A stretch of DNA of 34,548 bases from contig JBJTJS010000267.1 of NCBI GenBank assembly GCA_046096085.1, positions 1 through 34,548 of the forward strand. The letters run 5' to 3'. A program made the position numbers and the translations under genes. The notes under the pieces are model-generated. The model was not told where the DNA came from. It did no database searches and saw nothing but the letters and a program-made list of their open reading frames with translations. This DNA is from a bacterium. GTDB taxonomy: Bacteria > Actinomycetota > Actinomycetes > S36-B12. Shown piece by piece: positions 1 through 34,548 of this stretch (positions within the stretch are counted from its first letter, which is position 1; every line of letters starts with the position of its first letter).

Positions 1-806
1 GCTCCTCGAGCAACGACCTCGACATGTTCGCCGTCGTCGAGGCGCACGCCGTGGCCGAGCACCGGGCCGAGGCCGAGGAGGCCGGCAGAGTCGAGGGCGC
101 CCACGGGACGCAGCCCGGTGGAGGCCACGGTGTCGGCGTTCTCCCGGTCGTTCTCCGACGCGTGCGTGTGCACGAGCGCGGACTGCGCGCGTGCGAGGTC
201 CGCGATCTCGCGCAGGTGGTCGATGCCGACGGTGAACGCAGCGTGCGGCATAAGCGCGGGCGGCACGTGGGGGCCGCCGAGTGCGGCGAGCGTCGCCGGC
301 CAGTCGCGCGCAAGGGCCATCCGCTCCTCCCAGGCCAGGCCGTCCGGGCCGGGGAAGGAGAAGAACACCGGCCCGGTGACGTGCCGGAGCCCCACCTCGA
401 CCGCGGCACGGTGCGCATCGGCGGGGTGGAAGTACATGTCGAGCGCCGTCGTGGTGCCCGACATCACCGCCTCGAGGGCGCCGAGACGCGCTCCGACGTA
501 GACCCCGCGGGGATCCATGAGGCGGGCCTCCTCGGCCCACACGCGCTCGAGGAACCCCTGCAGGTCGACGTCCTCGGCGACGCCGCGCAGCAGCGCCATC
601 GGCAGGTGCGTGTGCAGGTTGACGAGGCCCGGCATGACGAGCGCATCACGGCCATCGATGACCTCCCGGGCGTCCTTGTCCAGGCCCGGCCCCACGTCCT
701 CGATGCGCCCGTCGTCGATGGCGATGGAGACGTCCTCGAGCATGCCGCCGTGCTCGTCGGTCATGACGGCGTAGCGCGCATCGCGAATGAGCAGGTCGAC
801 GGTCAC
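1..806 (-). CDS. Amidohydrolase-family deaminase, 5'-methylthioadenosine/SAH deaminase (MtaD)-like; partial, 3' end lies beyond the left window edge
   Basis: Absent from the ORF track because it has no stop in the window. My own minus-strand translation from GTG (804-806) reads VTVDLLIRDARYAVMTDEHGGMLEDVSIAIDDGRIEDVGPGLDKDAREVIDGRDALVMPGLVNLHTHLPMALLRG...ALVHTHASEND... with no stops down to position 1. The HxH metal motif (NLHTH) and overall pattern fit chlorohydrolase/MtaD-type amidohydrolases. GTGA overlap with the mtnP stop (803-805). Confidence 0.7.
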   Translation of the reverse strand, partial: MTVDLLIRDARYAVMTDEHGGMLEDVSIAIDDGRIEDVGPGLDKDAREVIDGRDALVMPGLVNLHTHLPMALLRGVAEDVDLQGFLERVWAEEARLMDPRGVYVGARLGALEAVMSGTTTALDMYFHPADAHRAAVEVGLRHVTGPVFFSFPGPDGLAWEERMALARDWPATLAALGGPHVPPALMPHAAFTVGIDHLREIADLARAQSALVHTHASENDRENADTVASTGLRPVGALDSAGLLGLGPVLGHGVRLDDGEHVEVVARG

Positions 807-1561
807 GGCGATTCCGCGGCTTCCGCGAGCCTCTGGGCGGCGCGGTCGAGGATCGCGGTCACCTTCTCGGCACCCTGCGCGATCACGGCCAGGACATCGT
901 CGACGGTGATGGGCTCGCTGCCCAGGCCGGCCGCGGGGTTCGCCACGAGGCACAGGCTGGCGTAGGGGATGCCGCGCTCGACGGCGAGCACGACCTCGGG
1001 CAGTCCCGTCATGCCCACGACGGTGGCCCCGGCTGCGGCGGCCATGCGGATCTCCGCCTTCGACTCGAAGCGCGGGCCGTCGAAGGCGGCGTAGACGCCG
1101 TGCGGCGTGACGGCCACCCCGACATCGGCCGCGGCGGCGAGCCACGCCTGGCGCAGTCGCTCGTCGTACGGCGCGCTCACGTCGACGTGGACGACGCCCT
1201 CGGGCGTGCTGCCGTCGTGGAAGGTCCCGATGCGCTGGTGGGTGTAGTCGATGAAGTCGTCGACCACCACGATCTCCCCCGCCTCGTGGCCGATTCCCCC
1301 GACCACGTTGACGGCGAGGATCTCCGTGGCGCCCAGGTCGGCTAGTGCCTGGATGAGGGCGCGGTAGTTGACCATGTGGGGCGGGACCGAGTGCTCGGTC
1401 CCGTGGCGTGGCACGAAGTGCGCGGGACGCCCGTGCAGGGTGCCCGACGTGACCTGGGCGGGGCCGTACGCCGTCTCCACGACCCGCGTCACGGGGTCGG
1501 CGAGGAGGTCCAGCCGCGTGAATCCGGTGCCGGCGATGATGCCGAGCGCACCCCGGCTCAT
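803..1561 (-). CDS. mtnP: S-methyl-5'-thioadenosine / 5'-methylthioinosine phosphorylase (PNP/MTAP family), 252 aa
   Basis: C-terminal 252 aa of ORF 803..2173: MSRGALGIIAGTGF...HFVPRHGTEHSVPPHMVNYRALI...DDFIDYT...GPRFESKAEI...VGMTGLPEVVLAVERGIPYASLCLVANPAAG. This is the typical MTAP/PNP trimeric family pattern. The upstream part of the ORF is Arg/Pro-rich out-of-frame overlap with mtnD. ATG at 1559-1561 overlaps the mtnD stop (ATGA). Confidence 0.85.
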   Translation of the reverse strand: MSRGALGIIAGTGFTRLDLLADPVTRVVETAYGPAQVTSGTLHGRPAHFVPRHGTEHSVPPHMVNYRALIQALADLGATEILAVNVVGGIGHEAGEIVVVDDFIDYTHQRIGTFHDGSTPEGVVHVDVSAPYDERLRQAWLAAAADVGVAVTPHGVYAAFDGPRFESKAEIRMAAAAGATVVGMTGLPEVVLAVERGIPYASLCLVANPAAGLGSEPITVDDVLAVIAQGAEKVTAILDRAAQRLAEAAESP

Positions 1562-2145
1562 GTCGAACTGAGCGCGACCAGGGACAGCTCGTCGAAGGTG
1601 GGGAACCGGGTGGAGATGTCGCTGCCGGTGAAGGTCCCGACCCACCCGTCCTCGTCCTGGAAGAAGCGCACCGCGATGAAGTCGGGCGCATCGCCCATGT
1701 CGAACCAGTGCGTGGTGAGCGCCGGGACGCTCAGCAGGTCGCCCGCCGTGCACAGCATCGCGTGCACCCGGTCGCGCATGTGGAGGTAGAAGACTCCGGA
1801 TCCCGCCACGAAGTAGCGGATCTCCTCCTCGTCGTGCGTGTGCTCGTTGAGGAACTTCGCGCGGGCCGCTGCCGCGTTGGCGCGCCACTCGTCGGAGTCG
1901 ACCGGATGCAATTGGACGACGTCGACGAGCCGGTATCCGTGCTCGGCGACGAGCCGGTCCACGAGCGGGCCGTGGGCCTCCAGCACCTCGTCCTGAGTCG
2001 GGGCCGGAACCTGCGGCGGCGCGGCGGGGACGTGCTCGTAGACGACGCCGAGCGGGGCGAGGGTGTCCGCGATGACGTCGCGGTCCGACGTCTGGAGTAC
2101 GGGGGCGTCGGGGCGGTCGTCGTCCCAGACCGTGAGCAGGGTCAT
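1558..2145 (-). CDS. mtnD: Acireductone dioxygenase (ARD, cupin), 195 aa
   Basis: C-terminal 195 aa of ORF 1558..2823: MTLLTVWDDDRPD...KFLNEHTHDEEEIRYFVAGSGVFYLH...HWFDMG, with the ARD cupin metal motif HxHxxxE. AGGAGG lies 6 nt upstream of ATG 2143-2145. Confidence 0.85.
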   Translation of the reverse strand: MTLLTVWDDDRPDAPVLQTSDRDVIADTLAPLGVVYEHVPAAPPQVPAPTQDEVLEAHGPLVDRLVAEHGYRLVDVVQLHPVDSDEWRANAAAARAKFLNEHTHDEEEIRYFVAGSGVFYLHMRDRVHAMLCTAGDLLSVPALTTHWFDMGDAPDFIAVRFFQDEDGWVGTFTGSDISTRFPTFDELSLVALSST

Positions 2146-2219
2146 GGCTCCTCCTGAGGGCTGCTGGGCACATTGTGGCCCAGCGCGGCCCTGCCGGCCC
2201 CGGGAGCCCGCCCGCGCGG

Positions 2220-2807
2220 TCAGCGCCGAAGGGCGTCGACGCGCAGGGCGTACTCGCACAGCCAGTCGAGGCTCTCGGTGCGCGCGACCGCCTCGTCGAG
2301 GTCGCTGCCCCAGGCGTACAGCCCGTGGCCGGCGACGATCACGCCGGGCACGCCCGCATCGAGCGCCCCGAGGACGCGGTCGGAGAGCTCCGCCATGTCC
2401 TGGGAGTTTGCGACAACGGGGACGGTGACGCGGTCGCCGTCGGCCGCGCGCCCGATGCCCTTGAGCTGCTCCACGTCGACCAGGGTGACCCCCGCCGGCC
2501 AGCGCGCGGCGGCGACCACCACCGAGAGCGCGTGCACGTGCACTGCGGCGCTGGCGCCCGTCGCGGCGATGACGGCGCCATGCACCCGCGCCTCCGCGCT
2601 GGGCCGGTGCGGCTGGCCGGGCAGCGCCTCTCCCCGCAGGGTGGTGCGCACCGTGTGCGTCGCGTCGAGCGCGGCCTTGTCGACCCCGGAGGCGGTGACG
2701 AGCATGTCGTCGCCGTCGCGCAGCGACACGTTGCCCGACGTCCCGCGCATCCAGCCCAGGACGAACAGGCGCTGCGACGTGAGCGCGAGCTGCTGCTCCG
2801 CGGACAT
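2220..2807 (-). CDS. mtnB: Methylthioribulose-1-phosphate dehydratase (class II aldolase/adducin fold), 195 aa
   Basis: MSAEQQLALTSQRLFVLGWMRGTSGNVSLR...PSAEARVHGAV...AVHVHAL...IVAGHGLYAWG, matching MtnB/class II aldolase motifs. GGGAGG SD lies 5 nt upstream of ATG 2805-2807. Sits in a methionine-salvage context. Confidence 0.8.
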   Translation of the reverse strand: MSAEQQLALTSQRLFVLGWMRGTSGNVSLRDGDDMLVTASGVDKAALDATHTVRTTLRGEALPGQPHRPSAEARVHGAVIAATGASAAVHVHALSVVVAAARWPAGVTLVDVEQLKGIGRAADGDRVTVPVVANSQDMAELSDRVLGALDAGVPGVIVAGHGLYAWGSDLDEAVARTESLDWLCEYALRVDALRR

Positions 2808-2808
2808 G

Positions 2809-2814
2809 TAGCCT
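2809..2814 (+). promoter_or_regulatory. Candidate -10 hexamer TAGCCT, 7 nt upstream of the mtnC ATG (possible leaderless mRNA)
   Basis: TAGCCT fits the actinobacterial TANNNT -10 pattern. It is followed by a 7-nt spacer (cccggcc) and then ATG 2822. No SD is present, and the intergenic gap to mtnB is only 14 bp. Confidence 0.35.
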
Positions 2815-2821
2815 CCCGGCC

Positions 2822-3550
2822 ATGACAGTAGCGGAGGCGTCGTTCCGCGACGTGGCTCATATCGTGGTCGACATCGAGGGGACCACGAGCCGGTCGACGT
2901 ACGTCTACGACGTCCTCTTCCCCTACGCGACGGTGCGCTTCGACGAGTGGCTCGCCGCGCACGCGGACGATCCCGCGGTGCGCGAGATCGTGGATCAGGT
3001 GGGCGCCGAGATCGGCGTCGTCGATCCCACCCGCGAGGAGGTCGTGCTCGCGCTGACCGAATGGGTGGCGCAGGACCGCAAGATCACCCCGCTCAAGACG
3101 CTCCAGGGCCTCATCTGGCAGGAGGGCTTCGACAGCGGGGAGCTGGTGTCGGACTTCTATCCCGATGCCCTGGAGGCCCTCGCGGCCTGGCATGGATGCG
3201 GCCTGCCGATCTCGGTGTACTCCTCCGGTTCGGTCCTCGCGCAGCGCAACTGGTACGCGCACTCGCCCGCGGGCGACCTGACCCCGTGGATCAGCGGGTA
3301 CTACGACACGGCGAACGCCGGCCCCAAGCGCGAGGCGGCCTCCTACGCCGGCATCGCCGCCGCCATCGGCGCCGATGCTGCGACGCTGCTGTTCTGCTCC
3401 GATGTCGTCGCTGAGCTCGACGCCGCGCGCGAGGCCGGCTGGCAGGCGGTGCGGGTGCGCCGGCCCGGGGAGTCGCATGCGGCCGAGGATGCCGGGGATT
3501 CGGCGTGCCCCGAGGTGGCCTCGATGACCGACATCGCGCTCACCCCCTGA
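2822..3550 (+). CDS. mtnC: Enolase-phosphatase E1 (HAD superfamily), 242 aa
   Basis: MTVAEASFRDVAHIVVDIEGTT (HAD motif I DxxGTT), KITPLKTLQGLIWQEGF (MtnC signature), VYSSGS, FCSDVVAELDAA. There is no SD upstream of ATG 2822. An alternative GTG at 2852 is possible. Confidence 0.85.
   Translation: MTVAEASFRDVAHIVVDIEGTTSRSTYVYDVLFPYATVRFDEWLAAHADDPAVREIVDQVGAEIGVVDPTREEVVLALTEWVAQDRKITPLKTLQGLIWQEGFDSGELVSDFYPDALEALAAWHGCGLPISVYSSGSVLAQRNWYAHSPAGDLTPWISGYYDTANAGPKREAASYAGIAAAIGADAATLLFCSDVVAELDAAREAGWQAVRVRRPGESHAAEDAGDSACPEVASMTDIALTP
2825..2830 (-). promoter_or_regulatory. Candidate -10 hexamer TACTGT for mtnB, lying inside mtnC codons 2-3
   Basis: The minus strand reads TACTGT-catggcc-GGGAGGctacATG, so a transcription start about 7 nt downstream would give a short leader that starts at the SD. 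Pattern match only. Confidence 0.2.
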
Positions 3551-3629
3551 CCCCCGCCCCGCGTCATTGCGCGATCGCTTGGGTTACGCGGTCGCGGAAC
3601 CCTTGCGAAGGCGATGTTTCGCGGCGTGG
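3548..3629. repeat. Copy A (degenerate) of a ~80-bp intergenic repeat element, REP/MITE-like
   Basis: Shares three blocks with copy B (4837-4914): tgacccccgcccc (13/13), ttacgSggtcgcg..ccc (15/19) and ttgcgaaggcgatgtttcg (19/19). The left hairpin arm is decayed in this copy. It starts at the mtnC stop codon. Confidence 0.75.
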
Positions 3630-3707
3630 CGTGGGGCGTCGGCGGCTATCCACAGCGGGCTCGGTGCAGCGTGGCGTGGGAGCGCCGCCACGGGGCACGA
3701 TTCCAGG

Positions 3708-4827
3708 ATGCCCCGACGCGAGGTCAGCGACACCGCCACCGCGCTGGATCGGGAGTTCGGCTCGGCAACGTTCACCGCGCAGGAAGCGCTGACCGCGGGC
3801 GTGGCACCCCACCGACTCTGGTCGGCGGTGACCGCCGGGACCCTCGTCCGGCTGAGCCGCGGCCGCTACCGGGTCTCCCGACACCTCGTCGTCGAGGAGA
3901 CCTCAGGACTCCCACCCCGGGTCGCCGGCTGCGTCGCGGATCGCATCGCCCTGCTCGCGGCGCGCGGCGTCCCCGCCGCGCTCGGCGGCATCGCCGCCGC
4001 GCAGGCCTGGGAGTTGCCGCTGTGGGGGATCCCCGAAGGCACCCTCCCCACGGTCTTCGTGCCGCGAGCGTCGACCGCGCGCCCGGGAGTCCAGGGGGCC
4101 GTGCGCGTATCGGCACGCGACATTGACCCCGCGCGGGTCGTCACGGGTCCGGCCGGGCTGTGCGTGACGGACCCGCTGCTGAGTTCGCTCCGGGGTCGCC
4201 GTCGGATCGGCCAAGCCGCCCCGCGTGGCGCCCTAGGTAGCCGCCCTCCCTCGGCTGTCCCTGGCCGAACGGCTGGTCGTCCTGAACGGCGGGCTGCGGC
4301 GCCAGGCCGAGTGGGAGACGGTCGGCCTCGGACGGCTGGACGTCCACGTTCTCGCCCGCGTCATGGCGGGATCGGCGACCAGGCGGGGGCTTCTCGCAAC
4401 GGCGGAGGGCGCGGCGGCGACCGCCGATGTGCGCGGAGGACGCCGCGTGCTGGAGTCGCTGGCACACGCCGACCCGCGGCTGGAGACCGCGCTGGAGTCA
4501 GTGTCCTGGGCTCGCTTCGTCGAGGCTGGGATCGATCTTCCGCAGCCACAGGCATCCGTGCGAGGCGCGAGCGGCACCCTGTGGCGCGCCGACTTCCTCT
4601 TCGGCGCCCGGCTCATCGGCGAATGCGATGGCGCCATCAAGTACCGCGACGGCATGTCGCTGTGGCATGAGAAGAAGCGGCAGTCCGACCTCGAGGCCGC
4701 CGGCTACGTCGTCGTGCGGTGGACGTGGGAGGAGATCGTGCATCGACCAGGCGCCGTTCTGGTCCGGATCGCGATCGCACTCGGGGTCGCCGTCGGACCG
4801 GCAAATCCGACCCGCTTTGCGACCTAG
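3708..4827 (+). pseudogene. Disrupted AbiEi-like wHTH / DUF559 (Vsr-like endonuclease fold) family gene
   Basis: The N-terminal half is in the frame of ORF 3567..4670: MPRREVSDTATALDREFGSATFTAQEALTAGVAPHRLWSAVTAGTLVRLSRGRYRV...LCVTDPLLSSL. After about 4193 that frame turns Arg-rich nonsense. The plausible continuation (VAVGSAKPPRVAP*VAALPRLSLAERLVVLNGGLRR...GIDLPQPQASVRGASGTLWRADFLFGARLIGECDGAIKYRD...EKKRQSDLEAAGYVVVRWTWEEI) is in the frame of ORF 4363..4827. That requires a 1-nt shift at the G-run 4192-4195 and contains an in-frame TAG at 4234-4236. Confidence 0.6.
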
Positions 4828-4836
4828 GTTGCGGCT

Positions 4837-4914
4837 TGACCCCCGCCCCGAATATCGCCTTCGCAAGGGTTACGGGGTCGCGTCCCCCTTGCGAAGGCGA
4901 TGTTTCGGCGGTGG
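4837..4914. repeat. Copy B (intact) of the ~80-bp intergenic repeat element
   Basis: See copy A. This copy contains a perfect 16-bp inverted repeat. It fills the gap between the pseudogene stop (4825-4827) and the convergent aldolase/SDR stop (4916-4918). Confidence 0.75.
4854..4901. terminator. Strong hairpin within repeat copy B; possible bidirectional terminator between convergent genes
   Basis: atcgccttcgcaaggg (4854-4869) is the exact reverse complement of cccttgcgaaggcgat (4886-4901), with a 16-nt loop. It is followed by gttt on the plus strand. There is no long U-tract, so terminator function is inferred. Confidence 0.4.
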
Positions 4915-4915
4915 G

Positions 4916-6877
4916 TCAGCGGGGGAAGGCGCCCGCGACCCCGCCGTCGACGGGGATCACCGCACCGGTGGTGCGCGAGGACGCGTCGGAGAGCAGGAAC
5001 GCCACCGACGCGGCCACATCGGCCGTTGTCACGCGCCGCTTGAGGATGTTGCGGGCGGCGTAGAAGTCCTCGAGCTCATGCGGTGCGATGCCGTGGGCCG
5101 CAGCCCGCTCCTCGCGCAGTCCGTCGTCCCACAGCCGCGAGTTGTCGAACACCGCGTCGGGATTGACCGCGTTGGCGCGAATGCCGACCGGCCCGCCCTC
5201 CAGGGCGGCGATGCGCATGAGCTGCACCATGCCGGCCTTCGACACCGAGTACGCACCGAATCCCGCCCCGGGACCGAACGCGTTCTTGCTGGCGACGTAC
5301 ACCAGCGACCCGCCGGCACCCTGCTCGCGCATGGCATGCATCGACTCGCGGGTGAGCAGGAACCCCGACGTCAGGTTGATGCGCTGCGCGCGCTCCCACT
5401 GCTCCAGGGTGAGGTCCTCGAGCGTGCCCGTGACGCCGATGCCGGCATTCACGACGATCCCGTCGAGGCCGCCGTACGCACGCACGGCCGCGCGCACGGT
5501 GGCCCGCACCGCCGACTCGTCCGACTGGTCGCCCACGACGGTCTCCGGCACCGGGCCGACCCGGGCGACCTCCGCCGCACAGGCCTCGACCCCTGCGCCG
5601 TCGAGATCGGCCAGGACGAGCGAGGCGCCGAGGCGACCGAGCTCGAGGGCGATGCCGCGGCCGATCCCGGACGCCGCGCCCGTCACGATCGCCACGAAGC
5701 CGGCGAGCGGCGCCGGCGGGGGCTTCAACGTGAGCTTGTACAGCTCCATCGGCCAGTAGTCGAACTCGAACGTGTCGACCTCGCCCAGCGGCTCGGGGAC
5801 GCCGAACGCGTCGATCACGTCCGCCGCGACCGAGTGCGTGTGCAGGGCGATGTCGGCGAGGACGCGCGCCTCGCTCGCCGACGCTCCCGAGGTGACCGCT
5901 CCCAGGCCCGGCACGAGCATGACGCGCGGCAGCGGATCGTGGGCACCGAACCCCTCGGGCATCAGGTCTGAGTGGCGGGCGACGTACGCCTCGTAGTCCG
6001 CGGCGTAGGCGTCCACGCGCGCGGTGGCATCGTCGGCCGAGCGAACGACGACGGACCGCGGCCTGATGCGCAGCATATGGTCGGCGCTGGAGACACCGCC
6101 CGCCACGATGTCGTCCACGCGTGCATGGTCGGCCACCGCCTTCAGCCGCTCGTCGATGCGCAGCACCCGGCGGCCGAGTCGTCCGCGCAGGCGCAGGAGG
6201 AGCCGCTCGATCTCGTCGTCGGCAAGGTCGGCGTGCACGGGCGGCGGCCCAGCGGCGATCCGGTGGGCGGCCACGTAGTCGCGGGCCACGTCGACGGTGC
6301 GCCGGGTCGCATCCCAGCACTCGTCGGTGGTGCTGCCCCAGGTGACGAGTCCGTGGTGGGCGAGGACGACCCCGTCGTAGTCGGCCAGGTCGCCGACGAT
6401 GCGGCTCAGCTCGAATCCCGGCCGGATCCAGTCGACATAGGCGAATCGGTCGCCGAGGGCCTCGGCGGTCACGCGCCGACCCTCGGCGTGGTTGGTGAGC
6501 GCGCAGATGGCGTCCGCGTGCACGTGGTCGATGTGCGCGAAGGGGAGGAAGGCGTGCAGGAGCGTCTCGATCGACGGGCGGCGCGAGCCCGGGTCGATCA
6601 GCGCGCGGGCGACCAGGTCGGTCATCTCCTCATCGGACATCGCATCGAAGCCCCGCAGTGCCTCGAGCTCCTCCAGGCGCAGGCCCGGGTAGTCGGCGGC
6701 GACCGAGCCGCGCAGGTCGGCGCCGGAGCCCTTGACCCACATGACGCGCTGCTCGCGCCCCAGGTGGTCGACGACGACGCCCTTCGCCGACGTGTTGCCG
6801 CCGCCGTAGACCACCAGCGACGGGTCGTCGCCGATGCGGTTCGACCGTGCGACGAGTTCGTCCAGGGGCGCTGTCAT
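4916..6877 (-). CDS. Bifunctional class II aldolase / short-chain dehydrogenase-reductase fusion (RhaD_aldol-ADH / RhaEW-like family), 653 aa
   Basis: N-terminal domain: VVYGGGNTSAKG, HAFLPFAHIDHVHADA, VLAHHGLVTWG (class II aldolase Zn/His pattern). C-terminal domain: AIVTGAASGIGRGIA (TGxxxGxG), VVNAGIG (NAG), AYSVSKAG (YxxxK). ATG 6875-6877 is 1 nt after the mtnA stop. Confidence 0.85.
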   Translation of the reverse strand: MTAPLDELVARSNRIGDDPSLVVYGGGNTSAKGVVVDHLGREQRVMWVKGSGADLRGSVAADYPGLRLEELEALRGFDAMSDEEMTDLVARALIDPGSRRPSIETLLHAFLPFAHIDHVHADAICALTNHAEGRRVTAEALGDRFAYVDWIRPGFELSRIVGDLADYDGVVLAHHGLVTWGSTTDECWDATRRTVDVARDYVAAHRIAAGPPPVHADLADDEIERLLLRLRGRLGRRVLRIDERLKAVADHARVDDIVAGGVSSADHMLRIRPRSVVVRSADDATARVDAYAADYEAYVARHSDLMPEGFGAHDPLPRVMLVPGLGAVTSGASASEARVLADIALHTHSVAADVIDAFGVPEPLGEVDTFEFDYWPMELYKLTLKPPPAPLAGFVAIVTGAASGIGRGIALELGRLGASLVLADLDGAGVEACAAEVARVGPVPETVVGDQSDESAVRATVRAAVRAYGGLDGIVVNAGIGVTGTLEDLTLEQWERAQRINLTSGFLLTRESMHAMREQGAGGSLVYVASKNAFGPGAGFGAYSVSKAGMVQLMRIAALEGGPVGIRANAVNPDAVFDNSRLWDDGLREERAAAHGIAPHELEDFYAARNILKRRVTTADVAASVAFLLSDASSRTTGAVIPVDGGVAGAFPR

Positions 6878-6878
6878 G

Positions 6879-7934
6879 TCACCCGCCCACCAGGGCGGTC
6901 ACGGCAGCCACCCCGTCGGGTTCCACCACCGCCCGCTCGGTGACGATGGCCGAGACGTACCGCGCGGGCGTCACGTCGAACGCAGGGTTGAAGCCCGCGG
7001 TGCCCCCCGGCGTGACGCAGGAGCCGGCGTACGACGTCACCTCCGCGCCATCGCGCAGCTCGATCTCGATGCGCGACCCGTCCGAGGTCGACATGTCGAC
7101 CGTCGAGGACGGCGCTGCCACGACGAAGGGGACCCCCGCGGCATCGCAGGCGAGGGCCACGCCGACCGAGCCGATCTTGTTGGCCGTGTCGCCGTTGCGC
7201 GCGATGCGGTCGGCCCCGATGATCGCGACGTCGACGAGGCCGCGCAGGATCGTCGACGCCGCGGCCCCATCGGCCTGCACCACGTGCGGAATGCCCAGTC
7301 GCGCGCACTCCCATGCGGTGAGCCTCGCCCCCTGCAAGAGCGGCCGGGTCTCGTCCGCGTACACGAGCTCCAGATCGCCGCACTCGAAGATCTCGCGGAC
7401 GATGCCGAACGCCGTCCCCCAGCCCGTCGTCGCCAGCGCCCCGGTGTTGCAGTGCGTGAGGATCCGCAGCGGCCGGCGCCCGACCCGGGCCAGGATCCAA
7501 TCGGCACCGCGACGCGACAGTTCCCGGTTGGCCGCGGTGTCCTCCGCGACGATCTGCGCGGCCTCGGCCAGCACGGCGTCGACGCCGTCCGAGGTGCGGG
7601 GGCGGACCCGGTCCACTCCCCAGGCGAGGTTCACCGCCGTGGGCCGCGCGTCGCGAATGCGCAGGATCTCGCCGTCGAGGCGCTCGGCGTCCCAGCCCTC
7701 GGCCTCGGACTGCAGGAGGGCGACGGCCACGCCGTAGGCGCCCACGGCCCCGAGGGCGGGCGCCCCCCTGACCACCAGCCTGCGCACGCAGTCCACGACG
7801 GCGTCGACGGTCCGGCACTCGACGTAGGCCTCCCGCGCGGGCAGGAGCGTCTGGTCGAGGAGGACGAGCGCGCCATCGCGCCACTGCACCGCGCGCACCT
7901 CGTCGCGGAGGTCACGGGACATCGACGGCGACAT
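6879..7934 (-). CDS. mtnA: S-methyl-5-thioribose-1-phosphate isomerase (eIF-2B alpha/beta/delta-like family), 351 aa
   Basis: VQWRDGALVLLDQTLLP, VRGAPALGA, RPTAVNL, ILTHCNTGALATTGWGTA, ADETRPLLQGARLTAWE, GADRIARNGDTANKIG, NPAFDVTP. These are classic MtnA motifs. ATG 7932-7934 is 2 nt after the mutase stop. An alternative ATG lies at 7922. Confidence 0.9.
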   Translation of the reverse strand: MSPSMSRDLRDEVRAVQWRDGALVLLDQTLLPAREAYVECRTVDAVVDCVRRLVVRGAPALGAVGAYGVAVALLQSEAEGWDAERLDGEILRIRDARPTAVNLAWGVDRVRPRTSDGVDAVLAEAAQIVAEDTAANRELSRRGADWILARVGRRPLRILTHCNTGALATTGWGTAFGIVREIFECGDLELVYADETRPLLQGARLTAWECARLGIPHVVQADGAAASTILRGLVDVAIIGADRIARNGDTANKIGSVGVALACDAAGVPFVVAAPSSTVDMSTSDGSRIEIELRDGAEVTSYAGSCVTPGGTAGFNPAFDVTPARYVSAIVTERAVVEPDGVAAVTALVGG

Positions 7935-7936
7935 CG

Positions 7937-9511
<1,575 letters not shown>

Positions 9512-9554
9512 GGTGAGCCTCCCGGAGCGAACGCGCGGCGAGCGCCGCACCCGC

Positions 9555-9560
9555 AGCCTA
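9555..9560 (-). promoter_or_regulatory. Candidate -10 hexamer TAGGCT upstream of the mutase large subunit, inside a motif shared with the mutase small-subunit upstream region
   Basis: The minus strand reads CGCCCTAGGCTG-c-GGGTGCG, 43 nt upstream of ATG 9511. The same 12-mer and the GGGTGCG block recur at 29543-29564. Confidence 0.3.
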
Positions 9561-9677
9561 GGGCGCGGTCCCCGCCCCGGGGGCGCGACCTCGCTCACCC
9601 CGTCCTGCCGAGACCCCCCGCCCGCACTACGATGAGGGGCACACCGCTGTGTTCGCAGCGTCGCGAGAGGAGGCACC

Positions 9678-10073
9678 GTGGCAACCACGCCCGTGGGCAC
9701 CCTGTACCGGGGTGGCGAGGGCATGTGGTCCTGGGTGGCGCAGCGGATCACCGGCATCGCGGTGTTCTTCTTCCTCTACGTCCACGTGCTCGACACGGCC
9801 CTCGTCCGGGTCTCCCCGGAGGCCTATGACCTCGTGATCGCGACCTACAAGACGCCGATCGTCAACCTCCTCGAGGTCGGCCTGGTCGGCGCCGTGCTCT
9901 ACCACGCGCTCAACGGCCTTCGGGTCATCGCGGTGGACTTCTGGTCGCGCGGCCCGCGCTACCAGCGGCAGATGCTGTGGGGCATCGTCGCGGTGTGGGT
10001 CCTCGTGATGGTCCCGGGGACGTACTTCATGCTCAAGCACACCGTCGAGGCACTCCTCGGGGCCACCCCATGA
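9678..10073 (+). CDS. sdhC: Succinate dehydrogenase cytochrome b subunit, 131 aa
   Basis: The hydrophobic 3-TM pattern ([23 protein letters not shown]...[11 protein letters not shown]) is typical of actinobacterial SdhC. GTG start with a GAGAGGAGG SD upstream. First gene of sdhCDAB. Confidence 0.8.
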
Positions 10074-10483
10074 GCGTCACCGACCGCAACCTCGACCTCG
10101 GCGCCCCCCGCAGCCGCCGGAACCGCCAGCGCAGCAACTACGAACTCTACGCCTGGGTGTTCATGCGGGTGTCCGGCATCGTGCTGGTGTTCCTTGTGCT
10201 CGGGCACCTCTTCATCATGAACATCCTCGACGGCGGCGTGCAGCGCATCAACTTCGCCTTCGTGGCGGGTCGCTGGGCCAGCCCCTTCTGGCAGGCCTGG
10301 GACCTCGTCATGCTCTGGCTCGCCATGCTCCACGGCACCAACGGCCTGCGCACGATCATCAACGACTACGCGGAGCGCGACCAGACCCGCTTCTGGCTCA
10401 AGATGCTCCTCTACGTCTCCTCAGCATTCATCATCCTCCTCGGGACTCTCGTCATCTTCACCTTCGATCCGAACATCGGCTAG
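10070..10483 (+). CDS. sdhD: Succinate dehydrogenase hydrophobic membrane anchor subunit, 137 aa
   Basis: C-terminal 137 aa of ORF 9977..10483: [15 protein letters not shown]...YAWVFMRVSGIVLVFLVLGHLF...LHGTNGLRTIINDY. ATG 10070 overlaps the sdhC stop (ATGA). Confidence 0.8.
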   Translation: MSVTDRNLDLGAPRSRRNRQRSNYELYAWVFMRVSGIVLVFLVLGHLFIMNILDGGVQRINFAFVAGRWASPFWQAWDLVMLWLAMLHGTNGLRTIINDYAERDQTRFWLKMLLYVSSAFIILLGTLVIFTFDPNIG

Positions 10484-10491
10484 GGAGAGCG

Positions 10492-12245
<1,754 letters not shown>

Positions 12246-12246
<1 letters not shown>

Positions 12247-12992
12247 TGACCGCCACCGCCGAGGCCCCCGACACGCGGATCGAGCCGACCGACGTCACCT
12301 TCAAGATCCGCCGATACATCCCGGAGACCGACGAGGAGCCGCACTGGGAGACGTACGTCGTCTCCGTGTACCCCACCGACCGCGTGCTCGACGCGCTCAT
12401 GAAGATCAAGGGGGAGCAGGACGGCACTCTCACCTTCCGCCGCTCCTGCGGTCACGGCATCTGCGGCTCCGACGCCATGCGCATCAACGGCCGCAACCGG
12501 CTCGCCTGCAAGACCCTCATCAAGGACCTGGGCACGAGCGGGGAGATCGTCGTCGAGGCGATCAAGGGCCTGCCGCTCGAGAAGGACCTCGTCGTGGACA
12601 TGGAGCCCTTCTTCGACGCCTACAAGGCGGTGAAGCCCTACCTCATCACCGACGGCCACGAGCCCTCCAAGGAGCGCCTGCAGTCCGCGGAGGAGCGCGC
12701 CGCCTTCGACGACACGACCAAGTGCATCCTCTGCGCGGCGTGCACGACGTCCTGCCCGGTCTACTGGACCGACGGCGACTACTTCGGGCCGGCCGCGATC
12801 GTCGCGGCGCACCGGTTCATCTTCGACTCGCGCGACGCCGGCACCGAGGAACGGCTGGAGATCCTCAACGACCGCGAGGGGGTGTGGCGCTGCCGGACGA
12901 CGTTCAACTGCTCCGAGGCCTGCCCCCGCGGCATCGAGGTGACCCAGGCGATCCAGCAGGTCAAGCGCGCCCTCCTCTTCCGGCGCTTCTGA
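12246..12992 (+). CDS. sdhB: Succinate dehydrogenase iron-sulfur subunit, 248 aa
   Basis: Last 248 aa of ORF 10641..12992: MTATAEAPD...CGHGICGSDAMRINGRNRLAC (2Fe-2S), CILCAACTTSCP (4Fe-4S), CRTTFNCSEACP (3Fe-4S). ATG 12246 overlaps the sdhA stop (TGATG). Confidence 0.95.
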
Positions 12993-13068
12993 CGCCGGCC
13001 GCCCCTAGGCCGCGGTCGCTGACCGATTCACGGCGCGTCTGAGCAGGCCATCCCGTCCGGCCCCGGGT

Positions 13069-13074
13069 TAGCCT
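13069..13074 (+). promoter_or_regulatory. Candidate -10 hexamer TAGCCT, 8 nt upstream of the carboxypeptidase ATG (possible leaderless or near-leaderless mRNA)
   Basis: ggTTAGCCTtttgcatcATG, with no SD between the hexamer and ATG 13083. Confidence 0.3.
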
Positions 13075-13082
13075 TTTGCATC

Positions 13083-14369
13083 ATGCGCCGCACCCTCGTC
13101 TGCGCCGCGGCCCTCGCCGTCGGCCTCCTCGCCGCGGGCACGCCCGCCGCCCAGGCCGAGCCGATCGGCGGCGCCCAGCTCGCCGGCAAGGACGTCATCG
13201 TCGACCCGGGTCCGGGGGCGGACCCCCTGCCCGACGTCCCGGCCAGCGCCTGGGTGATCGCCGACCTCGACACCGGCGCCATCCTCGCGGCCAAGGCGCC
13301 TCACGTCCCCAGGCCGCCGGCCAGCACCCTCAAGACCCTCACCGCCCTGACCCTCATCCCGCGCATGGACCCCGACGAGGTCTACACCGTCACCTACGAC
13401 GACATCGCCATCGAGGGCAGCCGCGTGGGGCTGGTCGAGGACGGCACCTACACGGTCGAGGAGCTCTTCCTCGGCCTCATGCTCCAAAGCGGCAACGATG
13501 CCGCCGCCGCCCTGGCCAACGCCAACGGCGGCCTCAAGAAGACCCTCGGCGAGATGAACGAGGAGGCGCAGCGCCTCCAGGCGTTCGACACCGTCGCGAA
13601 GACTCCGAGCGGCCTCCCCGCCGACGGTCAGGTGACGTCGGCGTACGACCTTGCCCTGATCGCGCGCGAGGGACTGTCCCGGCAGGACTTCCTCGACATC
13701 ACCGGGACCATCGAGGTCCTCGACTACCCCGGCTACATGCCCGACGAGCCCGGCGGCAAGCGCGAGACCTTCGCCATCGCGAACCAGAACCCGCTGCTCA
13801 ACCCCATCGACGGCAACGAGCCCTACGAGGGGGCCATCGGCGGCAAGACCGGCTGGACGACCGAGGCCGGCAAGACGTTCATGGGGGCGGCCGAGCGCAA
13901 GGGAATGCGCCTGGTCGTGACGCTGCTCAACTTCGCGATCCCGACGTACGACGCCGCCGCCCCCCTCCTCGACTGGGGATTCGCCAACGCCGACAAGGTG
14001 ACCCCGATCGGCTACCTGGTCGATCCCGTGGCCCCCGCCTTCGACGAACCGCCCGCCCCGGCGACCCCCGATGGAGCGGGAGCCGGCGAAGCTCAGGAGG
14101 GCTCCCCGACCGCGGAGCAGGGCACGACGGGAGCCGCGGAGCCGGGCGCTCCCGTGGCCGCGGGCGCGTCGATCGCCGCCGCGGGCTCGTGGACCTCGGG
14201 GTGGGCCTGGGGGCTCATCGCCGCGATGGCCGTCGGAGTCCTGCTCATCGTCCTGGGGATCCGCAGCCTGAGGGACAACTCGCGTGGACGGCGCGCCCGC
14301 CCGCGCGGCGACGGCGGCGACGGCCAGGGCGCCGAGGGCCGCGAGCGCGAGCCCGCCGGACACGCGTAG
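13083..14369 (+). CDS. Serine-type D-alanyl-D-alanine carboxypeptidase (peptidase S11, PBP5/DacB-like) with signal peptide and C-terminal TM anchor, 428 aa
   Basis: Signal peptide MRRTLVCAAALAVGLLAAGTPAAQA. SxxK = ASTLK, SxN = QSGNDAA, KTG = GKTGWT. Pro/Ala-rich linker, then a TM helix WAWGLIAAMAVGVLLIVLGI. Confidence 0.85.
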   Translation: MRRTLVCAAALAVGLLAAGTPAAQAEPIGGAQLAGKDVIVDPGPGADPLPDVPASAWVIADLDTGAILAAKAPHVPRPPASTLKTLTALTLIPRMDPDEVYTVTYDDIAIEGSRVGLVEDGTYTVEELFLGLMLQSGNDAAAALANANGGLKKTLGEMNEEAQRLQAFDTVAKTPSGLPADGQVTSAYDLALIAREGLSRQDFLDITGTIEVLDYPGYMPDEPGGKRETFAIANQNPLLNPIDGNEPYEGAIGGKTGWTTEAGKTFMGAAERKGMRLVVTLLNFAIPTYDAAAPLLDWGFANADKVTPIGYLVDPVAPAFDEPPAPATPDGAGAGEAQEGSPTAEQGTTGAAEPGAPVAAGASIAAAGSWTSGWAWGLIAAMAVGVLLIVLGIRSLRDNSRGRRARPRGDGGDGQGAEGREREPAGHA

Positions 14370-14379
14370 CAGGTCCCCC

Positions 14380-15944
<1,565 letters not shown>

Positions 15945-17240
15945 TCAGCCCTGATCCGCCTCGTCGGCGACCGGCTCGGGCAGCGGCACCACCTGGATCC
16001 GGGCGATGCGCCTCCCGTCGAGCTCGGTCACCGTGAGGCGGTGGCCGCCCTCGTCGACGGAGGACCCGACGGTGGGAAGGGCGCCCAGCCGGGACACCAG
16101 GAAGCCGGCGGCCGTCTCGTACGGCCCCTCCGGGAGGTCCACCCCGGTCTCCTCGGCGAAGTCCTCGAGGTTGAGCAGGCCGTCGACGTCGCTGGCGGGA
16201 CCCACCCGAACGACGTCGTACTCGTCGCGGATGTCGCCGACGAGCTCCTCGACGAGATCCTCCAGCGTCACGATGCCCGCGGTGCCGCCGTACTCGTCCA
16301 CGACGATGGCGAGGTGCTGCCTCTGCCGCCGCATCTCGGTGAGCGCGGGGATCACCTGCTTGGTCCCCGGGAAGAAGACCACGGGCCGGGACAGCCGGCC
16401 CACGTTGCGCGACCTCAGCGCGGCGTCGGGGGCGAGGATGTCGCGGATGTGGACGACGCCGATGACATCGTCCACCGAGTCGCGGATGACCGGGTAGCGC
16501 GAGTGCGGAGCGGCGGCCACCGCGGCCGCCGCCTCGGCCACGGGGATGCTGCCCTCCAGGAACGCCACCTCGGTGCGCGGGAGCATCACCTCGCGCAGTT
16601 CGCGATCGCCGGCATCGAACACGTCGTCGATGAGCGCGCGCTCCTCCGCGGTGAGGTCCTCGTGAGCCGCCACGATGTCACGCAGCTCCTCGCCGGTGAT
16701 CTGCTCCTTGCTCGTCTCCGGATTGCCGCCGAGAAGACGCACGACCCCGTTGGTGGACACCGATAGCAGCCAGATGAAGGGCCGCGTGACGCGCGCCAGG
16801 AGGTTGACGGGGCCGGCGAGGAGCAGCGCGGTGGACTCGGCGCGCTGCAGGGCGATGCGCTTGGGGACGAGCTCCCCGAGCACCAGCGACACGTAGGCGA
16901 TGACCACGGTGACGCCGACGAAGGCGATGACGGACGCCCATCCCTCGCTGAGACCCCAGGACTCGAGCACCGGAACGAGGACGGGGACGATCTGCGCGGC
17001 TCCGAAGCCGGCCGAGATGAACCCCGCGAGGGTGACCCCGACCTGCACCGCCGCGAGGAACCGGTTGGGATCCGCGGCCAGCGCGGCGACCGAGCGCCCG
17101 CGGCGCCCGCGCGAGGCGAGCCGCTCCACCTGGCTCTCGCGCAGGGACACCAGGGCGATCTCGGCCGCGGCGAAGAAGCCGCCCAGGAGGATGAAGAAGA
17201 GCACCAGGGCGATGTTCACCCAGATGCTGTCCACCGTCAC
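15945..17240 (-). CDS. CNNM/CorC/TlyC-family membrane protein (DUF21 + CBS pair + CorC_HlyC), 431 aa
   Basis: ILLGGFFAAAEIALVSL (DUF21), CBS region (REVMLPRTEVAFL...SRYPVI...VVHIRDIL), C-terminal transporter-associated domain (VDGLLNLEDF...GHRLTVTELDGRRI). Confidence 0.85.
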   Translation of the reverse strand: MTVDSIWVNIALVLFFILLGGFFAAAEIALVSLRESQVERLASRGRRGRSVAALAADPNRFLAAVQVGVTLAGFISAGFGAAQIVPVLVPVLESWGLSEGWASVIAFVGVTVVIAYVSLVLGELVPKRIALQRAESTALLLAGPVNLLARVTRPFIWLLSVSTNGVVRLLGGNPETSKEQITGEELRDIVAAHEDLTAEERALIDDVFDAGDRELREVMLPRTEVAFLEGSIPVAEAAAAVAAAPHSRYPVIRDSVDDVIGVVHIRDILAPDAALRSRNVGRLSRPVVFFPGTKQVIPALTEMRRQRQHLAIVVDEYGGTAGIVTLEDLVEELVGDIRDEYDVVRVGPASDVDGLLNLEDFAEETGVDLPEGPYETAAGFLVSRLGALPTVGSSVDEGGHRLTVTELDGRRIARIQVVPLPEPVADEADQG

Positions 17241-17258
17241 AGGATAGGGCGGTGGCCC

Positions 17259-18104
17259 TCAGGCGAACGTCACCGTGAGGGGAGCGTGGTCGCTCCACCT
17301 CTCGGCATACGTCGGGGCCTTGCCGACCCGGGCACCCGTGGATCGCTCGGCGAGCCCCGGGGTCGCGACCTGGTAGTCGATGCGCCAGCCGCCGTCGGTG
17401 GCGAATCCGCGCCCCCGCCAGGGCCACCAGGTGTAGGGGCCCGGGCCCTCCCCTCCCCACAACCGGCCCAGGTCGCGCCAGGGGCCCGGAGGCCCGCCGA
17501 CCGGGCCGAACCAGCGGTCGAGGTAGGCCCGCTCCCCGGGCAGGAAGCCCGCGCTGTCCCGGTTCGCGCGCCAGTTCTTGATGTCGATCTCGGCCTGGGC
17601 CACGTTGAAGTCCCCGGCGACGAGCACGTGCCCCTTCCTGCGCGCCGCGCGGCGCCGCAGCGCAGCCAGCCGCTTGTCCATCGCGTCGAGGAAGCGGTAC
17701 TTCTCGTCCTGACGAGGCGTCCCGGCCTCTCCGGTGTGCACGTACGCCGACACCACGGTCATGGTTCCGACGGGTGTCTCCACGTCGACCTCGATCCACC
17801 GGCCCTGCCGGGCGAATTCCGGCGGGCCGACGCCCTCGCGGACCGCGGCCGGCTGGGCCCTCGTGAGCACGGCGACGCCGTTGCGGCCCAGGCTCTCCGA
17901 CGCACTGTGCGACACGTGCAGGTGCGCGAGCCCGCTCACGGACACCTGCTCATGAACCTGGTCATGGGTCGCGCGCACCTCTTGCAGGAACACGATGTCC
18001 GCGTCGAGGCCGGCAAGCCACTCAAGGCCGCCACGGCGAGCGGCCGCGCGGATGCCATTGACGTTGGCGGTGACCGTGGTGAAGCCCCGGGCCTTGCGCG
18101 GCAT
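17259..18104 (-). CDS. xthA: Exodeoxyribonuclease III / AP endonuclease (EEP family), 281 aa
   Basis: TANVNGIRAA, DIVFLQEVR, VSAYVHTG, GDFNVA, RIDY, WSDHAPLTVTF. These are the canonical ExoIII motifs. Confidence 0.85.
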   Translation of the reverse strand: MPRKARGFTTVTANVNGIRAAARRGGLEWLAGLDADIVFLQEVRATHDQVHEQVSVSGLAHLHVSHSASESLGRNGVAVLTRAQPAAVREGVGPPEFARQGRWIEVDVETPVGTMTVVSAYVHTGEAGTPRQDEKYRFLDAMDKRLAALRRRAARRKGHVLVAGDFNVAQAEIDIKNWRANRDSAGFLPGERAYLDRWFGPVGGPPGPWRDLGRLWGGEGPGPYTWWPWRGRGFATDGGWRIDYQVATPGLAERSTGARVGKAPTYAERWSDHAPLTVTFA

Positions 18105-18110
18105 GACGTG

Positions 18111-18116
18111 AGGCTA
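18111..18116 (-). promoter_or_regulatory. Candidate -10 hexamer TAGCCT, 6 nt upstream of the xthA ATG and overlapping the icd stop codon
   Basis: The minus strand reads cTAGCCTcacgtcATG. No SD is present. The TAG of the hexamer is the icd stop (18114-18116). Confidence 0.3.
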
Positions 18117-19340
18117 GGCCATCGCCTTCTGGAGATTGGCGTCGATCGCGGCCAGGAAGTCCTGGGTGGTCAGCCAGGGCTGGTCGGGCCCGATGAGAAG
18201 GGCGAGGTCCTTGGTCATCTTCCCCTCCTCGACGGTCTCGACGCACACGCGCTCGAGCGTCCGGGCGAAGCCGGACACGTCCGGCGTGGCATCGAGCTTG
18301 CCGCGGTGCTCCAGTCCCTGGGTCCAGGCGAAGATCGAGGCGATCGGGTTGGTGGACGTCGGCTGGCCCTTCTGGTGCTGCCGGTAGTGGCGCGTGACCG
18401 TCCCGTGGGCGGCCTCCGCCTCGACGGTCCTGCCGTCCGGGGTCATGAGGACGCTCGTCATCAGCCCGAGGGACCCGAATCCCTGCGCGACGGTGTCGGA
18501 CTGCACGTCCCCGTCGTAGTTCTTGCACGCCCAGACGTAGCCGCCCTCCCACTTGAGCGCGCTCGCCACCATGTCGTCGATGAGACGGTGCTCGTACGTG
18601 AGCCCCGCGGCCTCGAACTCCGCCTTGAACTCGGCATCGAAGACCTCGGCGAAGATGTCCTTGAAGCGCCCGTCGTAGGCCTTGAGGATCGTGTTCTTGG
18701 TGGACATGTAGACGGGGTAGCCCCGGGACAGCCCGTAGCGGAACGAGGCCCGGGCGAAGTCGCGGATCGACTCGTCGAGGTTGTACATGCCCATGGCGAC
18801 GCCCGCGCCGGTGAAGTCGAAGACGTTGAACTCCACGGGGGCCGAGCCGTCGGCCGGGGTGAAGGTCATCGTGAGGGTCCCGGCGCCCGGGACCTTGAAG
18901 TCCGTGGCGCGGTACTGGTCGCCGAACGCGTGACGACCGACCACGATCGGCTTCGTCCAGCCCGGGACGAGACGGGGGATGTTGCTGATGATGATGGGCT
19001 CGCGGAAGATCACGCCGCCGAGGATGTTGCGGATGGTCCCGTTCGGGGACTTCCACATCTTCTTGAGCCCGAACTCCTCCACCCGGGCCTCGTCGGGGGT
19101 GATCGTCGCGCACTTGACGCCGACGCCGTACTCCTGGATCGCATGGGCGGCGTCGATCGTCACCTGGTCATCGGTCGCGTCGCGGTACTCGATGCCGAGG
19201 TCGTAGTACTTCAGGTCAATGTCCAGATACGGCAGGATCAACTGATCCTTGATGAACTGCCAGATGATGCGCGTCATCTCGTCGCCGTCGAGCTCGACGA
19301 CCGGATTGAGAACCTTGATCTTCGCCACGTTCGGGGTCAC
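18114..19340 (-). CDS. icd: NADP-dependent isocitrate dehydrogenase, homodimeric eukaryote-like type, 408 aa
   Basis: [73 protein letters not shown]. These are unmistakable IDH1/2-type motifs. Confidence 0.95.
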
Positions 19341-19379
19341 TTCCTCGTCTCGATGAGCCAGGGATCGATGTCTCGGGGA

Positions 19380-20757
<1,378 letters not shown>

Positions 20758-20777
20758 GGACACGCTCTCCTTCGTGC

Positions 20778-21626
20778 CTACGAGGATCTCTCGGCCGCGG
20801 CCACGACATTGGCCATGAGCATCGCGCGGGTCATGGGCCCCACGCCGCCGGGCATGGGGGCGAGGAAGCCTGCGACGTCGGCGACAGCGGGGTCGACGTC
20901 GCCGACGAGCCCGTGCTCGGTCCGGGTGATGCCGACGTCGAGAACCGCGGCCCCGGGTCGCACCATCTGCGGGGTGACGATGCCCGGGACGCCCGCGGCC
21001 GCCACGATGATGTCCGCGCGCCGCGCATGCTCGGCGACGTCACGCGTGCCGGTGTGGCAGAGGGTCACGGTCGCATTCTCGCTCTTGCGGGTGAGGAGGA
21101 GGCCCAGCGGGCGTCCCACGGTGACCCCGCGGCCGATGATCACCACCTCCGCGCCGTCGAGGGGGACGTCGTACCGACGCAGCAGGGTGACGATGCCCAG
21201 CGGCGTGCACGGCAGGGGCGCGTCGACGCCGAGCACGAGCTTGCCGAGGTTCTCCGGATGCAGCCCGTCGGCGTCCTTGGCCGGGTCGATGAGCCCGAGG
21301 ACGCGGTTGCCGTCCAGACCGCGGGGCAGCGGCAACTGGACGATGTATCCCGTGACGGCCGGGTCGGCGTTCAGGGCGTGGACGGCGTCCTCGACCTCCG
21401 CCTGCGTGGAGGTGGCCGGCATGTCCACGCGGATGGATGCCATGCCCACCTCGGCGCAGTCGCGGTGCTTGCCCGCGACATAGGCGTGGCTCCCCGGGTC
21501 GTCGCCGACGAGGACCGTCGCCAGGCCCGGCGTGATGCCCTTCGCCTTCAGGCTCTCCACGCGCATGGCAAGGTCCGCCTTCACCGCGGCCGCGGTGGCC
21601 TTGCCGTCGAGGATGGTTGCGCTCAT
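20778..21626 (-). CDS. folD: Bifunctional methylenetetrahydrofolate dehydrogenase / methenyl-THF cyclohydrolase, 282 aa
   Basis: [71 protein letters not shown] prefer ATG 21626 over the ORF-track TTG at 21635. Confidence 0.9.
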
Positions 21627-21636
21627 GCCCGTCAAC

Positions 21637-22635
21637 CTAGCCCGCGCGAGTCACCGGGCGGCGGCTGGCTCGCCACGCGGGAATCGCCCCCACGGCGACC
21701 GCGAGCCCGGCAAGCAGGACTCCCACGACCAGCACGGGGTGGAACGTGCCCCCGGCAGTGGGGAACACCACGTCGATGACGAGTGCTCCGGACAGCTGGC
21801 CCGCGATGGACAGCAGCGCGAAGAGCAGGACCCCGAGGACCTGGACGACCCAGGATGCCGTGGCGATGAAGAGGACTCCGATGACCCCGCCGAGGTACAG
21901 CCACCAGGGCTGCGAGGGCAGGGGAGACGGGTCGTAGGACGTGAGCGCCCACGCCAGGCCGAAGGCGGAGCCGAGGAGGAGGCAGCCGAGGGAGAAGTTC
22001 ACCCAGGTGGCGGTGAACGCATTGCCGGCCGCGCGACCCACCCGGCCATTGATGGCCTGCTGCACCGCGATCGCCAGCCCGGCGACGAGCGCGGCGAGCA
22101 CGGCCGGCAGCGAGGAGGTCCCCGGCTCGCTCCACCGATCGGAGACCGCGACTCCGACCGCGGCCACCGCGAGAACCGCCGACAGGACCCGCGCCAGGGT
22201 GATGTCCTGCCGACCCGCGGGTCCCAGGCCGATCCGGTCCACGACCAGGCTGTTGGCGCTCTGCCCGGCGACGACCGCGACCGTGAAGACGGCCACCCCG
22301 ATGAGCGGCACGGTCGTGCTCTGGACCGCCACGAAAAAGCCCCCCAAGAGGCCGCCGAGCGCCTGCCACCAGCGCAGTTCGCCATGGCCCAGTGCCGTGA
22401 CGACCCGAGCCAGCCCCTCGCGCATCGGCCGCCAGGCGATCAGCATCACCGAGAGGATGATCCAGCCGCTGCCGAAGCTCACGACAGCGGCCTCGATGCC
22501 GTTGCCGGTGATGTAGGACAGCTCGCCGTTGATGCGCGACTGCAGGGCGGTCAGGCTGCCCACGGAGAATGCCGCAGCGCCGCTGAGGAGCATCAGGCGG
22601 CGGCGCCGGGGGGGCGCGGACGGCGTTGTCGGCAT
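21637..22635 (-). CDS. DMT-superfamily transporter, tandem YdcZ/DUF606-like halves, 332 aa
   Basis: About 10 predicted TM helices with an internally duplicated pattern ([10 protein letters not shown]... in the first half, [10 protein letters not shown]... in the second). No soluble domains. Confidence 0.55.
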
Positions 22636-22669
22636 GGTCCTCGGAATCAGTGGACGTCTACATCAACGA

Positions 22670-24238
22670 CTAGTGGAAGAAGTGCCGGGTGCCGGTGAGG
22701 TACATGGTGGCCCCCGACGCGTTCGCCACGGAGATGATCTCGTCGTCGCGTACCGAGCCCCCCGGCTGCACGACGACCCGCACGCCGGCGTCGAGGAGCA
22801 CCTCGAGGCCGTCGGGGACGGGGAAGAACGCATCGGAGGCCGCCACCGCGCCGCGGGCGCGGTCGGCTCCTGCTCGGGACACGGCGAGCCGCGCGGCATC
22901 CACGCGGTTGACCTGCCCCATGCCGATGCCCACGGCCGCCCCCTCCCGGGCGAGGAGGATCGCATTGGACTTCGCCGATCGCACCGCGCGCCAGGCAAAG
23001 GCGAGATCGGCCATGGTCGCGGCATCCACACGGGGACCGCAGGCGAGCCGCCAGGTGGCCGGGTCATCGCCATCCGCGGCGACATCGTCCGCGGACTGCA
23101 GGAGCACGCCGCCGGCGATCGTGCGCATCTCGATCCAGTCGCGGGCGGGGCGCGGCTCGGCGACCAGGATGCGGAGGTTCTTCTTCGCCGTGAGCAGCGC
23201 CAGCGCGTCCTCGTCGTACCCGGGCGCGACGACCACCTCGGTGAAGACATCCCCCATGGCCTCGGCCATGGCGCGGGTCACGGGCCGGGTGGTGGCCACC
23301 ACTCCCCCGAATGCCGACACCGGGTCGGTGTCGAACGCGCGGCGATAGGCCTCGGCGACATCCGCCCCCACGGCGATCCCGCAGGGATTGGCGTGCTTGA
23401 TGATGGCGACCGCGGGGTCCGCGTGGTCATAGGCGGCACGGCGCGCAGCGTCGGCATCCACGTAGTTGTTGTAGGACATCTCCCGGCCGTGCAATTGCTC
23501 CGCGCGCGCCAGTCCGGGGCGGGAGAAGTCGGCCGCGTAGAGCGCCGCGCGCTGGTGGGGGTTCTCCCCGTAGCGCAGGACGGCCCGGCGCTCCCACGCC
23601 TGGCCCAGCCATCTCGGGAAACCCTCGCCGTCCGGGTCGGGCGCCACGACGTTGCCCATCCAGGACGCCACCGCGATGTCGTACGACGCGGTGTGGGCGA
23701 AAGCCTCGGCGGCCCAGCGCTGACGCTGGGCCAGGGTGGTCCCCCCGTCGCGCACGGCCGCGAGCACCTCGCCGTAGCTGCTCGGCGCCACGATGACCGC
23801 AACGTTGGCGTGGTTCTTGGCGGAGGCCCGCACCATCGCCGGACCGCCGATGTCGATCTGCTCGACGCACTCCTCCCGGCCCGCTCCGGAGGCGACGGTC
23901 TGGGTGAACGGGTAGAGGTTGACGACGACCAGGTCGAAGGGCGCGATGCCGAGGTCGTCGAGCTGTCGGCGATGCTCGTCGCGGCGGAGGTCTGCGAGGA
24001 GCCCCGCGTGCACGCCCGGATGCAGGGTCTTGACGCGGCCGTCGAGGCACTCGGGGAAGCCGGTGACGTCGGACACCGCGGTGACGGGCACTCCGGCCTC
24101 GGCGATGCGCGCCGCCGTCGACCCGGTCGACACGATCTCGACACCCTCGGCCGCGAGACCGACCACGAGCTCGTCCAGGCCCTGCTTGTCGTACACGGAG
24201 ACGAGGGCGCGTCGTACCGGGCGACGATCTGCGCTCAC
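22670..24238 (-). CDS. purH: Bifunctional AICAR transformylase / IMP cyclohydrolase, 522 aa
   Basis: [46 protein letters not shown], FFPFxDG-like [14 protein letters not shown]. The GTG at 24236-24238 overlaps the purN stop (GTGA). The longer track ORF start lies inside purN. Confidence 0.92.
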
Positions 24239-24831
24239 GGGATGGTCGCCTTCCTGCCGTCGACGGTGCACCCATGCTGGCACAGGCGCTGGACGGTCTC
24301 CACGAGCATGGCCCTCTCCTCGACCTTGATGCGCTCGTGCAGCGATTCCTCGTCATCGTCGGCGACGATGCCCACGGCCCGCTGGTCGAGGATCGGGCCC
24401 GTGTCGACGCCGGCATCGACGAGGTGGACGGTGCAGCCCGTCACGCGCACGCCGTAGGCGAGCGCGTCGCGGACGGCATGTGCGCCCGGGAATGCGGGGA
24501 GGAGCGCGGGATGCGTGTTGACGATCCGCGACGGGAACGCCTCGAGCACGCGGGGGCCGAGGATGCGCATGAAGCCCGCGCACACCACCCAGTCCGGCTC
24601 CCAGGCCTGGAGTGCAGCTGCCAGGCGCGCATCCCATGCGGAGCGTTCGGTCGAGTTGCCGACATCGACGACCTCCGCGGGAATCCCCCGCTGTTGCGCG
24701 CGCACCAGGCCGTAGGCGTCGGCCCGATCGGAGAGCACCCCCACGACGTCGTACGCCGGATCGGGGGCGTCGAGGAGGGCCTGCAGGTTGGTGCCGCCGC
24801 CCGAGATCAGGACGGCGAGGCGGGCGGGCAC
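24235..24831 (-). CDS. purN: Phosphoribosylglycinamide formyltransferase, 198 aa
   Basis: Last 198 aa of ORF 24235..25116: [55 protein letters not shown]. The upstream part of the track ORF overlaps the RDD gene out of frame. Confidence 0.9.
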
Positions 24832-24838
24832 AGATCGG

Positions 24839-24844
24839 ACCCTA
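24839..24844 (-). promoter_or_regulatory. Candidate -10 hexamer TAGGGT, 7 nt upstream of the purN GTG (possible leaderless mRNA)
   Basis: The minus strand reads tacggaTAGGGTccgatctGTG. No SD is present. Confidence 0.3.
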
Positions 24845-24898
24845 TCCGTACGCCAGCGGGTCGTCGTCGGACCGGCCACGCCGTCCCGCGGGGCGACC

Positions 24899-25675
24899 TC
24901 AGGCGCGCACGACGACGTCGCCGGCGAAGCGGTCCTGCCATCCGCGCAGGCGGCCCGAGCGATCCCACAGCGGGGACAGGCCGACGACGAGCACGAGCAG
25001 CCACGCGAAGCCGCCCACCACGGGCAGCAGGCTGAGCGCGCCGGCGACGCCGTACAGCAGCAGCCAGCGGCGCGCTCCCACGATGAGGCCGGGCCGCGCG
25101 TAGGGCAGGGGCGCACCCGTCGCCGGGTCGATGGGCAGGCAGCGGATCCCCACGGCCCAGCCGCCGAGGGTGCGGCCCCAGAGCCCGATGAGGAGGATCA
25201 TGTACGCCGCCGTGAGGACCAGCGGGATCCCGGCGAGGACCCAGGGCGACGTCGTGGCCCCTGCGATGACGCTCGCCTCCCCCGTGGCCGCGTCGAGACG
25301 CACCTGTGTGGTGCGGAAGTCCCGCGCGGAGATCCAGGCGACGATGAGGCCACTGCCGACGAGGAGCACCAGGCCGTCGATCGCCGCTCCGCCCAGGCGC
25401 GACGGGAACGACGCCGCGGCGACCTGGCGCTCGGGGCGCGGGCGGCGTGCGCCCGATGTCTCGTCGCGGGGCCCCGCGGGGCGCGACGGCCGGCCTTCGG
25501 CCTGCGGCTCGCTCTTCTGCTCGGCCCTCTCGTCCGTGCGCGGCTCCGGCCGGGGGGCGCGCATCGCAGGTCGTGCCGGTCGCGCGGGCGTGCGCGGGCG
25601 GCTCGGCTGCGGGCGGGCGGGCGCGCGCTCGGGCGCCTGCGGTTCGAGGTCCGGCAGGGGCAGCGGGCTAGCCAT
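24899..25675 (-). CDS. RDD-family membrane protein with a Pro/Arg-rich N-terminal region, 258 aa
   Basis: Low-complexity N-terminus, then FPSRLGGAAIDGLVLLV..., TM helices, and LWDRSGRLRGWQDRFAGDVVV (RDD-type ending). The ATG overlaps the upstream gene stop by 8 nt. Confidence 0.6.
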   Translation of the reverse strand: MASPLPLPDLEPQAPERAPARPQPSRPRTPARPARPAMRAPRPEPRTDERAEQKSEPQAEGRPSRPAGPRDETSGARRPRPERQVAAASFPSRLGGAAIDGLVLLVGSGLIVAWISARDFRTTQVRLDAATGEASVIAGATTSPWVLAGIPLVLTAAYMILLIGLWGRTLGGWAVGIRCLPIDPATGAPLPYARPGLIVGARRWLLLYGVAGALSLLPVVGGFAWLLVLVVGLSPLWDRSGRLRGWQDRFAGDVVVRA

Positions 25676-26840
25676 CGCCGTCGCCTCCGGTCCGGCGACT
25701 CGGCCAGGCCGCCACGACGAGCATGCCGCCGAGCGCGAGGCCGGCCGCCCAGGCGCCGGCCATCACCGGATCCGGCCCCACATGGGCCAGCCGGTCCGTG
25801 CCCAGGGCACCGCTCGACAACTGCACGAGGAGCACCGTAGTCGCGCCGACGAGTGCGCTCGCGCCGAGCCCGGCGAGGATGCCGTCGCCTCCCGTCATGC
25901 CCCTCCGGCGCAGCGCCGCGCCGCCGAGCATGCCGGCCGCGACCGCGAGGAGGGGGAGGGCGAAGGACCCCGGGAGGTCCACGGGGAGCGCAGCCAGCGG
26001 CGGGAACGCCGGGAGCGCTGCCGACTCCAGCGCGACCCCCGACGCCTGCACGCCTGTCCCGAGGACGGTCGCCATCGACCAGGCGATGAGGTTCGGGAGG
26101 TAGCCGAGGCTGAGCCCGGCCACCAGGATGGCCGAGGACAGGTCGGCGACGAGCAGGTCGACGAGGACGCCGACCTGGGCCGCATGCAGCAGCAGCCCGA
26201 CGAGGAGCAGGACGCAGCCCGCGACGAGCAGGCCCGACATCGTGATGCCGGCGGCTGCCGCGCTCGCGCGCACCGGGGCGGGCAGTCGGCCCACGGTCTG
26301 CCCGCGCAGCGCGGGCGTCGTGCACGCGCCCCACGCGATCGTCACGGCGGCGATCGCCGCCGTGGTCGCCAGCGCTCGCGTCGGCGGCACCGCCACCCCG
26401 CGCGCCAGCGCGGCGACGACAGCGGCGCAGGCGCCGTAGGCGAGGGCCCCGGACACGGCGACGACCAGGGCCTCGACGGGGCGCGCCGCCGACGAGGCGC
26501 GGGCCGCCCATCGGCCGGCGAGGAAGAGCATGAGGCAGGCGGCGAGGCCGAGGCCGTAGGGCAGGAGGGTGATGACGACGCCGTCGATGCGCGGGGGGAG
26601 GCCCTGGCCCGCCAGCCAGGCGCCTGCTGCCACCTCCACCATGACGAACCAGGGCTCTTCGATGTCGGGGGCGAGAAGCCATGCGAGGAGGACGGGCATG
26701 CCGAGCAGGACCAGTCCGAGTCCGGCCGCGGCGACCCCGGCGAGGGCGCCGGCCACGACGAGCGGCAGCGGCGCCGGGGCGTCCGGGGCACGGGCCTCGC
26801 GGCGCTCCGGCGCGCCGGGGCGCGCGACAACCTCGGTCAC
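25668..26840 (-). CDS. Polytopic membrane protein, PerM-like (DUF6350-type), 390 aa
   Basis: About 10 hydrophobic helices, Ala/Gly/Leu-rich. Its position between sucD and purN matches the mycobacterial sucC-sucD-...-perM-purN-purH arrangement. Start taken as GTG 26838-26840, since the longer track ORF would overlap sucD. Confidence 0.5.
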   Translation of the reverse strand: MTEVVARPGAPERREARAPDAPAPLPLVVAGALAGVAAAGLGLVLLGMPVLLAWLLAPDIEEPWFVMVEVAAGAWLAGQGLPPRIDGVVITLLPYGLGLAACLMLFLAGRWAARASSAARPVEALVVAVSGALAYGACAAVVAALARGVAVPPTRALATTAAIAAVTIAWGACTTPALRGQTVGRLPAPVRASAAAAGITMSGLLVAGCVLLLVGLLLHAAQVGVLVDLLVADLSSAILVAGLSLGYLPNLIAWSMATVLGTGVQASGVALESAALPAFPPLAALPVDLPGSFALPLLAVAAGMLGGAALRRRGMTGGDGILAGLGASALVGATTVLLVQLSSGALGTDRLAHVGPDPVMAGAWAAGLALGGMLVVAAWPSRRTGGDGDG

Positions 26841-26898
26841 CGGACCAGCCTCGCAGGGAGCGCGGGCCAGACGCGGTAACGGCGCGCCACCGCGGGCG

Positions 26899-27768
26899 CT
26901 AGCCGCGCAGCAGCGACCGCATGAGCCGCGCGGTCTCGCTGGGGGTCTGACCCACGCGCACGCCCACGGCCTCGAGGGCCTCCTTCTTCGCCTGCGCGGT
27001 CCCCGAGGACCCCGAGACGATGGCACCCGCGTGGCCCATCGTCTTGCCCTCGGGTGCGGTGAAGCCCGCCACGTAGCCCACCACCGGCTTGGTGACGTTG
27101 TCGGCGATGAACGCGGCGGCACGCTCTTCCGCGTCGCCCCCGATCTCCCCGATCATGACGATCGCCTCGGTCGCGGGATCGGCCTCGAACGCCGCGAGGC
27201 AGTCGATGTGCGTGGTGCCGATGATCGGATCGCCCCCGATGCCGACACAGGTGGAGAAGCCGATGTCGCTGAGCTCGTACATCATCTGGTAGGTCAGCGT
27301 GCCGGACTTCGACACCAGCCCGATCGGCCCCGGCCCGGTGATGTCGGCGGGGATGATGCCCGCATTGGACTGCCCCGGGGAGATGATGCCGGGGCAGTTG
27401 GGACCGATGATGCGCGTGCCGCCGGCGTTGACGGCGTACTGGAAGAACTGCGCCGTGTCGTGGACGGGAATGCCCTCGGTGATGACGACGCACAGCGGGA
27501 TCGCCGCGTCGACGGCCTCCTCCACGGCGGCCTCGGCGAATCGGGGCGGCACGAAGACGACGCTCACGTCCGCGCTGGTGGCCGCCATCGCCTCCCCGAC
27601 ATTGCCGAAGACGGGGATGCCGTCGACCTCCTGGCCGCCCTTGCCGGGGGTCACCCCGGCGACGACCTGCGCGCCACTGGCCACCATGCGGCGGGTGTGC
27701 TTGGTCCCCTCGGAGCCGGTCATCCCCTGGACGAGGATGCGGCTGCCGGCATCGAGCCAGATGGTCAT
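26899..27768 (-). CDS. sucD: Succinate--CoA ligase (ADP-forming) alpha subunit, 289 aa
   Basis: Last 289 aa of ORF 26899..28416: [44 protein letters not shown] (phosphohistidine loop). The ATG overlaps the sucC stop (ATGA). Confidence 0.95.
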
Positions 27769-28943
27769 GCGGCGCTCCCCGCCAACTCCGCGACGCGGCT
27801 CGCCGCGTCGTCCATGGTCTCCACCATCTCGACGAGCGGGTGGCCGAACTCGGTGAGGATGCGTCGTCCCTCGACGGCGTTGTTGCCATCGATGCGGCAC
27901 ACGATCGGCTTGGTCACCGGGGTCCCGCGCTCCGCGAGCGCCCCGACGGCCTGCACGATGCCGTTCGCGACGGCATCGCAGGACGTGATGCCGCCGAACA
28001 CGTTGACGAAGACCGCGCGGACATCCGGGTCGTTGAGCACGATGTCGAGCCCGTTGGACATCACCTCCGCGCTCGCCCCGCCGCCGATGTCGAGGAAGTT
28101 CGCCGGTCGGACGCCGCCGAACTCCTCGCCCGCGTAGGCGACGACATCGAGCGTGCTCATGACCAGGCCCGCACCGTTGCCGATGATGCCGACCTCGCCG
28201 TCGAGCTTGACGTAGTTCAGGTCGAACTCCTGGGCCCGCAACTCGATGGGGTCGGTGTCGTCGCGGTCGACGAGGTCGGCATGGGAGGCGTGGCGGTAGT
28301 TCGCGTTGTCGTCGAGGGTCACCTTGCCGTCGAGGGCGAGCACGCGTCCGTCGGCGGAGAGCACCAGGGGATTGACCTCGACCAGCGTGGCGTCCTCCTT
28401 GACGAGCACGCGCCACAACTGCACGAGGATCGCCACGACCTGGTCGCGGATCGCCTCGGGGAAGCCCGCGCTCTCGACGATCTCGCGGGCCTTGGCCTCG
28501 TCCACGCCGCCGATCGCGTCGATGCGCACCAGGGCGAGCGCCTCGGGCCGCGTGGCGGCGACCTCCTCGATGTCGACGCCGCCCTCGACGCTCGCCATGG
28601 CGAGGAAGGCGCGGTGGGCACGGTCGAGGAGGAAGGAGACGTAGTACTCCTCGGCGATGTCGGTCGCCTCGGTGACGAGCACGCGACGGACGATGTGGCC
28701 CTTGATGTCGAGTCCGAGGATGTCGCGCGCGCGGTCGTGAGCCTCCTCGGGATCGGCGGCCAGCTTGACGCCCCCGGCCTTGCCTCGCCCACCCGTCTTC
28801 ACCTGGGCCTTGACCACCACGGGCGATCCGATCTTGCGGGCGGCCTCATGCGCGGCCTCCGGCGTGGAGCAGACCTCGCCGGACGTCACGGGGACGTCGT
28901 GCACGTCGAAGAGGTGCTTCGCCTGGTACTCGTACAGGTCCAC
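27765..28943 (-). CDS. sucC: Succinate--CoA ligase (ADP-forming) beta subunit, 392 aa
   Basis: [59 protein letters not shown] start with AAGGA upstream. Confidence 0.95.
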
Positions 28944-29020
28944 GGAGGAATCCTTCGGGCGCGGTCAGGGTCGCGGGGCGAAACGGACTGGCCATTCCGA
29001 CGGCGACTGCGGTCGTCGGG

Positions 29021-29026
29021 AGCCTA
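29021..29026 (-). promoter_or_regulatory. Candidate -10 hexamer TAGGCT upstream of sucCD
   Basis: The minus strand reads atcagTAGGCTcccgac, 77 nt upstream of the sucC GTG. Pattern match only. Confidence 0.25.
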
Positions 29027-29090
29027 CTGATCTCGCGGCGGGGGGACGGCCGAGGGTCTGCCGCGCCCGGGCGGCCCGGAAGCGCCCCCG

Positions 29091-29495
29091 TCAGGTGCGC
29101 GCGGGGACGACGTGGGCGCCCACCCAGTCCACGATGTCCTGCATCGGGGTGCCGGGCCCGAACACGCGGGCGACCCCGATGCGGGTGAGTTCCGGGATGT
29201 CGCCCTCGGGGATGATGCCGCCCCCGAACACGACCACGTCCTCAGCGCCGCGGGACCGCAGTTCGGCCATGAGCTCGGGGAAGAGCACGAGGTGCGCCCC
29301 CGACAGGATGGAGACGCCGATCGCGTCCGCGTCCTCCTGGACGGCGGTCTCGGCGATCTGCGCGGGCGTCTGGTGCAGGCCCGTGTAGATGACCTCCATG
29401 CCGGCATCGCGCAGGGCACGGGCCACGACCTTGGCCCCCCGGTCGTGGCCGTCGAGGCCCGGCTTGGCGACGACGACGCGGATCGGACTCGACAC
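29091..29495 (-). CDS. Cobalamin (B12)-binding small subunit of a split acyl-CoA mutase, 134 aa
   Basis: [36 protein letters not shown] (DxHxxG base-off/His-on motif), SILSGAH, GGGIIP. The GTG at 29493-29495 has GGAGGAGG 5 nt upstream. The upstream in-frame ATG 29552 and GTG 29603 lack an SD. Confidence 0.85.
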
Positions 29496-29553
29496 CGGCA
29501 CCTCCTCCGCTCTGCCCCGGATTCTCGCGCTCCCGGCTTCGTGCGCACCCATC

Positions 29554-29559
29554 AGCCTA
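29554..29559 (-). promoter_or_regulatory. Candidate -10 hexamer TAGGCT upstream of the B12-binding subunit, within the motif shared with the large-subunit upstream region
   Basis: The minus strand reads CGCCCTAGGCTG-at-GGGTGCG, 58 nt upstream of GTG 29495. Confidence 0.3.
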
Positions 29560-29620
29560 GGGCGAGGCGACCCCGCACAGGCGAGGTGCCGACTCGCCGA
29601 CATTCGCCCGCCCCGTCGGT

Positions 29621-29626
29621 TAACGT
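29621..29626 (+). promoter_or_regulatory. Candidate -10 hexamer TAACGT, 6 nt upstream of the lipase-like GTG (possible leaderless mRNA)
   Basis: ggtTAACGTcggacgGTG. No SD is present. Weakest of the set. Confidence 0.2.
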
Positions 29627-29632
29627 CGGACG

Positions 29633-30481
29633 GTGGACGAGGCGACCGCGGAGGAGACGGGGGGAGGCACGGGCCTGCTCGACCGGGTCCGGGGAGCCGG
29701 ACGGACCCTGACCTCCCCCAGCACGGTGCGCGGGGCCGCCGTCGAGGCCGCCTGGATCACCGCGCACCTCGCGATGTATCCCCTCGGACTGGCCGAGGAG
29801 GGCCTGCGCCTGCACCTGGAGCGCCACTCCCTCGACGGCCTGCCGCCCGCGCAGCGCGGGCTGGTCGTCGGTGACGTCGTCGCAGCGGGCACGCCCATCG
29901 TGCTCATGCACGGCGTCTTCGACAACCGGTCCATCTTCACGCTGATGCGACGAGGCCTCCGGCGCAGAGGCTTCGGGACGACGTACGCCCTCAACTACTC
30001 CCCGCTCACCGACGACATCCGGTCGGTCGCGGTGCGACTCGGGGACCTCGTGGAGGAGGTGTGCGAGGAGACGGGCCACGACCGGGTCCACGTCATCGGC
30101 CATTCCATGGGCGGGCTCATCGGGCGATACCTCGTCCAACGCCTCGACGGCGACGAGCGGGTCCACACGGTGGTGACGCTCGGCACCCCGCACTCGGGGA
30201 CTCTGCCCGCTCACCTGGTGCCGCATCCGGTCGCACGGCAGATGCGCACCGACGGCGACATCGTCCTCGAGCTCGCCGAGCCCGCCCCCGAGTGCCGCAC
30301 CCGGTTCATCGCCTTCTGGAGCAACATCGACCAGTTGGTCATCCCGCAGTCGAACGCGCGCATCACCCATCCCGACCTCGCCGCGCGCAACGTCCTGGTG
30401 CGCGGCGCGGGCCACCTGTCCCTTCCGGTCGACGGCCGTGTCATCCGCGAGATCGGGCTCGCCCTCGCCCACCTGGACTGA
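29633..30481 (+). CDS. Alpha/beta-hydrolase, esterase/lipase family, 282 aa
   Basis: [11 protein letters not shown], nucleophile elbow VIGHSMGGL (GxSxG), LGTPHSG, and a late GAGHLSLP that is likely the catalytic His region. Confidence 0.7.
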
Positions 30482-30499
30482 GGGCAGCCGCAGGCCCTC
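30480..30499. terminator. Short hairpin between convergent lipase-like and pcrA genes
   Basis: gagggc (30480-30485) pairs with gccctc (30494-30499) across an 8-nt loop. The stem is only 6 bp and there is no U-tract, so this is a weak call. Confidence 0.2.
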
Positions 30500-30511
30500 G
30501 CGGCGCGGTCG

Positions 30512-32713
30512 CTACCCGCCGAGCCGCTCCACCGGCGCATAGCGCAGGAGCAGCCGTTTGGTGCCCGCGGACCCGAAGTCGATGGTGGCCTCCGCCCGGT
30601 CCCCGGCGCCGTTCGTCTCGACGACCGTGCCGACCCCGAAGGTCTTGTGCATCACCCGCTCGCCCACCTCGAGGGAGAGCACCGGGGCACCGCCCGGCGC
30701 GCGCGGCCCCGACGGCGGCCGGGGCCCGGCCGCGGGCGCGGGACGGCCCGCCCAGGAGGTCGCCACCGGCTCAAGCCGGCGATGCTCGAGGAGTTCCTCG
30801 GGGATCTCCTCGAGGAACCGCGACGCGGGATTGGTCGTCGGGGTCCCCCAGGCCGAGCGCACCATCGCGCGGGTGAGGTAGAGCTTCTCGCGCGCCCGCG
30901 TGATCCCGACGTACGCGAGCCTTCGCTCCTCCTCGAGCTCCGCCTCGGAGCCGAGCGACCTCATGTGCGGGAAGACGCCGTCCTCCATGCCGGTGAGGAA
31001 CACGACGGGGAATTCCAGTCCCTTCGCGGTGTGCAGGGTCATGAGCGTGACGACGCCCTCATCGTCCTCGGGAATGTCGTCGGCGTCCGCCACCAGCGAC
31101 ACTCGCTCGAGGAAGCCCTCCATGGTCGGCTCGTCGCTATCGCGCTCGTACTCCACCGCGACCGACTCGAGCTCCGCGAGGTTCTCCACCCGGGTCTGGT
31201 CCTGCGGGTCCGAGGAGCCCTGCAGCTCGGCGAGGTATCCGGTCTGCTCGAGTGCCGCCTGCAGCACGGTGGCCGGGCCCTCCCCCGCCTCCACCAGGGT
31301 GCGCAGGTCCCCGAGCAGCCGGGCGAAGTCGCGCGCCTGCGCCAGCGACCGCGGGGCCAGGCCCGGAACCTCGTCGACGCGGTCGAGGGCCGCCCCGAAG
31401 GACATGCGCTCCCGCTGGGCGAAGGCCTCGATCGCGGCCTCCGCGCGATCCCCGATGCCGCGCTTCGGCACGTTGAGGATGCGGCGGAGGGACACGTCGT
31501 CGTCGGGGTTGGCGACGGCACGCAGGTAGGCGATCGCGTCGCGCACCTCGCGGCGCTCGTAGAAGCGCACTCCGCCCACCACGGTGTAGGGGAGGCCCAC
31601 GCGGATGAGGATCTCCTCGAAGGAGCGGGACTGGGCGTTGGTGCGATAGAACACGGCCACGTCCGAGGGCCGCACGCCCCTGCTGTCCATCAGGGTGTCG
31701 ATCTCGTCGGCGACAAACGTGGCCTCGTCATGCTCGTCGTCCGCGACGTACACCGTGATCGGGTCGCCCGCCCCGGCCTCGGTCCACAGCCTCTTGGGGC
31801 GACGGGACGAGTTCCGCGAGATGACGCGGTTGGCCGCGTCGAGGATGGTCTGCGTGGACCGGTAGTTCTGCTCGAGCACGACGGTGCGGGCATCGGGATA
31901 GTCGCGCTCGAACTCCTCGATGTTGCGGATCGTGGCGCCGCGGAAGGCGTAGATGGACTGGTCGGCGTCGCCGACGACGCACAACTCGGCGGGGGGGACA
32001 CCGTCCGAGCCGTCGCCCACGAGCTCGCGCACGAGGACGTACTGGGCGTGATTGGTGTCCTGGTACTCGTCGACGAGCACGTGGCGGAAGCGCCGGTGGT
32101 AGTGCTCGGCCACCTCCGGATGCAGCTGGAGGAGGGCCACGGTGGCCCCGATGAGATCGTCGAAGTCGAAGGCATTGGCCTGGCGGAGCCGACGCTGGTA
32201 CTCGCGGTACGCCTCCGCCAGGACCTGGTCGGCGGGGGTCTGGGCGCCCCGGGAGAACGTGTCCTCGTCGATGAGCTCGTTCTTCAGCGCGGACACGCGA
32301 GCCGCGAAGGCACGCGGCGGATGGCGCTTCGGGTCGAGGTCGAGGTCGCGCAGCACCATGCCCATGAGGCGCTGGGAGTCCGCGGAGTCGTAGATCGAGA
32401 AGGAGGAGGAGATCCCGAGGTGCTTCGCCTCCCGCCTGAGGATGCGCACGCAGGCGGAGTGGAAGGTCGACACCCACATCGAGCGAGAGACCGGGCCCAC
32501 CTGGGCGGCGACGCGCTCGACCATCTCCCGCGCGGCCTTGTTGGTGAACGTGATGGCCAGGATCTCCCCGGGACGCATGCCCTGGTCGCGGACCAGGTGG
32601 GCGATGCGGCTGGTGAGGACACGGGTCGTGCCCGAGCCGGCGCCCGCGACGATGAGCAGTGGCGACCCGCGATGGGTGACCGCCTCGAGCTGGGCGGGAT
32701 TGAGGTCGGTCAC
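30512..32713 (-). CDS. pcrA: ATP-dependent DNA helicase PcrA/UvrD1 (SF1A), 733 aa, with an atypical Walker A (GSGTT)
   Basis: LNPAQLEAV, AGAGSGTTRVL (motif I), TFTNKAAREM (Ia), VDEYQDTN (II), VGDADQSIYAFRGA (III), LEQNYRS (IV), TLHTAKGLEFPVVF (V), EERRLAYVGITRAR (VI), C-terminal GERVMHKTFGVGTVV. GTG start at 32711-32713. Confidence 0.92.
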   Translation of the reverse strand: MTDLNPAQLEAVTHRGSPLLIVAGAGSGTTRVLTSRIAHLVRDQGMRPGEILAITFTNKAAREMVERVAAQVGPVSRSMWVSTFHSACVRILRREAKHLGISSSFSIYDSADSQRLMGMVLRDLDLDPKRHPPRAFAARVSALKNELIDEDTFSRGAQTPADQVLAEAYREYQRRLRQANAFDFDDLIGATVALLQLHPEVAEHYHRRFRHVLVDEYQDTNHAQYVLVRELVGDGSDGVPPAELCVVGDADQSIYAFRGATIRNIEEFERDYPDARTVVLEQNYRSTQTILDAANRVISRNSSRRPKRLWTEAGAGDPITVYVADDEHDEATFVADEIDTLMDSRGVRPSDVAVFYRTNAQSRSFEEILIRVGLPYTVVGGVRFYERREVRDAIAYLRAVANPDDDVSLRRILNVPKRGIGDRAEAAIEAFAQRERMSFGAALDRVDEVPGLAPRSLAQARDFARLLGDLRTLVEAGEGPATVLQAALEQTGYLAELQGSSDPQDQTRVENLAELESVAVEYERDSDEPTMEGFLERVSLVADADDIPEDDEGVVTLMTLHTAKGLEFPVVFLTGMEDGVFPHMRSLGSEAELEEERRLAYVGITRAREKLYLTRAMVRSAWGTPTTNPASRFLEEIPEELLEHRRLEPVATSWAGRPAPAAGPRPPSGPRAPGGAPVLSLEVGERVMHKTFGVGTVVETNGAGDRAEATIDFGSAGTKRLLLRYAPVERLGG

Positions 32714-32739
32714 CGCCCGATCGTAAGCGCGGGCGCTGA

Positions 32740-34548
32740 CTACCGCAGGTACGCCACCACAGCGGCGTCGACTTGCAGGTTCTCTCCGTCGACCGAGCGC
32801 ACGATGCGCCCGTCGCGGCTGAGCGGGACGATGACGAGTGCCGACGTCGCGCCGCCGCGCGCCACCGACAGGGAGGCCCCTTCGGGCTCGAGCAGGGACC
32901 AGAAGGTCACCGAGCCGCCCGCGCCCGTCGATCGAAGGCTCACCTGGAGCACGGCCGCCTTGGCGCCCGTGGGCTTGCGGAGCACCCGCGTCAGGGTGGT
33001 CCGGCGCGGCTCGACCGGCTTGGGGGCCACGGGGACCAGGAGGTACCCGAGCGACTGGGTCCGCACGGCCGAGGCCTGCAGGGCGATGACGACGTCGACC
33101 GGCTTGGCGCTGGCGTTGACGACCGTGATGCGCCCCTCGGCATCGAGAGCAGTGAGGATGTTCGTGGTCGACCGCTCGCCCTTGCGGTAGGCGAGCGCCT
33201 GGGTCGCCGCGGTACGGCGATCGCCGGTGCGGCGCACGACCAGGGACCCGGCCCCCTCGCCGCGCACGGCGGTGACGCTCACGAGCGCCGCCGCCGGGGG
33301 GCCCTCGGACGTGGCCGCGAGCCCGACGTCGATGAGCCGCTTCTCGCCCGGGCCCAGCGGCTGCTGGCCCCTGCGGGAGTCGTAGGCGACCAGCCCGGAC
33401 TGCGTGAGCAGTCGCCCGCCGCCGGCGTCGGTCGCGGTGGCCGGCTTGACGAAGTACCCGAGAAGGTCGACGGCGAGATGGCCGGCCCCGGAGTCGGACG
33501 TGAACGCGAGCGTGCCGTCCGTCGCCACCGGAAGGATGGTCGTCATCTCGCGGCGGCCGTTCATGGCGACGCTGAGGACCGTGGCGTCACCGCCGGTGAG
33601 CGCGCGCAGCGACGCGGGCGAATTGGACCCCGAGCTCACCACCCGCACCGCGACGGCCCTGGTGCCCTCGCCGGGGTTGTCCGCCTGGGCGCCGATGTTG
33701 ATGACGATCGGGGCCCCGGGACCGCCGGAGGACACCTGCGTGAGGCGGCAGGGCTGGCGCTCGAGGCCAAGGCCCGAGCGCGTGTCGACGAGCCGCCGGG
33801 GCGTGATCGGCAGGTAGTCCAGCCCGTTGCCGACCGGCATGGCGTCGGCGGCCGCCTCCTCATCGGTCAGGCACGCGGGCGGCGGCGTGGGGTCGCCGCC
33901 CCAGAAGCTGGTCTGCGCGGCGGCGCCGTCCCACGACAGGGACAGGTGGATGTGGTCGCGATGGCAGTACGTGTCGTAGCCGTCGTCGGGCTTGGAGTAG
34001 CAGCCCTTGAGCTCGGTCCACGTCTGGGTGTAGGACTCCCAGATCTCGTCGCCCCAGCCGATGTACATGATGCCGAGGCGGCGCGCCATCGCGAAGGGCT
34101 CGCCGGTCGCGTCCGAGGCCAGCAGCCACTTCAGGAAGGACTCGGCCTGGGCGTTCTCCGCGGGCACGCTCTGGTCGATCATCCAGTCGACGGCGCGGCC
34201 CTCCTTGTGCTCGCTGCGACCGCCGACCGAGCAGTCCCGGGGGATCCAGATCGCGTCGGTCGTCGTGTAGGTCTGCTGCAGCATCTCGGTGATCTTCAGC
34301 GCGCCCGGCTTCGGATCGGGGGAGCAGAGGAACTGGCCCTGGTACGACGCCAGCGGGTCGACCTCGGCGGGCAGGCCGGCGGGAACCACCGGGCCCGGCG
34401 GAAGCGGCAGTTTCTTCGCAGGCGCGGGCTCGGGTGCGGCCGCAGGATCGTCCTGCGCAGGATCGTCCTGCGCAGGGTCGTCCCGGCCCGGCTCGGCGGC
34501 GGGCAGGTGCGCGGCGGGGTCGGGCTGGGGGGGATCGTCGGCGGGCCG
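32740..34548 (-). CDS. Secreted/cell-wall LAS-superfamily zinc-peptidase-like protein (VanY/M15-like motifs) followed by three ~100-aa beta-rich repeats; partial, 5' end beyond the right window edge
   Basis: The frame stays open from 34389 to 34548 (my translation: RPADDPPQPDPAAHLPAAEPGRDDPAQDDPAQDDPAAAPEPAPAKKLPLPPGPVVPAG...). It has GGRSEHKEGRAVDW (SxHxxGxAxD) and CHRDHIHLS (HxH). Three repeats then follow, each resembling the actinobacterial pattern ...P.R..DTR....L.......V.....ending in ...vD..GYf. Confidence 0.6.
   Translation of the reverse strand, partial: RPADDPPQPDPAAHLPAAEPGRDDPAQDDPAQDDPAAAPEPAPAKKLPLPPGPVVPAGLPAEVDPLASYQGQFLCSPDPKPGALKITEMLQQTYTTTDAIWIPRDCSVGGRSEHKEGRAVDWMIDQSVPAENAQAESFLKWLLASDATGEPFAMARRLGIMYIGWGDEIWESYTQTWTELKGCYSKPDDGYDTYCHRDHIHLSLSWDGAAAQTSFWGGDPTPPPACLTDEEAAADAMPVGNGLDYLPITPRRLVDTRSGLGLERQPCRLTQVSSGGPGAPIVINIGAQADNPGEGTRAVAVRVVSSGSNSPASLRALTGGDATVLSVAMNGRREMTTILPVATDGTLAFTSDSGAGHLAVDLLGYFVKPATATDAGGGRLLTQSGLVAYDSRRGQQPLGPGEKRLIDVGLAATSEGPPAAALVSVTAVRGEGAGSLVVRRTGDRRTAATQALAYRKGERSTTNILTALDAEGRITVVNASAKPVDVVIALQASAVRTQSLGYLLVPVAPKPVEPRRTTLTRVLRKPTGAKAAVLQVSLRSTGAGGSVTFWSLLEPEGASLSVARGGATSALVIVPLSRDGRIVRSVDGENLQVDAAVVAYLR
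34441..34485. repeat. 15-bp tandem repeat x3 (two perfect units, third with 2 mismatches) inside the coding linker
   Basis: cgcaggatcgtcctg / cgcaggatcgtcctg / cgcagggtcgtcccg. On the minus strand this encodes (QDDPA)-type pentapeptide repeats. Each unit contains the small inverted repeat cagga-tcg-tcctg. Confidence 0.85.

Follow-up and report, generated by a model that had tools for sequence, protein, structure and literature searches.

An mtnA-coupled branch of the RhaEW aldolase-dehydrogenase family and its candidate role in 5'-deoxynucleoside salvage

Introduction

RhaEW, also known as YuxG, combines an L-rhamnulose-1-phosphate aldolase with an L-lactaldehyde dehydrogenase. The enzymes of Chloroflexus aurantiacus and Bacillus subtilis have been characterised: they cleave L-rhamnulose-1-P and oxidise L-lactaldehyde in an NAD+-dependent manner, and their orthologues were reported to lie always inside rha loci (PMC3870299). 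Other class II aldolases act in the salvage of 5'-substituted nucleosides. The DHAP shunt of Rhodospirillum rubrum and extraintestinal pathogenic E. coli comprises MtnP or MtnN plus MtnK, followed by MtnA and Ald2 (PMC10986504, PMC12632272). Aldolase genes inside methionine-salvage clusters, sharing the isomerase of these clusters, were already noted in the work on 5-deoxyribose salvage by DrdK-DrdI-DrdA in Bacillus thuringiensis (PMC6079011). The fluoroacetate pathway of Streptomyces cattleya, as summarised in PMC6302742, employs a 5'-fluoro-5'-deoxyadenosine phosphorylase, an MtnA-like isomerase, a fuculose-1-P-type aldolase and a fluoroacetaldehyde dehydrogenase.

Here we analyse a window of 34,548 nucleotides (the whole of the stretch studied, from contig JBJTJS010000267.1 of an actinobacterial assembly) in which mtnA adjoins a gene for a class II aldolase-SDR fusion. 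No earlier description of an mtnA-coupled RhaEW-type fusion was found in the searchable literature.

Results

The fusion protein

The fusion is composed of a class II aldolase domain (residues ~1-205), a family-specific middle domain (~206-390) and a classical SDR domain (~391-653). In Pfam, residues 9-199 match Aldolase_II with 65.5 bits (cut-off 22.2), and residues 400-647 match adh_short_C2 with 165 bits. All motifs quoted in a previous sequence-only reading of this DNA, namely YGGGNTSAKG, HIDHVHAD, AHHGLVTWG, TGAASGIGRG, NAG and YSVSK, are present in the reading frame (Table 1). Its GC content by codon position (0.75/0.50/0.93) fits a genome of 72% GC, and we thus regard it as a real gene.

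Aligned with E. coli FucA and RhaD, the residues N28, E104, H118, H120 and H175 of the fusion are in register, and the same five also align with MtnB of the window. Judged by the FucA/RhaD alignment, the three histidines would be metal (Zn) ligands, E104 would be catalytic and N28 phosphate-binding. The three His, the Glu and the Asn of the class II (metal-dependent) aldolase/adducin superfamily (PF00596) are hence in place. The aldolase domain is of the RhaE type, sharing 20% identity with E. coli FucA, 23% with E. coli RhaD and 26% with MtnB of the window, and the one solved structure to which it is related by sequence is 3m4r_A, an uncharacterised protein. The SDR domain has the features of a classical SDR as well: the nucleotide motif TGAASGIG (TGxxxGIG) at 399-406, NAG at 477-479, and S530, Y543 and K547, all of them invariant in the alignment of the family. 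The conserved D424, which closes strand 2, suggests that NAD rather than NADP is used. The AlphaFold model of the fusion reached a pLDDT of 92 and a pTM of 0.90, and its SDR domain superimposes on solved SDRs with TM scores of 0.85-0.94.

Table 1. Features of the window and the evidence for their assignment
Feature	Position	Strand	Evidence
Aldolase-SDR fusion	4916..6877	-	653 aa; ORF and Pfam domains
mtnA (S-methyl-5-thioribose-1-phosphate isomerase)	6879..7934	-	TIGR00512, 386 bits (cut-off 279)
Methylmalonyl-CoA-mutase-family large subunit without B12 domain	7937..9757	-	Pfam MM_CoA_mutase, 751 bits; TIGR00641, 773 bits
Strong hairpin directly 3' of the fusion stop codon	4853..4902	-	Folding
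mtnB (methylthioribulose-1-phosphate dehydratase)	2220..2807	-	TIGR03328, 142.7 bits (cut-off 137.05)
mtnC (enolase-phosphatase / acireductone synthase)	2822..3550	+	TIGR01691, 222.8 bits (cut-off 128.1)
mtnD (acireductone dioxygenase, ARD family)	1558..2148	-	Pfam ARD, 92.6 bits
MTAP-family phosphorylase	803..1564	-	NF006599, 246 bits (cut-off 223)
Partial amidohydrolase, MtaD/DadD (MTA / 5'-deoxyadenosine deaminase) family type	~93..800	-	tblastn

Operon structure and neighbouring genes

The junction between mtnA and the fusion reads GGG TGA c ATG ACA, so that the ATG follows the mtnA stop after a single nucleotide, just as described before. Upstream, 2 nt separate the end of the mutase gene from the start of mtnA, and the operon probably begins with the mutase gene. 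Since the mutase reading frame overlaps sdhC, its true start probably lies downstream of 9757. The order mutase-mtnA-fusion was also found at five related loci (L002, L005, L012, L013 and L019). A consensus scan detected no terminator-like sites between the three genes, while the hairpin behind the fusion stop codon is strongly stable (-45.4 kcal/mol, z = -7.4 against shuffles) and likely marks the end of the operon as a terminator without a U-tract. Among 16 mtnA-fusion junctions, the spacing is -4 in 10, -1 in 2, +1 in 2 and +11 or +23 in the last 2, so that 14 of them overlap or lie 1 nt apart; the usual junction in the clade is an ATGA/GTGA overlap. Based on the tight junctions, the terminator-free gap and the position of the hairpin, co-transcription of mtnA and the fusion, on which the sequence-only reading depended, is likely.

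The canonical methionine salvage core MtnA-B-C-D is completely encoded in the window, in agreement with that reading: MtnA, MtnB and MtnC score above equivalog cut-offs and MtnD was assigned by Pfam ARD. MtnB is the competing consumer of the MtnA product. The phosphorylase and the amidohydrolase had been missing from the earlier gene list. For the phosphorylase, the S-methyl-5'-thioinosine (MTI) phosphorylase model NF006599 is the best match and the sole one above cut-off, while the score against TIGR01694 (MTAP) is 237 bits with a cut-off of 275; by sequence, it is the predicted entry enzyme, giving a pentose-1-phosphate. The amidohydrolase runs off the start of the window and shares 50% identity (tblastn) with its counterpart at locus L025, whose best NCBIfam matches, PRK09045 and the 5'-deoxyadenosine deaminase model NF005557, both remain below cut-off. 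When RhaI (two types), RhaA, RhaB, RhaK, RhaM and RhaS were run against the 34.5-kb window by tblastn, none gave a match, which bears out the reported lack of rhamnose genes.

Position within the RhaEW family

In its architecture the fusion agrees with RhaEW, having the same three parts within about 650-700 aa and aligning end to end with RhaEW of Deinococcus and Neorhizobium. Its top NCBIfam matches are all PRK08324/TIGR02632 models, and JGI labels its relatives 'rhamnulose-1-phosphate aldolase/alcohol dehydrogenase'. However, it stays below the cut-offs of all RhaEW-type equivalogs and PRK08324 sub-models, with 534.2 bits against TIGR02632 (cut-off 567.75), 478 against NF006189 (634) and 574 against NF006190 (1014). 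Its identity to rhamnose-linked homologues is 35-43%, whereas its own clade, drawn from genomes of 37-72% GC, shares 53-100%. On the tree, the mtnA-linked fusions form one clade (neighbour-joining bootstrap of 87/100 for the clade core), which was split from every rha-context sequence, including those of the characterised type, in 100/100 bootstraps. At 34 positions the clade and the rhamnose-type enzymes differ, including one between the Zn-binding His118 and His120 and six next to Tyr543/Lys547, the catalytic pair of the SDR domain. Thus, judged by its sequence, the fusion belongs to a separate, non-rhamnose branch of the RhaEW family, despite the routine rhamnose label.

Conservation of the coupling to mtnA

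We evaluated 57 clade loci, 19 from genomes and 38 from metagenomes. In 51 of them (17/19 and 34/38, respectively), the fusion gene directly follows an mtnA gene of the same orientation, and this coupling occurs in many uncultured aquatic actinobacteria. Outside the clade, mtnA was found near none of 67 homologues, and it was equally absent from 3 sister-clade loci. Conversely, 58 of these 67 adjoin genes for rhamnose isomerase, kinase, mutarotase or transporter, while no rha gene occurs within 8-10 kb at any of about 60 clade loci, the window included. For the first set of loci, Fisher's test of mtnA adjacency gave p = 2e-16, uncorrected for shared ancestry; the clade loci are related to one another, so that there are fewer independent events than their counts suggest. 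Consequently, two findings that would have spoken against the sequence-only reading, orthologues within rhamnose operons and an mtnA adjacency confined to this genome, did not emerge.

The pair recurs in at least four gene neighbourhoods. In the window and at L002, L005, L012, L013 and L018 it is accompanied by mtnB/C/D. At L019, L021, L023 and L025 it occurs with an MTI phosphorylase (NF006599, 249 bits, cut-off 223), an MtaD/DadD-like deaminase and a Bmp-family nucleoside ABC transporter, and mtnB/C/D are absent within 10 kb. A third setting combines it with MtnK (TIGR01767, 366 bits, cut-off 275) and a sugar ABC transporter (L020, L022, L096, L130 and L140). Besides the fusion, no aldolase-family gene lies near mtnA in the second and third settings. 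In the fourth (L001 and others), a short RuBisCO-like protein and a split transketolase are encoded. Many clade clusters further contain genes for cytidine deaminase and pyrimidine nucleoside phosphorylase. No mtnA adjoins the fusion at about 10% of the clade loci, namely the P0119 contig, the TPR-fused L024 and the group L122/L123/L125/L127, whose fusions have a xylose-isomerase-like gene and genes of a sugar ABC transporter as neighbours.

Discussion

We consider it reasonably probable that the fusion acts last in a salvage route of the DHAP-shunt type for SAM-derived 5'-deoxynucleoside by-products. In such a pathway, the amidohydrolase would deaminate MTA and/or 5'-deoxyadenosine, and the MTI-type phosphorylase would yield 5-methylthio- or 5-deoxy-ribose-1-phosphate; MtnK would take this place in some relatives by phosphorylating the imported free sugar. 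MtnA would then turn the aldose-1-phosphate into the ketose-1-phosphate, methylthioribulose-1-P and/or 5-deoxyribulose-1-P. The fusion would be produced from the mRNA that also encodes MtnA; its Zn-type aldolase domain would cleave the ketose-1-phosphate into DHAP and methylthioacetaldehyde or acetaldehyde, and the SDR domain would dispose of the reactive aldehyde. By analogy to the characterised RhaEW, this last step most likely oxidises the aldehyde to methylthioacetate or acetate with NAD+. In the window, the fusion would run parallel to MtnB/C/D, which return methylthioribulose-1-P to methionine, and flux would split between the fusion and MtnB. The two linked fates postulated by the sequence-only reading hold for the window and its closest relatives, which have mtnB/C/D nearby. 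One might speculate that one route depends on O2 and the other does not, which is pure inference.

Several lines of evidence favour a DHAP-shunt-type role. The fusion scores below the RhaEW cut-offs, is only distantly identical to rhamnose-linked homologues and falls into a separate clade, across which the adjacency to mtnA and the tight junctions recur. The pair is found with independent MTA-specific partners, the catalytic residues are intact in both domains, and some of the clade-specific positions lie around both active sites. In addition, a precedent exists in the stand-alone DrdA, which shares its isomerase with methionine-salvage clusters (PMC6079011). Against this role stand the clade loci without adjacent mtnA and the known action of RhaW-type SDRs, which is limited to alpha-hydroxy aldehydes, while acetaldehyde and methylthioacetaldehyde lack that hydroxyl. 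L-rhamnulose-1-P, the compound cleaved by the characterised family members, has 3R,4S configuration. Since both candidate substrates are 3R,4R, as is fuculose-1-P (PMC6079011), the C4 specificity of the fusion must have changed or relaxed if it acts on them.

General nucleoside catabolism is a live, if rather unlikely, alternative because of the cytidine deaminase and pyrimidine nucleoside phosphorylase genes, which together with a Bmp/PnrA-type ABC transporter surround the pair at many loci and make these nucleoside-uptake clusters. Ribose-1-phosphate from ordinary nucleosides would be converted by MtnA into D-ribulose-1-phosphate and by the fusion into DHAP and glycolaldehyde, which would be oxidised to glycolate. 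Bacteria would then have their own version of the ribulose-1-P aldolase step that haloarchaea use in the non-carboxylating pentose bisphosphate pathway. Glycolaldehyde is, like L-lactaldehyde, an alpha-hydroxy aldehyde and fits the known RhaW chemistry (PMC3870299), a class II-family ribulose-1-P aldolase exists (NF053831; PMC9700705), and MtnK/MtnA of B. subtilis were reported to accept ribose and ribose-1-P, as cited in PMC6302742. However, entry on the purine side is by enzymes of MTA-specific type: methylthioinosine phosphorylase is the only model whose cut-off the phosphorylase reaches, and the amidohydrolase is similar to MTA / 5'-deoxyadenosine deaminases. The kinase of the third setting is MtnK above its equivalog cut-off and not a ribokinase. 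Furthermore, the pair co-occurs with mtnB/C/D and the RuBisCO-like protein, both linked to methylthioribulose-1-P.

We regard it as quite improbable that the substrate is another sugar ketose-1-phosphate, such as the phosphate of a 6-deoxyhexulose or a pentulose, with mtnA retained by inherited order or shared regulation. Genes for a xylulokinase and a ROK regulator (L001), for a FucU-like mutarotase and an FMN-dependent lactate-dehydrogenase-like protein (L001 and L017), and for a xylose-isomerase-like protein and a CUT1 sugar ABC transporter (the mtnA-less L123) would fit such a substrate, as would the GntR/UTRA regulator, typical of sugar operons, that is divergent from the pair at many loci. 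Yet these sugar genes are inconsistent across the clade while mtnA is consistent, and -4/-1/+1 junctions kept through 37-72% GC and rearranged neighbourhoods make selection on the pair hard to avoid. An ordinary RhaEW, as databases annotate it, with the remaining rhamnose pathway elsewhere in the genome, is highly improbable: the three-part architecture, the conserved catalytic residues and the top NCBIfam matches agree with it, but the score below TIGR02632, the complete bootstrap split, the contrast in rha context and the confinement of characterised RhaEW orthologues to rha loci (PMC3870299) do not.

If the fusion indeed serves DHAP-shunt-type salvage, it represents a variant of the shunt in which a RhaEW-type fusion takes the place of Ald2/DrdA. 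A broader generalisation is conceivable but doubtful: the whole non-rhamnose part of RhaEW, that is, the mtnA-coupled actinobacterial clade and the 'orphan' sister clades, which have housekeeping genes as neighbours in Chloroflexota and other Actinomycetota, might be a widespread, unrecognised disposal enzyme for 5-deoxyribose/methylthioribose in place of Ald2/DrdA. It would then give methylthioacetate or acetate instead of alcohols, and many of these genomes would also pass the MtnA product to the short RuBisCO-like protein and split transketolase, an undescribed second route.

Comparison with known systems

With RhaEW/YuxG, the fusion shares the family, the aldolase-middle-SDR layout, the metal ligands, the catalytic Glu and the Ser-Tyr-Lys of the SDR. 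It differs by its moderate identity below the equivalog cut-off, by the 34 residue changes partly around both active sites, by the opposite C4 configuration of its expected substrate and by its clade, whose members are coupled to mtnA and never found in rha loci. The DHAP shunt resembles the locus in clustering an entry enzyme (the phosphorylase in the window, MtnK at L020/L022), MtnA and a class II-fold aldolase, the mtnA gene directly adjoining that of the aldolase. In contrast to the stand-alone, FucA-like Ald2/DrdA (EC 4.1.2.62), the aldolase is joined to a dehydrogenase and, as judged by comparison with FucA, RhaD and MtnB, RhaE-type. The front end is also different, consisting of a deaminase and an MTI-type phosphorylase, and where the shunt reduces the aldehyde by a separate alcohol dehydrogenase, the fusion polypeptide itself would handle it, probably by oxidation. 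DrdK-DrdI-DrdA follows the same kinase/isomerase/aldolase logic (PMC6079011), but DrdA is Mn-dependent, FucA-like and single-domain, while the fusion represents another superfamily branch with an added SDR domain. The fluoroacetate pathway of Streptomyces cattleya, as summarised in PMC6302742, relies on separate enzymes of other families in a secondary-metabolite setting and on a fluorine substituent, yet performs the same chemistry on a 5-substituted ribose, including the oxidation of X-CH2-CHO to the acid.

The fusion protein

Judged from its sequence, the aldolase-SDR fusion directly 3' of mtnA is an intact protein, yet not a standard RhaEW (bifunctional L-rhamnulose-1-P aldolase/L-lactaldehyde dehydrogenase). 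All fusion motifs quoted in the sequence-only reading were found in the translated protein. By alignment, N28, E104, H118, H120, and H175 of the aldolase domain coincide with the residues that bind phosphate, act in catalysis, or ligate Zn in E. coli FucA and RhaD, and TGxxxGIG, D424, NAG, S530, Y543, and K547 of the SDR domain are invariant throughout the family alignment. An AlphaFold model based on 48 homologs reached a pLDDT of 92 and a pTM of 0.90. The best NCBIfam matches are all PRK08324/TIGR02632 'bifunctional aldolase/short-chain dehydrogenase' models, and all of them remain under their curated cut-off (TIGR02632: 534.2 vs. 567.75). Compared with the rhamnose-locus references, the fusion shares 42% identity with the Deinococcus protein (L006), which is encoded beside rhaI, rhaB, rhaM, rhaS, and lutABC, and 35% with that of Neorhizobium (L007).

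In total, 34 positions are fixed differently between the mtnA-linked clade and rhamnose-type enzymes. V119/T lies between the Zn ligands; F540/A, S546/A, G549/A, M550/E, Q552/H, and M554/A surround the catalytic Tyr and Lys. Together with V119, F540, and Q552, V23/N is a predicted specificity position. The pattern fits a substrate change at the aldolase as well as the SDR active site, although orphan sister clades share several of the SDR-domain states. Sequence and fold searches found no solved structure of a full-length relative: by sequence, the aldolase domain only matched the uncharacterized 3m4r_A, and the fold search with the full-length model returned SDR structures only and is thus silent on the aldolase pocket.

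Gene neighborhood and phylogeny of the family

A species-level scan with one genome each gave 80 loci, which were screened by tblastn, the query panel consisting of Mtn, Rha, and other proteins. Fifteen of them encode proteins with 53–74% identity to the window fusion, the rest ≤43%. In the low-identity group of 67 loci (65 scan hits and two plasmid references), tblastn detected mtnA within 10 kb of none (0/67), and rhaI/rhaA, rhaB/rhaK, rhaM, or rhaS lie near 58. In the high-identity group, which includes exact-protein look-ups, 17 of the 19 loci that could be evaluated have mtnA directly upstream in the same orientation, and the tblastn panel found no rha genes. The rhamnose panel matched nowhere in the window either, so the absence of rhamnose genes stated in the sequence-only reading holds. 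L022 was rejected as an exception without mtnA; the gene is present there, split by a frameshift (8924-9950) that is possibly a long-read assembly error.

A metagenome scan with the homologous protein P0122 as query added 67 loci to the tally, nearly all from the mtnA-linked clade; none of the hits was closely related to P0122. Where at least 1 kb of upstream sequence was available, mtnA occupies the same position in 34 of 38 metagenome loci. The tallied loci cover 37–72% GC and several rearranged neighborhoods; mtnA adjoins the fusion in 51 of 57, which does not amount to 51 independent events, since the loci are related.

About one tenth of the clade loci have no adjoining mtnA, namely the P0119 contig, L024, and L122/L123/L125/L127. 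On its 37% GC contig, L024 (43-2913, +) carries an N-terminal TPR-repeat extension of ~300 aa within one 956-aa ORF, and no mtnA lies upstream. The other four loci (e.g., L123 880-11785) form a subgroup of ~64% identity that has lost the adjoining mtnA and shows the order GntR regulator, fusion, class-I xylose-isomerase-like TIM-barrel gene, CUT1 sugar ABC transporter.

For phylogenetic placement, a neighbor-joining tree was calculated from 119 full-length sequences, comprising the loci and representatives of clusters at 50% identity, which a search of the whole library had returned; the latter supplied intermediates of 44–61% identity. The mtnA-linked sequences form one clade, whose core has a bootstrap value of 87/100; the split between this clade and all rhamnose-context sequences reached 100/100. 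The sequence-only reading, in which the mtnA-linked fusion is a candidate branch for the MtnA product, is backed by the computational tests proposed with it.

Further clades are placed between the mtnA-linked clade and the rhamnose-context sequences. Three of these sister clades were sampled through a second homolog search, represented by P0280 from Chloroflexota, by P0335, and by P0372, which lies on a 3.3-Mb contig. All three genes are solitary, surrounded by housekeeping genes and with no rha genes or mtnA close by. Since such genes are without rha or mtnA neighbors, a large share of this 'rhamnose' family is without an assigned role. At the sister-clade loci L092, L093, and L094 (Chloroflexota and other Actinomycetota), the neighbors include priA, pyrG, the pyr operon, greA, and secDF.

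Organization of the window

The window has a GC content of 72%, and its nearest relatives in the databases come from uncultured Actinomycetota, including several labeled Candidatus Nanopelagicales. Real genes were told from antisense shadow ORFs by GC content at the three codon positions together with profile searches. Codon-position GC and domain positions identified the ORFs 1558..2823(-), 803..2173(-), 2173..2811(+), and 2175..2825(+) as over-extended or antisense shadows and supported the three tabulated genes of that region.

Genes in the mtnA-fusion region of the window
Feature	Position	Strand	Model
Partial MtaD/DadD-like amidohydrolase	~93-800	-	
MTAP-family phosphorylase	803-1564	-	NF006599
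mtnD	1558-2148	-	
mtnB	2220-2807	-	
mtnC	2822-3550	+	
ORF, weak AbiEi_4 match	3567-4670	+	
Aldolase-SDR fusion	4916-6877	-	
mtnA	6879-7934	-	
Methylmalonyl-CoA-mutase-family large subunit	7937-9757	-	
sdhCDAB	from 9678	+	

The fusion ATG follows the stop codon of mtnA after 1 nt, as given in the sequence-only reading. Among 16 such junctions, ten overlap by 4 nt (ATGA/GTGA) and two by 1 nt; two are 1 nt apart (the window and L002, its 89%-identical relative), and two are 11 or 23 nt apart. Upstream, the mutase-family gene ends 2 nt before mtnA. A scan of the window found no terminator-like sites between the mutase, mtnA, and fusion genes, and 3' of the fusion stop codon lies a hairpin with a folding energy of -45.4 kcal/mol (z = -7.4). 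The simplest reading is a single mutase-mtnA-fusion transcript with translational coupling of mtnA and the fusion. A scan for the sigma-70 consensus promoter gave no match, a result that is uninformative for an actinobacterium of such GC content. Recent horizontal transfer of the mtnA-fusion pair was rejected on the basis of uniform GC and skew over 4–8 kb and a gene order common to relatives.

The mutase-family large subunit is devoid of a B12 domain and occupies the same spot upstream of mtnA in L002, L005, L012, L013, and L019; the sole gene for a B12-binding domain in the window lies 19 kb off (29091-29603, -). Adenosylcobalamin enzymes also release 5'-deoxyadenosine, so that mutase and mtnA may be linked by function or simply by their position. 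The 367-aa ORF between mtnC and the fusion, whose match is to an antitoxin-like HTH model, looks like an insertion, since only 93 nt separate the two genes in L002.

Partner genes of the mtnA-fusion pair

Across the clade the mtnA-fusion pair is constant and its partners vary, nearly all of them being specific to the metabolism of methylthioadenosine (MTA) or 5'-deoxyadenosine. In the window, L002, L005, L012, L013, and L018, they are arranged as mtnC / mtnB-mtnD-(cdd)-phosphorylase-amidohydrolase. The window phosphorylase passed a single model, NF006599 (methylthioinosine phosphorylase; 246 bits, cut-off 223). An MtaD/DadD-like amidohydrolase follows such an MTI-type phosphorylase both here (93-1564, -) and in L025 (2063-4097, -). 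Because the phosphorylase passes only the MTI model and this amidohydrolase is next to it, the arrangement suggests that deamination of MTA precedes phosphorolysis, the step order of the Pseudomonas aeruginosa type.

A second setting (L019, L021, L023, L025, and many metagenome loci) has no mtnB/C/D within 10 kb. It comprises a Bmp/PnrA-type nucleoside ABC transporter, an MTI-type phosphorylase (NF006599, 249 bits vs. 223), an amidohydrolase, a cytidine deaminase, and a pyrimidine nucleoside phosphorylase; the amidohydrolase matches PRK09045 and 5'-deoxyadenosine deaminase best, both under cut-off. In a third setting (L020, L022, L096, L130, and L140), a GntR regulator is followed by mtnA, the fusion, a sugar ABC transporter, and MtnK (TIGR01767, 366 bits vs. 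275). L022 (12030-17093), with a ribose-type transporter and a bona fide MtnK after the fusion, and L020 (4694-9580) represent this kinase-entry version of the cluster. In the second and third settings, no aldolase-family gene other than the fusion lies near mtnA; thus the route from uptake to DHAP would be complete only if the fusion acts as the aldolase.

The fourth setting (L001, L014–L017, L095, L107, and L147) combines a GntR regulator, mtnA, and the fusion with a 366-aa RuBisCO-like protein and a split transketolase on the opposite strand. The nearest solved relative of the RuBisCO-like protein is the 378-aa 3qfw_A (226 bits). These genes (L001 12006-16616; also in L020) are often accompanied by xylulokinase and a ROK regulator. 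The RuBisCO-like protein and the transketolase may provide the MtnA product with a second fate that is as yet undescribed, e.g., conversion to a xylulose-5-P- or deoxyxylulose-5-P-like compound. L015 and L017, deposited as Rubrivirga sp. MAGs, carry this actinobacterial arrangement with 71–72% identity to the window fusion and are probably mis-binned contigs.

Proposed pathway and alternative explanations

In the proposed pathway, MTA or 5'-deoxyadenosine would be deaminated and then phosphorolyzed to 5-methylthio- or 5-deoxy-ribose-1-P, or MtnK would act on the free sugar in some relatives, and MtnA would form the ketose-1-phosphate. Its cleavage by the aldolase domain would yield DHAP and methylthioacetaldehyde or acetaldehyde, and the SDR domain would detoxify the aldehyde. 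The steps up to MtnA follow from gene identities; we infer the last two. Characterized RhaEW reduces NAD+ and is inactive with NADH, and its aldolase step has to be pulled by the dehydrogenase reaction (PMC3870299). Given this preference, oxidation to methylthioacetate or acetate would be the default expectation for the SDR step.

That the fusion is a DHAP-shunt-type aldolase/dehydrogenase acting on the 5-methylthio or 5-deoxy product of MtnA appears reasonably probable from the comparative data. Three difficulties should be considered. The known substrate of RhaW-type SDRs is an alpha-hydroxy aldehyde, and a tenth or so of the clade loci have no mtnA next to the fusion. The third concerns stereochemistry. 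Rhamnulose-1-P is 3R,4S; 5-deoxyribulose-1-P is 3R,4R, as is fuculose-1-P (PMC6079011); consequently, a switch of C4 preference must be assumed for the proposed substrate. The main rival, in which ribose-1-P would be converted via ribulose-1-P to DHAP and glycolaldehyde and the latter to glycolate, agrees with the aldehyde chemistry and with the nucleoside-catabolic neighbors of the pair, yet the MTA-specific phosphorylase, the deaminase, and MtnK speak against this rival. For the fusion, an ordinary role in rhamnose breakdown is very unlikely.

Significance and comparison with known systems

Polyamine synthesis and radical-SAM enzymes unavoidably give rise to MTA and 5'-deoxyadenosine, by-products that are inhibitory. 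If the DHAP-shunt-type role is correct, abundant freshwater and marine actinobacteria would use a non-orthologous fused enzyme for a key salvage step, and thousands of database entries named 'rhamnulose-1-phosphate aldolase/alcohol dehydrogenase' would be mislabeled. Unlike the known shunt, the pathway would end in DHAP plus methylthioacetate or acetate, a difference with consequences for the sulfur and carbon balance of organisms dependent on reduced sulfur. It would also be a clear recruitment of a sugar-catabolic enzyme into metabolite salvage with a changed stereochemical preference.

In the searchable literature, outside of which lie subscription-only papers including North et al. (2020), no description of a RhaEW-type fusion coupled to mtnA was found. 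Comparative genomics supports this coupling as a likely variant of known pathway logic, which is the same in the DHAP shunt (MtnP or MtnK, MtnA, and Ald2) and in the 5-deoxyribose salvage by DrdK/I/A. That one isomerase serves both methionine salvage and an aldolase branch was already noted for the stand-alone DrdA (PMC6079011). However, the aldolase described here belongs to the RhaE branch, whereas Ald2 and DrdA belong to the FucA-like branch. In contrast to both systems, it is fused to the aldehyde-handling enzyme, and the front end consists of a deaminase and an MTI-type phosphorylase.
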